Below are positions 1 through 64,000 of a stretch of 64,000 nt of DNA, in pieces. A program made the translations under genes and the position numbers. Within the stretch, counting starts at the first letter, position 1. Each line of letters begins with the position of its first letter. The notes under the pieces were generated by a model that was not told the DNA's origin, did not search any database, and was given only the letters and a program-made list of their open reading frames with translations. Origin of the DNA: Anaerolineae bacterium (lineage in GTDB: Bacteria; Chloroflexota; Anaerolineae; UBA1429). The stretch spans positions 416,001-480,000 of the forward strand of contig OY776562.1 of NCBI GenBank assembly GCA_963675785.1, written 5' to 3'.

Positions 1-146
1 TTGTCGAGTCTTTTGAGTTTTCCCAACACCAATTTGCTAGCACTGGCGATCCAATGGTATTACAGCAGAGCCTCAAGGCCCTGTTGGGCATCGAGGCTCT
101 GACGTATGGCTTGATTTGGGCGCCAGATGGTCTGGTTCGCGCCTGA
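1..146 (+). CDS. 3' end of an upstream CDS (partial), C-terminus resembles glutamate racemase
   Basis: Frame 3 is open from the window edge to TGA at 144-146: ...HQFASTGDPMVLQQSLKALLG..., similar to the MurI C-terminal 'F.xTGDP' segment; only 47 aa visible. Confidence 0.4.
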   Translation, partial: VESFEFSQHQFASTGDPMVLQQSLKALLGIEALTYGLIWAPDGLVRA

Positions 147-150
147 CATA

Positions 151-1584
151 CTAGCTGATAGACGATTCGGCCTCTTCGGCACGCTTGGCAAGTTCCTCTG
201 GTGGTTCGTCGCTAGCGTAACGGGCTATGTCATAGGCACTCGCCAGGTTATGCAAGGCCTGGCTTTTCTCCGGTTCAGATGCTGAAAGCATCTTGGCATA
301 GGCCTCTGGCGTTTTGCCAGCTGGTCGCGGTTCTCCGCGGCTAGTCATCTTGGCCAGGAATCGCTGGTAAGACAGCCTGATACGTTTCCGCGTTCCTTGC
401 TCGCCTTCTAGGTTCAGATAGGGTATTGGTTTCGGCTTGCGCCGCAGGTTCTGCAGCACGTCTCGTATTTGCTGTTGCAGCAATTTGCCGGTCAATACGG
501 ATTCGCGCTCCTCACCCAATTCTAGGTTCTTTTTCTTCCGGCGTCTGCGCAATGCCCTGGAAAAAATAACGATTAGCACGACAACGATGGCTGTGATAAA
601 GAGGATCTGCAAGGCTTTTTGCAGCACCAGATTGGGCTCGGTAGCGGCTGGGTCCATATCGAGATAGTCGTCCTGAAGGCTATCCCCCACGCGATTGGCC
701 ACCTCTTGGAACGATTCACTATAGTTTTCTTCGAGCAGGCCCAAAAGAGGGCCAAGTGCCCAAAAGGCAATGTAGGCGATGGCCAGCAAGATATACGATA
801 TGCCCTGCTTGATGATATCCCACACGGGTTGAAGAACCTGGGATACTTGGTTGATACCTTCGGGCGAAGCGATGCGCGAGACGAGAAATCCCAGAACACC
901 GACTGCCAGAATAACCGAAGCAACAACACCCAACCAGTATCGCGAAAGGGTCAGGGGGGAGTCCTCGTTTTGGCGTATGATGGTCGCCTCTTGCACACCC
1001 AAGAGGCCAAGCGCAAGCAGGCTAGAACAAATAAAGATGCCCATGGAAACCCAGGGGTTCATACCCAGTTGAGACCAGGCATCTTGCGGGGCAATCAAAA
1101 CCGTCAGGGCCAACACCAATGTGCCAATCAAGAAACTCTTAAAGAGCTGCTCGTATGATTGCCAGTCCGCCACCAGTCCGCGGCGCCATATCAGTGCAGC
1201 GGCTACGATGATGATTAGGGCCCCGGGGAAATATTCCTCAAAGCTCGTCAGATCGTAAAAGAGCATCTTGAGCCAGGCACTGATACTGCCAACGTCGATT
1301 CGATAAAGGGCAACCAGAACGACAATGATAACGCCGAGCCCTGTGAGAGCACTGATGATCCGTGCTTTGGGATGTTCCTGGATGATGCGTTCGAATAGGC
1401 TTGCGCCAAGTAAAAGCGCAAGCATCCAATACCAAGGGAATGATAACCCTTCGGGGCCTACGAGTTGGTTGTGCAGGGCGAACTGCAAGAGAGGGGCGAA
1501 ACAGGCCACCTGCATGACAGCAGAGATAAAGGGGATGACCCCTCTCTCAATCCAACGCCAGTTTTTCGAGACGATGCCACGCAT
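151..1584 (-). CDS. DUF4129-domain integral membrane protein
   Basis: Many TM segments, then a DUF4129-like tail (RxxYxxF...TPxAY...AYxxARY); downstream of MoxR and DUF58. Confidence 0.75.
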   Translation of the reverse strand: MRGIVSKNWRWIERGVIPFISAVMQVACFAPLLQFALHNQLVGPEGLSFPWYWMLALLLGASLFERIIQEHPKARIISALTGLGVIIVVLVALYRIDVGSISAWLKMLFYDLTSFEEYFPGALIIIVAAALIWRRGLVADWQSYEQLFKSFLIGTLVLALTVLIAPQDAWSQLGMNPWVSMGIFICSSLLALGLLGVQEATIIRQNEDSPLTLSRYWLGVVASVILAVGVLGFLVSRIASPEGINQVSQVLQPVWDIIKQGISYILLAIAYIAFWALGPLLGLLEENYSESFQEVANRVGDSLQDDYLDMDPAATEPNLVLQKALQILFITAIVVVLIVIFSRALRRRRKKKNLELGEERESVLTGKLLQQQIRDVLQNLRRKPKPIPYLNLEGEQGTRKRIRLSYQRFLAKMTSRGEPRPAGKTPEAYAKMLSASEPEKSQALHNLASAYDIARYASDEPPEELAKRAEEAESSIS

Positions 1585-2761
1585 CGCTTCCTCCCAGATG
1601 ATAACTCGAAAGAACCTGCGGTACCTCCGGCGCGTTCTCGCCTATAGTAATGAGGAGCGTCGGATGTGCGGCCCCTTCGATAGCGAACATGGCTTCGTAT
1701 AGGGATTCGTCGGGCGAAGCAGTGATGACCACTATTGTCGTTCCATACACGAGTTGCGGGCGTGCCGTATAGAGCAGTTCTGCCATAGGCAAACCCCGGA
1801 ATGATGTGAGAGCGGCCAGCTGCGATAGAATTCGTGGTGCCTGGTCGACACTGCGACCAGGGCGCAAGTGCTGCCAGGTTTGGCCCTCATTTCCGATCGA
1901 GTTGGACAGTACGCCTACCATATGGCGATCTTCCAGAGCCTTGATGGCGATAGAAGCCGCTGCGCTGATGACAAACTCGAGATAATCCGAGTTGTATTCA
2001 AAGGGCCGTGTGTTGGTTCGCACATCAACAGCCAGCGTAAGTGACAACGCCTCACTCGGTTCGAAAATCTTGGTCTGCAGTTCTCCCGTGCGTGCCGATG
2101 CGCGCCAATGAATGTGTTTGGGATTATCGCCGGGTACATATTCTCGGACAGATAAAAAACGCATTGGGTCATCGACAATCTTGCGTTCGGCTTTCCAGTC
2201 TCCAACCGGGCGATTGGTAGGCAGCCCCAACTTGTCCATGGGAAAGATGCGGGGGTACACAGTGAGTATCGTCCGATCCTGGTCCTGGCGATATTGCCGT
2301 TGAAAACCAAACATATCACCAGAGCTCAGCAGAGCCGGCCCAATTTTGAATACACCCCGATGCGAACCGCGCACACGGTGATGACGCCGTACGCGTTCGT
2401 ACCATCTCATGGTGAGCACTGTGACAATGCTGATCTCGTTGGCTGTTACTTTTGTCTGAACTGCCTTGGTCAGTAGATCAACCTCGGTAGGGAAATTATC
2501 CCGCACGATGAGCCAGGCAAGCGGCAGCGGTTTGGCATTGATGAACTCGAGCGTCAATTGGGTTTCTTCGCCAAAGGGTAACGTCGTGTGCTCTAGTTCG
2601 CGGCGATAGGTCACATTCGATAGACAATGTTTTGCCCAGACATCTGATGCCCACTTGGCTATGCCCAAAATTGCTGCCAGTGCTGCTGCAGTGCCGTTTT
2701 TGGTAATGAGCGCGACGATAAAGATTAGGCCAAATAAAGACCACCAGGGCGCGCGCTTCAT
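1547..2761 (-). CDS. DUF58-domain (vWA-like) MoxR partner protein
   Basis: Motif REYVPGDNPKHIHWRASARTGELQTK typical of DUF58; overlaps the moxR stop. Confidence 0.9.
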   Translation of the reverse strand: MKRAPWWSLFGLIFIVALITKNGTAAALAAILGIAKWASDVWAKHCLSNVTYRRELEHTTLPFGEETQLTLEFINAKPLPLAWLIVRDNFPTEVDLLTKAVQTKVTANEISIVTVLTMRWYERVRRHHRVRGSHRGVFKIGPALLSSGDMFGFQRQYRQDQDRTILTVYPRIFPMDKLGLPTNRPVGDWKAERKIVDDPMRFLSVREYVPGDNPKHIHWRASARTGELQTKIFEPSEALSLTLAVDVRTNTRPFEYNSDYLEFVISAAASIAIKALEDRHMVGVLSNSIGNEGQTWQHLRPGRSVDQAPRILSQLAALTSFRGLPMAELLYTARPQLVYGTTIVVITASPDESLYEAMFAIEGAAHPTLLITIGENAPEVPQVLSSYHLGGSDAWHRLEKLALD

Positions 2762-3735
2762 TCGCCCGCGCCTCCCTGCCAGTTTTCTTCAACGGGTACG
2801 GGTACCTGGCTAATAATATCCTGAAGAACGTCGGCTGCGGACTCGTTGCGCAGACGCATTCGAGCACTGGCAATAAGTCGATGGGCTAGCACGACTTCTA
2901 CCATGGCCTGAACATCATCTGGGATTACAAAGTCACGTCCGTTCAGTGCTGCTCTTGCTTGAGCGGTCTTGTAGAGTGAGAGTGATCCGCGAGGGCTGGC
3001 GCCCAGTGCCAAACGCTCATCATTGCGGGTGGCAGTGACCAGGGCAACAATATAATCTTCAATGGCTGGTGCGACATAGATCGAACGGCAGATGGTGATG
3101 ATTTCCTGGATTTCTTGCGGCTCTAGTACGGCCTCAATAGTCTCCATAGGATCGCTTGTCTTAAAGCGCCTGAGGATGTCACGCTCTTCATCTTCATTGG
3201 GGTACCCCAATGCCAAACGCATTAGAAAACGGTCGAGCTGGGCTTCGGGCAAGGGGAACGTGCCTTCGAGTTCGATAGGGTTTTGCGTCGCCAGAACGAG
3301 GAAAGGACGTTCCAGCATCCGTGTTTTGCCATCTGCTGTGACTTGATGCTCCTGCATAGCCTCGAGCAGGGCACTCTGTGTACGTGGACCAGCCCGGTTT
3401 ATCTCATCTGCCAGGACAATTTGCGCAAAGATGGGGCCGGGGCGGAACTCAAAGTCCTGCGAATGTTGATTATAGATGCTTACGCCGGTGATGTCGCTTG
3501 GAAGAAGGTCCGGCGTGAATTGGATGCGGCGGAACGAGCAGCCGAGTGCTGAGGATAGTGCACGTGCCAGCGTGGTTTTGCCAATCCCCGGGATGTCTTC
3601 GAGTAGTACATGGCCTTCACAAAAAAGAGCGACGAGCATGAGATCGACGACGGAGTTTTTTCCGACGATGACCTTTTCAACTTGCTCGCGCACAACTGCT
3701 CCGGCTTGACGAACTCGATCGATACGATTCTCCAT
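2758..3735 (-). CDS. moxR: MoxR-family AAA+ ATPase
   Basis: HVLLEDIPGIGKT, RIQFTPDLLPSD, LADEINRA, ATQNPIE; start set at ATG 3735 with an AGGAGA SD. Confidence 0.95.
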   Translation of the reverse strand: MENRIDRVRQAGAVVREQVEKVIVGKNSVVDLMLVALFCEGHVLLEDIPGIGKTTLARALSSALGCSFRRIQFTPDLLPSDITGVSIYNQHSQDFEFRPGPIFAQIVLADEINRAGPRTQSALLEAMQEHQVTADGKTRMLERPFLVLATQNPIELEGTFPLPEAQLDRFLMRLALGYPNEDEERDILRRFKTSDPMETIEAVLEPQEIQEIITICRSIYVAPAIEDYIVALVTATRNDERLALGASPRGSLSLYKTAQARAALNGRDFVIPDDVQAMVEVVLAHRLIASARMRLRNESAADVLQDIISQVPVPVEENWQGGAGE

Positions 3736-3818
3736 AGAGCTGTCTCCTCTTGCCGATTTGGATGCTATATTATGACACAAATTTAGTTAGCAGGCCAACT
3801 ATCGGTATCATACCAATT

Positions 3819-4202
3819 CTAGAGAGATTTGCCCAACCAAATACCACCCGCAGCAGCAAAAAGACCCAACAAAACGCTGCTTACGATATTGAGAAAACTG
3901 TGCAGCGGTGCTTGCTCAACCAGTTGAAGACTTTCCAACATAAAGGTAGAGAACGTGGTGAACGAGCCGAAAAACCCTGTAAATAAGGCCAGGCCTACAC
4001 GCGGGGAGATGACGGATTTCTCAACGGCAATGGTATAAAGCAGGGCCAACAAAAAGCTGCCGCTAACGTTGATGAGCAGTGTGGCGTAAGGGAAGGCGGT
4101 TTGCACGCTTTGGTTAACCCAGGTGCCCAGCCAGTGGCGGGCGTTAGCTCCAAGTACAGCGCCGATGGAGATGAGCAGCACGGTATCCAGTGTAGCATTC
4201 AT
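3819..4202 (-). CDS. crcB: Fluoride efflux channel FluC/CrcB
   Basis: GAVLGANAR, NVSGSF, GFFGSFTTFSTF signature; 4 TM; fluoride riboswitch upstream. Confidence 0.95.
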   Translation of the reverse strand: MNATLDTVLLISIGAVLGANARHWLGTWVNQSVQTAFPYATLLINVSGSFLLALLYTIAVEKSVISPRVGLALFTGFFGSFTTFSTFMLESLQLVEQAPLHSFLNIVSSVLLGLFAAAGGIWLGKSL

Positions 4203-4248
4203 ACGTCGCACAATTATCCTCTTTACAAGATTCGAATTAATCAAAATA

Positions 4249-4331
4249 AAAAAACCTCTACCTGACAGCAAACTGCCGGTAGAGGCCATCAGCCGCGAAA
4301 CGGCGGTTGGGTCGGGTGAGCCTCATCACCC
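4249..4331 (-). ncRNA. Fluoride riboswitch (crcB motif) with overlapping intrinsic terminator
   Basis: Minus strand GGTGATGAGGCTCACC...AACCGCC...GGCTGATGGCCTCTAC matches the crcB aptamer (GATG..pseudoknot..CTGATG..CTAC); followed by the CCTCTACC...GGTAGAGG-T6 terminator. Confidence 0.93.
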
Positions 4332-4443
4332 AGAATAGGTTTAATTCTAGGGGTGCGCGTTTATCTGTCAATTCGAGCTCGCTACCTCCATCTTGATTGG
4401 GTTCGCCCGGCATGCTATCATAAACCACAATGAGGACGTGTTG

Positions 4444-5763
4444 ATGGATAGATTGATTGTGATTGGCGGCGGTTTGGCGGGCTGTGAAGCCGCCTGGCAA
4501 GCTGCGGAACGGGGCATTGCTGTAACGCTCTATGAGATGCGCCCGAGCAAGATGACGCCAGCGCACCAGAGTGATCAACTGGCAGAGCTCGTTTGTAGCA
4601 ACTCTTTGGGTTCCATGCTGCGCGATCGTGCTCCCGGTTTGCTCAAAGCAGAGCTGAGCACACTGAATTCGCTGATTTTGAGCTGCGCCCAAGAGAGCGC
4701 CGTGCCGGCAGGCCGTGCATTGGCAGTAGGGCGAGAGACGTTCTCAAAGCTGGTTACAGAGCGTGTGGAGGCGCACCCGCTTATCTCGGTAGTTCGTGAA
4801 CACATTGGCCGCGTGCCGCGTGATGGTGTAGTGATTGTCGCGACCGGTCCCCTTACCTCTGACGAGTTGGCCGCCGATATCGCCAGCCTTGTGGGACAAG
4901 AGAGCCTGGCTTTTTATGATGCGATGGCGCCCATCGTTTCGGTCGATTCTATCGACATGAGTATTGCTTTTCGTGCTTCGCGATGGGATGATGGACCTGG
5001 GGACTATATCAATTGCCCCATGGATAAAGACCAGTATGAGACCTTTGTTGCTGCTCTGACCACGGCTGAACGCATTCCACTAGAGAGCTTTGAGACGCAA
5101 GATAAAAAGTTCTTTGAAGCCTGCCTTCCAGTCGAAGTTCTAGCTGTGCGAGGCATACAGGCATTGGCCTTTGGGCCGCTTCGTCCGGTAGGATTGTTTG
5201 ATCCGCGTACCGGTCGCAGGCCTTATGCGGCAGTGCAGCTTCGCCAGGACAATGTAGCTGGCTCGCTGTACAATCTGGTGGGTTTTCAGACGAACTTGCG
5301 TTGGCCGGAACAGAAACGTGTGTTTGGTATGATCCCAGGATTAGAGAACGCCGAGTGGGTTCGTTACGGGCAGATGCATCGCAACACCTTTTTATGCTCG
5401 CCTAGCCTTCTTGAACCAACTTGTCAGTGGCGGGGCAATCCTTCCATTTTCTTTGCGGGGCAGCTCATTGGCACCGAGGGCTATGTCGGTTCGGCGGCAA
5501 GCGGACTGCTGGCTGGCATCAATGCGGCGCGGTTCCTTCGGGGCCAGTCATTGTTGGTTCTCCCCGAAACCACCATGCTGGGCAGCTTGATGCACTATGT
5601 CTCGGCTGAGCGAGGAGACTCTTTCCAGCCTATCAAGGCCAATATGGGGCTGCTGCCACCCATGGTGCCATATATTCGTAAAGAGCAAGAGCGGCGCGAT
5701 GCGATGGTTGATCGGGCGGAGCAGGATTTACACACCTTTATTGAACAAGAGAGTGTGCTTTGA
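4444..5763 (+). CDS. trmFO: Methylenetetrahydrofolate-tRNA-(uracil-54)-methyltransferase TrmFO
   Basis: IGGGLAGCEAA, AELVCSNS, YNLVGFQTNL, GQMHRNT, FAGQLIGTEGY. Confidence 0.96.
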   Translation: MDRLIVIGGGLAGCEAAWQAAERGIAVTLYEMRPSKMTPAHQSDQLAELVCSNSLGSMLRDRAPGLLKAELSTLNSLILSCAQESAVPAGRALAVGRETFSKLVTERVEAHPLISVVREHIGRVPRDGVVIVATGPLTSDELAADIASLVGQESLAFYDAMAPIVSVDSIDMSIAFRASRWDDGPGDYINCPMDKDQYETFVAALTTAERIPLESFETQDKKFFEACLPVEVLAVRGIQALAFGPLRPVGLFDPRTGRRPYAAVQLRQDNVAGSLYNLVGFQTNLRWPEQKRVFGMIPGLENAEWVRYGQMHRNTFLCSPSLLEPTCQWRGNPSIFFAGQLIGTEGYVGSAASGLLAGINAARFLRGQSLLVLPETTMLGSLMHYVSAERGDSFQPIKANMGLLPPMVPYIRKEQERRDAMVDRAEQDLHTFIEQESVL

Positions 5764-6635
5764 GATCGACCACAAGATGTTTGATTATTCTTTTCGTTGT
5801 TATGCTGGCCAGTATTTCACTGGTTGGTTGTGGTGATGCCAGAACGTTTGACGGCGATCGAGCCATGGAGCACGTGGAAAACCAGTGCGATTTAGGCGAT
5901 CGCTCGGTGGGCACTGAAGGAAACGCTGCCACCGTCGAGTATATTGCTGACTATCTCGAACGTTATGGATGGGACGTAGAGTATCAAGAGTTTGCCTATT
6001 TGGGGCGAACCTTGTGCAATGTGATGGGAACCAAGGGAGAGGGCCCACTGATCATTCTGGGCACCCATTTCGATACCCGTCCCGTCGCTGATCGTGATCC
6101 CGACGACAGAGCGGCTTCAGTTCCTGGCGCAAATGATGGCGCCAGTGGCACGGCTGTTTTGTTAGAATTAGCCCGGGTGCTTGATGAAACAGCTACGGAT
6201 CAGGCAACGATTACGTTGGCCTTTTTCGATGGCGAAGACCGGGGCGACTTGAATGGCTGGCCATGGTGTGTCGGGTCGAGTTACATGGCTGCTAATCTTG
6301 AGGAGGAACCTGAATATGCGCTTGTAGTAGACATGGTAGGGGATGCTGACCAAGAGTTCTTTTATGAATGGTCATCGTCACTCTGGCTTCAGGAAAAGAT
6401 CTGGGGCATTGCCGATGAACTCGGCTATGGCACAATCTTTCGTTCTGAGCATCGCTATGTGATCGAGGATGATCACACTTCTTTTCTGCAACAAGGGATC
6501 GATGCCGCGGTGATTATAGACTTTGATTACCGTTATTGGCATACGGCGAGTGACACGCCAGACAAAATCAGTGCCGATAGTCTCCAGCGTGTAGGTGACG
6601 TTTTGGAAAAGCTGCTCGAAGAGGAGCCTTTCTGA
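5760..6635 (+). CDS. M28-family peptidase / glutaminyl-cyclase-like lipoprotein
   Basis: Lipobox LVGC; GTHFDT, PGANDGASG, FDGED, DMVGD, DDH, WHT..D motifs. Confidence 0.85.
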   Translation: MRSTTRCLIILFVVMLASISLVGCGDARTFDGDRAMEHVENQCDLGDRSVGTEGNAATVEYIADYLERYGWDVEYQEFAYLGRTLCNVMGTKGEGPLIILGTHFDTRPVADRDPDDRAASVPGANDGASGTAVLLELARVLDETATDQATITLAFFDGEDRGDLNGWPWCVGSSYMAANLEEEPEYALVVDMVGDADQEFFYEWSSSLWLQEKIWGIADELGYGTIFRSEHRYVIEDDHTSFLQQGIDAAVIIDFDYRYWHTASDTPDKISADSLQRVGDVLEKLLEEEPF

Positions 6636-6674
6636 TATTTTTCATGCAGCACGGCTAATTGTAAGGAGACTGTA

Positions 6675-7829
6675 ATGAGGATTGCTGATCGAGTTGCCAA
6701 CTTGCCACCATATGTATTTGCGTCAGTGGAGAAAAAGATCGCAGAGAAACGCGCGAGTGGTGTTGATGTAATTAGCCTGGGTATCGGGAGCCCTGATCTT
6801 ATGCCCCCCCAGTTTATCATCGACACCCTTTGCAAGTCTGCTGCACGATCTGATACTCACGGTTACGCAGGATACTATGGCACCCCTGATTTGCGGAAAG
6901 CGATAACCACCTACTATAAGAACCGTTTTGGCGTAGAACTGGATCCGAACACCGAGGTGCGCCCGCTCATCGGCTCCAAAGAGGGTTTGGCCAATATGGC
7001 TTTTGCCTTTGTGGACCCCGGCGACATCGTTTTGGTTTCGGACCCCGGTTATCCGACCTATAGCATGGGTGCTCTTATGGCAGGTGGCGATTCCTACTCG
7101 TTGCCTCTGAAGGAAGAAAACGACTTTTTACCCGATCTTTCAGCGGTACCAGCCGATGTGGCTGCCAGAGCCAAGTTGCTTTGGTTGGGGTATCCCAATA
7201 ACCCCACCGGGGCCTTGGCGCCGATGAGTTTTCTAAAAGAGGCCGTCGATTTCGCAGCAGAATACGACATCCTTATCTGCTACGATAATCCCTACTGTGA
7301 TGTGACCTATGACGGCTATGTGGCTCCGAGCATCCTTGAGGTGCCGGGTGCAATGGATGTGGCAGTCGAGTTCAACTCGCTGTCCAAGACATACAATATG
7401 GCTGGTTGGCGCGTGGGCATGATCGTCGGCAATGCCGAGGCTGTCAAAGCGCTGACCACTTTGAAGACGAATATAGACTCGGGTATCTTTAGGCCCATTC
7501 AGGATGCTGCAACGGTGGCCCTGACCAGCGATCAGAGTTGGATTGTTGATCGGAATGCCATCTATGCCCGACGCCGCGATATCATCATGGACTGGCTGCC
7601 GAACATTGGCTGTTCAGCCATCAAGCCCAAAGGGGCCCTTTATGTGTGGGCCAAAATCCCAGAGGGTGAGAGTTCGGCAGCTTTTGGTGAGCGCATACTC
7701 AACGAATGTGGTGTGTGGCTTACGCCGGGTACAGCATTTGGGCCGAATGGAGAAGGGTTCATGCGCATTTCCATGTGCGTGCCCGAGGAGCGTCTCCAGG
7801 AAGCAGGAGAAAGGCTATTAAGACTTTAA
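6675..7829 (+). CDS. dapL: LL-diaminopimelate aminotransferase-like class I/II PLP aminotransferase
   Basis: LGIGSPD, LIGSKEG, YPNNPTG, SLSKTYNMAGWRVG. Confidence 0.8.
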   Translation: MRIADRVANLPPYVFASVEKKIAEKRASGVDVISLGIGSPDLMPPQFIIDTLCKSAARSDTHGYAGYYGTPDLRKAITTYYKNRFGVELDPNTEVRPLIGSKEGLANMAFAFVDPGDIVLVSDPGYPTYSMGALMAGGDSYSLPLKEENDFLPDLSAVPADVAARAKLLWLGYPNNPTGALAPMSFLKEAVDFAAEYDILICYDNPYCDVTYDGYVAPSILEVPGAMDVAVEFNSLSKTYNMAGWRVGMIVGNAEAVKALTTLKTNIDSGIFRPIQDAATVALTSDQSWIVDRNAIYARRRDIIMDWLPNIGCSAIKPKGALYVWAKIPEGESSAAFGERILNECGVWLTPGTAFGPNGEGFMRISMCVPEERLQEAGERLLRL

Positions 7830-9166
7830 CAGGTGCAGCAGATGCATCCGAGAGATCTGTTAACGGGCAAGAGCGTGCTTTTCTTGTCAGTGTAGCAGTG
7901 CGGGGCGAGCCGTACAGCTTTAGCCCCGAAGAATCTTTGGACGAGCTTGAACGGCTCGCTCAAACGGCAGGTATCCAAGTTGTCGGCCGCGAGCTGCAAA
8001 ATTTGGATGCCATCAAGTCTGGCACATATATCGGCACCGGCAAAGTTGAGACCATCAGACAGATTTGCGATGCTGAAGAGTTGGACATGGTCATCTTTGA
8101 TGATGAACTGTCTCCGGCTCAGCTTCGCACGCTCGAGAGTGAGATTGGCGTCCGGATCATTGACCGTACGGCCCTGATTTTGGACATCTTTGCCCTCCAT
8201 GCTCGAACACGAGAGGGCGCTTTGCAGGTTGCGCTGGCGCAGTATTCCTACAGACTACCGCGCCTGACGCGAATGTGGACGCACCTTTCCCGACAGGGTG
8301 TGGGCGGCGTGGGTCTTCGAGGCCCTGGTGAGACTCAGCTTGAGCTTGACCGCCGCGAAATCTCGCGGCGCATGGCGCAAATTCGCGAAGAACTGGATCA
8401 GGTGCGCAAGCAGCGCAGTTCACAGCGAAGGCGTCGCCGGCGGCAGGGCTTGCCGGTGGTTTCGATCGTTGGTTATACCAACGCTGGCAAATCAACCCTG
8501 TTGAATCGCTTGTCTGGTGCCGATGTATTGGTGGAAGACAAGCTCTTTGCCACACTCGATCCGACCACACGCCGTGTGGATCTCGAAACCGGCAAAGAAG
8601 TGCTCTTTACCGATACAGTAGGTTTTATCCAAAAGCTACCCACGCAGTTGGTAGCAGCATTCCGCGCCACGCTGGAAGAGGTGCTGGAGGCAGATATTCT
8701 GCTTCTTGTGGCTGATATCAGCGACCCCAACCTAGTGGCCAAAGTGGATGCTGTGGACGATGTGTTGGCAGAAATCGGTGCAGCCGATAAACCCACTATC
8801 CTGGTACTGAACAAGATCGACCTGGTGGATCTTGAAGAGGATTTCTACCTGGTGCCGAATCGCTTTGTGGGCGCATCGACGCGGTTCGATTCGCTTCGTG
8901 CTCGCTATGATCGCATCAGCCTGGTCTCCGCCGAGCAGGGTGTGGGTATCGAAGAACTGTTGGCGAGTGTGGAGGACCTTATCTCAGATCAGATGGTCGA
9001 GCTGAGTGCTTTGTTGCCTTATGCCCAAGGAGAGTTGCTCAACGAGTGGCATAAACATGGTCTCGTTGAATCGGAAACGTTCACGGGCAAAGGCGTACTC
9101 ATTTCGGGCCGAGTGCCGCGAGGATTGGCCGGTTCACTCGAAGAATTTGCTGTTACTGGTCAGTAA
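7817..9166 (+). CDS. hflX: GTPase HflX
   Basis: GPGETQLE, GYTNAGKST, LFATLDPT, DTVGF, NKID; start uncertain (ATT 7817 after AGGAGA, or GTG 7775/7706). Confidence 0.95.
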   Translation: MKTLTGAADASERSVNGQERAFLVSVAVRGEPYSFSPEESLDELERLAQTAGIQVVGRELQNLDAIKSGTYIGTGKVETIRQICDAEELDMVIFDDELSPAQLRTLESEIGVRIIDRTALILDIFALHARTREGALQVALAQYSYRLPRLTRMWTHLSRQGVGGVGLRGPGETQLELDRREISRRMAQIREELDQVRKQRSSQRRRRRRQGLPVVSIVGYTNAGKSTLLNRLSGADVLVEDKLFATLDPTTRRVDLETGKEVLFTDTVGFIQKLPTQLVAAFRATLEEVLEADILLLVADISDPNLVAKVDAVDDVLAEIGAADKPTILVLNKIDLVDLEEDFYLVPNRFVGASTRFDSLRARYDRISLVSAEQGVGIEELLASVEDLISDQMVELSALLPYAQGELLNEWHKHGLVESETFTGKGVLISGRVPRGLAGSLEEFAVTGQ

Positions 9167-9180
9167 TAGCAAACAACAAG

Positions 9181-9211
9181 AAGGCGGGAGCTTTTTGCTC
9201 CCGCCTTTTTT
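9181..9211. terminator. Intrinsic terminator between convergent genes
   Basis: AAGGCGGGAGC-loop-GCTCCCGCCTT followed by a T run. Confidence 0.85.
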
Positions 9212-9220
9212 GTGCGATGC

Positions 9221-10594
9221 TTACTTGACCACATACAGCACGCCGCGTTCACTGCCGATGCGCAGCAACAAACCTTGCTCTACCATTGTTTCGAGATCGT
9301 TTACCCGTTCGCTTTCTGAGGTTTGCGGGCATAATTGGCGGTACTGGCGTTGCGAGAGGCGCCCGTGCTCGCTGATATAGCGCATGGCCAAGAGTTGTCG
9401 ATCGTTGAGAATGCCCTCGTAATCCGCTTGAACTTGTTGTACCTCGTTGCGCAAGATGATAGAAAAGGAACGTCGCGTATCATGTAGTTCGGGGTCGGGG
9501 TGGTGGTCTCGGCGCATGGCATCATAAATGATGTCGATGCCTTGCCCCAATTCTTCAATATACCCCCAATAATAAAGCCCGCGCACCAATCTTGGGTTGC
9601 GCGAATAGTGTTCATCCAGGATGTTATCCAGCGTGATATGGCCGGGCAGGCCGCCGGGCGACATGATCTCCATGCGATCATCAAAGAGGCGTATCTCGAT
9701 GCGCTGCCCACTGACGGCGTAATCGCGATGGCAAATGGCATTGACGACAGCCTCGCGCACAGCCTCGATGGGGTAGGCATAGTTCTCGCGTCTCTCCAGC
9801 CCATCCATAACCGGCTGGTGCTGCATCTCATCCAGCAGCACGCTCCAGGTGTTCTCAACAACCCTGGCTGCGGGGCCAATAATCTCTACTCGGCGTGAAT
9901 AGCGCTCACTAGAGGAAGCAGCTTCTCTGATACTTGTGCCGCGAAAGCGGATGATGACAACACCAACCTGGGGCATAAAAAACTGCGGGTGTTTGGCAAA
10001 CAGCAGGATGCCTGCACGCGTGGGATTACCATTTTGATCGATGGCGCCGGCATCACGCAAAAGCTCGCTTCGAGTGAATACCTCTCCCCGAGGGCCGCGC
10101 GCCACTCTGTTTCGTTCGTATTCGGCAATAATCTCTTCGTCCAGATCATCCAATGTAGCACCGGCAACGGAGGCCTCTTCAAAGCTGTCGTCGCTAACGT
10201 TGGTGGCGGGCACCAGCTTCTCGGGGGATAGAGGAATGTTGAGCATGCCGGTTCGAACATAGATCTTGTTCTCGACAGAGCGTTTTTGCAGGCCGCCGTA
10301 AGGCACACGTACGACCACAATCTGTCCGTCCGGCACATCCTGTACGTTCCATTCGGGTAGATTATCGACGCGGAAAGGAGGCCTACAGAGATCCAGAGCA
10401 CGCAAAAAGAGGGGCTCTAGAAAATCGGCCGAGTCATAACCGACTCGGCCTTCTGTGCCCATGCCAAGAATAATAGTTCCGCCTGCCGTGTTGGCAAAAG
10501 CGGTGAGCTGCACTGCAAGTTCGCTGGCGGAAGGGTCCTCCATAAAGGTGATATTCTGGCTTGGCCCCTGCAGCAGCAGTGATCGAACGCTCAT
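9221..10594 (-). CDS. AlbA_2 (Schlafen-like) + HATPase_c_4 + winged-HTH protein (putative transcriptional regulator)
   Basis: AFANTAGGTIILG (AlbA_2), REAVVNAICHRDY, SPGGLP, SRNP, EELGQGI, C-terminal wHTH. Confidence 0.85.
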   Translation of the reverse strand: MSVRSLLLQGPSQNITFMEDPSASELAVQLTAFANTAGGTIILGMGTEGRVGYDSADFLEPLFLRALDLCRPPFRVDNLPEWNVQDVPDGQIVVVRVPYGGLQKRSVENKIYVRTGMLNIPLSPEKLVPATNVSDDSFEEASVAGATLDDLDEEIIAEYERNRVARGPRGEVFTRSELLRDAGAIDQNGNPTRAGILLFAKHPQFFMPQVGVVIIRFRGTSIREAASSSERYSRRVEIIGPAARVVENTWSVLLDEMQHQPVMDGLERRENYAYPIEAVREAVVNAICHRDYAVSGQRIEIRLFDDRMEIMSPGGLPGHITLDNILDEHYSRNPRLVRGLYYWGYIEELGQGIDIIYDAMRRDHHPDPELHDTRRSFSIILRNEVQQVQADYEGILNDRQLLAMRYISEHGRLSQRQYRQLCPQTSESERVNDLETMVEQGLLLRIGSERGVLYVVK

Positions 10595-10695
10595 GCTCGC
10601 TTCCTTGTGCTCACGCACGCCCTTTTGTGCTCACGCACGCCTTTTTGTGCTAACGCACGCCTTTTTGTGCTCACGCACGCTTTTTTGTGCTAACG
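10589..10695. repeat. 20-bp tandem repeat, about 5.3 copies
   Basis: Units GCT(C/A)ACGCACGC(C/T)(C/T)TTTTGT at 10609, 10629, 10649, 10669, a partial unit at 10689 and a degenerate unit at 10589. Confidence 0.95.
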
Positions 10696-11190
10696 GATGA
10701 TGGGGAACGGGTATACGACCTTCCAAGTCCCATCCTCTTTGATCAACTTGAGGAGTAGCTCACCTTGGGTCGTCGAAGAGGAACTGCTGCTGATCAGCAC
10801 CGAAAAATAGCGCAGGTCCTGATCTTTTTCCAGTGTTACGATCTCATAGTCGCCCAAGTTGAGCGTGTGCTCGTTAGTCGTCAATTCAAAGTGGTCGCGC
10901 AACTCGGATTGAGTGACTTCACGGCCGTAAATATCGACAAGCTGGCTTTGAGCTGTCAGGGTATAGACCTCGGTAAAGCTATTTCTGGCCAGAGCATCGA
11001 GATAGAGATCAACGGTTTTTTCGGGAGTGTTCACCGTATTATCGGTATAAAAACCGATGAGCATATCGACACCCATGTAGAGAATTACGGCAAGTACGAG
11101 CACACTCACAATTTGTATGCCCCGGCCAACCTGACCGAATCGGTGCCCCCAACGATCTTCCAAGGAATCTGATTCTGGTTCTTTTGCCAT
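10690..11190 (-). CDS. Hypothetical single-TM protein with NTF2-like extracellular domain
   Basis: One N-terminal TM, TPEKTVxxYL..., C-terminal LIKEDGTWKV. Confidence 0.65.
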   Translation of the reverse strand: MAKEPESDSLEDRWGHRFGQVGRGIQIVSVLVLAVILYMGVDMLIGFYTDNTVNTPEKTVDLYLDALARNSFTEVYTLTAQSQLVDIYGREVTQSELRDHFELTTNEHTLNLGDYEIVTLEKDQDLRYFSVLISSSSSSTTQGELLLKLIKEDGTWKVVYPFPIIR

Positions 11191-11212
11191 GGTGGTATTA
11201 GTCTCCGCTATT

Positions 11213-13849
11213 CTAGCTCTTGCGTCTTGGTGGTTTGCGTTGAACCGTGCGGCGTGTCCTCTTTTGAGGGCCTGTTTCCTCGCTCACTTCGGGCGTGTCG
11301 GGGCTCTTTTTTGTGGGTTTAGGGGTCGCAGTCGTTTTCTTGGGCTTGCTTGGCTCCGCAGTTGTTTTCTTGGTACTGCTTGGCTCTGCTGCCGCAATGC
11401 CATAGAGCGGTACAATATGGGTCAAAGCATCGTCTTTGGGGTCGAGATCAAAGATGGCCCCGCTGCGTGTGCGCGTGACGATTCGTCCCCAGCTTCCTCT
11501 GGCTGCCGAGGGGATGTCGGTAAAGGCGATTCGACTGATTTTGCCGCCACGAGTGCCAAGCATCAAATCGGGTGCATCATCAACCGCTATGGCTGTTGTG
11601 ATCGGACCAGTCAATTCGGATTTCGCCGTATCCACGCTGTTCAACCCAACACCGCCACGACCCTGAGTGCTAAACTCTTGAGCAGATGTCCTGCGCCCAA
11701 AGCCCGTTGCAGTGCCCAGAATGAGAGTCTGTTTATCATTGATTATTGTGGCCGCTATGACAATATCGTCTTCGACCAGAGAAATGGCCTTGATGCCTCC
11801 GCCAGACTTACCCTGTGGCCGTACCGAGTCCTCAGTAAAGCGAATGGCTTTGCCGCCTGCCGTAACGACCATCAAATCCTCATCGCCCTTGGTAAGGAAG
11901 GCACCAACGAGAGCATCTCCGGCTGAGAGGCGAATGATGGATTCTCCCGATGAGGGAATGCCCTGCATCTGCTCCATCTCTAGTCTCTTAACCTTGCCGT
12001 TTCTTGTCAACAGAGAGACAAAGATCTCGGCACTGGTGCTTTCAGTGTGGTCAATCGCGACGACATGTTCGTCATCTTCCAGGCGTACAAGTTTGCCTGT
12101 TTGGATGCGGTTGATTGGCAACTGGTGTCCCTGGAGCGTAAGAGCCCGACCCTTGTTGGTGAAAAAGTAGACGGTCTCACGCGAGTTGATTTGCTGCATG
12201 ATGAACAGCGGATCTCCCGCTTCTGCAGCCATATCGGGGTATCGTTTGCGGCTCTGTACCGACTTTTCATATTGTTCAAGCGGAACTGCCAGCAACCCCC
12301 CATCACGGCTGAGGCTCACACAATAATCCTCATCGGCAACGAGATCATCCAAAGAAAGGTTCTCATTTGAGACACCATCTACAATGCTTGTGCGTCTTGC
12401 ATCGCCATAATCGGCCTTGAGCTGGTTCAGATCATCTCTGATGACGCCGCGGATCGCCTTGGGGCTAGCCAAGAGCTTTTCGAGTTCTTTGATCCGCGAT
12501 TGCAGTTCCTTGTACTCTTGTTCTATCTTGAGGCGTTCGAGAGCCGCCAGGCGCCGCAACTGCATATCCAAAATGGCCCGGGCCTGTATCTCAGTCAATT
12601 TGAACTTGCGGCATAGATTGGTCAGGGCCGTATCCGCGTTTTGCGAATGACGGATGGTATGGATAACCTCATCCAGATTGTCCAGGGCGATGAGTAGACC
12701 TTCCAGCACGTGAGCACGCTCACGTGCATGGGCCAATTCGTACTCACTGCGGCGGCGGATGACCTCTTGCCGGTGCTGAATATAGTGTACGAGAATGCGT
12801 TTTAATGAGAGAACTTGGGGCTCCCCATCGACCAGGGCCAGCATGTTGGCCCCAAATGTGGTCTGCATCTGAGTCTTTTTGAGCAGGAGCTGAAGCACCT
12901 CGACGGCCTCGACGTTGCGCTTGAGTTCGATGACGACGCGGATGCCAGTTCGGTCTGTCTCGTCCCGCAGATCGGCAATGCCTTCAAGTGAGCCTTCGCG
13001 AACGAGGGTGGCAATGCGCTCTACCAGCGTGGATTTGTTGACCAGATAGGGAAGCTCTGTGATGATGATAGCTGTGCGATTGCTCCCCAGGTCTTCGACA
13101 TGGGCCCGAGCGCGTACGATGATACGCCCTTTGCCCGTGGCATACGCCTGGCGGATGCCCTCTGTGCCCAGAATTGATCCGCCGGTTGGAAAGTCTGGTC
13201 CCTGAATGAATTTCATCAAGTGGTCGAGGGTAATATCATCTAACTTGTCATAATGATCAATAATATAACTAATAGCATCAACCAACTCACTCAAGTTATG
13301 GGGCGGGATGTTTGTGGCCATGCCAACGGCGATGCCGCCTACGCCATTCAACAGCAGGCAGGGCAACATACCGGTCAGAACTGTGGGTTCCTGCAGAGAG
13401 CCGTCAAAGTTATCGATCATGTCAACGGTGTCTTTGTGCAGGTCTGTCAACATCTGTTCGCCCAGCTTGGAGAGGCGAGCTTCGGTATAACGCATGGCGG
13501 CCTGGCTGTCACCGTCGATAGAGCCAAAGTTACCCTGACCTTCGACGAGAGGATAGCGCATGGAGAAATCCTGCGCCATTCTGACCATGGCATCATAGAC
13601 AGCGGTATCGCCGTGGGGGTGATACTTGCCCAGTACTTCACCCACAATGCGGGCGCTTTTGCGTGTTGGCTGGTCGCTTCGAATACCCATGACATCCATG
13701 GCATAGAGGATACGGCGTTGCACGGGCTTGAGGCCATCGCGCACGTCGGGCAGAGCACGCGCAGTAATAACGCTCATAGCGTACGAAAGGTACGACGAGC
13801 GCAGTTTTTCATCAATATCTACCCGCTCAAACTGGGGTTGCTCTTCCAT
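11213..13849 (-). CDS. gyrA: DNA gyrase/topoisomerase IV subunit A (atypical C-terminal domain)
   Basis: [39 protein letters not shown]; start ATG 13849 with a GGAG SD; may be a ParC-like paralog. Confidence 0.9.
11327..11386. repeat. 30-bp tandem duplication encoding part of the basic GyrA tail (EPSxxKKTTA x2)
   Basis: CGCAGTCGTTTTCTTGGGCTTGCTTGGCTC / CGCAGTTGTTTTCTTGGTACTGCTTGGCTC. Confidence 0.8.
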
Positions 13850-13895
13850 ATACACTCCAAGGGGATACTGGCCCAAGGCCAGATGGGTTTGGGGG

Positions 13896-14819
13896 TTATA
13901 ATAGCGGGCGTCCGATGAGGCCCGGGTAAAGCTCTATTTCGGCCAGATGTGATGCAACTTGAGCCGGAAGGAAGCATCCATCTTCGGTGAGTACCATATC
14001 GGCGGCCTCCAAGGGAACGATGCTTTCAATCGGACTAACCGCTTTGACAGTGTCTGTATCTACCATCACGCTGGCAGGGTTTCCCCTGGCAAGTAATCTT
14101 TCCAGAGGGAATTCATCGGGTATTGCGCGAAGGGTTGTTCCTAGGATACAGGTTGGAACTCCCAGTTCGCGGGCCTGATTCAACAGGGCATGCGTGCCCA
14201 CCCGACTGAGGAACCCTTCTGCAGATATTGCTGCGGTGCCGATGGTTATAACAGTGGCCCGTGGCAAAAACTCAAAGAGAGCCATATCTGTAGTGATACT
14301 AACGGGTGCATCGACGCTGGCCAGGTCGAGCACGGCAAGGTGTCCCTCAAGATCGGGGCGACCTTCACCGCAGATAAACGAAACTTGAGGATTCGCCTTG
14401 GCAATTGAGACAAGCGCTCTTCGGTGAATGGGCGTATAGGAATATGCCAGAATTGTCTCTTCGCTTGCCAGGGCACTGACGGCTTGATGCGTCAAAGCAT
14501 CTTCGGCCAGCATAATTTCCCCAGCCCACTGCTGCAAGCCGTCAAGGAACTGCAAATTCATCTCTTCGGCAGAAAGACCATCGAGGGACCAAAGGATGCG
14601 GTTGAACAAGCCGATGAGGCGGGCACAAACAGGGTGAGTGCCAAGAACACGACGCACTACCGACAGCAGCCATTTTTGATACGAACTGGCACTCTGGGGT
14701 GCATAATCGCTTACGGCATCCAGTACAATTTGCAGTGTCTGTTGTTCGATAAAATCAGCACTGCTTTCTGATCCTGTATCTAGCTCCTCGAGACGGTTCT
14801 CCCAGTTGATCCTGGACAT
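13896..14819 (-). CDS. eIF-2B / ribose-1,5-bisphosphate isomerase family protein (degenerate motifs)
   Basis: [26 protein letters not shown] match the IF-2B fold. Confidence 0.7.
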
Positions 14820-14911
14820 GTGAGCCCCTTGCCTGGTTTCTCTTATCCCTGTTGGTGATTATAGCTTTGGGTTCGGAGAGAGGCAACTGGCACTAGAGTT
14901 GACCAGGCGAT

Positions 14912-15808
14912 CTATAGGGACATTTGCAGCAATTCATCAACGCGATAGGCGTTTGTCCAGGCTGTCTCACCCTTTTCGTCTTGACATTCGATGCGCAAGT
15001 AACGCTGTTTCTCTTTGATCAATATTTCGGCCCGATCGATCAACCCCGATTCTGCTCGAACCCTCGCGCCTTGGTTATCGACACCATAAAAGGTAATGTA
15101 TCGGCAGGGGCTGCATTTGACGGAAAGAAACCGCCCCTCCTCTCGCTGATGAATAGCGGCATCCATGATGCGTGGGCCGGTGCTGCAATAAAACTGGCCA
15201 GCCTTGAGCGCTTCCAAGATTTGGCCTTCTTCAAGCGAGGCAGAACGAACCATGACATAGCCTCGGCCGTGGTAGGGTTTCTTCCAATGTGTATCGTCCA
15301 CGGCGATTGCAGTCAGATTGGCGCCAGCCGTCAGGGCTTCATCCCATTGCACGTTCGAATAGCCCAGATTGCGGCCGTAATCACAATCGCTGTTGAAAAC
15401 TTCAACTCCATAAATATCAGGCGCATCCAGAATTTGTTGTGAAGTTTGCCCGCACCAGTAGGGATGAGCAAAAAAGCCCATGCCGCCTTGATGCTTAACC
15501 CAACGCGCCAGGTCGGCTGCGCTAGCGGCCAATTCTCGATCAGGAGTGTGATCTACACCCAGTACCAGCATATGGTAACCAGGGCCATCCAGTTCGACGC
15601 CAGTGATGGTGATAAAGCGGTCGGGGTGGATAATTTGCCCGGACGTAGAAACCCAGTGGTCAGAGAGGGCAATGAAATCATAGCCCTTTTCGTAATACCA
15701 TTCACAAGCTTGTGCTGGTGAATATGCGCCATCGGATTGAGTCGAGTGGGTGTGAAGATTGCCCTTGAACCATTGACCGGATCCTGCAAAAGGGGCGAGT
15801 TGTTTCAT
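14912..15808 (-). CDS. PHP-domain (CehA/McbA-like) metallohydrolase
   Basis: KGNLHTHSTQSDG, LSDH, AHPYW, EVFN, VDDTH. Confidence 0.85.
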   Translation of the reverse strand: MKQLAPFAGSGQWFKGNLHTHSTQSDGAYSPAQACEWYYEKGYDFIALSDHWVSTSGQIIHPDRFITITGVELDGPGYHMLVLGVDHTPDRELAASAADLARWVKHQGGMGFFAHPYWCGQTSQQILDAPDIYGVEVFNSDCDYGRNLGYSNVQWDEALTAGANLTAIAVDDTHWKKPYHGRGYVMVRSASLEEGQILEALKAGQFYCSTGPRIMDAAIHQREEGRFLSVKCSPCRYITFYGVDNQGARVRAESGLIDRAEILIKEKQRYLRIECQDEKGETAWTNAYRVDELLQMSL

Positions 15809-15868
15809 AAGGGCGTGTTCTCCCATGTGGGCCAATCTGTTATGGAAAGACTGGCCGATCTAGGTTGT

Positions 15869-16504
15869 TTAGGCAGAAATTCCCGCTTCGTCGGTTTTGC
15901 TCTTGGCGCGTTTAAGCCGAAACAACTCTTCGCGTTCTTTTTCCTCGAGCGTATCTTCGATATAAGTGAGCGTCTCTTGGTAAGAGGGGATGAAAACGTG
16001 CTCCAGAGCGTTAACTCGCCGCTGTGTACGGCGTAGTTCAAAAGCGAGGCGCCAAATTGTGGTAACCACTTCGGCATGTTCGCGCATAAGCTCAAGCGCC
16101 TTGAGCCATTCCTGACGGGCCTGATCCACAGTGATGCTGGTATCGCCAAAACCATAGGCCAGTGTGTTTTCTGGCAAATCGCAACGAACTGTAGGGACGG
16201 GTACGCCCATAATGCTTCGGGGGGTGATTCTGATGTTAGGTTCCGTGCTGCGCATCAAGGCAATGTGCTCCAATTGCTCGGTTCCAGAAAAGGCGCGAGC
16301 CTGTTCCAACATTTTGTAAGCACGCCCAAATTGCTCATCCACTTGTTTTTGAATCACGCCAGCTTTTTCAATACGATTAATAATCTCCATCATCAGCACA
16401 TCCCGTTTGCGATCAAGCAGCGAAAAGCCCTGCTGTGCAAGGTCCAAGCGCTGTTTGATGGAGATTAGGTTGCTGCGCGTCGGCGGAATTTGCAGACGGG
16501 CCAT
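15869..16504 (-). CDS. atpD: V/A-type ATP synthase subunit D
   Basis: PTRSNL, LLDRKR, TQRRVNALE, LEEKEREE. Confidence 0.95.
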   Translation of the reverse strand: MARLQIPPTRSNLISIKQRLDLAQQGFSLLDRKRDVLMMEIINRIEKAGVIQKQVDEQFGRAYKMLEQARAFSGTEQLEHIALMRSTEPNIRITPRSIMGVPVPTVRCDLPENTLAYGFGDTSITVDQARQEWLKALELMREHAEVVTTIWRLAFELRRTQRRVNALEHVFIPSYQETLTYIEDTLEEKEREELFRLKRAKSKTDEAGISA

Positions 16505-16506
16505 GT

Positions 16507-17916
16507 CTACTCAACCTTTCTATAGTAGGTGGCCAGTTCTTGATCCGACACACGCGTCAGTTCAGAATCGGGTAGTGTGTTCAGGGCACGCCAACCAAGG
16601 TTGAGTGTTTCGTCAATAGAGCGGGACTCGTCTTGCCCTTGGTGGACAAAGTGATTTTCAAAAAAGTCACCAAAGTCGAGATAGAGACGGTCGGTATCTG
16701 AAAGCTCTTCTTCGCCAATAACAGCAGCCAAAGAACGCACTTCTTGTACATGCGCGTACGAGGCATAGAGCTGGTTGGCAAGATGTGGGTGATCTGGACG
16801 AGTAAATCCTTCGCCAATACCGTCTTTCATCAAACGTGACAACGATGGTAGCACGTTGATGCAAGGATATACGCCCTTGCGGAAGAGCTCACGGCTGATC
16901 ACGATCTGCCCCTCAGTGATAAAGCCCGTCATGTCCGGGATGGGGTGACTGATGTCATCATTCGGCATGGACAAGATGGGCACCTGGGTGATGGAACCCT
17001 TGCTACCCTGCAGAATGCCGGTTCTTTCGTACAATGAAGCAAGGTCGCTATACAGGTATCCGGGATAACCTTTGCGGCTGGGGATTTCACCACGCTGGCT
17101 GCCCAACTCGCGCAGGGCCTCACCATAGTTGGTCATGTCTGTCATGATGACCAAAACGTGCATATCTTGCTCAAACGCCAGGAATTCGGCCAGGGTAAGC
17201 GCCGCACGTGGCGTAATGATACGCTCCATGGGGGGGTCGTCTGCCAGGTTTAGGAACATGGCAGTGTTAGCCAGCGCACCGCTCTCGTCAAAGCTGTTGC
17301 GAAAGAACTCGGCATCATCATGCTTGACGCCCATGGCAACAAACACAACAGCAAAGTCCTCGTCTGAATCCATCAGGTGGGCCTGTCGGGAAATCTGGGC
17401 GGCCAGTTCGTTGTGGGGCAGACCGCTACCGGAAAAGATGGGCAGCTTTTGCCCGCGAATGAGGGTGTTCATGCCGTCAATAGCCGATACACCGGTGACG
17501 ATAATGTCACGCGGGTAGGCGCGCCGTGTCGGATTGATGGGTACACCGTTGACATCGCGGTGTGCCTGGGCAAGCGGTGCAGCTATGCCGTCCAGGGGCT
17601 CGCCCAGCCCGGTGAATACGCGGCCTAGCATACTGGTCGACACTGGGATCTGTAAGGGCTGGCCTGCAAAGCGGACGCTGGTGGTAGTGCGTTCCAGGCC
17701 GCTGGTGCCGCCCCAAACCTCGACGACGGCTCCCTTGGTGCTGGATTGGAGTACATGGCCTCGCCTGAGGCTGCCATCAGCAAGGCGGATCTCTACGGCT
17801 TCATCGTAACCGATACCTGTAACACCTTCGACGACGACAATTGGCCCATAGATCTCGGAGAGACCGCGGTTTCTTCTCGTTACGAGTTTTGGCGTTTGCA
17901 TTTCGCTGACGCTCAT
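16507..17916 (-). CDS. atpB: V/A-type ATP synthase subunit B
   Basis: RGQKLPIFSGSGLPHN, DMTNY, GYPGYLYSDL, HPIPD. Confidence 0.97.
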   Translation of the reverse strand: MSVSEMQTPKLVTRRNRGLSEIYGPIVVVEGVTGIGYDEAVEIRLADGSLRRGHVLQSSTKGAVVEVWGGTSGLERTTTSVRFAGQPLQIPVSTSMLGRVFTGLGEPLDGIAAPLAQAHRDVNGVPINPTRRAYPRDIIVTGVSAIDGMNTLIRGQKLPIFSGSGLPHNELAAQISRQAHLMDSDEDFAVVFVAMGVKHDDAEFFRNSFDESGALANTAMFLNLADDPPMERIITPRAALTLAEFLAFEQDMHVLVIMTDMTNYGEALRELGSQRGEIPSRKGYPGYLYSDLASLYERTGILQGSKGSITQVPILSMPNDDISHPIPDMTGFITEGQIVISRELFRKGVYPCINVLPSLSRLMKDGIGEGFTRPDHPHLANQLYASYAHVQEVRSLAAVIGEEELSDTDRLYLDFGDFFENHFVHQGQDESRSIDETLNLGWRALNTLPDSELTRVSDQELATYYRKVE

Positions 17917-19682
17917 TCTCGATAGTCCTTTTCTATGGCATCGAGCTGTTCATCCATGGCGGCTCGAATTGTCTTGAATGTATCTTGATCTTCATTCTTG
18001 ACGGTTGACTTGGCGCGAATGATTTGCGGCCATACGCTTACCTGGTTCTCAAGGCGATATGAAGGAGCCCCCATCTCAATGATATGGCCTCCTCGTTTGT
18101 AGGCATGGGCGACAAGTTCCAGGATAGCTCGCTGCTTTTCAGGTGTTGTGTAGCCGTCGATTTCGTCCATGGCGTTCTGCTGCAAAAATGCTTCTTTGAT
18201 GAGCCGGGCGATAAAGAGCACCAACCGCTGAGAATCGGGCAGTGTATCAGCGCCTACGAGTTTGACAATCTCTTGCAGTTGGGATTCCTCTTGCAGAATG
18301 TCCATCATCAACTGTTGCAGTTCTTGCCAGCGGGGATCACCATGCTGGGCATGCCAGGCCGCAATCACATCAGAATAGCCCGAATAACTGTTGAGCCAGT
18401 TAATGCTGGGAAAGTGGCGGGCTGCTGCCAGTGTTTTATCCAGCGCCCAAAAAGTGCGGATGAATCGCCGGGTGTGCTGTGTAACCGGCTCAGAAAAGTC
18501 GCCGCTGGGGGGCGATACGGCCCCTACGACGGTGATGGAGCCTCGTCTCCCGCAAAGAGATTCGGTAAGGCCGGCACGCTCGTAAAAGCCAGCCAATCGG
18601 GAGGGCAAATAAGCAGGAAAACCCTCTTCAGCGGGCATCTCTTCAAGGCGGCCTGAAACTTCGCGCAAGGCTTCGGCCCAACGCGAGGTCGAATCAGCCA
18701 TCAACGCGACGTGGTATCCCATATCGCGATAGTATTCAGCCAAAGTAATACCGGTATAAATGCTGGCCTCACGTGCTGCCACCGGCATATTGGAGGTATT
18801 AGCAATAAGGATGGTGCGTTCCATCAGTGAATGACCGGTTGCCGGGTCAATCAGCTTGGGGAATTCGGTAAGCACATCCGTCATCTCGTTGCCGCGTTCT
18901 CCGCAGCCAATATAGATGACGATATCGGCATCGGCCCACTTGGCCAACGCGTGCTGCAACACGGTTTTACCGGCGCCAAAACCACCCGGTAGAGCCGCAG
19001 TTCCACCCTTAGCAACGGGGAACAAAGCATCGATAACGCGCTGTCCTGTGATCAAGGGCTCGTCAGGCTGAAAACGCTCGGCAATGGGCCGTTTTACACG
19101 GACTGGCCAGCGCTGCATCATGGTAACGGGTTGTTCAACCTTGCCTTGGGTAATGTGGGCAATGACATCTGTAACAGTATAATCACCTTCAGGCGCTATC
19201 CAGGTTAGTTTGCCATGGATATGCGGTGCAAGCATAACCGAATGCTTGATAAGCGGCGTTTCGGGTACATGCCCCAATAACTCGCCGCCGGTCATGTCAG
19301 TGCCTGTTTGGGCTGCAGGTGCAAAGTGCCACTTTTTCTCGCGATTCAACGACGGGGCGGTCACACCTCTCGCGATAAAATCCCCCGATTGTTTGGCGAG
19401 TTCTTCCAGTGGACGCAGAATGCCATCAAAGATTTGCCCGATCAGGCCAGGGCCTAACTCTGCACTTAACGGAGCACCAGAGCCATAAACTTCATCTCCT
19501 GGCGTAACGCCGCCGGTTTCTTCATATACCTGGATGATGGCTGTTGTGCCACGCACGCCGATAATTTCTCCAATCAGGAGATCTTTACCGACTTGAACTT
19601 GTTCTTCCATCTGGACGGCGCCCGTGATGCTCATACGAACGACAGGGCCGCTAACCCAGCTTACATTTCCTATTGCTTCCAA
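17913..19682 (-). CDS. atpA: V/A-type ATP synthase subunit A
   Basis: [39 protein letters not shown]; TTG start 6 nt after GGAGG. Confidence 0.97.
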
Positions 19683-19709
19683 TGCATACCTCCCGGCGGC
19701 GCTTGGTTA

Positions 19710-20342
19710 TCAGTCTACTGATACCAGTATCTGGCCCACCCTGTCTCTCAAATCCTGTTTGACAAGACGAAGCCGCTCGTCAAACGAGTTATCTACAATG
19801 ACCGTCTCATCATCATTTGTGAGAATGGCGCCGCCCATCATTGCAGCGGGTTCAGTGTTGAGCACGATTTCTTGAACACCATGTTCAAGCCCGATTTTCT
19901 GCCAGGCTTTCAATTGGTCCTCAGTTGCCAAAGGCAGGTCATGCTCAGCAAGCTGCAATCTGGCACGATCTTTGCCAAATTGCTCCAGCGCATCGCGAAT
20001 GAGTGCTGTGAGTACCTCAATACGGTGCGTTTCTGCTGCATCTTTAATACCGTCCAATTCGGCTATCGCTTTTTGCCAAATCTGGTCAATGATCTCTTCT
20101 TGGTGGGCGATCAAATGACGGTGGGCATCTAATTTGAGCTGAGCAATAGCCTGTTTTTCGCGCGATTGTATGCCTGCGGCCTGGGCATTGACGGTTTTTC
20201 GCACGTCACCGGCAGCCTGCTTTTCGGCGTCTTTGACACGCTGTTCCGCTTTTGTACGAGCCTCATCAAGAATACCCAGGGCTTTTTCTCGTGCTTCCTG
20301 GTTGATAAAGGCTTCTAGGCCTTTGCCTATGACAGTGTTCAC
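19710..20342 (-). CDS. atpE: V/A-type ATP synthase subunit E
   Basis: Coiled coil, then GG...VDNSFDERL; operon position. Confidence 0.88.
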   Translation of the reverse strand: MNTVIGKGLEAFINQEAREKALGILDEARTKAEQRVKDAEKQAAGDVRKTVNAQAAGIQSREKQAIAQLKLDAHRHLIAHQEEIIDQIWQKAIAELDGIKDAAETHRIEVLTALIRDALEQFGKDRARLQLAEHDLPLATEDQLKAWQKIGLEHGVQEIVLNTEPAAMMGGAILTNDDETVIVDNSFDERLRLVKQDLRDRVGQILVSVD

Positions 20343-20653
20343 ATGCCACCTCCAAGACGAATGCCGATGGCACTCTGAACGAATTCTTGAAGTGAAGTGG
20401 AAGCGCCTTCACCATCTCTACCTGGAACCTCGACGACAAGCGGTAGCTGGCTTGCTATCTTGAGCTGGTCGATGCGCTCTCGCTCCCAGTCGGCCATATC
20501 TTTGGTAAAAATAAGTAGCCCAATTGTCCTATCGGCAAGTGCCGAATCAATAGCCTGCTTGAGCTGTTCCTGCGATGTAACCGAACGACCGGCAACACCC
20601 GCAAGTGAAAAGCCCAAGACACTATCCTTGTTGCCAATGACAAACATGCGCAT
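20339..20653 (-). CDS. atpF: V/A-type ATP synthase subunit F
   Basis: VIGNKDSVLGFSLAG, PLVVEVP, AIG. Confidence 0.92.
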   Translation of the reverse strand: MRMFVIGNKDSVLGFSLAGVAGRSVTSQEQLKQAIDSALADRTIGLLIFTKDMADWERERIDQLKIASQLPLVVEVPGRDGEGASTSLQEFVQSAIGIRLGGGM

Positions 20654-20667
20654 GGTGCGCTCCTAAA

Positions 20668-21099
20668 TCAAGAGTTCAAGATCATGAACGAGATGATCAA
20701 GCCATAAATAGCGATACCTTCACCCAGGCCTACAAAGATGAGGGTCTTGCCCAGTACTTCGGGCTTTTCGGTGATGCTTCCGATAGCAGCAGCGCCAGCA
20801 ATGCCTACTGCAATACCGCAACCGATACAGGCCAACCCTGTCGCCAAACCTGCGCCAATGGCCGCGGTGCTAGCTGTTGTGGTGGTTTCGGTTCCCGTCT
20901 GGGCAAAAACAGGCATGGGGCTGGTCAGCGTCAGCAGGATAAAGGCTGCGCACATGAGCACGGCCAGCCCATTAATACCTACCATACTGCCTATCCATGC
21001 CTTGGCTGTACCCGCACTGTGTCGGCGACGGCTGAGATAATATCCGGTTCCAAGACCTACTACAGCCAGCATGGCAATTCCACTAATGATCGTCTGCAT
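20668..21099 (-). CDS. atpK: V/A-type ATP synthase proteolipid subunit K/c
   Basis: C-terminal hairpin GIAVG...EKPE...GLGEGIAIYG; N-terminal hydrophobic extension. Confidence 0.92.
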   Translation of the reverse strand: MQTIISGIAMLAVVGLGTGYYLSRRRHSAGTAKAWIGSMVGINGLAVLMCAAFILLTLTSPMPVFAQTGTETTTTASTAAIGAGLATGLACIGCGIAVGIAGAAAIGSITEKPEVLGKTLIFVGLGEGIAIYGLIISFMILNS

Positions 21100-21120
21100 A
21101 TTGTTACTCCTCACGCGTTC

Positions 21121-23097
21121 CTATTCTGCGGGTTGGTTTTGTGAATCTGGGAAAACGAGTGGTTTGAAGGGCGTGCCCGATCCAGAGAAGAACTTGCCAA
21201 AGAACTCGTAATACTCGAGTCTCAGCGTCTGAATGCCTACGATGACGCCCTCAAATCCGATGACAAAGAGATTGCCTCCGATGATGATAACCATTCGCAA
21301 TACTTGTCCGAGGAACGAAGGCCCCCCGATCATGTCTGCCAATAGGAATACCACCATACTCAGCCCCACATGGGCAACGGCAAAGGCGCCCAATCGCACA
21401 AACGAGAGCGTATTGCTCAGGAAAGAGATGAACGTTTCAAACAGCTCAAAAAAGGCCTGCACGAGGTATTCGACGAGGCTGCCTTCGATGAGTGGTTTCT
21501 CTTTGTTGATCAACTTGGTAAGTGGCTCTGCAAAGAACAAGGCAATGCTGAGCACAATATCCAAGAGGACAAAAATGATGGGCAGATTATACCCTGTTAG
21601 AGGCAGGATAACTGTGGCCAAAAGGCTCCAGTAGAGAACAAAGCCCGAGATGCCGTTTCTATCAAAGATGGCTTGCTTGAGCCTCTTACGATGTGCAGAT
21701 CCATAAATGTGGCAGATATAACCTATGTTGAGCACAACGACACCAAAGATAACCGATGCTTCTAGGAGCGTCATGATGTCATCCATTGGCCTAAGCCAGA
21801 TGGCCCCGATAACATCCTCCATGCCAAAGACACTGCCATAGAGCGTCCCAAAGATCATGGAAAAGACGCCGCAGCCGAGCAAAATAGGCCCTATCTTTTT
21901 GAGATTGCTGGCCGAACCAATGATGCCCAGTGTTAGCAGCAATCCTGTTATGGCTAGCAGAGCGCCGTGGCCAAGGTCGCCAAACATAGCACCGAACATC
22001 AGCGTGAAGGTAACAGCCACAATTGGGGTTGGGTCAATCTCATCATAGCCAGGCGTGCCATAGATGTTGACCAAAGACTCGAATGGTTTGAATAGTTTGT
22101 TGTGTAACATGGTGGGCACAATCTGCCCTTTGCCACCAGCATATGGCGAGTTGATCTCGATGGTGATGCGGTCACTGGTAGCCTCTTTGAGATGCTTTTG
22201 CAATTCTTCAATGCGCTTTGTTGGCACCCACCCGGCCACAAGATAAACACGCCCACGATGGCCAAAGTGAGACATGGCTTCGGCAATAGCGTGATCATCA
22301 CGGACTCGTGCAAGCATCTGGTCGAGAATGGGGCGAACTTCGACCATGAGATCTTGGAGCGAGTCATGAATATCTGCGAGTTCATCTTTCGTCTTAGCCA
22401 AGCGTTCTCTTACAGAAACCAGAGCTTCGGATGCTGTCCCTTGCGCATTCTCTGGTAGCTCAAAGCGGTCAAGGAACGCACTTTCCAGGGCTCGGTCTAG
22501 AATGGGGGCGTGTTCTGGGGCGCAGAATGCAAATACGAGCTCCCTTGCTCCCACTTGTTCAACCGGCATGATGCGATAGGGAATACTGTAAAGGCTGGTT
22601 TCGAGTCGTGATAGGTTTTCTGCGGGCAGCATGCCCGCTACAAAGTGCAGGTGCTTGAGCTGTTCCAAGTCTTCGATGCTGATAGAGAGCGGTGCAAGGA
22701 GTTGAAGCGACCGTGTAGACAGCTCAAGCTTTTCGGTCGTCCGTTCCAGCTCTCTTGCGCGATCTTGCAGCTCATTGGCCCGCAGTTCGATCTCGGAAAG
22801 CTCTTTTTCAACCAGTACATGATCCTGTTCAGGATTCAGTTGTCCTTCGCACGGCCGTAGCTGTTCCGGAATCTCAAGCGAATGCATCAGATCGACGATA
22901 CGCCGTTCTTGCGTGGTATATGTTGCAATACGTCCTTGCCAGGCAGTTCCTGCTCCCTGTTCCCATTGACTGAGGGAGTTGACATCGAGCAAGTGCATGA
23001 GGCCCATGCTGGCAATGACTTGGGCCACCTGCTGAATGTCATTTTCGAGTACGAAAATGTCTACTTCGGCCATTTCGGCTGGTGCAAGCATGCTCAC
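21121..23097 (-). CDS. atpI: V/A-type ATP synthase subunit I/a
   Basis: YGTPGYDEIDPT, FGAMFGDLGHG, SNTLSFVRL.AF..AH, LRLEYYEFFGKF. Confidence 0.95.
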   Translation of the reverse strand: MSMLAPAEMAEVDIFVLENDIQQVAQVIASMGLMHLLDVNSLSQWEQGAGTAWQGRIATYTTQERRIVDLMHSLEIPEQLRPCEGQLNPEQDHVLVEKELSEIELRANELQDRARELERTTEKLELSTRSLQLLAPLSISIEDLEQLKHLHFVAGMLPAENLSRLETSLYSIPYRIMPVEQVGARELVFAFCAPEHAPILDRALESAFLDRFELPENAQGTASEALVSVRERLAKTKDELADIHDSLQDLMVEVRPILDQMLARVRDDHAIAEAMSHFGHRGRVYLVAGWVPTKRIEELQKHLKEATSDRITIEINSPYAGGKGQIVPTMLHNKLFKPFESLVNIYGTPGYDEIDPTPIVAVTFTLMFGAMFGDLGHGALLAITGLLLTLGIIGSASNLKKIGPILLGCGVFSMIFGTLYGSVFGMEDVIGAIWLRPMDDIMTLLEASVIFGVVVLNIGYICHIYGSAHRKRLKQAIFDRNGISGFVLYWSLLATVILPLTGYNLPIIFVLLDIVLSIALFFAEPLTKLINKEKPLIEGSLVEYLVQAFFELFETFISFLSNTLSFVRLGAFAVAHVGLSMVVFLLADMIGGPSFLGQVLRMVIIIGGNLFVIGFEGVIVGIQTLRLEYYEFFGKFFSGSGTPFKPLVFPDSQNQPAE

Positions 23098-24161
23098 TCC
23101 TCGCGTCGGATCAGATAGTGATGGATTTCGTCGGGTTCCCAGCCCATTTCCTTGCCTTCAATCACGGTAATTAGGTCCGTTACTTCTTGGTCCAAAAGTA
23201 CAAGATATGCCAAGATGGTGCCCAGACGGAAAGGATATCCGCCGAGGAGGCTCTTTGCGGTCTTTCTTGTATGCCGTTTGAGTGCCAGCTCTAGTTCGGG
23301 CAGCATTTGTGAAACCTCAGTGGGCGCGCCAGACAGATCCACGGCATTTTGCCCAAATACTCTGTCGACGATCTCACGGGGTGTTGCGCCAAGTGCAATC
23401 TCGCGTATCAGGTTTGCATCGGTACGGTCCGTATGCCACAGGGTATAGTTCACAATCTCCTCAGGAGAAAGGCCATAGTATTCGCGGTAACGAAAGGCCC
23501 ATTCTATGTTCAGAGCGTCAAGAATATCCCCCATCATGATCTTGGCGTCTTTGTGTTCCAAAGTCCCCAAACGCTGCATAACGGCCCAGACATCTCGATA
23601 ATAGCGAATGTCCAGAGCAACCTCTATGCTAAACAGTGAATCATCTCGTTCATAGCCGGGGAGGGCGTTCCTTAGGGGATTGATATAGTGCGTCCCCTGT
23701 AGACGATCTACAAGGGCCGGCACAGATAGCTCATGGGCCAGGCTGCTCCAGGGGAGCGTTGTTGCCTCACTCAGAGGGATAAGCATGGATTCGATTTGCT
23801 CGGCATTGTATCCCTGAGCAATACCTCGAAAGACCACCTTTAGATTATCAAGTTCGAAATGGCGCAACCAAACTAGTACCATGCGCCTTGCGCCGCTTTT
23901 GGCCAGGCTGAGGCACTTGTTGGTATTATCGGCTACCAGCGCCTTGAGGCGGCCTTCGATGGTTGTGATGCGCAAGGGCGTATCGGTCAAGCCCTCCAGA
24001 GCTGGACTATAGGACGTGTCTCGCAAAAAAGTGACGGCCGCTTCAAGGTTTGGGACATCGACGAGAGCTCGCCATTGTTTACTGCTGAGAAGTCGCGAAT
24101 AGAGGCCACGCACGCGTGCATTGCTGGCCGAATAAGCGACTGCCTCCATGCCGGTGCTCAT
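23094..24161 (-). CDS. atpC: V/A-type ATP synthase subunit C/d
   Basis: YSASNARVRG, NLKVVFRG, E.TDL...IEG; operon position. Confidence 0.88.
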   Translation of the reverse strand: MSTGMEAVAYSASNARVRGLYSRLLSSKQWRALVDVPNLEAAVTFLRDTSYSPALEGLTDTPLRITTIEGRLKALVADNTNKCLSLAKSGARRMVLVWLRHFELDNLKVVFRGIAQGYNAEQIESMLIPLSEATTLPWSSLAHELSVPALVDRLQGTHYINPLRNALPGYERDDSLFSIEVALDIRYYRDVWAVMQRLGTLEHKDAKIMMGDILDALNIEWAFRYREYYGLSPEEIVNYTLWHTDRTDANLIREIALGATPREIVDRVFGQNAVDLSGAPTEVSQMLPELELALKRHTRKTAKSLLGGYPFRLGTILAYLVLLDQEVTDLITVIEGKEMGWEPDEIHHYLIRREE

Positions 24162-24517
24162 CTATCTTCTCCGGCGAGTACAGTGCTGACGACAAATCTG
24201 ACGGCATCTTCCAAATGCTTTCGGGCCAGGGTCTCCCAATTGTGCCATTCCGTTTTGTTCTTTTCGTCAATCTGTTCTGCTTGCAGATGAACGGTTTGAT
24301 CTGAGGCGACCTGCAGCTCATCAATCTGGCTTTTGATGTCCTGCTCAGAACGTTGGGCGATTGCAGCAATGCGCTCATCGGCCGTAGCGGTGATTCTATC
24401 CGCTTCAGCTTCGGCATCACGCACAATGCCTTCGGCTCTTTGTTCGAGGGCTAGAACTTGATGTAGGGGGTCTTCAGTGACGCCCATCGAAGGATCTGTT
24501 GTACCATAGTTGTCCAT
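24158..24517 (-). CDS. V/A-type ATP synthase subunit G/H (peripheral stalk)
   Basis: Short acidic coiled-coil protein at the head of the operon. Confidence 0.75.
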   Translation of the reverse strand: MDNYGTTDPSMGVTEDPLHQVLALEQRAEGIVRDAEAEADRITATADERIAAIAQRSEQDIKSQIDELQVASDQTVHLQAEQIDEKNKTEWHNWETLARKHLEDAVRFVVSTVLAGEDR

Positions 24518-24721
24518 TGCGCTGCTCCGTCGTGTTTGTATGTATCACGACAAACCATGACACGCGGGGGACCTACTATCTCCCACGCTATGTCCGGCTA
24601 GCGCCGACCGATCGTAGGAGCGTAGACCAACTAGGTCTCGTATCTGCGAGGGGCAGGTGGCCGGAATCAGCTTGTCGGGAATATATCAACCGAAAGCCTT
24701 GAATCCGAGCGAACAGGCGGA

Positions 24722-24750
24722 ATTATATGCCAAACTGGAATATGATGCAA
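24722..24750 (-). promoter_or_regulatory. sigma70-type promoter of the ATPase operon
   Basis: TTGCAT-N17-TATAAT on the minus strand, about 200 nt upstream of the first ATG. Confidence 0.65.
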
Positions 24751-24760
24751 GAGAACTTGA

Positions 24761-25630
24761 CTATGAGACCAGGGCTATTCCCGCAACAGTCAAGGCGGTA
24801 CCTATCCATACTGTACGGCAAGGCTTCTCTCCAAGCAAGAGGATGCTCATCGGTAGGGCAAATAGCGGCGATGTTGAGGTGATAATGGCTGCCCGTGTAG
24901 GGCCGAGCATGGCAACGGCTTGAACAAAGAGGATGCTTCCCGCCCCCCAACCAACTAAACCGCCAAAGATGATTGTCAACCACTCACGCAGTGAGAGTTT
25001 CCAAAGCGTGCCCACCTTGCCACTGATTATAGAGACGAGCCAGAAAAACAGAGATAGAACAGGCATGCGAATGGCACTGACAACGACGGCATCAATCCCC
25101 TCGATGCCGGGCTTGAGAATGATAGCTGATATAGCCCAAAGGATGGCTGCACCAAAGGACATGAGAATACCCGTCTTTTGTGGCACGGCGTTCTCTTGCT
25201 GGCTCTTATCTCGCCGGCAAATCAGCAACAAGCCGACAAGTGCTAACACAAGTCCCGCAACAATGGTGGCAGAGAGAGATTCTTGCAGGAAGAAAAAGCT
25301 TAGCATCAGGGTGATGATAGGATACGTTGATGAGATGGGAAAGGAAAGAGACACGCCAATGCGAGACATTGAGCCAACATATAATGAATCACCAATGCCG
25401 GCGCCAACGAGTAGCGCGATAACCATATAAGCGTACTTGGTCAGAGTGACATCCGCAATGCCCGACTGGCTTCCTGTGGCATACATGGCTACGATCATTG
25501 AGATGGCGCCTACCAGTGTTCTTGGGGCATTGAGCGTGAACGGATCCACCTTGGTGGACAAGTTGCGCATGGATACTGATCCAATTGCCCAACTTAGAGC
25601 ACATAGCAGAGCGATTACTACTCCGGACAT
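24761..25630 (-). CDS. DMT/EamA family transporter
   Basis: Two EamA repeats, about 10 TM. Confidence 0.9.
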   Translation of the reverse strand: MSGVVIALLCALSWAIGSVSMRNLSTKVDPFTLNAPRTLVGAISMIVAMYATGSQSGIADVTLTKYAYMVIALLVGAGIGDSLYVGSMSRIGVSLSFPISSTYPIITLMLSFFFLQESLSATIVAGLVLALVGLLLICRRDKSQQENAVPQKTGILMSFGAAILWAISAIILKPGIEGIDAVVVSAIRMPVLSLFFWLVSIISGKVGTLWKLSLREWLTIIFGGLVGWGAGSILFVQAVAMLGPTRAAIITSTSPLFALPMSILLLGEKPCRTVWIGTALTVAGIALVS

Positions 25631-25771
25631 TGACTAACCTCGACGATTAAGATCTAACGAATTGATGTGTGGCATCATAAGCTTATTTAGGGTAACGGGC
25701 AAAGCGGATGAGCTGGTCTTTAGGTCAGTACCGGGGTAGAATAGGGATATTGTTTGTAAGGAGGTACGAGC

Positions 25772-26767
25772 ATGGAATACAGAAAATTGGGTCGTTCCGG
25801 GCTTCAAGTGTCTCCCGTTTGCATGGGCACGATGACGTTTGGCCGAGAGGCCGATGAAGGCATGTCTTTCAAGCTGATGGATCGTTATATTGAGCTTGGC
25901 GGGAATGTCATCGATACTGCGGATGTCTATGCGGCGGGTGCGTCTGAAGAAGTCGTCGGCCGTTGGCTAAAAAAGCGCGGTAATCGTGATCGCGTTGTGT
26001 TGGCTACCAAAGTATTTGGCATGACGGGCCCTGGCCCTAATGATAAAGGGCTTTCTCGGTTGCATATTCAACAGGCTGTTGAGGCGAGCCTGCGTAGACT
26101 GCAAACCGATGTCATCGACCTGTATCAGATTCACCGCTGGGATCCCGATGTGCCGGTAGAAGAGACATTGGGGGCACTGGATGATCTGATTCAGCAGGGC
26201 AAGGTGCGCTATGTGGGTTGTTCCAACCTTGCAGCTTGGCATCTTGCTGAATTTTTGGCTGCGGCCGAACGTAACGGCTGGGCCTATTTTGTGAGCGTTC
26301 AGCCCATTTTTAATGCCCTCAATCGAGGTATAGAGACCGAGTTATTGCCCTATTGCGCGTACAAAGGTTTGGGTGTTATTCCTTACAACCCTCTGGCGGG
26401 GGGAATGTTGACGGGTAAATATCGGCGTGAGGGAGATCTACCCAAAGGTGCACGTTTGGAGGCCTTTGGCAGCTACTATGATCGTTATTTCACAGAACGC
26501 GCTCTAGATGTTGTGGAGCAGTTTTGTGTCAAAGCGGCCGATATGGGCGTGACGCCAGCCCAATTGGCGCTTGCCTGGGTGTTGGGCGATTCGCGCGTTA
26601 CCTGCCCGCTCCTAGGAGCGCGTAATCTCGACCAATTGAACGATACCATCGGTGGTCTGGATATCCAGCTTACCGCGGAGCAGCGATCCGAGATCCCAGC
26701 GATTGATGTAGGGGATTGGGTTGGGGTCGATCCAGTGTATAACCGCGAAAAACTCTCTTTTCAGTAA
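25772..26767 (+). CDS. Aldo/keto reductase
   Basis: GTMTFG, DTADVY, LATK, SLRRLQTDVIDLYQIH, GKVRYVGCSN. Confidence 0.93.
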   Translation: MEYRKLGRSGLQVSPVCMGTMTFGREADEGMSFKLMDRYIELGGNVIDTADVYAAGASEEVVGRWLKKRGNRDRVVLATKVFGMTGPGPNDKGLSRLHIQQAVEASLRRLQTDVIDLYQIHRWDPDVPVEETLGALDDLIQQGKVRYVGCSNLAAWHLAEFLAAAERNGWAYFVSVQPIFNALNRGIETELLPYCAYKGLGVIPYNPLAGGMLTGKYRREGDLPKGARLEAFGSYYDRYFTERALDVVEQFCVKAADMGVTPAQLALAWVLGDSRVTCPLLGARNLDQLNDTIGGLDIQLTAEQRSEIPAIDVGDWVGVDPVYNREKLSFQ

Positions 26768-26808
26768 ATCAAAAAAGGGGGCACACATTGTGTGTCCCCT
26801 TTTTGATT
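26767..26808. terminator. Bidirectional intrinsic terminator
   Basis: AATCAAAAAAGGGGGCACAC-ATT-GTGTGTCCCCTTTTTGATT. Confidence 0.85.
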
Positions 26809-26814
26809 GCTCGA

Positions 26815-28299
26815 TTATCGCCTGTTTCTTATCAGCAACGTGTAATTTCGCTCTTCCTTGATCGCACGTTCAAATTGTGCTGCCAGATCATCCTCACTGT
26901 CGCCTGTATACCAGGTACACCACGCTTGCCCTAACGCGTCCAGCAGTAGCTCCAGGTTCAGCGTATCGCCAATGTCGTCTTGCCACAACAGAATGGTTGT
27001 CACGGGTGTTGTTTGCTGATGCCGTAATGAAAACTGTTCCAATCCAGCCTTTAAAAAGGCCGTTCGGTCGGTGAGGCATACAAGATGGTAGTGTGAGTTG
27101 TGGCGCAATCCGTCGGCAAGCGCCATGCTTGCACCACGTGTGCAGCGTACATCCACCAGTTCAAAGGGCACCTCGTTGAGGCCCGCCCAAGGACCTGGCT
27201 CTGCTGCGATGATGACGTTTTCTCGACCTATACGTTCACTGATGACTTGCTCCAGTGTTTTGAGGGCAGGGTAGAACGGCGAATCCTCAAAATGGTCTGG
27301 TTCGCCATAAGGATCGTCGTTCTCCGTCGTCGTTGGCAGTGTCAACTCGGGATGCAATTCTGTTAGCGCGGCGAGCACCTGGCTCAATAGTGGGGAGCCT
27401 TCTTCGCGCAGATGACGGCTCGTTTGCCCACAGATGCGCACTTCCAGCTTGGCATCGTGGGCAATGGCCTTGATCTGTTCTTCCACAAATGGCTGCCCAT
27501 TCTCAATCACCAGCACCTGATTGTGGCCGGCCAGCCATTTTGTTACACGCGCGGTTGGCAGCGGCCACACTGTAGAAAGCATCATCAAATCGATCGCATC
27601 GCCGGCGAGCTTGACAGTTTCTCCTGCCATCTCACAACAGGCGCCTACGCCGAGAATACCTGTTTGTTGGCCCAGCGTTTCTGCGTCAAAAGGAGAAGTC
27701 TCGATATCTCGCGTCCAGTGGCGAAGTCGATCATGACTTGCCCTTCTTCGGGCATAGGCAATATGAGATGCGGTGACCCAGCGATTGTGCTTGCGCAAAA
27801 AGTGGATGGCACGGCGTGGTAGCGGCCAAAGACTAGCTTCATTGCAGGCCTGCAAATGGCTATTGCGCAACCTCATGATAATGGGAATGCCAATGCCCTC
27901 GGACCAGGCATAACATTGCAAAAGTAGAGTACCTGCTTCGGCAGCATTGCGCGGTTCTACAACGGGGAGCTCAACCAGCCTGGCAGCCGGTCGGGAATCG
28001 AATTCTGTCCCTGCGCTAGAGCTGCGCAGCCCATCAAAACTTAGAATCACCAGTCCACGATGGCAACCCGTATATGCTGTGGCTGCTAAAGAGCCCAACG
28101 AGGATGCCAGATCGATACCAGCCAGACAGGCAATTGCGCGGCAGCCTGCGATTGTACTGCCCAGCGTCTGGTTTACAGCATTCTCGCCAGAGGCGCACAC
28201 CACAGCCTCAGGATATTCGTGCATGGGGGTAACAAGAGGGCCGCAGAAAAGAGCTTGAACGCCCGCAGCCTCCAGGGCATTATGCAGAGGGTATGACAT
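26815..28299 (-). CDS. Degenerate indolepyruvate:ferredoxin oxidoreductase alpha-like protein
   Basis: Collinear with IorA (EFDSR, PVVEP, PIIMRL, TVWPLP, VLVIE...PFVE) but the Cys and TPP motifs are lost. Confidence 0.65.
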   Translation of the reverse strand: MSYPLHNALEAAGVQALFCGPLVTPMHEYPEAVVCASGENAVNQTLGSTIAGCRAIACLAGIDLASSLGSLAATAYTGCHRGLVILSFDGLRSSSAGTEFDSRPAARLVELPVVEPRNAAEAGTLLLQCYAWSEGIGIPIIMRLRNSHLQACNEASLWPLPRRAIHFLRKHNRWVTASHIAYARRRASHDRLRHWTRDIETSPFDAETLGQQTGILGVGACCEMAGETVKLAGDAIDLMMLSTVWPLPTARVTKWLAGHNQVLVIENGQPFVEEQIKAIAHDAKLEVRICGQTSRHLREEGSPLLSQVLAALTELHPELTLPTTTENDDPYGEPDHFEDSPFYPALKTLEQVISERIGRENVIIAAEPGPWAGLNEVPFELVDVRCTRGASMALADGLRHNSHYHLVCLTDRTAFLKAGLEQFSLRHQQTTPVTTILLWQDDIGDTLNLELLLDALGQAWCTWYTGDSEDDLAAQFERAIKEERNYTLLIRNRR

Positions 28300-28336
28300 G
28301 AGTTCTTTCTATCTGTCTGTCAGAAGCACGGCATTT

Positions 28337-30292
28337 TTAATCGGCATCCGTATCGGGTGCAATGCGCTCAGATTCGAGGTGTTCGAGCTCCTGTTCCATT
28401 TGAGCGATGGTATCTGCGATCTGTTCAATGGCAACACGCTGTTTACGGTAATAATCGGATTCGCTCATCGCCAGGCGATTAGCGATATCACGGATACGCA
28501 TACCTCGTACAAAGCGCAGATCGAGGATGTTGTACAGCGTCCATTCGTTATCACCGATCATTTGGTCACCCTCTGGGCGCAGACGTTCGATGGCTGATTT
28601 GAGGACACTGCGCACGGCGTTGGCCGGGGCCTTTTGATGGTTCTCCATTTCGCGCCGAACGATTTTTAGCTCTAGCAGGTCGTTCTGAGTGAGTCGGCTG
28701 CCTCCCCAATAGTCAGAGAGAGCATCTTTGATGACCTGATCAAAACCTACTACCTCATCTTTGGTCGAGTTATTCATTTGCGCGGCGGTACCGGGTTGTC
28801 GGGCCCGCCATGCCTGAATGGCCTCAACCTCTACTTCAATGCCTTGCAAGAGCGCAAGAATCTGCTGCTGAAAGCGCATATCTTCCATAGCTGCTTCAGC
28901 ACGCTTGACGAGTGCATAGATCGCATCTCGGGTTTGATCGGAAAAGATGGGTTCGGTGCCTTCAAAGCGGGCCCCCAACATTCCCAATGTCGAATCGTCA
29001 GTTCGTGAAAGCAGAGGAAGCACCCAGTGATGATCTACAACGGCAAAGTCACTCTGTGATAAAAAGTCATCTTTACGACTTCCCACAGTTTTTTCCAACA
29101 GATCGTCAACCGAGATATCTTGGAGAAACGATTGGGCATCGTTACGATCTCCGCAGGTCATCTGGAGGGAAAAGCGTTCTTCCTTGATCGTCAGGATAAA
29201 GCCTGAAGGTACGCGTACAAGCTCGCAGAGTGCTACTAGCGTATTTTCCAGCACCTGTTCCAGGTCGGTGCTGGTCAACAAGCGTTCATCCAGTTCTTGC
29301 AGCCAGAGAATTTCTTTTCTATCGCGGTGGTAAACCAGCCGTGCCACCAAGGGTTGCGCCATAGTTATTGCTAATTCCAACACCACAACGGCCATAGCGA
29401 CCACAATGACTACCACAACCTCGCGGGGCAAACCCAGAATATGCTCAAAATGGGGCACCAGCTGCATTAAAATTACCACAGCGATAGCCGTACCAGGGCC
29501 TCGCAGCAAAAAGGTGATGAGGTTCTTTTTGATGACGCGATCAGGCTGTGTGGCGCCTTGGTAGGCCACCGTATAGCCGATGAGTGTCATCATGGCGAGT
29601 ACGGCCATGTTTCCCAAAAGGATAAGACCGTTGATAAGATTCATCGAAAAGAACTGTGCCGTTGGAGGAAGCAACAAGTAGGGAAAGACGCCAATGCTGG
29701 GTGCTGCCACCGCCCATTTGAGATAACCAAGGCGCCGACGATTCACTGTGGTGAGTGTGCGCTTTTGTGCGCGGATGATGTACATCCAGCCAGTGAGTGT
29801 TATCAGGGCATAGTAAGCGGTAAAATACCAGAATCCACTGCCAGCAACCAAATGAAAATCGGGCTCGGTGTTGATGCCACCGACGATGAGATCAGATGAG
29901 AGGGCCATCACTAACACGGTGGCACAAATGACATAACTGAGAAGAACCAAAAGGCGGCGATTCCGGTCTCGTGAACGCGTGTAATCGAGGATGGTTGAGG
30001 CGAAATGAAGATAGGCTGCGGGCATCATGGCAATGCCTAGCCATTGCAAACGGAGCCACATTTCAGCAGACTTGGTCTCTGTGACGCTGTTAACGGCAAT
30101 ATCTGCAATGTAGGTAATAGTAACAAATAGAATCAGAGAACAGAACGCCCGAGCAACGCTACTCTTGTAGTTATGTGCGATGATGTAGAGAAAGAGAGAA
30201 AACCCAAGGATAACGTTTGCCGAAAGCAGGATGGTATTGCCAAAGCTTGTGATTGTCTGAAGAACATACAGCCAATCGATATTCACTGCCAT
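28337..30292 (-). CDS. Membrane sensor with N-terminal HisKA_7TM-like domain and C-terminal HTH
   Basis: Multi-TM N-terminus (WLRLQWLG...PAAYLHF), cytoplasmic GAF-like part, YNILDLRFVRG..IRDIANRLAMSESDYYRKQ HTH. Confidence 0.75.
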   Translation of the reverse strand: MAVNIDWLYVLQTITSFGNTILLSANVILGFSLFLYIIAHNYKSSVARAFCSLILFVTITYIADIAVNSVTETKSAEMWLRLQWLGIAMMPAAYLHFASTILDYTRSRDRNRRLLVLLSYVICATVLVMALSSDLIVGGINTEPDFHLVAGSGFWYFTAYYALITLTGWMYIIRAQKRTLTTVNRRRLGYLKWAVAAPSIGVFPYLLLPPTAQFFSMNLINGLILLGNMAVLAMMTLIGYTVAYQGATQPDRVIKKNLITFLLRGPGTAIAVVILMQLVPHFEHILGLPREVVVVIVVAMAVVVLELAITMAQPLVARLVYHRDRKEILWLQELDERLLTSTDLEQVLENTLVALCELVRVPSGFILTIKEERFSLQMTCGDRNDAQSFLQDISVDDLLEKTVGSRKDDFLSQSDFAVVDHHWVLPLLSRTDDSTLGMLGARFEGTEPIFSDQTRDAIYALVKRAEAAMEDMRFQQQILALLQGIEVEVEAIQAWRARQPGTAAQMNNSTKDEVVGFDQVIKDALSDYWGGSRLTQNDLLELKIVRREMENHQKAPANAVRSVLKSAIERLRPEGDQMIGDNEWTLYNILDLRFVRGMRIRDIANRLAMSESDYYRKQRVAIEQIADTIAQMEQELEHLESERIAPDTDAD

Positions 30293-30304
30293 ATAAAACT
30301 CCGC

Positions 30305-31114
30305 TCAGAGAAACAAGAGGACTGCATAATAGGTGAGCGGTACCGTCACCAGAAGACTGTCCACTCGGTCGAACATACCGCCATGACCGGGGATCAATTG
30401 GGATGAATCTTTGACATGCACCTGGCGTTTGATGGCGGACTCTGCCAGATCGCCAAGAATGGCTCCGATAGAGATAACGAAACCAAGTATCAGGCTCTGC
30501 CACCATTTGAGAGCAATGGGCAGGAGCATGATCAGAAGCATCACGACGAGTGTGCCGACAATGATCTCTGCCGAAGCGCCTTCGATTGTTTTATGTGGGC
30601 TAATCTGCGGCAACAGAGGGGTTTTTCCCCAACGAGAACCAACCAAATAAGCCGCGGTATCGCCAATCCAAGTGCTGACTATGGACAAAAGCAACCACCA
30701 AAAACCTTGGTCCAGGGCTCGTAGGCGCACTGCATAGCTCAGGCAGAAACCGATATAGATGGCCCCAGCGACAGTGAGTGCCCAGCCGTTCATGGTGCCT
30801 TCCTGGTTTTTCCTGCTTAGCTGGATAAAGATTGCGCCTAGCACGAGTAGCAACAGGGTGGTAGATAGGATATTGAATTCGGGGTAGGCGGCATCAAAGA
30901 CAAAAGCTACGGCTGCGATGACCGCGATGGGCAGGCTGGGGCAAGCCGTACCCTGAGGGCCACCTGATTCGGCCTGAACCAGACTAATATATTCGCGCGT
31001 GGCTAATACGGCGCAAAGAGATGTGAAAAGTGTGAGTGCGATATCGCCAAACCAAATGGCTGCAATCACAATAGGTATCAAAACGGCAGCGCTTAGAATG
31101 CGCGTTCGTAGCAT
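30305..31114 (-). CDS. cdsA: Phosphatidate cytidylyltransferase
   Basis: DTAAY, SPHKTIEG, GDLAESAIKR...KDS..IPGHGGMFDRVDS. Confidence 0.96.
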   Translation of the reverse strand: MLRTRILSAAVLIPIVIAAIWFGDIALTLFTSLCAVLATREYISLVQAESGGPQGTACPSLPIAVIAAVAFVFDAAYPEFNILSTTLLLLVLGAIFIQLSRKNQEGTMNGWALTVAGAIYIGFCLSYAVRLRALDQGFWWLLLSIVSTWIGDTAAYLVGSRWGKTPLLPQISPHKTIEGASAEIIVGTLVVMLLIMLLPIALKWWQSLILGFVISIGAILGDLAESAIKRQVHVKDSSQLIPGHGGMFDRVDSLLVTVPLTYYAVLLFL

Positions 31115-31176
31115 GCCTTCTCCTGATTCATAGCGCACACACAGTCAAACACGTCCACAGGAACGGTGCAGCGTTG

Positions 31177-31914
31177 TTATATGGTGCCTTCGGTAACTTT
31201 GCCAAAGCGTCTCTCACGAGACTGGTATTCCACAAGGGCTTTATACAGCTCCTGACGGTCAAAGTCGGGCCAGAAGACAGGTGTCGAGTACATCTCGGCG
31301 TAGGCGGCCTGCCAGATCAAAAAGTTGGAAAGGCGCATTTCGCCAGCTGTGCGAATGATCAAATCCGGGTCTGGTAATCCGGCTGTGTCGAGATAGCTGG
31401 AAAAAGTCTCCTCATTGATCTGTTCGGGTAAAAGGCCATCGTGAATTGCAGCACGCACGGCATTGAGAATCTCGGCTCGCCCGCCATAATTAAACGCGAT
31501 GTTGAGGATGAGTTCGTGATTGGCTTGCGTGGCATTGACTGCATTGTCTATTTTGGTCAACAACCTGGGCTCCAGTCGCTCTCGGTTTCCGATATGACGA
31601 AACTGAACGCCACTGTCATTCAACTCATCCAGATTGCGGTCAATGGAACGCTCGATGAGCCTGAGTAGTGCCCGCACTTCTTGCTCGGGGCGGTCCCAAT
31701 TCTCTGTCGAAAAGGCATAGAGCGTCAAAACCTCAATGCCAAACTCACGCGCAGCACGAAGAATCTCGTATAGGTTGTCCGTGCCAGCCAGATGGCCCAA
31801 CGATCTGGCCAGGCCACGGCTTTTTGCCCAACGACCGTTTCCATCCATGATAATGGCTACATGGCGAGGCACTGTATGCAATGTGGTTGTGCCTTGCGCG
31901 CTGCTCTCGATCAT
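31177..31914 (-). CDS. uppS: Undecaprenyl/polyprenyl diphosphate synthase
   Basis: HVAIIMDGNGRWA, FSTENW, NYGGR, RLSNFLIWQ. Confidence 0.97.
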   Translation of the reverse strand: MIESSAQGTTTLHTVPRHVAIIMDGNGRWAKSRGLARSLGHLAGTDNLYEILRAAREFGIEVLTLYAFSTENWDRPEQEVRALLRLIERSIDRNLDELNDSGVQFRHIGNRERLEPRLLTKIDNAVNATQANHELILNIAFNYGGRAEILNAVRAAIHDGLLPEQINEETFSSYLDTAGLPDPDLIIRTAGEMRLSNFLIWQAAYAEMYSTPVFWPDFDRQELYKALVEYQSRERRFGKVTEGTI

Positions 31915-32471
31915 TACACTTCCATAATCTCGGCCTGCTTTTGCTCACCCAATTCATCGCTCTGTGCGATGTACTTGTCGGTGAGTTTTTGTAGGTCCTC
32001 TTCAGCAACTCGAAAATCGTCTTCGGTCAGTTCTTTGCCCTTTTTGAGGTCGTCCAACTCTTTGCGGGCGTCTCGCCGCAGATTTCGAATGGATACGCGA
32101 CATTCTTCCAACCGCTTGTTCACCATACGGGCGAGGTCTCTACGACGCTCATCAGTGAGTGCGGGAATAGAAAGACGTATGACACGACCATCGTTGTTGG
32201 GGGTAAGGCCAAGGTCCGACTTGAGAATCGCCTTTTCGATGGCCCCAATAACGCTGGTATCCCAAGGACGAATCATGAGCATACGCGGTTCCGGAGCAGA
32301 CACTGTGGCCATTTGGTTGAGGGGCATGGTAGAACTGTATGCGTCAACCATTACATTATCAAGAAGTGCAGGGGCTGCTCGACCTGTGCGGATCGTCATG
32401 AGGTCACTTCTAAAGGCAGCGACGGATTTCTCCATGCGTTCTTCGTATTCAAATAGGACTTCGTCGCTCAT
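31914..32471 (-). CDS. frr: Ribosome recycling factor
   Basis: IRTGRA, LGLTPNNDG, RVSIRNLRR; ATG 32471 after GGAGG. Confidence 0.97.
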   Translation of the reverse strand: MSDEVLFEYEERMEKSVAAFRSDLMTIRTGRAAPALLDNVMVDAYSSTMPLNQMATVSAPEPRMLMIRPWDTSVIGAIEKAILKSDLGLTPNNDGRVIRLSIPALTDERRRDLARMVNKRLEECRVSIRNLRRDARKELDDLKKGKELTEDDFRVAEEDLQKLTDKYIAQSDELGEQKQAEIMEV

Positions 32472-32571
32472 GAGCAAACCTCCAGTTTCTATACGAGTAT
32501 GCTGATGGAGCCCATACATAATAATAGCGGGAGTAGACCTGACTGTCCACTCCCACACAGTGTACTACTTA

Positions 32572-33309
<738 letters not shown>

Positions 33310-33316
33310 CTACTGA

Positions 33317-33901
33317 TCAGCCGATCTGGAAGCGTGCAAATCTCTTGACCATGATATTTTCGCCCAGCTTGGCGACACTTTCTGTAATGAGCTGCTGAAC
33401 GGTCTTTTCCTCATCGCGGATAAAAGTCTGCTCAAGGAGACAGTTCTCCTCATAGAACTTGGCCAACTTGCCATCGATGATTCGACCAACGATGTGCTCG
33501 GGCTTGCCGGCAACATCATCGGCGTACTTGGCTTTTTCTTCTGCCAACGTTTCGACAGGAACATCATCACGAGAGACCCACTGCGGTGCGGCAGCAGCTA
33601 CATGCATGGCCAGGTCGTGGCAGAGTCCCAAAAAGGTGTCAGTGCGCGCCACAAAGTCTGTCTCACAGTTGATTTCGATCATGGCGACAAGCTTGTTGCC
33701 CGGGTGCTCGTAGACTTCGATGCGGCCATCAGAGGCTTCACGGCCGGCCTTTTTCTGGGCACTGGCCATGCCTTTTTCTTTGAGAATCTCTGCAGCTTTT
33801 TCGATATCACCATCGGTTGCATCCAGGGTGCGCTTGCAATCAAGGATGCCGGCCCCTGTCTTCTCTCGGAGCTCTTTGATCATCTCGGTGGTCACAGCCA
33901 T
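33317..33901 (-). CDS. tsf: Elongation factor Ts (short form)
   Basis: LREKTGAG..DCK, EINCETDFVA. Confidence 0.97.
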   Translation of the reverse strand: MAVTTEMIKELREKTGAGILDCKRTLDATDGDIEKAAEILKEKGMASAQKKAGREASDGRIEVYEHPGNKLVAMIEINCETDFVARTDTFLGLCHDLAMHVAAAAPQWVSRDDVPVETLAEEKAKYADDVAGKPEHIVGRIIDGKLAKFYEENCLLEQTFIRDEEKTVQQLITESVAKLGENIMVKRFARFQIG

Positions 33902-33926
33902 TATTAGATACTCCTTTTTCACAGAG

Positions 33927-33960
33927 CTGGCGCAGTTGGGACATTGCCCCACTGCGCCAG
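33927..33960. other. Intercistronic hairpin between rpsB and tsf
   Basis: CTGGCGCAGT...ACTGCGCCAG inverted repeat. Confidence 0.6.
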
Positions 33961-33981
33961 TGTGCAATTTTCTAGTAGGGA

Positions 33982-34797
33982 TTATTCGTCTTCATCAATG
34001 ATGAACATATCGTCATCATCGTCAGTATCACTCGTATCATCGAAATCTTCATCGTCGCCAGCGAGACCTGCACCCAGCTCTGCGTCCGGAATAACTTCCT
34101 CAACGGTTTCACCGCGCATGTTCTGCCCTTCGATGACTGCGTCTGCAATCTTGGTGGTAATCAGGGTGATCGCGCGAATTGCATCATCGTTAGACGGAAT
34201 GACGAAATCGATGGGATCAGGGTTCGAATTAGTATCAACAAGTGAGATTACTGGAATCCCCAGTCTGTTCGCCTCTTGCACTGCAATATCATCTAGGTTG
34301 CTATCGATGATGAACAGAGCCTGCGGCAGTCTGGTCAAGTTACGCAGACCACCAAGGCGTCGATGGAGCTTGGTGAGCTCCCTGACTTTGAGGGTGGTTT
34401 CCTTTTTGGGGAGAACATCCCATACGCCACTCGCTTGCTGATCTTCAAGGCGAAGCATGTGGTCAACACGGGTGCGAATGGTGGTGAGGTTGGTCAGGGT
34501 TCCACCGAGCCAGCGCTGATTGACATAAGGCATGCCGCAACGGCTAGCCTGTTCAGCAACAACTGCCTGGGCTTGACGCTTGGTGCCCACAAAAATGATG
34601 GTTCCGCCCTTGGCGACAGTTTCGCGCACAAAATTGCTGGCGCGATCAAGCGCGTTGACGGTTTGCTGAAGGTCGATGATGTGAATGCTGTTGCGCTCGG
34701 TAAAAATGTAGGGGCGCATCTTGGGGTTCCAGCGGTTGCTGCGGTGCCCAAAGTGCACGCCAGCTTCAAGAAGCTGCCTCATGGTTACTACTGACAT
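33982..34797 (-). CDS. rpsB: 30S ribosomal protein S2
   Basis: [30 protein letters not shown]. Confidence 0.98.
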
Positions 34798-34802
34798 AAT
34801 TC

Positions 34803-34890
34803 ATTCCTCCGTTGCTGTCACCCGTATCTCTTTAACGGGGGCGAACCAGCGCAATTGCTGGCACGGCGCCTCCCAACGAGATACGTGTTA
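34803..34890 (-). ncRNA. rpsB 5' leader (S2 autoregulatory, t44-like structure)
   Basis: Minus strand CACGTATCTC...GAGATACGGGTG stem enclosing a GC hairpin just before the GGAGG SD, resembling the enterobacterial rpsB leader. Confidence 0.6.
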
Positions 34891-34918
34891 AATGTGCGAG
34901 CCAGACGCCCGCTCAGCA

Positions 34919-34947
34919 AGTATATCATGTCCATGGTTGCACGCCAA
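34919..34947 (-). promoter_or_regulatory. rpsB promoter
   Basis: TTGGCG-N17-TATACT with an extended TG. Confidence 0.55.
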
Positions 34948-35041
34948 ATGACATAGCGAATTGCACAGGCTGGTTCGTGTTATTGTAGTGTGCTATAATA
35001 GCTACCTAGTTAGTTTGGAACCCCATGATGGAGTCTAATAC

Positions 35042-35245
35042 ATGTTAAGCGAAGAACTTTTAGCTGTTCTTGCCTGCCCTCGATGCAGGTCACGTCTTGT
35101 TCTGGAACGTGAAAATTGGCTTGTCTGCCAGAATTCTGATTGCTCATGCAAATACCCTATCAAAGATGGTATCCCCAATTTGCTCGTTGAAGAAGGGGAA
35201 CGTTATCGGAACACGAGTGTCGATGAACTTGTCCAGATTCCCTAA
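35042..35245 (+). CDS. Trm112/YcaR-family small protein
   Basis: LLAVLACPRC...YPIKDGIPNLL. Confidence 0.9.
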   Translation: MLSEELLAVLACPRCRSRLVLERENWLVCQNSDCSCKYPIKDGIPNLLVEEGERYRNTSVDELVQIP

Positions 35246-36374
35246 GAGACGGTTAGAGAATATTCTCTGTGTGTTGGCCATGTTGCTCTTGATCGCCATC
35301 ATGCCTGTTTCTGCTCAGAGCACAAGTGCTTCTGAGATCAGTTACAGCTTTGGCGAGTCTATTGCCTTTGGCCTCGATACCAAACTCGATAATCCTTTGG
35401 CTGATTGCGTTCTCTTTTTTGGTAGGGTTGGTTCCCCGCTTGTCCGACGCGTTTACCCCGATTTTCAACCCATTCGCGAGCAGACCCTGAGCTACGTCGA
35501 AGAGCTTGTAGTGGGGCAATATGCCCCCGGAACAGAGTTCAGAGTATGGTGGGAACTGACGGATGCGACCGGACAGGTGCTGAATACACCTATAGAGACC
35601 TTTGTCTATAACGACAATTCTCAGGATTGGGCCTTGCTTCAGGGTGAGGGCATCGATCTTTACTGGTATGGTGATGAGGACAATGCTCAGGAGATCCTCG
35701 ATGCGGCCGAGGCAGCCCTGGTGCGATTAGCTGACCAGATGAGTGTATCAGCACCTGGCACCGTCAATATTTACACCTATCAGAGTTCACGCGATATGGC
35801 CTCAGCACTTTCTGTACGCGCTGAGGGCTATGATGAGTATGTCATCACGCTGGGCGTTGCTGTTGATGAAGACACTTTGCTCCTGCTCGGCACGCATGAT
35901 GGTGCCATGCTTACGGTGGCACACGAGTTGAGCCACATCATTGTTGGACAGATGATGCCTAGTGCATTTGCGAACATGCCGAGCTGGTTGGATGAGGGCC
36001 TGGCCATGTATGCCGAGGAAGAGTTGCCCGTCAGCAACCAGAACGCACTAGATGCGGCAGTCGAGGACGATGCACTCTTGTCACTCCGTTCGATGACAAC
36101 TTATTCTGGGGATTCCTCATTGGTGGATCTCTATTATGGCGAGGCCTGGTCGGTTGTCGATTTCATGGTCAGTAGCTATGGGCAAGATGCACTTTGTGAT
36201 CTTCTGGCTGAGCTCAATACAGGAATCAATCAAGACGAGGCTCTGCAAAATGTCATTGGCGTAGACCTCGATGGGCTTGAAGATGCTTGGCGCGCCAGTC
36301 TGGGCCTTGAACCGCGCACCGATACAGCCAGAGCGACTAGCGAAATTTTGATTGCGGCTCTGCCCTGTGCCTGA
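35223..36374 (+). CDS. Secreted peptidase MA-family (gluzincin) protein
   Basis: Signal peptide, HELSH...PSWLDEGLA, Y.EAWS. Confidence 0.8.
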   Translation: MNLSRFPKRRLENILCVLAMLLLIAIMPVSAQSTSASEISYSFGESIAFGLDTKLDNPLADCVLFFGRVGSPLVRRVYPDFQPIREQTLSYVEELVVGQYAPGTEFRVWWELTDATGQVLNTPIETFVYNDNSQDWALLQGEGIDLYWYGDEDNAQEILDAAEAALVRLADQMSVSAPGTVNIYTYQSSRDMASALSVRAEGYDEYVITLGVAVDEDTLLLLGTHDGAMLTVAHELSHIIVGQMMPSAFANMPSWLDEGLAMYAEEELPVSNQNALDAAVEDDALLSLRSMTTYSGDSSLVDLYYGEAWSVVDFMVSSYGQDALCDLLAELNTGINQDEALQNVIGVDLDGLEDAWRASLGLEPRTDTARATSEILIAALPCA

Positions 36375-37185
36375 ACTCCCCGAGGTCGAAACCATTGCCC
36401 GTGGTTTGCAGGGGTTGGTGGGGGAAACAATTCGCACTGTAGAGGTGCGTTGGCCGCGCATCATTGCTGAACCATCTGTTGAAGCGTTTATCTCGCTTGC
36501 ACAGGGTCGTACATTTACGGCCGTTTCTCGCCGGGCCAAGTTTCTGGTTTTTGAACTGGATCAGGGTGTGATGATCTTACACCTGCGCATGACGGGACAG
36601 CTCTGCTGGCGCTTTGATGAGCAGTGTATGCCAGATGATAAACATATGCATCTGTCGCTTGCACTTGATTCGGGCAAAGCCTTGGACTATCGCGACGTGC
36701 GCAAGTTTGGTCGATTTTGGCTGGTAGAAGACAGTGCCCAGGTTCTTGGTGACTTGGGCCCCGAACCTCTGGATGCCGGCCTGGATGTGGCCGTATTTTT
36801 TGATATGCTTAGCACCCGCAAGCGAATGCTCAAGGCCCTGTTGCTAGATCAACACTTTATCGCAGGTTTGGGCAACATTTATGTGGATGAATCTCTATGG
36901 CGGGCGAGCTTGAATCCTGCTCGATTGGGAAGTTCATTGACATTCGCTGAGGCAGATATTCTGTTGAGCGCTATTCGCCAGGTTCTGCTTGGGGCGATCG
37001 CCGCGCGCGGTACGACCTTGCAGGATTATCGTGATTCTGAGGGACGGTCTGGTGAGAATCAGCACCGCCTTGTGGTGTATAACCAGCAAGGAGCCCCTTG
37101 TCCACGGTGTGGTACCCTGATTGAAAAAGGCCTTGTAGCTGGAAGGGGAACGCATTATTGCCCTGTATGCCAGCCTGATGCTTGA
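36367..37185 (+). CDS. mutM: Formamidopyrimidine-DNA glycosylase
   Basis: PELPEVE, HLRMTG, GLGNIY.DE, C-terminal zinc finger; GTG start. Confidence 0.97.
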   Translation: MPELPEVETIARGLQGLVGETIRTVEVRWPRIIAEPSVEAFISLAQGRTFTAVSRRAKFLVFELDQGVMILHLRMTGQLCWRFDEQCMPDDKHMHLSLALDSGKALDYRDVRKFGRFWLVEDSAQVLGDLGPEPLDAGLDVAVFFDMLSTRKRMLKALLLDQHFIAGLGNIYVDESLWRASLNPARLGSSLTFAEADILLSAIRQVLLGAIAARGTTLQDYRDSEGRSGENQHRLVVYNQQGAPCPRCGTLIEKGLVAGRGTHYCPVCQPDA

Positions 37186-37217
37186 GCGACAGACGTCCAA
37201 ATAATTCAGGAGTACTC

Positions 37218-37955
37218 ATGTCAGTTCAACAGGGAGCAGTTGTGCGCGTGTTGATAGTGGATGACAATATTGACCTTGCGCAAAGGGCAGGTGTCCATCT
37301 TACCAAGGCCGGGTATGATGTCAGGGTCGCTTATAGCGGCGCTGAAGGGCTTGAAGCCGCCTTTGTGTTTCAGCCTGATATCGTCGTGCTCGATATCATG
37401 ATGGAAGGTATGGACGGCTGGGAAGTCTGCAAGCGGTTACGCTCATGTTCCAGCACTTCTATTCTGTTTGCCACGGCCAAGGGCGAAGAGGTGAACGTGG
37501 TTCGCGGCCTTGATATGGGGGCTGACGGCTATATCGCCAAGAGCTACACCATGGAAGAGCTGCAAGCACATATCGAGGCCACGTTGAGGCGCTCTCGGGG
37601 AGAGGACGCGAGCAAGGGTAGAGAAAGACGCGTTCGAACTGACGGCCATCTAAGTATTGATCTGGATCGAAATCAGGTGATGCTGGAGGGTAAGCCTATT
37701 AGGATGTCTCCCAAGGAATACCAGGTTCTTTCTTACCTTGTTTTGGCTGAAGGGCATCTAGTTCGATATACAGAATTGCTCGAGGGTATTTGGGGCGAGG
37801 CTTATCGCACAGATACAACCCATCTGGCCATATATATCTCACGGTTGCGGCAAAAGATTGAGCGCGATAGCCACGTGCCAGAATACATTATTACACGTCA
37901 CAAGCTCGGTTACGAGTTTCAGTGGCCAAATGGAACCACATATTTGAGTAGGTAG
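37218..37955 (+). CDS. OmpR-family response regulator
   Basis: VDDN, LDIMM, TAK, GADGY..K, winged helix. Confidence 0.92.
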   Translation: MSVQQGAVVRVLIVDDNIDLAQRAGVHLTKAGYDVRVAYSGAEGLEAAFVFQPDIVVLDIMMEGMDGWEVCKRLRSCSSTSILFATAKGEEVNVVRGLDMGADGYIAKSYTMEELQAHIEATLRRSRGEDASKGRERRVRTDGHLSIDLDRNQVMLEGKPIRMSPKEYQVLSYLVLAEGHLVRYTELLEGIWGEAYRTDTTHLAIYISRLRQKIERDSHVPEYIITRHKLGYEFQWPNGTTYLSR

Positions 37956-38060
37956 GGTTAACCAAAGGGTAATACGCATTATACTTGGCTGTAACCTTGA
38001 TCTGGTAAAGTGTAGTTGTTTACTGAGTTATTAAAGTGCATTGATATCTGGCGGTGTCGT

Positions 38061-38753
38061 ATGGTGGACAGGGTCGCGGTTTTGGTTGTGGATGGACAGC
38101 TTGGCTGCAGAGCCTGCGGTGTCCTTCGTGAAGCGGGTTATCAGGTCAAAGAAATCCGTTTTGCCCCCGACCTTATTGAGCAGCTTGTTGATTTCGAACC
38201 GCGCCTTGCCATTTTTGCCACAGAGCGTTTGAACCGCCTTGTACGAGAAACGTTAACTGGGGTCATCGAGGAGAGTTTGTGCCCAGTATTTGTTATTGGC
38301 TCTGACCCCGAAGAGGATTTTGTGATCGAAGCGCTTAAACTGGGCGCGGATGGGTGCCTTGTCGAACCCTTTGGTGATACTGAACTTGTGGCTCGCGTCG
38401 AGGCGCACCTTCGTCGTTTCTGGGACTGGGGCTTGGGGCGCAGGGCGGTTCGTCCTGATTTAGTTGTGGATGGTCTTTCGTGTTCGGTGCTTGTGCAGGG
38501 TAGAGAAGTGCGCCTAACACCTACCGAATACCGCTTGATTTCCACTCTGGCAGACTATTCGGGTGAAGTTGTATCGAGTGAGGACCTTTGTCAGCATATC
38601 TGGGGTCTGGAAGACGACACCTCGTCGAGTACTCTTCGCCTGTATATCTCACACCTTCGCAAAAAGTTGGAAAATGATCCTAGACGCCCTCGTTATCTCA
38701 AAACCAAATGGGGCGTGGGCTATTACTTGGACTCTGATGGGTCCGAGAGTTAG
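38061..38753 (+). CDS. OmpR-family regulator with atypical (pseudo-)receiver domain
   Basis: Intact wHTH (LTPTEY..L, LRKKLE, WGVGY); receiver lacks the phospho-Asp and the conserved Lys. Confidence 0.85.
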   Translation: MVDRVAVLVVDGQLGCRACGVLREAGYQVKEIRFAPDLIEQLVDFEPRLAIFATERLNRLVRETLTGVIEESLCPVFVIGSDPEEDFVIEALKLGADGCLVEPFGDTELVARVEAHLRRFWDWGLGRRAVRPDLVVDGLSCSVLVQGREVRLTPTEYRLISTLADYSGEVVSSEDLCQHIWGLEDDTSSSTLRLYISHLRKKLENDPRRPRYLKTKWGVGYYLDSDGSES

Positions 38754-38767
38754 ATCTGCTTTTCCCG

Positions 38768-38796
38768 AGCCGCATCTTGATGATGCGGCTTTTTTT
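38768..38796 (+). terminator. Intrinsic terminator
   Basis: AGCCGCATC-loop-GATGCGGCT followed by a T run. Confidence 0.85.
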
Positions 38797-38918
38797 GTTG
38801 GGCGTGATATGGTGCTGAGAACTGCAATTGGCTGCACATCGTGCTATACTAGAACCCGCACAAGGGTGTGCCAGTATAATAGTTGCTGTGAGGCTCGGAT
38901 GGTCCGGGGAGGACAGGC

Positions 38919-39899
38919 ATGGAAAGCGGCGTCAAGATCTATGGCGAGATTGCACTTTTGAGTGGTTCGGCTAACCCAGAGTTGAGCCAGCATATTTCAA
39001 AATCGATCGGTGTACCGCTTTTAGATGTAGATATTCGCGTGTTTGAGAATGAGAATATTTTCGTTCAGCTCAAAGAGTCCGTACGTTCGCGTGATGTTTT
39101 TATTATTCAGCCTACTTGTTCTCCTGTACATTATAATATTATGGAACTGCTCATCTTGCTAGATACGGTCCGGCGCGCCTCTGCTGGCCGCGTAACAGCG
39201 ATCACACCTTATTTTGCCTATGCCCGTAGTGACAAGAAAGATATGCCGCGCGTTCCCATAACTGCCAAACTAGTTGCAGATATGATTGAAGTGGCTGGCG
39301 CCGATCGCTTTATGTGCGTCGATCTTCATGCCGGCCAGATTCAGGGCTTCTTCCAGATGCCCGGTGACGAGTTGTCGGCTTTGCCGATTATCACAGAATA
39401 TTTCAAGCAAAAGGAACTTGGGGACCTTGTCGTCGTGGCCGCTGATCTCGGCTTTGCTAAAAAAGCTCGAAACGTTGCTCAGCAGCTTCATGCACCGGTT
39501 GCCTTTATTGAAAAACGCCGAACCGGGGATGCTACCGAAAGCCTTACCGTGATTGGTGATGTTCAGGGCAAGAATGTACTCATGGTTGATGATGAAGTAG
39601 ATCGCGCCACGACAATGGCTGGTGCGGCCAAGAGGCTGCATGAAGTTGGGGCAAATAAGGTCTATGCCGGGTTCATTCATGCTACATTCTCTGGTGATGC
39701 CCTGGAGCGTCTTGGCGGAGCAGGTTTTGAAGAGATCGTTTGCACCAATACAGAGCCCATTCCTAATGCCAAGCTGCTTCCTAACCTTCGGGTGATTGAC
39801 CTTGGCCCCTGGCTCGGAGACATCATTATGGCTGTTCATTCGGGTCAATCCGTCGGACGCACCATTCAGGACTATGTTCCCCGGTTTACCCTCGATTAG
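38919..39899 (+). CDS. prs: Ribose-phosphate pyrophosphokinase
   Basis: PYFAYARSDKK, DLHAGQIQGFF, IEKRR. Confidence 0.92.
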   Translation: MESGVKIYGEIALLSGSANPELSQHISKSIGVPLLDVDIRVFENENIFVQLKESVRSRDVFIIQPTCSPVHYNIMELLILLDTVRRASAGRVTAITPYFAYARSDKKDMPRVPITAKLVADMIEVAGADRFMCVDLHAGQIQGFFQMPGDELSALPIITEYFKQKELGDLVVVAADLGFAKKARNVAQQLHAPVAFIEKRRTGDATESLTVIGDVQGKNVLMVDDEVDRATTMAGAAKRLHEVGANKVYAGFIHATFSGDALERLGGAGFEEIVCTNTEPIPNAKLLPNLRVIDLGPWLGDIIMAVHSGQSVGRTIQDYVPRFTLD

Positions 39900-39935
39900 A
39901 CTTCTCGCTTTGCGAGTTGTGTTGCGGAGTATTGT

Positions 39936-42821
39936 ATGTTTAAAAAATTCCTAAAAAGTGTTTTCGGCGATTCCAGTCAGCGCGAAATCAAGAGGTTTCA
40001 GCCGATTGTAGATCAGATCAACGCGCTTGAGCCTGAGATGCAAGCCATGCCCGAAAATGGGTTTGTGGCGTTGACGCAAGAGTTCCGAGCAAATTTGTTG
40101 GCGACCAGTGATAAAGTCGCTCAGGAGATTCGGGAATTGCGTGAGGCGATTGATCTAGAGCCCGATGACGATGAACGTCGGGTGCTGCGCCGACAGCTGG
40201 AACAGGCCATGCATGATCGCGATCGACGCGAGCGCGAAGTGCTGGATGACATTCTGCCCCGTGCCTTTGCCGCCGTTCGCGAAGCGGCTGTACGTTCTAT
40301 AGGTCAGCGAGCGTTTGATACCCAGCTGATTGGTGGAATTGTTCTGCATGAGGGACGCATCGCTGAAATGAAGACGGGCGAAGGTAAAACACTTACTGCT
40401 ACCTTTCCCCTCTATCTGAATGCTCTAACTAGTCGTGGCGTGCACCTGATTACGCCCAACGATTACCTCTCTAAATATGGCGTACAGTGGATGGGCCCGG
40501 TGTACCACATGCTCGGCCTTTCTGTGGCAGTTATTCAATCTATGGGAGAAGACCCCTCCATGGGCTCTTTTCTCTTTGATCCAGACTATATCGCTGCAGA
40601 TGATCGCTACCATCACCTGCGCCCTGTACCACGTGCCGATGCCTACAAGGCAGATATCCTTTACGGCACGAATAACGAATTTGGCTTTGACTATCTGCGT
40701 GACAACATGGTTCAAGACCTCTCTCGTTGTGTACAGCGCGAGCTCTACTTTGCCATTGTGGACGAGGTAGACAACATCCTCATTGATGAGGCGAGAACCC
40801 CCCTCATCATCTCAGGTCCCGCCGAAGAGTCCGCCTCCGAGTACAAGCGTTTTGCTGGCATCGCCCATTCCCTCAAGTCTGGGGTCGATTATGAAGTAGA
40901 CGAAAAGCAGCGGTCTGTTACCATCAACGATGAGGGCATTACCAAAGTCGAAAGAACACTAAATATCGATAACCTTTATTCTCCCGATCATGCAGAGTTG
41001 ACACCTTATCTGGAGAATGCGCTCAAAGCCAAGGCGCTGTTTCAGCGCGACCGCAACTATATCGTACAGAATGGCCAAGTCATCATTGTAGACGAGTTCA
41101 CTGGCCGTTTGATGCACGGCAGGCGCTACAGCGAGGGTTTGCATCAGGCTATCGAAGCCAAAGAGAATGTTCAGGTACAGCGTGAGAGTCTGACGCTGGC
41201 CAATATCACCTTCCAGAACTATTTCCGCATGTATCGGCGCCTGGCGGGTATGACAGGTACTGCCGCTACCGAGGCCGAAGAGTTTGGCAAGATTTATAAC
41301 CTGGATGTGGCGGTAATTCCCACGCATCGTCCCCTTATTCGTGCTGACATGTCGGACGTTGTTTACAAGACAACTGAAGCCAAGTTTGAGGCTGTTCTCA
41401 ACGAGATTGCCGAGCGAAACGCTGCACAGCAGCCTGTACTGGTTGGAACCTTGGCTATCGAAACCTCTGAAATGATTTCGCGTCGGCTCAAGCGCATGGG
41501 CATCAAACATGAAGTGCTCAATGCCAAGCAGCACGAGCGAGAGGCTCAGATCATTGCCCAGGCTGGGCGACCCGGCGCTGTAACGATCGCCACCAATATG
41601 GCCGGTCGAGGTGTTGACATTCTTTTGGGCGGTAACCCCGAGGGCTCAGCCAGAGAGGAACTCCGCCGCAAGGGCTATGAACTTGAGGACGTTCCCGAGG
41701 ATATCTGGAACGAGGTGTTGGACGAAGCGACAAAGGCTTGCGTTGCCGATAGAGAAATTGTGTTGCAGGCAGGCGGCTTGCATGTCTTGGGCACCGAACG
41801 GTATGAAGCGCGGCGTATCGATAATCAGCTTCGTGGTCGTGCTGGTCGTCAGGGTGATCCCGGCTCTTCTCGCTTTTTCGTATCGCTTGAGGATGATTTG
41901 CTGCGGCTCTTTGGCGGAGAACGCATCCAGAACTTGATGAACGGCCTGGGTGTCGATGATGACGTCCCTATCGAAAACAGTATGGTCAGTCGCGCCCTAG
42001 AGAATGCCCAGCTTCGCGTTGAGGGGCGTAACTTTGACGTTCGTAAGCACCTGCTCGAATACGACGATGTAACCAACCAACAACGCCAGGTCATTTATGA
42101 TCAGCGACGGCTCATTCTGACAGAATCTAACCTCAGGCCCATCATCGAGGACATTTTGGAGGATGTATTAGCCGGAATGGTCGAGCAGGCTACCAAAGCG
42201 GATGAGCCTGAAGACTGGGATCTGCAAACCCTACATGCAGAGGTTGACCGTATGATCCATTTGCCGGTCTCTCACTCGGTGGCATCATGGGAGGGTCTAT
42301 CGCCTGACGAGATGGCCGAGCAGATCATAGCTTTGGCCGCAAAAACATATGATCAGCGCGAAGAAGAGATGAGCGCTGAAGTGATGCGCCGTATCGAGCG
42401 CTTGATCATGCTCAGTGTTATTGACCGACGTTGGGTGCGGCATCTCACGAGTCTGGATGAGCTTCGTGAGGGAATCGGTTTGCGTGCCATCGGTCAGCGC
42501 GATCCCCTGGTTGAATACAAACGCGAAGCCTTTGGCCTCTTTGATCAGCTCTTGAGTGCCATCCAAACGGATATTGCCCGTTTCATTCTCAATGCGCGGC
42601 TTCAAGAGCGTGTCAAGACGCCCATGTCACACGCGATGCATTATTCTGGGGCAACCGGTGGGGCGGCGGGTAGCACGGCACAGCCTCGCCGCACCTCATC
42701 CGATGTGGGGCGTAACGATCCGTGCCCCTGCGGTAGCGGCAAAAAATACAAACATTGCTGCCTAAAAGAAGGACTTTCTCCGGAGGAAGCTGCGGCCAAA
42801 AGCCGTGCCAAGCGTACCTAG
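39936..42821 (+). CDS. secA: Preprotein translocase subunit SecA
   Basis: MKTGEGKT, DEVDNILIDEARTP, ATNMAGRG, SEC-C GRNDPCPCGSGKKYKHC. Confidence 0.98.
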   Translation: MFKKFLKSVFGDSSQREIKRFQPIVDQINALEPEMQAMPENGFVALTQEFRANLLATSDKVAQEIRELREAIDLEPDDDERRVLRRQLEQAMHDRDRREREVLDDILPRAFAAVREAAVRSIGQRAFDTQLIGGIVLHEGRIAEMKTGEGKTLTATFPLYLNALTSRGVHLITPNDYLSKYGVQWMGPVYHMLGLSVAVIQSMGEDPSMGSFLFDPDYIAADDRYHHLRPVPRADAYKADILYGTNNEFGFDYLRDNMVQDLSRCVQRELYFAIVDEVDNILIDEARTPLIISGPAEESASEYKRFAGIAHSLKSGVDYEVDEKQRSVTINDEGITKVERTLNIDNLYSPDHAELTPYLENALKAKALFQRDRNYIVQNGQVIIVDEFTGRLMHGRRYSEGLHQAIEAKENVQVQRESLTLANITFQNYFRMYRRLAGMTGTAATEAEEFGKIYNLDVAVIPTHRPLIRADMSDVVYKTTEAKFEAVLNEIAERNAAQQPVLVGTLAIETSEMISRRLKRMGIKHEVLNAKQHEREAQIIAQAGRPGAVTIATNMAGRGVDILLGGNPEGSAREELRRKGYELEDVPEDIWNEVLDEATKACVADREIVLQAGGLHVLGTERYEARRIDNQLRGRAGRQGDPGSSRFFVSLEDDLLRLFGGERIQNLMNGLGVDDDVPIENSMVSRALENAQLRVEGRNFDVRKHLLEYDDVTNQQRQVIYDQRRLILTESNLRPIIEDILEDVLAGMVEQATKADEPEDWDLQTLHAEVDRMIHLPVSHSVASWEGLSPDEMAEQIIALAAKTYDQREEEMSAEVMRRIERLIMLSVIDRRWVRHLTSLDELREGIGLRAIGQRDPLVEYKREAFGLFDQLLSAIQTDIARFILNARLQERVKTPMSHAMHYSGATGGAAGSTAQPRRTSSDVGRNDPCPCGSGKKYKHCCLKEGLSPEEAAAKSRAKRT

Positions 42822-42840
42822 CTATGAGCTAACAGGGATG

Positions 42841-42876
42841 AAAAAAGGGGGAGAGACAAGCGTCTCTCCCCCTTTT
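42841..42876. terminator. Bidirectional intrinsic terminator
   Basis: AAAAGGGGGAGAGAC-AAGC-GTCTCTCCCCCTTTT. Confidence 0.88.
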
Positions 42877-42877
42877 G

Positions 42878-43120
42878 CTATTCGCTTTCAGTGGGATAAG
42901 GAACGGGCGTCATGGTGTTCCCTTCCATAGGCAACGGATACGATTCGGTTGCCTCTAAAATGGGAGTAGCTGACGCTTCAAGGGTTGCAATTTCTGTTGG
43001 GGCGAGCGCTGTTGACGTTGCGGTGGGTGCAGCAGTAGGGTCTGCGTTCCCTTTGCAGCCAGCAAGCATGGACAGGCTCAATATTGCCAGTATCAGCAAA
43101 AGGGCAATAGCTTTTTTCAT
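42878..43120 (-). CDS. Small Pro/Thr-rich lipoprotein
   Basis: MKK, hydrophobic core, LAGC lipobox; PT-rich linker; SYP/PYP tail. Confidence 0.7.
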   Translation of the reverse strand: MKKAIALLLILAILSLSMLAGCKGNADPTAAPTATSTALAPTEIATLEASATPILEATESYPLPMEGNTMTPVPYPTESE

Positions 43121-43201
43121 TTGATGACCTTGTGCCATGTGTTTTCTTCCTCATTTCATCACATTACGTGGCGAGTATATCACAGGCAACTGCTCCAGAC
43201 A

Positions 43202-43240
43202 AGAAAAAGAGGCTTGTTCATAAAAGTGAACAAGCCTCTC
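43202..43240 (-). terminator. Terminator of the decarboxylase operon
   Basis: AGAGGCTTGTTCA...TGAACAAGCCTCT stem with a T run on the minus strand. Confidence 0.8.
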
Positions 43241-43255
43241 CAGAGTGCGAGAAAA

Positions 43256-44368
43256 CTAGCCAAGCAGTGCTAGCACTGCGCCACCGGCCATAACCGAGGC
43301 GATCTGGCCAGCCGTGTTTGATGCCATAGCATGCATGAGCAAAAAGTTGGTGTAATCTTCTTCCTGTCCCAGCTTTTGTACAACGCGGGCCGACATTGGG
43401 AAGGCCGAGATACCGCAACCACCCAGCAGCGGGTTGATTTTGCCGCCGGATAGAACGTTCATCAGCTTGCCAAAGAGCACGCCAGCAGCCGTATCGATGA
43501 CAAAGGCTACCAGGCCGAGACCGATGATCATCAGTGTATCCGCTGTAAGGAATTGGTCGGCAACCATGGTGGAGCCAATGGTGATGCCCAGGAAGGTGGT
43601 AACGATGTTGGAAATCTCATTCTGAGCGGCATAGCTGATGCGCTCGATAACGCCTGATTCGCGAGCCAGGTTGCCGAACATCAAGAAACCAATCAGTGCC
43701 GTTGCCTCTGGGGCGATTAACCCACATACAACCGTTACCACGATGGGGAAGAGGACACGTGTGGTGTGCGAGATGGGCTTGCTGGTGTATGGCATCTTGA
43801 TCATGCGCTCGTGTTTGGTGGTAAGGCCCTTCATTACAGGGCGCTGGATGATGGGCACCAACGACATGTACGAATAGGCGGCTACAGTGATGGGGCCCAG
43901 CAATTGCGGCGCCAACACGGCTGAAACAAAGATTGATGTCGGGCCGTCGGCAGCGCCGATAATGCCAATGGAAGCGGCTTCGTTGATACTAAAGCCTAGA
44001 GCCATGGCCACCAAAAGCGTGCCAAAGATGCCAAACTGCGCAGCTGCGCCAAAGAGCATATAACGCGGATTCTCCAGCAGCGGGCCAAAGTCTGTCATGG
44101 CACCGATGCCGATAAAGACCAACGCCGGGAAGAGTTCGGTCTCGATGCCGGCGTTATAAAGCGCCGTCATGATACCGCCATCATCAAAGGCCAGGTGTGC
44201 ACCGGGCAGGTTGGCAAAAATACAACCGAGGCCGATGGGCAAAAGCAACAAGGGTTCGTATTCGTAACGGATGGCTAGCCAGATCAGCACACCACCCACC
44301 AGCATCATCACGGCTTGCTGCCAGGTTAGCTGAGCTGCGCCAGCAAATAAGGTCTGCAGAATATCCAT
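43256..44368 (-). CDS. oadB: Na+-translocating decarboxylase beta subunit (OadB/MmdB)
   Basis: EPLLLLPIG, GAMTDFGPL, IGAADGPT, AAYSYM, SAFPMSAR. Confidence 0.95.
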   Translation of the reverse strand: MDILQTLFAGAAQLTWQQAVMMLVGGVLIWLAIRYEYEPLLLLPIGLGCIFANLPGAHLAFDDGGIMTALYNAGIETELFPALVFIGIGAMTDFGPLLENPRYMLFGAAAQFGIFGTLLVAMALGFSINEAASIGIIGAADGPTSIFVSAVLAPQLLGPITVAAYSYMSLVPIIQRPVMKGLTTKHERMIKMPYTSKPISHTTRVLFPIVVTVVCGLIAPEATALIGFLMFGNLARESGVIERISYAAQNEISNIVTTFLGITIGSTMVADQFLTADTLMIIGLGLVAFVIDTAAGVLFGKLMNVLSGGKINPLLGGCGISAFPMSARVVQKLGQEEDYTNFLLMHAMASNTAGQIASVMAGGAVLALLG

Positions 44369-44381
44369 TTTTCAGGTGCTC

Positions 44382-44828
44382 CTAACCGATGGTGACGAGA
44401 GCGTCATCAAAGGCAACATTGTTGCCCACACTGATCATGACGCCAGTAATTTTGCCAGACACGGTCGCGGCGATAGGCATTTCCATTTTCATGGCCTCAA
44501 TAGTGGCCACGGTTTGACCTTCGGCGACTGTATCTCCTACAGCAACACGAACTGCAAGAACCTTGCCGGGCATGGGGGCTTTGACGACACTGCCTACGCC
44601 TGGGGCAGTTGCTACTGGAGCGGGAGCCGGTGCTGCCTCGACGGGTGCCGCAGGGGCTGCTACCGGTGCAACTGCAGCAGCCACAGGAGCGGGGGCTGCG
44701 GTGGCCTCAGCCCAGGAAACCACCTTCTTCTGACCGTCTACAACGACCTCAACGGGCGAGCTGGAGACATCGCCAACCTGGACGCTGTAAGTCTTGCCAT
44801 TAACTGTAATTTGAAGATTCTTTGCCAT
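44382..44828 (-). CDS. Biotin carboxyl carrier protein (MmdC / 1.3S-like)
   Basis: Ala/Pro linker and EAMKM biotinylation motif. Confidence 0.95.
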   Translation of the reverse strand: MAKNLQITVNGKTYSVQVGDVSSSPVEVVVDGQKKVVSWAEATAAPAPVAAAVAPVAAPAAPVEAAPAPAPVATAPGVGSVVKAPMPGKVLAVRVAVGDTVAEGQTVATIEAMKMEMPIAATVSGKITGVMISVGNNVAFDDALVTIG

Positions 44829-44843
44829 GAGTCCAGTCCTCCG

Positions 44844-45221
44844 TTACAGAGTAGCGTTGAGTCGTCCCTGTTTGCCCCAATTGTCGGGTCCAGGGTTAAT
44901 CATTGCAACCGTTACCACCTCGCCCTGAATTTCTTCATAGTCTGTATCAGCCAGTGATGCGGCTGGTTTCAGGGTTGTGGGGGCAGTGCTCATCGAAGCG
45001 ACAAGGGCGACGGCTAGCGCTGCCACTATGTCACTGTCATCAGCTAGAACAGCAGGAGCCGGCATCGGGATGCTTGTGGCTTCCTCTTCCTCTTCTTTAT
45101 AGGGAAAGATCTTGCCCAAGAGGTAGATACAGCCCATCACAATAATGAGTGCACCAAAGACGATACCCATACCCCAGGCCGTGACTTCGAGCCCTCCTGC
45201 AAATGTATCAGGAATGTTCAT
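44844..45221 (-). CDS. OadG/MmdD-family membrane anchor subunit
   Basis: GMGIVF TM helix, 'IVAALAVAL' segment, C-terminal W...GR. Confidence 0.85.
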   Translation of the reverse strand: MNIPDTFAGGLEVTAWGMGIVFGALIIVMGCIYLLGKIFPYKEEEEEATSIPMPAPAVLADDSDIVAALAVALVASMSTAPTTLKPAASLADTDYEEIQGEVVTVAMINPGPDNWGKQGRLNATL

Positions 45222-45338
45222 TTCTTCTCACCTCTGCTTGTTCCGCGTCTTGCCCAATGCTCGACGCGGCAAGTTGTCACGCCATTTCAGCACACGACCG
45301 CCTGACAAAGACGGGAGTCAGGCGGTCGATTTGTGTTT

Positions 45339-46850
45339 CTAGCGACGTCCCGTCATACGGCCGGAGAGCTTCCACAGGGAATAGTTCTCTTCGACTCTTG
45401 CGGGGCGTGGCGGCCGTGGCGCATTGGCCGTTTTTGCGGCCTCGCCTTTGGCAGCAGTTGCAGCCTGTTCCACAGGGAACACGCGTGGTTCCTGGATCGG
45501 CTTGATCAAGCCTGCCTTGCGAAGTTCAAAGAACTCGCGAGCCTGGGCGGGGAAGGCGGCATAGCTGAGCACGTCTTCTTCGCTTTCGGCCAGGTCACCG
45601 ATTTCCCTCTTGGCCTTCTCAAAACCAGGTTCGAGCAGGTCAGCAGGGCGACAGGTGATTGGCTCTTCGTCACCGATGGCCAATTTCTGAACATCGGGGT
45701 TGAGCGCTGCAGGCGGACGGCCATACAAACCACGACAATAGTCTTTGACTTCTTGCGTGATCATCTTGTAACGCTCGCCCATCATCACATTGAGCACGGC
45801 CTGCGTGCCAACCATCTGGCTGCTCGGGGTAACGAGTGGTGGGTAACCGAGGTCCTCGCGTACGCGGGGCACTTCGGCGAGCACGTCTTCCCAGCGATCC
45901 AGAGCATTCTGCTGACGAAGCTGGCTTACCAGGTTCGAAAGCATACCACCAGGGATCTGGTAGAGCAGCACACGAACGTCGGCGGTGGTCAAGCCGCTCT
46001 CGAACTTGGGCAGCTGATCTTGCCGAACTTCGGCAAAATAGGCCGCAATTTCGGAAAGGAGCACAAGATCCAGCCCTGTATCGCGTTCGGTGCCCTGGAA
46101 CGTCGCGACGATCGACTCGGTGGGGGGCTGTGCTGTGCCGCCAGCCATCGAGGAAATGGCCGTATCGACGATGTCAGCTCCTGCTTCGGCAGCCTTGGTC
46201 AGCGTGGCCACAGAAAAGCCCGAGGTATCGTGGGTATGGAACTCGACGGGCAGGTTTGTCGCCTCCTTGATGCGCTTGACAAGCTCATAGGCATCGTAGG
46301 GGCGGCAGAGGCCGGCCATGTCTTTGATGGCGATCGAGTCGGCCCCCATGGTCTTTAGTTCCTGGGCCATGGTAACAAAAGTATCGTTATTGTGCACGGG
46401 GCTGGTGGTGTAACAAATGGCAGCCTGAACGTGCTTTCCATACTTTTTCACGCTCTGTATAGCGAACGACATGTTGCGGGTGTCGTTAAGCGCGTCAAAG
46501 ATGCGGAAAATATCGATACCGTTCTTGGCCGAGTGCTCGACAAACTTTTCGACAATATCATCAGGATAATGTCGATAGCCGAGAATATTCTGGCCGCGGA
46601 ACAACATCATAAACTGGGTATTGGGGATAGCCTCTCTAAGCACGCGAACGCGCTCCCAGGGGTTTTCCTTGAGAAAGCGCATCGCCGAATCAAAGGTCGC
46701 GCCTCCCCACATCTCCAGCGCATAGTATCCGACCTTGTCCAATTTGGGCGCGATCGGCAACATGGCACCTGTCGACATACGCGTCGCCAGGAGCGACTGG
46801 TGCGCATCTCGTAGAATAGTATCCGTTATCTTTAAAGGGTTTGAAGCCAT
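45339..46850 (-). CDS. Oxaloacetate/pyruvate carboxyltransferase (OadA-N / transcarboxylase 5S-like, no biotin domain)
   Basis: LRDAHQSL, WGGATFD, IKDMAG, HTH, PGGM.SN, PPLVTPSSQ. Confidence 0.93.
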   Translation of the reverse strand: MASNPLKITDTILRDAHQSLLATRMSTGAMLPIAPKLDKVGYYALEMWGGATFDSAMRFLKENPWERVRVLREAIPNTQFMMLFRGQNILGYRHYPDDIVEKFVEHSAKNGIDIFRIFDALNDTRNMSFAIQSVKKYGKHVQAAICYTTSPVHNNDTFVTMAQELKTMGADSIAIKDMAGLCRPYDAYELVKRIKEATNLPVEFHTHDTSGFSVATLTKAAEAGADIVDTAISSMAGGTAQPPTESIVATFQGTERDTGLDLVLLSEIAAYFAEVRQDQLPKFESGLTTADVRVLLYQIPGGMLSNLVSQLRQQNALDRWEDVLAEVPRVREDLGYPPLVTPSSQMVGTQAVLNVMMGERYKMITQEVKDYCRGLYGRPPAALNPDVQKLAIGDEEPITCRPADLLEPGFEKAKREIGDLAESEEDVLSYAAFPAQAREFFELRKAGLIKPIQEPRVFPVEQAATAAKGEAAKTANAPRPPRPARVEENYSLWKLSGRMTGRR

Positions 46851-46910
46851 TGTGTCCTCAATTCTTGTACTAGGCTGGCAGTATTCTTGCCAACTAAGAA
46901 CGCTAACGGC

Positions 46911-48461
46911 TTATAGCGGCATGGTCCCGTGCTTCTTGGGCTGACGGGCTTCACGCTTGTTCTGGATCATTTGCAGCGTGTTGATCAGCACTGCACGAGT
47001 TTGGCTGGGCTCGATGACATCATCGATATAGCCATAGGATGCTGCCACATAAGGGTTAGCAAACTTTTCGCGGTATTCGGCAAATGCCTTGGCGCGGAGT
47101 GCGTCTGCATCGGCAGCACTCGCCAGGTCGCGCTTGTAGATGATATCTACTGCGCTTTCGGCGCCCATAACAGCGATCTCTGCTGATGGCCAGGCGATGT
47201 TAAAATCGGCGCCCACATGCTTGGACCCCATGACGATATAAGCGCCGCCATAGGCTTTGCGGGTGATCACGGTCATCTTGGGAACGGTTGCCTCACAATA
47301 GGCATAAATCAACTTGGCGCCTTCGCGAATGATGCCATTGTGCTCCTGCTCGGCGCCCGGCATATAGCCCGGAACGTCCACAAAGGTCACAACGGGGATG
47401 TTGAAAGCGTCGCAGAAACGCACAAAGCGCGCGGCTTTGGTAGATGCATCGATATCCAACACGCCGCCCTTTTGGTTTGGCTGGTTGGCTACAACGCCCA
47501 CCACGGCGCCATCGAGTCGGGCAAAGCCGACGACGATGTTGCGTGCAAAGGCTTCTTGTACTTCCATAAAGCTGCCCTGATCCACGACAGCCTTGATGAC
47601 GGTCTTCATGCAGTAGGGCTCGTTCGAACTATTGGGGATAATGGTATCGAGAAGAGCTTCGGCGCGTGCTGCATCATCCTTGGGTTCGATGGCGGGGGCA
47701 TCTTCCAGGTTGTTGCCTGGCAGATAACCGACGAGCTGACGCACTGCATGGAGGCAGCTCACTTCGTCTTTGGCCACAAAACTGGCCACACCGCTCTTGG
47801 TGGCGTGAGCGTTTGCTCCGCCCAGTTCCTCATCGCTGATCTCTTCGCCAGTTACATTCTTGACGACCTGAGAGCCAGTGATGAACATCTTGGAGGTATC
47901 TTCGACCATAAAAACAAAGTCCGTGAGGGCAGGCGAGTAAACCGCGCCGCCGGCGCACGGGCCGAGGATTACCGAGATTTGCGGTACGATACCACTGGCC
48001 AACGTGTTGGCCATAAAGATATCGCCATAACCGCCCAAAGCCAGGATGCCTTCCTGAATGCGGGCGCCGCCCGAATCATTCAGCCCGATGATCGGAGCAC
48101 CATTCTTGATAGCCAGATCCTGAACCTTGCGAATTTTGGCTGCGTGCTGCTTGCCCAGCGTTCCACCCATCACGGTGAAATCCTGCGCATACACGAACAC
48201 AAGCCGACCGGCGATGGTGCCATAGCCAGTGACTACGCCGTCGCCCGGCAAGTCCTTTGCATCCATACCAAAATCAGTGGCGTGGTGCGTTGCGAGTGCG
48301 TCAATTTCCTGGAAACTTGCTTCATCAAGAAGTATGTCCAGGCGTTCACGTGCTGTCATCTTGCCCTTGTCCTTTTGGCGCTTGATAGCCTCGATGTTGC
48401 CCCCTCGCTTAGCCGCCGTTTTGGCCTGGCGAAGTCTTTCGATTCTGCCGTCAGAAGCCAT
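46911..48461 (-). CDS. Acyl-CoA carboxyltransferase (MmdA/PccB / transcarboxylase 12S-like)
   Basis: DSGGARIQEG, GPCAGGAVY, DVPGYMPG, RKAYGGAY, KKHG..PL. Confidence 0.95.
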   Translation of the reverse strand: MASDGRIERLRQAKTAAKRGGNIEAIKRQKDKGKMTARERLDILLDEASFQEIDALATHHATDFGMDAKDLPGDGVVTGYGTIAGRLVFVYAQDFTVMGGTLGKQHAAKIRKVQDLAIKNGAPIIGLNDSGGARIQEGILALGGYGDIFMANTLASGIVPQISVILGPCAGGAVYSPALTDFVFMVEDTSKMFITGSQVVKNVTGEEISDEELGGANAHATKSGVASFVAKDEVSCLHAVRQLVGYLPGNNLEDAPAIEPKDDAARAEALLDTIIPNSSNEPYCMKTVIKAVVDQGSFMEVQEAFARNIVVGFARLDGAVVGVVANQPNQKGGVLDIDASTKAARFVRFCDAFNIPVVTFVDVPGYMPGAEQEHNGIIREGAKLIYAYCEATVPKMTVITRKAYGGAYIVMGSKHVGADFNIAWPSAEIAVMGAESAVDIIYKRDLASAADADALRAKAFAEYREKFANPYVAASYGYIDDVIEPSQTRAVLINTLQMIQNKREARQPKKHGTMPL

Positions 48462-48490
48462 TGTCCCTCCTTACAACAGAGAAAGCAGAT

Positions 48491-48937
48491 TTACTCTGCG
48501 TTCCACACTGTGAAATGCACGCCCGCTTCATCGAGCATGCCGATTGAGAATTCGTCCGGGTACGAGTTTGCGCAAATGACATTCTCGATTCCGGCATTGA
48601 TAATCATCTTGGCACAGGTAACACACGGCTGGTGGGTGCAATAGACGGTGCCACCATTGATAGAGACGCCGTGAAAGGCGGCCTGTATGATGGCGTTCTG
48701 TTCGGCGTGCAGCCCTCGGCAAACTTCTTGCCTCTGGCCAGAAGGTATGCCTAATTGCTCCCGCAAACACCCAACTTCCTGGCAGTGAGCCAGTCCGCTC
48801 GGCGCACCGTTATAGCCGGTAGCCAAGATGCGCTTATCCTTTATAATCACCGCACCCACATGACGTCGCAAACAAGTAGAACGCGATGCGACTTGGTGCG
48901 CGATTTCCATAAAATACTCGTCCCAGGTTGGTCTCAT
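48491..48937 (-). CDS. dCMP deaminase (ComEB family)
   Basis: [24 protein letters not shown]. Confidence 0.93.
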
Positions 48938-49548
48938 CGTTTTAGAACATACTCCTTGAACGCTTGACCTGTTACGGGCATGGTCTCACAAAACATTTCC
49001 AAAATGGCATCCGCATACTGCTGATGTTCCCACTGGGCCGATTTGTGGTAACGCTTTTGCAGCCAGTTCATCAATGACCAGGCGTTCACCGTCCACACAA
49101 ACTCGGTGTATACGGCAGTGCCCAGCACGCCTCGGGCTATTTCGCGCCGCCATCCACTTTCGACCAGAGATTCATAAAGGTCGAATTGGCTTTCCATTTG
49201 GGCAATATAAGCGCTCGTGTCCAGCTCGGGGTCGTTCGGGATATAGTATTCCCGATCAGCGATGCAGTATCTCAGGCTTTTTTCGTTAAAGGTGCCGATG
49301 CGGTGTCGCATCCATTGGCGGGCTACAAACAGGGGACACTTGACGTCAAAGCGAAAGACCGCGTGTTCAAAAACGGTATTGTGCTTGGGTTCCGACTTCA
49401 TCAGACGCTGGATCAGCCTCTCGTCGGCCTCTCTTGATTTTGCAGTGGACTGGTAACAGATGCGGGCGCCGCGGATAACCGCGTCATCGCCGCCCATCTG
49501 ATCTTCCAGATTGACCCATCCCTTATCGAGAACATTGATGGTTTGCAC
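48934..49548 (-). CDS. thyX: FAD-dependent thymidylate synthase
   Basis: [26 protein letters not shown]; probable GTG start at 49548. Confidence 0.92.
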
Positions 49549-49649
49549 AGGAATCCTCACACGCATACAAGCCTGGCACAACACAGGGGCCACTTTTGGC
49601 CATTATTACTATTGTACCAGAAGACTCAAGTTTTGGCTATTGGGCATAG

Positions 49650-50156
49650 TTACTGATTAGCTTGTGCAAGACGCTCAAACTCGGGCTTGAGTTTGACATA
49701 TGTTTGCTGTAATCCCTCGCAGATGACCCGCGATTCGCAAAAAACCGACATGAAATTCGTATCGCCGATCCAACGGGGAACAATGTGCATATGGATGTGA
49801 TCTGCTATGCCAGCGCCAGCAGCCTGTCCCATATTCATACCCATATTAAAGCCATCGGGGCTCATGCAGGCTTCAATGGCCTGAACGCACAGGCTTGTGG
49901 CACTCATCATCTCTGCCTGCGCTTCAACGCTCAGATCGTTAATGCGGCTTACGTGCATATAGGGCGCAACCATGAGGTGTCCGTTGATATAGGGATACCG
50001 ATTCATGATCACATAAACATGCTCACCACGGTAGAGAACATTGTTCTCTTCGTCTCGTTCGGGTGAGAGGGCCGCATCGCACAGTACACAGCCCTTGGGT
50101 TTTTCGCTCTCTATGTATTCCATTCGCCAGGGCGACCATAATTGCCTCATGGACAT
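49650..50156 (-). CDS. HIT-family hydrolase (Ap4A phosphorylase-like)
   Basis: WSPWR, NRYPY..GH, AGAG...HIHMHIVPRW. Confidence 0.93.
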   Translation of the reverse strand: MSMRQLWSPWRMEYIESEKPKGCVLCDAALSPERDEENNVLYRGEHVYVIMNRYPYINGHLMVAPYMHVSRINDLSVEAQAEMMSATSLCVQAIEACMSPDGFNMGMNMGQAAGAGIADHIHMHIVPRWIGDTNFMSVFCESRVICEGLQQTYVKLKPEFERLAQANQ

Positions 50157-50167
50157 TCCTCCATCGC

Positions 50168-50827
50168 CTATTCCCAGATCAAACGTTTGCGAACGATCTG
50201 AAACCGGGTGATTCCATCAAGCGATAACGCGTCTATGATTTCTTCTGGACGGCCCGAGCCATCAGGTCCGCAGGCCAGGTACATATCCAGATCGACTGAT
50301 TGATCATCTGCCCGGCTAATTGCTATGCTGTGAATCAATGGGCGCAAATCGTATTCGCGTTGCTCTCCCTTTTTGATGCGTTCGCGGACGATACTCTTAC
50401 ATAATAGCATCTCACTGATGCTGCTGGCTACCAGGCTCTCTTGAACGCCCCATACCGTAACCATGTATTCAGCATCGCGCATACCTTTGAGCGGAGCACG
50501 GTCATGCAATTCGGCCTCTTGCACGCTGATAATCTGCAGACCTGGCGGTGCGGTCGCAGCCAGTTGCGTTTGAAGCTCGGCAGCATCCCTTGTTTCGGCC
50601 AGCATAAGGTCCATGATCTCGCAGGTGCTGCAATAGCCCAATGGCAGCGCCGCCGCAAAGTAAATCCGGGCATGAGGATTGAATCCCTCACTATATGAAA
50701 CCGGTATCTGAGCACGATTCAAATGCCGTTCCCAGGTGCGGTGTATATCCAGTACCGAGACATAACACAGGGGTTCAGAGATGCCAAAGGTAACACGAAT
50801 GCGCTGCACTTGATCATGACGCGGCAT
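50168..50827 (-). CDS. Radical SAM-linked protein (TIGR03936/DUF2344-like)
   Basis: YSEGFNPH, ALPLG; coupled to the upstream radical SAM gene. Confidence 0.85.
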   Translation of the reverse strand: MPRHDQVQRIRVTFGISEPLCYVSVLDIHRTWERHLNRAQIPVSYSEGFNPHARIYFAAALPLGYCSTCEIMDLMLAETRDAAELQTQLAATAPPGLQIISVQEAELHDRAPLKGMRDAEYMVTVWGVQESLVASSISEMLLCKSIVRERIKKGEQREYDLRPLIHSIAISRADDQSVDLDMYLACGPDGSGRPEEIIDALSLDGITRFQIVRKRLIWE

Positions 50828-52683
50828 CAGGGGCACCCCCATTCACTAGAAGCTACCTCATTCTGCAGATCGGCATAGGTGAGGTTGATGCCGCAACCGT
50901 GGCATATTCTGCGACAGTCAGGTGATAATTCGGCTTTGAGCGCCTGTTGCCATTCGCGCTGCAAAAAAGCCTGTGATACGCCGACATCAATATCATCCCA
51001 GGGCAAGGAGCCATCCAGTGCACGTTCTGTGTGGGCAAGCAGATTGGTATCAATGCCGCTTTCTTGCAGGGCTTGCTCCCAAATGCCAAAATCGAACCAT
51101 TCGCGCCAGGAATCAAATCGCGCACCGAGTTTCCAGGCTCTGTAAACCACATCGCTCAGGCGGCGGTCGCCGCGCGAGATGACAGCTTCGAGCCAGGTCG
51201 TCTCCCAATCGGACCAGCTGAGTTTGATGTCGCGGGAGCGAAGCCCGCTTTTGAGAATATTCTGGCGACGTTCGACTGTTTCCCTATCGAGCAGAGGTAG
51301 CCATTGAAAGGGTGTGTGTGGTTTAGGTACAAAAGTATTGACACTGACAGAGAGGGTTATTCGTCGTGCACGCGTTTGTTGGCCTTGCTGGCGAATGAGT
51401 TTGACGAGACGCACGATCTCTTCTACGTCCTCGTCGGTCTCTGTTGGCAACCCTATCATAAAATAAAGTTTGAGCCGATTCCAACCCGCTTCGAACACTT
51501 GTCGGGCTGTATCCATAATTTCTTCTTCGGTGATGCCCTTGTTGATGACGTCGCGTAGTCGCTGGCTGCCCGCCTCAGGTGCAAAGGTGAACCCCGTCTT
51601 GCGGACGCTCTGAATGCGCTGAGCCAGATCTACCGAAAAGCTATCGATGCGTAGCGAAGGCAAAGAGACGCCGACGCCGTTTTCGCTGTATGCGCTGAGG
51701 GTATCCTGAACGATATCCTTAATAGCACTGTGGTCGCTACTACTCAATGACACAAACGAAATCTCGGTATAGCCAGTGTTCTTGAGGATTTCGTCCACTT
51801 CGGCCAGGGTTTGTTCCGCCGGTCGCTCGCGAATGGGGCGGTAGATAATGCCGGCCTGACAAAAGCGGCAGCCGCGTGAGCAGCCTCGCTGGATTTCGAT
51901 TGTGGCCCGATCGTGGACGATCTGAATATTGGCCACGATGGGTTTAGTAGGTGAGGCAACCATGCGGGCAACGATGCGCTTGGTGACGCGCGCTGGTACG
52001 TTCGACTGTGTGGGTCTTACAGCAACGAGCTCTTGGCCATCAAATACGTGCTCATAAAAAGAGGGAACGTAAACGCCCGGTACGCCGGCAAGCCTGAGCA
52101 AGAGTTCCTCACGGCTATCCCCCGGCGTCTCTTTCCACTGCCTGACCACGTTCAACAGCTCAATGAGAACTTCTTCACCCTCGCCAATGATCATGGCATC
52201 CATAAAGTCGGCCATGGGGCCTGGGTTATAGTTACAGCTTCCGCCGCTGATGATCAAAGGGTGTGCTAGTGTGCGCTCTGTGGTGCGCATAGGGATGCCA
52301 GCCATATCCAACATGTTGAGTACGTTGGTAAAGGTTAGTTCGTACTGCAAGCCAAAGCCCCATACATCAAACGCGTCGAGGCTATGCCGGGTCTCCAGTG
52401 AATAGAGAGGCAAGCCTGCCTCTCGCATGAGCTTTTCCATATCTGGCCAGGGGGCATAGACGCGTTCACAAAGCATGTGCTCTTGCTTGTTGACCAGGGC
52501 ATACAAGAGCCCCAGCCCAAGATTGGACATGCCAATATCATAGATATCAGGATACGAGAGAGCCATGCGTACATCACAGGTCTCCCAATCTTTGACGATG
52601 GCATTCAATTCACCACCAACGTATCGCGCAGGTTTCTGTACACGCGGCAGAATTCCCTGCAGCCGGACAGACGATATTTGCAA
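50827..52683 (-). CDS. Radical SAM protein (TIGR03960-like)
   Basis: KPARYVGGE, YPD.Y.IGMS, RGCSRGCRFC, APEAGSQR. Confidence 0.9.
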   Translation of the reverse strand: MQISSVRLQGILPRVQKPARYVGGELNAIVKDWETCDVRMALSYPDIYDIGMSNLGLGLLYALVNKQEHMLCERVYAPWPDMEKLMREAGLPLYSLETRHSLDAFDVWGFGLQYELTFTNVLNMLDMAGIPMRTTERTLAHPLIISGGSCNYNPGPMADFMDAMIIGEGEEVLIELLNVVRQWKETPGDSREELLLRLAGVPGVYVPSFYEHVFDGQELVAVRPTQSNVPARVTKRIVARMVASPTKPIVANIQIVHDRATIEIQRGCSRGCRFCQAGIIYRPIRERPAEQTLAEVDEILKNTGYTEISFVSLSSSDHSAIKDIVQDTLSAYSENGVGVSLPSLRIDSFSVDLAQRIQSVRKTGFTFAPEAGSQRLRDVINKGITEEEIMDTARQVFEAGWNRLKLYFMIGLPTETDEDVEEIVRLVKLIRQQGQQTRARRITLSVSVNTFVPKPHTPFQWLPLLDRETVERRQNILKSGLRSRDIKLSWSDWETTWLEAVISRGDRRLSDVVYRAWKLGARFDSWREWFDFGIWEQALQESGIDTNLLAHTERALDGSLPWDDIDVGVSQAFLQREWQQALKAELSPDCRRICHGCGINLTYADLQNEVASSEWGCP

Positions 52684-52755
52684 AGCATCCTCCTATACAG
52701 CAGTCTTTTCATTATAGATTGTGAGCCGGCTGGTGTTAAAAAACGAGTTTGAACG

Positions 52756-53157
52756 TCACACGCTTTGCAGTATCTGCAATAGGACGGTTCTGCTGCGGGG
52801 GCCATCGTATTCGGCCAGGTGAATGCCTTGCCAGGTTCCAAGTATCAAATCGCCATTGTAAACGGGCACCATGCAAGAAGAACCGGTTAGCGTGGTTTTG
52901 ATATGGGCATCCGAGTTGCCTTCGGCATGGCGAAACCCGCGGTCCATGGGAATCAACGATCGCAAAGCTCTGAGCATGTCTCCGGATACTTCGGGGTCCC
53001 AATTCTCATTCAAAGTAATACCGGCAGTAGTATGAGGGGAAAACACAAGGATGGCGCCTGTCTGAAGCTCTAGGCTTTTGCAGTATTGCCTTACCTGTTC
53101 GGTGATGTCGATCAGTTCGCAGCGAGCACTGCTTTGGAGCTGGATGGTGTAGGGCAT
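52756..53157 (-). CDS. YjbQ/UPF0047 family protein
   Basis: HTTAGIT.NE, HAEGNSDAH, LGTWQ..L.EYDG. Confidence 0.92.
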   Translation of the reverse strand: MPYTIQLQSSARCELIDITEQVRQYCKSLELQTGAILVFSPHTTAGITLNENWDPEVSGDMLRALRSLIPMDRGFRHAEGNSDAHIKTTLTGSSCMVPVYNGDLILGTWQGIHLAEYDGPRSRTVLLQILQSV

Positions 53158-53250
53158 TCCTCGTCTCCTTTGCGCTTCTAATGAGCGATAGCATAATACG
53201 GTGTCATGGCTTCTGACGCGAATCTGGCTTTCCGTCGGGCCGCCATTCAT

Positions 53251-53278
53251 TTGACAGCCCTTGTTATTCCGCTATAAT
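53251..53278 (+). promoter_or_regulatory. Consensus sigma70 promoter for tRNA-Glu
   Basis: TTGACA-N16-TATAAT. Confidence 0.75.
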
Positions 53279-53300
53279 CAGCAGCGTCAACGAGTCCTGA

Positions 53301-53374
53301 GCCGCATTCGTCTAGGGGTCTAGGACATCGCCCTCTCAAGGCGAAGATCGGGGGTTCGAATCCCCCATGCGGTA
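53301..53374 (+). tRNA. tRNA-Glu (anticodon CTC)
   Basis: Acceptor stem GCCGCAT/ATGCGGT, anticodon arm TCGCC-CTCTCAA-GGCGA, T-loop GTTCGAATC; followed by CCT, so full CCA is not encoded. Confidence 0.95.
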
Positions 53375-53400
53375 CCTTCTCTATTATAACTCGTGACGCG

Positions 53401-53433
53401 AACGAGGTGACTATTGTCGCCTCGTTTTTGTTT
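53401..53433 (+). terminator. Terminator after tRNA
   Basis: AACGAGGTGAC-TATT-GTCGCCTCGTT followed by a T-rich tail. Confidence 0.7.
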
Positions 53434-53480
53434 TCCCCAGGAGTTTTCTCGAAAATTTCCCATTTTGGGCCTCTCCCGCT

Positions 53481-53509
53481 TTGACAGGCCAACAGATGCG
53501 TGGTATATT
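53481..53509 (+). promoter_or_regulatory. sigma70 promoter of the uronate operon
   Basis: TTGACA-N17-TATATT with an extended TG. Confidence 0.75.
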
Positions 53510-53514
53510 CGCCT

Positions 53515-53540
53515 CGTGACCGTTCACGTGAACGGTCACG
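53515..53540. promoter_or_regulatory. Perfect 26-bp palindrome, probably tandem LacI-type operators
   Basis: CGTGACCGTTCACGTGAACGGTCACG, between the -10 box and the LacI start codon; each half has a central CG. Confidence 0.75.
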
Positions 53541-53553
53541 GACAGGGTGGCGG

Positions 53554-54549
53554 ATGTCTCGCATTACGATACGTGATGTTGCGGAAAAAGCAGGGGTTTC
53601 ACGCCAGACAGTCTCCCGGGCGATTAACAATCAATCGGGGATTGACGTCAATACGCGCGCGCATGTACTTGCTGTTGCTCGCGAAATGGGCTATGCGCCC
53701 AGCAGGCTGGCCCGCGGCCTAAAAACAAACAGAACACGTACAATCGGATTGGTGGTGCCCGACATCGCCAATCCTTTTTTTGCAGAAATCGCCAGGGGCG
53801 CCTCTGAGGTGGCTCACGAACGCGAGTACGGCGTGCTCTTGTGTAATACCGACGAGCGTGCTGATCGCGAACTCGAAGTGTTGGCCATGCTGTCCGCCAA
53901 TCCTGTAGATGGGCTGGTGATGGTCAGTTCTCGTCTAAGCGAAGAGACGCTCGCCGAGAACCTGGAGCGTTGGAAGCCCGTGGTCCTCGTTAATCGCCAG
54001 TACCTGGCGGATCCCGAGGTGGTTTCTGTGATAGTGGATGATGAACAGGGTGCCTTTGAGGCTGTGCGTCACCTCCTTGATCGCGGACACCATGCTATTG
54101 GCTTCTTGGGAGGTACGCCCGGCTCACATTCTGGTCGAGCGCGTTTGGTTGGCTTTCAACGGGCCTTGCGTGCCTTTGGCATCAGCGATCGCCCCGAATG
54201 GCATAAACCTTGTGCGCCGACAGTGGCGGGAGGACGAGTTGCCGCGCAAGAGCTGCTCAGTGCGGTAGAAGTGACTGCCATTTTGGCATATAATGACCTT
54301 GTAGCCGTCGGTGTACTGCAGGCCTGTGCGGCAATGGGCTTGCGCGTGCCGAGCGATACGGCTGTTATGGGCTGGGACGATATTGACTATGCTGCATTTG
54401 TTTCCCCTGCCCTTACCACAATGCGTATGCCCAAATACATGATGGGCAAAGTGGCAATGTCGCTGCTCCTGGACTCTATTGCGACACCTGAGGCGATATC
54501 ACAACCAGTACATCTGCGTGCTGAATTGGTTGTGAGAAGCTCGACATAG
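53554..54549 (+). CDS. LacI-family transcriptional regulator
   Basis: TIRDVAEKAGVSRQTVSRAIN, NPFF, YNDLVA.G. Confidence 0.96.
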   Translation: MSRITIRDVAEKAGVSRQTVSRAINNQSGIDVNTRAHVLAVAREMGYAPSRLARGLKTNRTRTIGLVVPDIANPFFAEIARGASEVAHEREYGVLLCNTDERADRELEVLAMLSANPVDGLVMVSSRLSEETLAENLERWKPVVLVNRQYLADPEVVSVIVDDEQGAFEAVRHLLDRGHHAIGFLGGTPGSHSGRARLVGFQRALRAFGISDRPEWHKPCAPTVAGGRVAAQELLSAVEVTAILAYNDLVAVGVLQACAAMGLRVPSDTAVMGWDDIDYAAFVSPALTTMRMPKYMMGKVAMSLLLDSIATPEAISQPVHLRAELVVRSST

Positions 54550-54598
54550 CCAGGCGTCGCTTTTCTATTGTCGATGGGTTTTCGAGAGGAGATGGAAT

Positions 54599-56128
54599 AT
54601 GGCATCACTATTGGAGCTACTTGGCGACGAAACGGTTGACAGGCTGGGCGCTCTGTCTGGTCTCTCTGTGTATCCTCGCTCGATTTTCGAGCAGGGAGGC
54701 ACAGTGTTCTTTATGGGCAACAAAAATAACAGCCATGTGTTTGGCATGCTTCAGTCTAGCACGCTTACTCATGGCTTTGAGGTGAGCTTCAAAGAGGTCA
54801 AGCTGGGCAAAGTAGTGTTTTATCTCGGCCTGGGCCCGACCAATCACACCAATGCTTGCGCTTTGCGCCAGGCCTTGCCCTGGACTGCTTCAATTCGCGT
54901 GGGCGTACACAAGTCAGCCGGCCTGGGTGATCGTATGGGCAATGCCACGCCTGGTCATGTCCGCGCCATGCGCCACACCAAGGGCATCATCCCCGTGTTT
55001 GCTCAGCAGTCCATTCGCGAGATGGAGCGCACTGTGCGCACCTCGAATGAAGTGATGGATGCAGCCAGTTGGGGCGTATTCCAGGAAGGTTGGACGGCGG
55101 GTTTTGGTTCGGATGCTGATCACCTCAAGACCCCGGCAGATATCGACTATTGCGCCGATGCTGGCTTTATCATGTACACCTTTGATCCTCGCGATCATGT
55201 GGATAACGATGCCGAGACCGATGACGTCGAAACCCTCAAGAAAAAGTTCGTTGAACTCCCTTGGGATCGTCTGGAGACCACGGCGGATAGCACCTCCGCT
55301 GCCTATATCGACAAGAGCTGGGATCTGGAAGGTTTTACCTTTGGCTTGAACGAAGAGCAGGTTCTTCGTGCCGCTTGCAAGTACGGGCGCGCTCTGGCTC
55401 ACGTCAAAGAGCAGTACCGCTACCTTGTTGAAAAAATGGACGACCGTCCCTACGAGGTCGAGGTTTCAGTGGATGAGACCGATACCCCCACCCGTCCCGA
55501 AGAGCACCTCTATATCGTGATGGAACTCAAACGGCTAGGTGTTCAGTGGGTTAGCCTGGCGCCGCGCTTTATCGGGCGCTTTGAAAAGGGCGTCGATTAC
55601 ATCGGCGACCTGGGCGAGTTTGAAGCTGCCTTTGCCAAGCATGTGGCCATTGCCAAGGCCATGGGGCCCTACAAGATCAGTCTGCATTCTGGCTCGGACA
55701 AGTTCAGTGTGTATCCCATCGCGGCCAAGTTGGCAGGTGACTTGGTTCACCTCAAGACCGCTGGCACCAGCTATCTCGAATCGCTGCGTGCGGTTTCCCG
55801 CGTTGACCCTTCCCTCTTCCGTGAAATCTTGGCTTTTGCCATCGATAACTATGAAGAGGAAAAGGTTTCTTACCATGTGTCTGCCGTCCTGGACAAGATG
55901 ATCAACCCCGATACCGTGGCTGATGCGGATTTGCCCGCCGTGCTCGACCAGTTCGATACGCGGCAGGCTCTCCATGTTACCTTTGGCAAGGTACTGACCA
56001 TCAAGGACGATGAAGGCAACTATATCTTCAAGGATCGGCTCATGGGCGTTCTCTCGAGCAACGAAGAAACGTTGTACGATGCACTCGAGACGTACCTGGC
56101 CAAGCACGTCGTTCCGTTTAGCGATTAG
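54599..56128 (+). CDS. uxaE: Tagaturonate/fructuronate epimerase UxaE
   Basis: GLGDR.G.ATPGH, AQQSIRE..RT, DADHLK, EVSVDET, EKGVDY, SLHSGSDKF, KTAGTSYLE. Confidence 0.92.
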   Translation: MASLLELLGDETVDRLGALSGLSVYPRSIFEQGGTVFFMGNKNNSHVFGMLQSSTLTHGFEVSFKEVKLGKVVFYLGLGPTNHTNACALRQALPWTASIRVGVHKSAGLGDRMGNATPGHVRAMRHTKGIIPVFAQQSIREMERTVRTSNEVMDAASWGVFQEGWTAGFGSDADHLKTPADIDYCADAGFIMYTFDPRDHVDNDAETDDVETLKKKFVELPWDRLETTADSTSAAYIDKSWDLEGFTFGLNEEQVLRAACKYGRALAHVKEQYRYLVEKMDDRPYEVEVSVDETDTPTRPEEHLYIVMELKRLGVQWVSLAPRFIGRFEKGVDYIGDLGEFEAAFAKHVAIAKAMGPYKISLHSGSDKFSVYPIAAKLAGDLVHLKTAGTSYLESLRAVSRVDPSLFREILAFAIDNYEEEKVSYHVSAVLDKMINPDTVADADLPAVLDQFDTRQALHVTFGKVLTIKDDEGNYIFKDRLMGVLSSNEETLYDALETYLAKHVVPFSD

Positions 56129-56142
56129 TGGAGGACACAACA

Positions 56143-56976
56143 ATGGATCAGAACTACAGCAAAAGTCTTTTTGATGTTGAAGGCAAAGTCGCAGTAATCA
56201 CGGGCGGCGGCGGAATACTTTGCGGTACCATGGCTCGCGGTTTGGCCAAGGCTGGCGTCAAAGTCGCTATTCTCGATATCAACAAGGATGCAGCGCAGGC
56301 TGTTGCCGATGAAATCGTCGCCGAAGGTGGCGAGGCCATCGGTGTGTATGCCAACGTGTTGGACAAAGATGCGCTGGCAGTATCTGCCAAAGAAGTTTTG
56401 GATGCTTACGGCACCATCGACATCCTGATTAACGGCGCTGGCGGCAACAAGCGTCAAGCCACCACCTCGGCTGAAATGCCTTTCTTTGACCTTCCGCAGG
56501 ACGCCTTCCAGTGGGTGTTCAACCTCAACTTTATCGGCACGCTTCTGCCGACCCAGGTTTTTGGCAAGATACTTGCTGACAAGGACGAGGGCGTCATCAT
56601 CAACATCGCCTCGGTGAACGCTTTTACACCGCTGACCAACATCCCGGCTTACTCGGCAGCCAAGTCGGCTGTGCGTAACTTTACCGAATGGTTTGCCACG
56701 CACGTCGCTCAGAATTATTCCAAGAATATTCGCGTGAATGGTATTGCCCCCGGTTTCTTCCTGACTGAGCAGAACCGTTTCCTCTTGACGGATGAAAAGA
56801 CTGGCGAGATTACTCCGCGCGGCAATTCTATCATTGACCATACCCCCATGGGGCGGTGGGGCGATCCTTCCGAGTTGATGGGCACTTTGATCTGGCTCAT
56901 CTCGCCAGGCGCTCAGTTTGTTACCGGTATTACAGTACTGGTGGATGGCGGCTTTGTCGCTTTCTCCGGTATCTAG
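56143..56976 (+). CDS. uxuB: SDR oxidoreductase, fructuronate reductase / D-mannonate dehydrogenase (UxuB-II/YjmF-like)
   Basis: TGGGGILC, NGAGGN, YSAAK, IAPGFF..EQN, HTPMGR; adjacent to uxaE. Confidence 0.8.
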   Translation: MDQNYSKSLFDVEGKVAVITGGGGILCGTMARGLAKAGVKVAILDINKDAAQAVADEIVAEGGEAIGVYANVLDKDALAVSAKEVLDAYGTIDILINGAGGNKRQATTSAEMPFFDLPQDAFQWVFNLNFIGTLLPTQVFGKILADKDEGVIINIASVNAFTPLTNIPAYSAAKSAVRNFTEWFATHVAQNYSKNIRVNGIAPGFFLTEQNRFLLTDEKTGEITPRGNSIIDHTPMGRWGDPSELMGTLIWLISPGAQFVTGITVLVDGGFVAFSGI

Positions 56977-56983
56977 TTTCTAA

Positions 56984-57028
56984 TTCAGTGTCACATCTGG
57001 CGTACTAAAAGCCAGATGTGACACTGAA
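56984..57028. other. Perfect 18-bp intercistronic inverted repeat
   Basis: TTCAGTGTCACATCTGGC-N9-GCCAGATGTGACACTGAA, no U tail. Confidence 0.8.
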
Positions 57029-57078
57029 CTATCGCTTTCGGACCATCGTTTCGAGTATAGGATTTGGAGGATAGCAGC

Positions 57079-57975
57079 GTGAACGTACCCGAAGTGGCCC
57101 GCCCGCTCGTCGAAATGAAGCGCGACTTTGACTTTTTCGTTGGCATCGACTCGGACGGTTGTGCATTCGATACCATGGAGATCAAGCACAAAGAGTGCTT
57201 TACCCCCAATATCATCAAATACTGGGGACTCCAGGGCGTCAGCAAGTATGCCCGTGAAGCATCCGAGTTTGTCAACCTTTACAGCCAGTGGCGTGGTGCC
57301 AACCGTTGGCCTGCGCTGATCAAGGTATTCGATCTGTTGCGCGCCCGCCCCGAAGTTCAGCATCGCGGCGTGGCCATCCCCGAGGCGAACAAGATTCGCG
57401 AGTTCATCGCTTCGGATCTACCCAAGAGCAACGACTCTTTGGCCCAGCTGGTCGAAGAGACCCACGATCCCGAGCTTGAGCGCGCCTTGGCCTGGAGCCT
57501 GGCGGTCAACGAATCCATCGCTGACATGGTTCATGGCGTGGCGCCGTATCCTTTTGTGCGCGAGAGCCTGGTAAAAATCATTGCCCATGCTGACGCCATC
57601 GTTGTATCTCAGACGCCGGTTGAAGCTTTGGTACGCGAGTGGGCCGAGCACGGCATCGATCAGTATGTCAAAATCATTGCTGGCCAGGAGCAGGGCACCA
57701 AGACAGAGCACTTGCGTTTGGCCGCTGGCGACGGCAAGTACGCCGATGATCACAAACTCATGATCGGCGATGCCCCCGGCGATATGAAAGCGGCTCAAGC
57801 CAATAATGCCCTGTTCTTCCCCATCGATCCGGGCCATGAAGAAGAGAGTTGGCAGCGCTTTTACGAAGAGGCCTTTGATCGCTTTATCGCGGGCACCTAT
57901 GCCGGCGAATACGAGGCCAAGCTGATTGCGGCATTTAATGCTGTGCTGCCTTCAACCCCTCCCTGGGAAAAGTAG
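57079..57975 (+). CDS. HAD-superfamily hydrolase/phosphotransferase
   Basis: Motif I DSDG, motif II VSQT, motif III K, motif IV MIGDAPGD; GTG start after GGAGG. Confidence 0.85.
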   Translation: MNVPEVARPLVEMKRDFDFFVGIDSDGCAFDTMEIKHKECFTPNIIKYWGLQGVSKYAREASEFVNLYSQWRGANRWPALIKVFDLLRARPEVQHRGVAIPEANKIREFIASDLPKSNDSLAQLVEETHDPELERALAWSLAVNESIADMVHGVAPYPFVRESLVKIIAHADAIVVSQTPVEALVREWAEHGIDQYVKIIAGQEQGTKTEHLRLAAGDGKYADDHKLMIGDAPGDMKAAQANNALFFPIDPGHEEESWQRFYEEAFDRFIAGTYAGEYEAKLIAAFNAVLPSTPPWEK

Positions 57976-57981
57976 GCAAAA

Positions 57982-59241
57982 ATGGCTATCGGAACAGGTT
58001 ATACAGACCGTTTCTTGAGCGAGGACGAGGCGCGCGGCATCTTTGCTGAGGGCCTGGATACCCTTTCGCTCAAGGGCAAAAAAGTGCTGGTTATCATCCC
58101 GGATAGCACCCGCAGCGCGCCGCTGCCCATGTGCTTCCGTCAGCTCGTCGATTTGATGAGCGGCACCGTCGGCCAGCTCGATTTCATGATCGCGCTGGGT
58201 ACACACCGTGGCATGACCGATGAGCAGATCAACCATCTGCTGGGCATTACCGCGGAAGAGCGTGCAGCCAAGTATTCCCACGTCAACGTCTATAACCATG
58301 ACTGGGAGAACGACGTTATCAAAATCGGCACCATCCCCAGTTCCCGCATCCGCGAGCTTTCTGATGGCTTGATGGATCAGGATTTGGATGTCACCGTCAA
58401 CAAGAATCTGTTCGGTTATGATCAGCTCATTATCTGCGGACCAGTATTCCCGCACGAGGTGGTTGGCTTTTCTGGTGGATTCAAGTACTTGTTCCCCGGT
58501 GTCAGCGGTGCTGATGTGACCAACTTTACCCATTGGTTGGGTGCGGTCATCACCCTGGTCAAGATCATCGGTACCGAGCGCACCCCGGTACGTGCGGTCA
58601 TCGAAGAAGCTGCCAGCCTGGTAACGGCTCGTGTGCCGGTTGCCGCTTTCTGCATGGTAGTCAAGGGCCACGACGATCTTTCCGGCCTCTATTTCGGTGA
58701 TCCCATCTATGCCCAGTCAGCGGCGGCGCAGCTTTCCTCCCAGTTGCATGTCATCTGGTGCGACCATCCCTACAAGACGGTGCTTTCGGTAATGCCCGAA
58801 CTGTACGATGATATTTGGACCGCTGCCAAGGGTGGTTACAAGGTCGAATGTGCTGTGGCTGATGGTGGCACAGTCATCATCTATGCGCCGCATATCGACG
58901 AGGTTTCCTACACACATGGCGCGCTGCTGGATCGCATTGGCTACCATGTGCGCGACTTTTTCCTCCAGCAGGAAGAAAAGTTCGCGGATGTGCCGGGCGG
59001 TATCAAGGCGCACTCAACGCATCTCAAGGGTGCTGGCACCTATGTGGATGGCGTAGAGACGCCGCGCATTAACGTCTATCTGGCCACGGGTATTTCCAAA
59101 GAGCGCTGCGGGCAAATCAACCTAGGTTACATCGATCCGGCGACGATCAACGTAGAAGAGTGGATGCAGCGCGATGATCCTGATCTGCTGGTGATCCCTC
59201 GCGCCGGTGAAATGCTTTACAAGCTAAATAGTCAGAGATAA
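57982..59241 (+). CDS. LarA-family nickel-pincer 2-hydroxyacid epimerase (putative mannonate/gluconate 2-epimerase, GntE-like)
   Basis: IPDSTR, ALGTHR, PHEVVGFSGGFK, THW, AAKG retain the LarA catalytic residues. Confidence 0.85.
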   Translation: MAIGTGYTDRFLSEDEARGIFAEGLDTLSLKGKKVLVIIPDSTRSAPLPMCFRQLVDLMSGTVGQLDFMIALGTHRGMTDEQINHLLGITAEERAAKYSHVNVYNHDWENDVIKIGTIPSSRIRELSDGLMDQDLDVTVNKNLFGYDQLIICGPVFPHEVVGFSGGFKYLFPGVSGADVTNFTHWLGAVITLVKIIGTERTPVRAVIEEAASLVTARVPVAAFCMVVKGHDDLSGLYFGDPIYAQSAAAQLSSQLHVIWCDHPYKTVLSVMPELYDDIWTAAKGGYKVECAVADGGTVIIYAPHIDEVSYTHGALLDRIGYHVRDFFLQQEEKFADVPGGIKAHSTHLKGAGTYVDGVETPRINVYLATGISKERCGQINLGYIDPATINVEEWMQRDDPDLLVIPRAGEMLYKLNSQR

Positions 59242-59253
59242 GGAGAGTCTACA

Positions 59254-60663
59254 ATGGCCAAGTGTAGTATGGGGCTAATAGGTCTGGCCGTTATGGGCCA
59301 GAACCTGGTGCTTAACTTTGAACGTAACGGTGAGTCTATGGCAGTTTATAACCGTACCGCTGCCCGCACCGAAGAATTCATGGCCAACAAGGCCCAGGGC
59401 AAGAACATCACTGCCTGCTATTCACTGCAGGAACTGGTGGATGCTCTCGCTAGCCCGCGCAAGATCATGCTCATGGTCCAGGCTGGCGACCCCGTCGATC
59501 AGACCATTGCGGCGCTTAGGCCGCTCCTGGACAAGGGCGATCTGATCATTGATGGCGGCAACTCGTTCTTCAAAGACACCGAGCGTCGCGCTGTCGATCT
59601 CGAAAAGGATGGCATTCGCTACTTTGGCACCGGTGTCTCCGGTGGCGAAGAGGGAGCCCTTTGGGGCCCGGCCATGATGCCCGGCGGCCAAAAGGATGCC
59701 TGGGATATGGTCAAGAGCACCTTTGAGGCTGCCTCGGCCAAGGCCGAAGGCGAGGCTTGCGTGGCTTATCTGGGTCCGCGCGGCGCTGGCCACTATGTAA
59801 AAATGGTGCACAACGGCATTGAGTATGGCGATATGCAGCTCATCGCTGAGGCCTATGATGCCCTGCATCGTCTGTTGGGCCTCTCTGCCGCCGAGCTTCA
59901 CGAGGTCTTTGCCGATTGGTATGAGGGCGAACTCAACAGCTACCTCATCGAAATCACCCGCGACATCTTTGCCAAAGTGGACGACGAGACCGGCCTGCCG
60001 CTGGTTGATGTCATTCTTGACGAGGCCAAGCAAAAGGGTACCGGTAAGTGGACTTCGCAGAGCGCTTTGGATCTGGGTGCTCCGACCCAGACCATCAATG
60101 CTGCTGTCGAATCCCGCATCATCTCGGCCTACAAGGACGAGCGCGTTGCCGCTTCCAAGGAGCTCACGGGCCCCGAGGTTGTTTACAATGGCGATCGCCA
60201 GGCCTTTATTGATGACGTTCGTGATGCACTCTATGCTGCCAAAATCTGCTCGTATGCCCAGGGCATGGCCTTGCTCAAGGCCGCTTCTGAAGAATATGAC
60301 TATGACCTCAACTATGGCGAGATCGCCAAGATTTGGCGTGGCGGCTGCATCATTCGCGCTCGCTTCTTGAACGACATCACCGCCGCTTATCAGCGCAATC
60401 CGGGCCTGGTCAATCTCATGCTCGATCCTTTCTTCAAGAAGGAAATCCTGGCACGGCAGGGCGCTTTGCGCCGCGTCGTGGTGGCCTGTGTGAATGCGGG
60501 CGTGCCTTGCTTGGCCTTTAGCGCCTCACTGTCCTACTTTGATGCCTACCGCACTGACCGTTTGCCTGCCAACCTGACCCAGGCGCAGCGTGACTACTTT
60601 GGTGCGCATACCTATCGCCGTACCGACAAGGACGGCGTCTTCCACACCGAGTGGATTGACTAG
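59254..60663 (+). CDS. gnd: 6-phosphogluconate dehydrogenase, decarboxylating (long, NADP-type)
   Basis: GLAVMG, YNRT, VSGGEEGA, KMVHNGIEY, QKGTGKWT, QAQRDYFGAH. Confidence 0.97.
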   Translation: MAKCSMGLIGLAVMGQNLVLNFERNGESMAVYNRTAARTEEFMANKAQGKNITACYSLQELVDALASPRKIMLMVQAGDPVDQTIAALRPLLDKGDLIIDGGNSFFKDTERRAVDLEKDGIRYFGTGVSGGEEGALWGPAMMPGGQKDAWDMVKSTFEAASAKAEGEACVAYLGPRGAGHYVKMVHNGIEYGDMQLIAEAYDALHRLLGLSAAELHEVFADWYEGELNSYLIEITRDIFAKVDDETGLPLVDVILDEAKQKGTGKWTSQSALDLGAPTQTINAAVESRIISAYKDERVAASKELTGPEVVYNGDRQAFIDDVRDALYAAKICSYAQGMALLKAASEEYDYDLNYGEIAKIWRGGCIIRARFLNDITAAYQRNPGLVNLMLDPFFKKEILARQGALRRVVVACVNAGVPCLAFSASLSYFDAYRTDRLPANLTQAQRDYFGAHTYRRTDKDGVFHTEWID

Positions 60664-60676
60664 TTTGAATCGTTTG

Positions 60677-60729
60677 GGCGCGGGCCTTGGATTTGCAAAA
60701 CTTGTTCTGCAAATCCAAGGGCCTGCGCC
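60677..60729. other. Intercistronic inverted repeat
   Basis: CCTTGGATTTGCA-N10-TGCAAATCCAAGG core, extended by GC pairs. Confidence 0.75.
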
Positions 60730-60748
60730 TGTCTCTGAGGAGCGAAGG

Positions 60749-62035
60749 ATGAGAAACAAAAACCTCGTCGTCGCACAATCTGGCGGTCCGACGCCAGTCA
60801 TCAATGCATCGTTGCGTGGTGTCATTGAGACTTGTCTCGATATGCCTGATGTGTTCGACAAAATCTATGCCGGTTACCACGGCATTGAGGGGGTACTCCG
60901 TGAAGAGTTGCTGGACCTTTCGGCCCAGTCTCGTGATGAGATCGCCCTGCTCAGTGTGACGCCGTCGGCGGGTTCTATTGGCTCTTGCCGTTACAAGCTC
61001 AAGGCTCATCAGACAGAGGATTTCAAGCGTGTTGTGGATGTGCTCAAGGCCCACAACGTTGGCTATTTCCTCTATAACGGCGGCAATGACTCGATGGACA
61101 CCGCCAACAAGATTTCCCAATTGGCCCACGAACAGGGCCTCGACTTGGTGGCGGTCGGTATTCCCAAGACCATCGACAATGACATTGGAGATAGCGAGTT
61201 CAAGCTCATCGACCACACGCCGGGTTACGGCTCTGTGGCGCGCTATTGGTCCGGTATGGTTCAGGGTGCCCTGGAAGAGAATCGTGGTTCCAGCCCTGCA
61301 GATCCCGTGCTGGTGTTGCAGGCTATGGGCCGTCTCATCGGTTACATCCCGGCGGCTGCCCGTCTGGCCGATCCTGATCGCCAGGAGCCTCTTCTCATCT
61401 ATACGGCTGAATCCGGCTTGACCGTTGAAGTGATCTATGAGCAGATCAACGATATGCTCAAGGCGCATGGCCATTGCGTGGTTGTGGTCAGCGAAGGCCT
61501 CAAGCTGGGCGAATTGGGCGAAGTGCGCGATTCATTCGGCCATGTCCAGTTCTCCTCCAGCAAGACGACTGTCGCCTCGCAGTTGGTCAACTATCTTAAC
61601 GAGCGTGGCTTGTGCGTTCCCGGTGCTGCTCGCGGCAATGTCTCGGGTACGCATCAGCGCCACGATATCGCCTATGCCTCTACAGTAGACCTCGCCGAGG
61701 CCTATGCTGTGGGCCAAAAGGCAGCCATATTGGCTGCTGAGGGCGAATCGGGCTATATGTCCACCATCTTGCGTGAGCCGGGGCCCATCTACTCGGTGCG
61801 CTATGACAAGGTGCCTTTGGAGTTGGTTGCCAACTCGGAGCGGACCTTCCCGCAAGAATGGCTGACGGAAGCTCGCAACGATGTGACGGACGATTTCTTG
61901 GCCTATGCTCGCCCGCTCGTCGGCGAGGACTGGCCGAGCGTGCCCCTGGTCGATGGCCGCATGCGCTTTACACGCTTTGAGCCTATCTATGCTGATCAGG
62001 TTCTGCCGGCCTACGAACCGCAGGAAAAGCGCTAG
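60749..62035 (+). CDS. pfp: PPi-dependent phosphofructokinase-family protein
   Basis: QSGGPTPVIN, GGNDS (Asp indicates PPi type), PKTIDND, MGR, VSEG. Confidence 0.85.
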   Translation: MRNKNLVVAQSGGPTPVINASLRGVIETCLDMPDVFDKIYAGYHGIEGVLREELLDLSAQSRDEIALLSVTPSAGSIGSCRYKLKAHQTEDFKRVVDVLKAHNVGYFLYNGGNDSMDTANKISQLAHEQGLDLVAVGIPKTIDNDIGDSEFKLIDHTPGYGSVARYWSGMVQGALEENRGSSPADPVLVLQAMGRLIGYIPAAARLADPDRQEPLLIYTAESGLTVEVIYEQINDMLKAHGHCVVVVSEGLKLGELGEVRDSFGHVQFSSSKTTVASQLVNYLNERGLCVPGAARGNVSGTHQRHDIAYASTVDLAEAYAVGQKAAILAAEGESGYMSTILREPGPIYSVRYDKVPLELVANSERTFPQEWLTEARNDVTDDFLAYARPLVGEDWPSVPLVDGRMRFTRFEPIYADQVLPAYEPQEKR

Positions 62036-62056
62036 TTCCCAGCGTTATGGATTACC

Positions 62057-62088
62057 AGGACACCGCACATGCGTGCGGTGTCCTTTTT
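62057..62088 (+). terminator. Intrinsic terminator
   Basis: AGGACACCGCAC-ATGC-GTGCGGTGTCCT-TTTT. Confidence 0.85.
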
Positions 62089-62147
62089 CATTTGCATTCT
62101 CCCACGTGGCGCATTAGCCTGTGCTCACCTTGGCAAAGGAGGGTAGG

Positions 62148-63407
62148 ATGTCTGCGATCTATGATCATGTCATGGCTCATCCACTGTTTTGCTATCACGA
62201 TCATCAAAAGAGCTTTACCGAGTTCGAGGCAGAGCGCTCTACTTATGATTATCGCTCATTGCTGGGTTATGCTGTTCATGATCTGGTGGCTGCCGCTGGC
62301 GGACGCTACGATGCCCAGAGCGTTTTGGAACATGTGCCCGAATTGTGGCCATATGTGGCCCATACCGGCTATGGCAGGGCAGTGCAGATGGCCACACGCG
62401 AAATACTTGATGTGGATTTCGATCCTGTCAATGGTGAGGCCTTGACCGAGGCATTGCAGGTTTATCTGGGGGAGCGCCCGCCCCAAGAGATTTATGAGGA
62501 TTTGATCACGAACAAGGCCGGCCACGCCTACACCATCAACGATGGCACCCTCTTTTGGGGGAGCCCTCCGGTGTTTACGTCCTTTGACTATTTGCCTGGC
62601 TTTTTCCACACTTTTCGTATGGATGGCTTACTGGCCATCAACTCAGACGGACCAATTTCCCGCCTGGAAGAATTGACCGGGCAGACCGTCGACAGTCTGG
62701 ATGCGCTTGGCAGGGCGCTCGGTGATTTTGTGGGCCGCTTTGACAACACAGGGCACCTGGCGGCGATCAAAATTGGTTTTGCCTATCACCGCAATATCAC
62801 AGTGGGTGAACCGCTGAGGTCGCAGGCAGAGGCAATTTTTACGCGCATCCGCCGAGGTGGCGAGCCCCTTACAGAGGCTGAGGCTCGCCCCTTGGCCGAT
62901 TACATGGTGCATACACTGCTCAAATGTGCCAATGATCTCAATCTGCCCGTGCAGATCCACACCGGTTTTCTCAGCGGCAGCTGGCAGCCGCTGGATGACT
63001 CACGTGCCATGTATTTGCTGCCCCTGTTCAACCGTTATCGCAACGTGCGCTTTGATGTCTTTCATGCTTCTTGGCCCTGGACGAGTGAATTGGCAGCAAT
63101 TGCCAAGAGCTATCCCAATGTGTGGGTGGATATGTGCTGGGCTTGGTCTATGAACCCCACTGACTGCGAGCACGCTTTTGCCGTTTATCTGGATGCGGTA
63201 CCACTCAACAAGATCTTTGCCTATGGCGCCGATACACGCTATCCCTGGTGCTGTGTTGGTTATGCCAGGCAGGCTCGTTTGGGTATTGCTCGCACGTTGG
63301 AGACGCAGATAAAAAGAGGCAGACTATCGCAGACCAGCGCGTGCGAAATCGCCTCTGCCATCATGCTGGAGAACGGCATACAGTTTTACAGATTAGCAAG
63401 ATCATAG
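62148..63407 (+). CDS. Amidohydrolase-superfamily protein (distant uronate-isomerase-like)
   Basis: HPLFCYHDH metal motif, VQIHTG, DMCW, YGAD, NG..FY. Confidence 0.75.
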   Translation: MSAIYDHVMAHPLFCYHDHQKSFTEFEAERSTYDYRSLLGYAVHDLVAAAGGRYDAQSVLEHVPELWPYVAHTGYGRAVQMATREILDVDFDPVNGEALTEALQVYLGERPPQEIYEDLITNKAGHAYTINDGTLFWGSPPVFTSFDYLPGFFHTFRMDGLLAINSDGPISRLEELTGQTVDSLDALGRALGDFVGRFDNTGHLAAIKIGFAYHRNITVGEPLRSQAEAIFTRIRRGGEPLTEAEARPLADYMVHTLLKCANDLNLPVQIHTGFLSGSWQPLDDSRAMYLLPLFNRYRNVRFDVFHASWPWTSELAAIAKSYPNVWVDMCWAWSMNPTDCEHAFAVYLDAVPLNKIFAYGADTRYPWCCVGYARQARLGIARTLETQIKRGRLSQTSACEIASAIMLENGIQFYRLARS

Positions 63408-63479
63408 ATACCCCGGGGTTGTATAACACTGATCCGCGTGGTATCCTTTCCTGTGAGATTCAAGTACAAAGGAAAAGAT

Positions 63480-64000
63480 ATGCCTGCAATCAAAATAAGA
63501 GAAAATGTATACTGGATCGGTGTGAACGACCGTACCACCGATCTTTTTGAGGGTGTCTGGCCCATTACCCAGGAAGGTGTTTCCTACAACAGCTACCTGG
63601 TTTTGGGCGAAAAAAAGGTCATGATTGACCTGGCCAAGAGCACGCACAGCAGTTCGCTGTTAGAGCAGATATCGGGCGTTATCGATCCGAGTGAGCTCGA
63701 TTATGTAGTTATCAACCATATGGAGCCTGACCATACCGGTGCACTCAAGCTTCTCAAACAAGTTGCCCCCCAGGTAGAAATAGTGGCAACAGCCAAGGCT
63801 GTGCCCATGATCGAGGCCTTTTGCGGCATCACCGAAGGTGTGCGGGTGGTGGGTAATGGTGATGAGCTTGATCTGGGCGATCGCAAACTGCGTTTTTATC
63901 CCATACCGTTTGTGCATTGGCCTGAAACCATGGTGACCTATGATGAGTCTTCGCGCATCCTGTTCACCTGCGATGCCTTTGGTGGCTATGGTGCGTTGCG
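63480..64000 (+). CDS. fprA: Flavodiiron protein FprA (A-type flavoprotein), partial
   Basis: Own translation: MPAIKIRENVYWIGVND...FEG.WP...GVSYNSYL...NHMEPDHTG...HWPETM...LFTCDAFG; runs off the window edge. Confidence 0.9.
   Translation, partial: MPAIKIRENVYWIGVNDRTTDLFEGVWPITQEGVSYNSYLVLGEKKVMIDLAKSTHSSSLLEQISGVIDPSELDYVVINHMEPDHTGALKLLKQVAPQVEIVATAKAVPMIEAFCGITEGVRVVGNGDELDLGDRKLRFYPIPFVHWPETMVTYDESSRILFTCDAFGGYGAL

Follow-up and report, generated by a model that had tools for sequence, protein, structure and literature searches.

A LacI-linked probable hexuronate gene cluster of an Anaerolineae bacterium with a PFK-family paralogue as a candidate sugar-acid kinase

The genes at positions 53481 to 63407 of the window, which is the whole stretch of 64,000 nucleotides that was analysed, raise the question of how hexuronates may be carried to ribulose-5-P by a cluster in which no ordinary sugar-acid kinase is seen. 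An earlier note on this DNA had described a co-oriented run of LacI, uxaE, SDR, HAD, LarA family, gnd, PPi-Pfk and amidohydrolase genes, and the run was confirmed by open reading frames and family profile matches. All eight genes were found on the + strand, at the same coordinates as in the earlier note, and each fitted its named family in profile searches. The features of the locus were the following.

53481..53509, + strand: sigma-70-type promoter-like site, TTGACA-17 nt-TATATT, TG before the -10, 11 of 12 matches
53516..53539, no strand: perfect 24-bp palindrome GTGACCGTTCACGTGAACGGTCAC directly 3' of the -10, probable LacI-family operator
53554..54549, + strand: LacI-family transcription regulator, 331 aa from ATG 53554 (ORF opens at 53500); PF00356, PF13377
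54599..56128, + strand: UxaE, tagaturonate/fructuronate epimerase; PF16257, 517 bits, profile positions 1-472 of 475
56128..56976, + strand: SDR of the D-mannonate oxidoreductase (fructuronate reductase) subfamily; NF006132, 369.7 bits, cut-off 281
56981..57031, no strand: intergenic hairpin, 21-nt arms 95% complementary, 9-nt loop, without T-run, unique in the genome
57079..57975 (start 57064 or 57079), + strand: HADl, C1-capped HAD-superfamily protein, 298 aa; PF13419, just 26.6 bits
57982..59241, + strand: LarA homologue of GntE type; PF09861; NF052594 192 bits, under the cut-off of 500
59254..60663, + strand: Gnd, decarboxylating 6-phosphogluconate dehydrogenase; NF006765, 707 bits, cut-off 413
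60682..60723, no strand: intergenic hairpin, 20-nt arms 90% complementary, 2-nt loop, without T-run
60746..62035 (ORF opens at 60590), + strand: PFKl, divergent PFK-family paralogue, 429 aa; NF010675, 370 bits, cut-off 273
62057..62084, + strand: terminator-like hairpin, 12-bp stem, then TTTTCATTT
62148..63407 (start 62121 or 62148), + strand: Amidohydro_2 protein with a uronate-isomerase-like fold, 419 aa; PF04909, 46 bits

Position 53481, where the earlier note had placed the start of the region, is the -35 hexamer of a strong promoter-like site. The long ORF aligned with the profiles from residues 19-23 onwards, and its 53500-53539 part coincides with promoter and operator sequence, so that ATG 53554 is the likely start of the LacI gene. 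The palindrome is the probable operator, to which the LacI-family repressor is predicted to bind. It occurred once in the 3.2-Mb genome, with no other copy upstream of any gene; its closest relative, with one mismatch in the 16-nt core, was found inside a 1049-aa ORF. Terminator-like sites in the region (11) were not above the number in shuffles (9.3), and support for the site at 62057..62084 is weak. For comparison, 80 related loci were retained from a search with the HAD protein, many of them cut short by contig ends; they contained Gnd (50 loci), the LarA homologue (43), the PFK paralogue (29) and UxaE (27). The gene arrangement is not due to chance.

The amidohydrolase probably gives the entry step, since its structure model (pLDDT 89.9) matches uronate isomerases. 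The best structural match was 4I6V, an uncharacterised amidohydrolase, followed by the uronate isomerases 1J5S (UxaC TM0064), 2Q01 and BH0493 (2PNK/3HKA) with E 1e-13 to 1e-15 and TM 0.68-0.78; leaving aside the isomerases plus two hydrolases that are uncharacterised, the best remaining fold had E 3e-5 and TM 0.36. An HxH motif, a Lys, two His and an Asp were invariant in 21 relatives. Unlike known uronate isomerases, the protein was below Pfam UxaC (PF02614), scored just 23.6 bits with NF002794 and shared 14-16% identity with the solved structures. Its position counts against the role, as the gene lies 3' of the terminator-like site and was present in just 1 of the 80 loci; canonical UxaC was found in 12 of them, and in the bacterium's own genome it gave no match above 62.6 bits. 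The amidohydrolase would, from its fold, form tagaturonate or fructuronate, UxaE would convert tagaturonate to fructuronate, and the SDR would convert fructuronate to D-mannonate, the latter two by family assignment.

The LarA homologue is a putative nickel-pincer-dependent 2-epimerase of a hexonate (or 6-phosphohexonate). In its alignment with T. maritima GntE2 (PDB 4NAR, E 3e-62), D/R, GTHR, PHE(V), K, H and WTAxK were aligned, which are the residues named for cofactor binding and catalysis in PMC7583248, where GntE2 appears as LarAH20 and GntE epimerase activity is shown by assay. The cofactor genes larB, larE and larC were located at C1:1013441-1015367, and the homologue may invert C2 with the nickel-pincer cofactor from these proteins. 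A kinase would phosphorylate C6, which together with the C2 inversion, in either order, would give 6-phosphogluconate; Gnd, the sole copy in the genome, would then yield ribulose-5-P, CO2 and NADPH. This route from uronate through tagaturonate, fructuronate, mannonate and 6-phosphogluconate to ribulose-5-P, already proposed in the earlier note, is supported by family assignments, synteny and the presence of larB, larC and larE, and we regard it as highly probable.

Rodionova et al. reportedly described in 2012 a hexuronate cluster of Thermotoga maritima with the order gnd-uxaR-uxaE-uxaD-gntE-gntK. The present locus resembles it in having UxaE, a fructuronate reductase, a GntE-type nickel epimerase and Gnd in one regulated cluster, with the same proposed flow from mannonate through gluconate and 6-phosphogluconate to ribulose-5-P. 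It differs in that the FGGY gluconokinase gives way to a PFK-family paralogue together with a HAD protein, the isomerase is a divergent amidohydrolase and not canonical UxaC, and the regulator is of LacI type, whereas that of T. maritima is of GntR type. According to citations in PMC6978723 and PMC7583248, Rodionova 2012 put forward the GntE-type route for Thermotoga; in Lactobacillus suebicus, Valk et al. 2020 (PMC6978723) demonstrated flux from galacturonate to 6-phosphogluconate. With the Thermotoga proposal, the GntE activity and the L. suebicus flux published, the pathway itself is not new; the earlier note had named the cluster a candidate new pathway variant. In L. suebicus, galacturonate is likewise carried through UxaC, UxaE and UxuB to mannonate, followed by phosphorylation and C2 epimerisation, 6-phosphogluconate and Gnd, and the flow is redox-neutral up to ribulose-5-P. 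The account in PMC6978723 places an ATP mannonate kinase first and the epimerase on 6-phosphomannonate, and identifies genes for neither, whereas here either order may apply, PPi may be the donor and nothing points to phosphoketolase downstream.

Family profile searches of the cluster found no uxuA, kdgK, eda, FGGY or GntK. In the genome, P-loop GntK (TIGR01313) had 0 matches, and of the 10 FGGY proteins the top scorer with gntK_FGGY was XylB, at 361 against a cut-off of 648.55. The earlier statement that no recognisable kinase is present is true for the cluster and, for canonical GntK, genome-wide; the statement on uxuA, kdgK and eda holds inside the cluster and not for the genome, where a KdgK-like and Eda pair was found at C1:2894151-2895895 (Eda 319 bits, cut-off 275), along with two divergent UxuA-family ORFs that exceed the Pfam cut-off. 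With these genes, a single-copy Gnd, a Zwf and HADl-Gnd pairs without epimerase in 14 of the 80 loci, the classical lower pathway (mannonate dehydratase, KDG kinase, KDPG aldolase) might operate from elsewhere, and gnd, PFK and HAD would be housekeeping pentose-phosphate genes merely beside uxaE and the reductase. We find this scarcely probable: the UxuA-like proteins scored 93 and 120 bits against a mannonate dehydratase cut-off of 191 and lie in unrelated contexts, the epimerase gene lies between the HAD gene and gnd and is gnd-linked in most related loci, and of 20 HADl genomes from other phyla whose locus lacks the epimerase, 13 carry it elsewhere. The KdgK-Eda locus has no operator copy either. 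As the operator is found upstream of no other gene, co-regulation of kdgK, eda or uxuA with the cluster, named in the earlier note as evidence against its route, was not seen.

The candidate for the kinase slot is PFKl, the most divergent of the five PFK-family genes in the genome. Like the short-type PPi-PFKs (NF010675; 3K2Q, 3HNO), it has a full PFK domain (E 3e-72 to 3K2Q) and an Asp at the last GGDG position; its motifs are GGND and PKTIDND, and PPi-PFKs bear GGDD and PKTIDXD according to PMC12203962. It shared just 40% identity with the other NF010675 paralogue of the genome, and it had five additional residues ahead of DHTPGYGS, and TH/TD-QRH in place of the Y/H-x-QR of others. Among 151 genomes surveyed, all of a single class and so non-independent samples, with overlaps tallied by hand from tables, PFKl was found in 36, of which 34 had the epimerase and 33 HADl; the exceptions were 73-88% complete. 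The epimerase was present in 69 of the 151 overall. PFKl, unlike other short-type PPi-PFKs, is thus nearly confined to genomes with a GntE-type epimerase. Epimerase loci from genomes lacking both PFKl and HADl (n=24) contained a kinase in 15 cases (FGGY 10, one a 127-aa fragment; PfkB 4; P-loop SKI-type 1) and none recognised in nine, so that a kinase encoded elsewhere is common, whereas FGGY or PfkB kinases were found in 0 of 25 loci with epimerase and PFKl. Speaking against PFKl as the kinase, the relatives G075 and G116, which are complete or nearly so, had UxaE-SDR-HADl-epimerase-Gnd in genomes without PFKl at E <= 1e-100.

From the complementary gene content, the chance that PFKl is the sugar-acid kinase of the cluster appears about even, with the sugar-acid carboxylate predicted to occupy the position that the 6-phosphate has in fructose-6-P. 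Should PFKl be the kinase, PPi would be a somewhat better than even choice as phosphate donor, and the 'ATP-sparing' character suggested in the earlier note has the PPi-type motifs as its sole support. We know of no member of the PFK (PfkA) family that phosphorylates a sugar acid. Most F6P-binding residues of E. coli PfkA are kept in PFKl, and the alignment gave no clear separation of PFKl from the F6P-type paralogue of its own genome. A 2025 review names F6P and S7P alone as PFK substrates, and the word 'gluconate' is absent from its text. The single-contig genome had no TAL_FSA match, and the lack of transaldolase offers PFKl another plausible job, that of an ordinary PPi-dependent F6P/S7P kinase in the non-oxidative pentose phosphate pathway (sedoheptulose-bisphosphate bypass, replacing transaldolase), while an FGGY or PfkB kinase elsewhere phosphorylates the hexonate. 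In clostridia and Entamoeba the role of transaldolase is filled by PPi-PFKs (PMC7029132, PMC12203962), PFKl exceeds the cut-off of the PPi-PFK subfamily and resembles its structures, and six FGGY kinases of the genome have no assigned substrate. Of the class genomes, 16 had no TAL match, and 9 of these contained PFKl, against 27 of the 135 with a match; 27 of the 36 PFKl genomes therefore have a TAL_FSA match, which counts against this job, as do the near-confinement to epimerase genomes and the occupation of the slot by known sugar-acid kinases where PFKl is absent. A second NF010675 paralogue with a better score (500 bits) could also cover the general job, and we consider the alternative unlikely, though worth keeping in view.

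The earlier note had offered the HAD or the PPi-Pfk as a replacement for gntK, and the synteny survey favoured PFKl and not HADl. HADl adjoins PfkB (L041, L043, L065), FGGY (L102, G007, G040) or PFKl, and so accompanies kinases of three families and does not replace them; with its phosphatase or mutase fold besides, HADl as the kinase is unlikely. Its phosphoryl-transfer motifs (DSDGC, VSQTP, K, GDAPGD) are intact, and neither the two catalytic aspartates nor the Mg site varied in 35 sequences of 53-77% identity across phyla. The matching folds were beta-phosphoglucomutase, phosphoglycolate phosphatase and CbbY, with no sequence relation detectable to solved structures. Gnd was found <=3.5 kb from HADl in 39 of the 80 loci, and one 803-aa protein cluster joins full HADl to full Gnd. 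These conserved sites, the fusion, the mutase fold, the 33 of 36 PFKl genomes with HADl and the G075 and G116 loci, which hold HADl without a kinase, would also suit a HADl that delivers the phosphate, either by phosphotransfer via its aspartyl-phosphate, with PPi or some phosphorylated compound as donor, or by a mutase reaction completing the work of PFKl. To our knowledge no HAD enzyme is a net kinase, 27 epimerase genomes lack HADl, and relatives of HADl fused or adjacent to a Cof-type HAD phosphatase adjoin an ABC importer, which points to hydrolysis; together with the neighbouring kinases, this makes phosphate delivery by HADl quite improbable. We rather guess, with fair confidence, that HADl is a phosphatase and not a kinase or mutase. 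It goes with Gnd and with any of the kinases that a locus may have, and would most likely clear away a phosphorylated side product, an inhibitor of Gnd or an intermediate in excess. The mammalian PGP and yeast Pho13 are HAD repair phosphatases that destroy 4-phosphoerythronate and protect Gnd, as described in PMC6449344 and PMC6904873; HADl is similarly a HAD-fold phosphoryl-transfer enzyme linked to Gnd, with phosphoglycolate phosphatases among its closest folds, whereas its link to Gnd comes from gene order and one fusion.

Taken with PFKl in the kinase slot, the locus has an equal chance of being, or not being, a LacI-repressed operon for hexuronate catabolism by the 'GntE route'. It is distinguished by a PFK-like enzyme, the putative kinase, and a conserved phosphatase-like partner where relatives have an ordinary sugar-acid kinase. 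The conversion of plant-derived uronic acids to ribulose-5-phosphate would be the most likely task of the operon.

The genome was found to be a single contig (C1) of 3.22 Mb with 53.6% G+C, and its nearest relatives in public collections were labelled Anaerolineae, phylum Chloroflexota. The eight co-oriented ORFs claimed in the earlier note were borne out at 53500-63407 on the + strand of the window, where Pfam and NCBIfam matched LacI, UxaE, an SDR, a HAD-superfamily protein (HADl, 57079..57975), a LarA-homologous epimerase of the GntE type, Gnd, a divergent PFK-family paralogue (PFKl, 60746..62035) and an amidohydrolase. Among these eight ORFs the same profiles detected neither a dehydratase nor a KDG kinase, an aldolase or a known gluconokinase, as had been claimed. 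The following sites were found in the operon:

53481-53509, + strand: promoter-like site, TTGACA-17-TATATT
53516-53539: perfect 24-bp palindrome, just after the promoter-like site
62057-62084: terminator-like hairpin, 3' of the PFKl gene; such sites were no commoner here than in shuffles

The position of the palindrome placed the start of LacI at ATG 53554. A genome-wide search found no second copy of the palindrome upstream of any gene, and the closest other site was located inside a long ORF. The palindrome was read as the putative operator of a LacI-type repressor with a local regulon; since no second operator stood upstream of a gene, the transporters and any distant kinase were not linked to the operon. 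A tRNA-Glu(CTC) gene was present at 53301-53376 (+), directly upstream of the operon promoter, with its own promoter at 53251-53278 (12-of-12 consensus) and a hairpin terminator at 53400-53427. Two long near-perfect hairpins without T-runs were located at 56981-57031 (SDR/HAD spacer, 21-nt arms) and 60682-60723 (gnd/PFK spacer, 20-nt arms), each unique in the genome by search; their possible roles are those of binding sites or of signals for processing or stability. A flavorubredoxin-like gene (63438-64000, +) with an ODP/metallo-beta-lactamase domain (anaerobic nitric oxide reductase type, 130 bits) followed right after the amidohydrolase and ran off the window. The remaining window contained housekeeping genes (V-type ATPase, gyrA, secA, ribosomal protein S2, Na+-pumping decarboxylase) unconnected to the operon.

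The operon was judged to represent a known pathway in a new, widespread variant. UxaE, the tagaturonate/fructuronate epimerase, matched PF16257 with 517 bits, and the SDR matched the D-mannonate oxidoreductase subfamily NF006132 with 369.7 bits (cut-off 281), a family assignment that points to a fructuronate reductase yielding D-mannonate. The decarboxylating 6-phosphogluconate dehydrogenase Gnd (NF006765, 707 bits; cut-off 413) was the sole copy in the genome, where Zwf was also found. The epimerase matched T. maritima GntE2 (PDB 4NAR) at E 3e-62, with aligned DxxR, GTHR, PHE-V, K, H and W-T-A-x-K residues, which are those named for cofactor binding and catalysis in the text of Desguin et al. 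available to us (PMC7583248). On NF052594, the only curated hexonate-epimerase model, it scored 192 bits against a cut-off of 500, and thus it belonged to no curated equivalog. The nickel-pincer genes larC, larB and larE were grouped at C1:1013441-1015367 (LarB 253 bits, cut-off 175; LarE 276 bits, cut-off 150; LarC, PF01969, 270 and 193 bits), so the cofactor can be made.

The available text of Valk et al. (PMC6978723) describes L. suebicus extracts in which mannonate was phosphorylated and 6-phosphomannonate was epimerised to 6-phosphogluconate, followed by Gnd; it leaves the genes for those steps unidentified and cites a 2012 Thermotoga proposal. The reaction chain put forward in the earlier note was therefore right in outline, given the enzyme families, the GntE2 match and this flux, whereas its novelty did not stand, because both the Thermotoga proposal and the L. 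suebicus flux had been published. UxaE, fructuronate reductase, the LarA-type epimerase and Gnd were common to the operon and the Thermotoga-type GntE route, as were the cofactor genes, encoded elsewhere in this genome; GntK (FGGY or P-loop), present in the latter, was missing from the operon.

The amidohydrolase was considered for the entry step. It did not match the UxaC sequence family (PF02614, no match; NF002794, 23.6 bits against a cut-off of 387). Its model, built with 21 relatives, had a pLDDT of 89.9, and the top Foldseek match was 4I6V, an uncharacterised amidohydrolase, followed by the uronate isomerases 1J5S, 2Q01, BH0493 (2PNK, 3HKA) and 3IAC with TM 0.65-0.79, the values for 1J5S, 2Q01, 2PNK and 3HKA being 0.68-0.78; after these, the E value jumped from 5e-9 to 3e-5. 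The metal-site residues H17, H19, K208, H271, H306 and D362 were invariant in the alignment with the 21 relatives. The modelled fold suggests that the amidohydrolase is the probable entry isomerase, with the cautions that it was found in only one of the 80 related loci (the best 80 of at least 589) and lay beyond the terminator-like site. Canonical UxaC was present in 12 of the same 80 loci, and profile search found none in the genome of the operon. The best UxaC match of this genome was a 485-aa protein at C1:530568-532025 (- strand), about 50 kb from the operon, which aligned over the whole glucuronate isomerase profile with 62.6 bits (cut-off 387); by its sequence, it is a second candidate for a divergent uronate isomerase.

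The genome-wide HMM search gave no canonical GntK of either FGGY or P-loop type; the earlier claim of no recognisable kinase, made for the cluster, thus held for canonical GntK in the whole genome too. Ten FGGY proteins lay above the Pfam cut-off, none of which reached the gluconokinase cut-off; the best TIGR01314 score (361 against 648.55) belonged to the xylulokinase. TIGR01313, the P-loop GntK model, had 0 matches. The same check for classical enzymes was less clear-cut: among 11 PfkB matches, one was KdgK-like and adjoined Eda at C1:2894151-2895895, outside the cluster, and two UxuA-family ORFs, also outside it, scored 93 and 120 bits against the mannonate dehydratase cut-off of 191, in unrelated contexts. 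A second cluster at C1:2590342-2595957, a candidate for a separate sugar pathway, contained the other short PPi-type PFK of the genome (500 bits) together with an FGGY kinase, a phosphoglucomutase/phosphomannomutase-like protein, a class II aldolase-like protein and a PfkB resembling 1-phosphofructokinase.

The distribution of the cassette was examined by a HADl-based scan with one genome per species, in which at least 600 stretches matched and 589 encoded a relative; the best 80 of at least 589 loci were kept and labelled by phmmer with the window proteins, and the counts are lower bounds owing to contig ends. Gnd was present in 50 of these best 80 loci, ahead of an SDR (46, with weak matches in some), the epimerase (43), PFKl (29) and UxaE (27); GHMP kinase and nucleotidyltransferase were each found in 7, PfkB in 4 and FGGY in 1. 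Gnd was located within 3.5 kb of the HADl gene in 39 of the 80. HADl and Gnd occurred without the epimerase in 14 of the best 80, including Acidobacteriota, Verrucomicrobiota, Planctomycetota and Armatimonadota. For 20 genomes outside the core group with HADl and Gnd at a locus devoid of the epimerase, a good epimerase orthologue was found elsewhere in 13, only a distant one in 3 and none in 4. The GHMP kinase (galactokinase-like) and the sugar-1-phosphate nucleotidyltransferase accompanied the cassette in seven of the 80 loci each (L077 and six others of L030-L109).

Gene content was compared among 151 genomes of the class, including that of the operon, with overlaps counted by hand from tables; the genomes are related, so the counts overstate independence. 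HADl was encoded by 43 of them, the epimerase by 69 and PFKl (E <= 1e-100) by 36. The epimerase occurred in 42 of the 43 HADl genomes, and the PFKl genomes contained the epimerase in 34 and HADl in 33 of 36 cases, the exceptions being 73-88% complete. Another 27 genomes possessed the epimerase and neither PFKl nor HADl. Epimerase loci were taken from 24 of these (in three the match was a fragment or at a contig edge), and kinases were labelled by phmmer with the FGGY and PfkB proteins of the operon's own genome, plus Pfam for unknowns. The 24 loci comprised 10 with FGGY (in one case only as a fragment of 127 aa), 4 with PfkB, 1 with a P-loop kinase (shikimate-kinase-like, its gene lying between those for the epimerase and Gnd) and 9 in which no kinase was recognised, whereas FGGY or PfkB was found in none of the 25 loci carrying both the epimerase and PFKl. 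By these tallies, PFKl occupies the place that one of three known sugar-acid kinase families takes in other lineages. The idea that Pfp or the HAD replaces gntK was thus supported by gene position for PFKl, which was found in the kinase slot; it is unlikely for HADl, which also occurred beside PfkB and FGGY.

In two close relatives (G116 and G075), the UxaE-SDR-HADl-epimerase-Gnd cluster lacked a PFK paralogue; after it came instead an uncharacterised protein of 531-552 aa and then a class II fructose-bisphosphate aldolase, while another copy of the epimerase stood next to a GH2 glycosidase and a PfkB kinase. In two other genomes (G007 and G040), the HADl gene was duplicated and flanked by GH3 glycosidases and a GlmU-like transferase.

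PFKl matched PF00365 with 121 bits and the short PPi subfamily NF010675 with 370 bits (cut-off 273). The genome has five PFK-family genes, among which PFKl diverged furthest; it shared 40% identity with the second NF010675 paralogue (500 bits). Its position is taken as pointing to the sugar-acid kinase of the operon, a reading to which we give about an even chance, and the gene context argues for a substrate other than fructose-6-phosphate. In the text of a 2025 review available to us, only F6P and S7P are named as substrates of the family, and GGDD with PKTIDXD marks the use of PPi, the lysine motif alone being no proof (PMC12203962). The donor-site motifs of PFKl were GGND, with Asn in third and Asp in fourth place, and PKTIDND, which make PPi a putative donor. 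A text search on kinases of mannonate or fructuronate, on 6-phosphomannonate and on PPi-dependent phosphorylation of gluconate brought up only the L. suebicus paper.

Assigning a substrate from active-site residues was also tried and given up, because the E. coli PfkA positions did not tell PFKl and its paralogue apart. The position that we take to be Arg162 was Pro in both proteins and the presumed Arg243 and Arg252 were kept, while the presumed His249 was Thr in PFKl and Tyr in the paralogue.

PFKl might otherwise be an S7P kinase standing in for transaldolase. Profile search found no transaldolase (PF00923) in the genome of the operon, whose non-oxidative pentose phosphate pathway may proceed via sedoheptulose bisphosphate, and such a role would fit this genome. 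It does not fit the class, since a TAL_FSA match was present in 27 of the 36 PFKl genomes, and this alternative to the sugar-acid kinase was weakened.

With 53-77% identity between phyla, HADl ranked with the best conserved proteins of the cassette, and about 1500 stretches in the genome collection were estimated to match its search patterns. In 35 sequences, D24, D26, S177/T179, K208 and G230-D231...D235, corresponding to the HAD motifs I-IV of DxD, S/T, K and GDxxxD type, were invariant, as were many basic residues of the cap. The Pfam match was to HAD_2 and weak, a sequence search against solved structures found no relative, and the ESM Atlas matches were only 'HAD family' clusters. The model (pLDDT 96) contained a Rossmann-like core and a C1 cap, and the nearest structures were C1-capped HAD phosphatases and beta-phosphoglucomutase (HAD IA), with TM about 0.45-0.5 and E about 3e-5.

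Among the best 80 of at least 589 loci, HADl directly followed PfkB in three and FGGY in one. HADl occurred with FGGY and PfkB, and without PFKl, in G007 and G040, and without any kinase in the locus in G075 and G116. In the protein cluster P0126 (803 aa, 14 members), a linker of ~44 residues connected a full HADl-type protein (58% identity) with a full Gnd (60% identity), which looks like a natural HADl-Gnd fusion. In about 35 clusters of longer proteins, a Cof-type HAD was joined to a HADl-type domain. In the metagenome loci L163-L181, HADl relatives either adjoined a Cof-type HAD or were fused with one. Their neighbours were an ABC importer, made up of a solute-binding protein, a TOBE-type ATPase and a fused double permease, and a long LacI-like protein extended by a solute-binding domain; these genes possibly serve to take up a phosphorylated sugar and dephosphorylate it.

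Taken together, the folds, the kinase neighbours, the Gnd fusion and the relatives with Cof-type HADs and importers led us to read HADl as a probable phosphatase. HAD phosphatases remove 4-phosphoerythronate, an inhibitor of Gnd, according to the available text of PMC6449344. With these phosphatases as one precedent, our guess by analogy is that HADl may be a phosphatase tied to Gnd and the kinase step.

A candidate PFK-HAD fusion, P0169, was rejected. A part of 176 residues was 68% identical to PFKl; after this came an Arg/Pro-rich out-of-frame stretch and then pieces of HADl, and P0169 proved to be a single frameshifted call over two neighbouring genes. It therefore indicates only the adjacency of PFKl and HADl, and is a caution for fusion-based inference from metagenome proteins.

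A role of HADl as a substitute for 6-phosphogluconolactonase was rejected too, because Pgl and HADl co-occurred. The best Pgl score in the genome of the operon was 66.7 bits, none reaching the cut-off of 124.45; among the 151 class genomes, Pgl was above cut-off in 12 of the 43 with HADl and in 49 of the 108 others. Four members of a single genus (G001, G050, G093 and G131) carried Pgl and HADl on one contig, at distances of 1.8 to about 11 kb.

In the widest reading, which we consider improbable, PFKl and HADl as its obligate partner would form a previously undescribed module for PPi-driven phosphorylation of sugar acids. PFKl would spend PPi on mannonate, gluconate or fructuronate, and HADl would be a mutase or a proofreader, or would provide a channel to Gnd. 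If this were true, PFKl would be the first sugar-acid kinase of the PFK family, and many anaerobic Chloroflexota and members of other phyla would convert uronates to ribulose-5-P without ATP cost.

Anaerolineae are abundant in anoxic sediments and digesters, where pectin and other plant or algal polymers supply much carbon in the form of uronic acids. The GntE route is known in outline; its kinase gene has been assigned by context only, and for L. suebicus none has been assigned. If PFKl is that kinase, a textbook enzyme family would extend past fructose-6-P and sedoheptulose-7-P; and if it uses PPi, one ATP would be saved per uronate, a saving of weight for fermenters.
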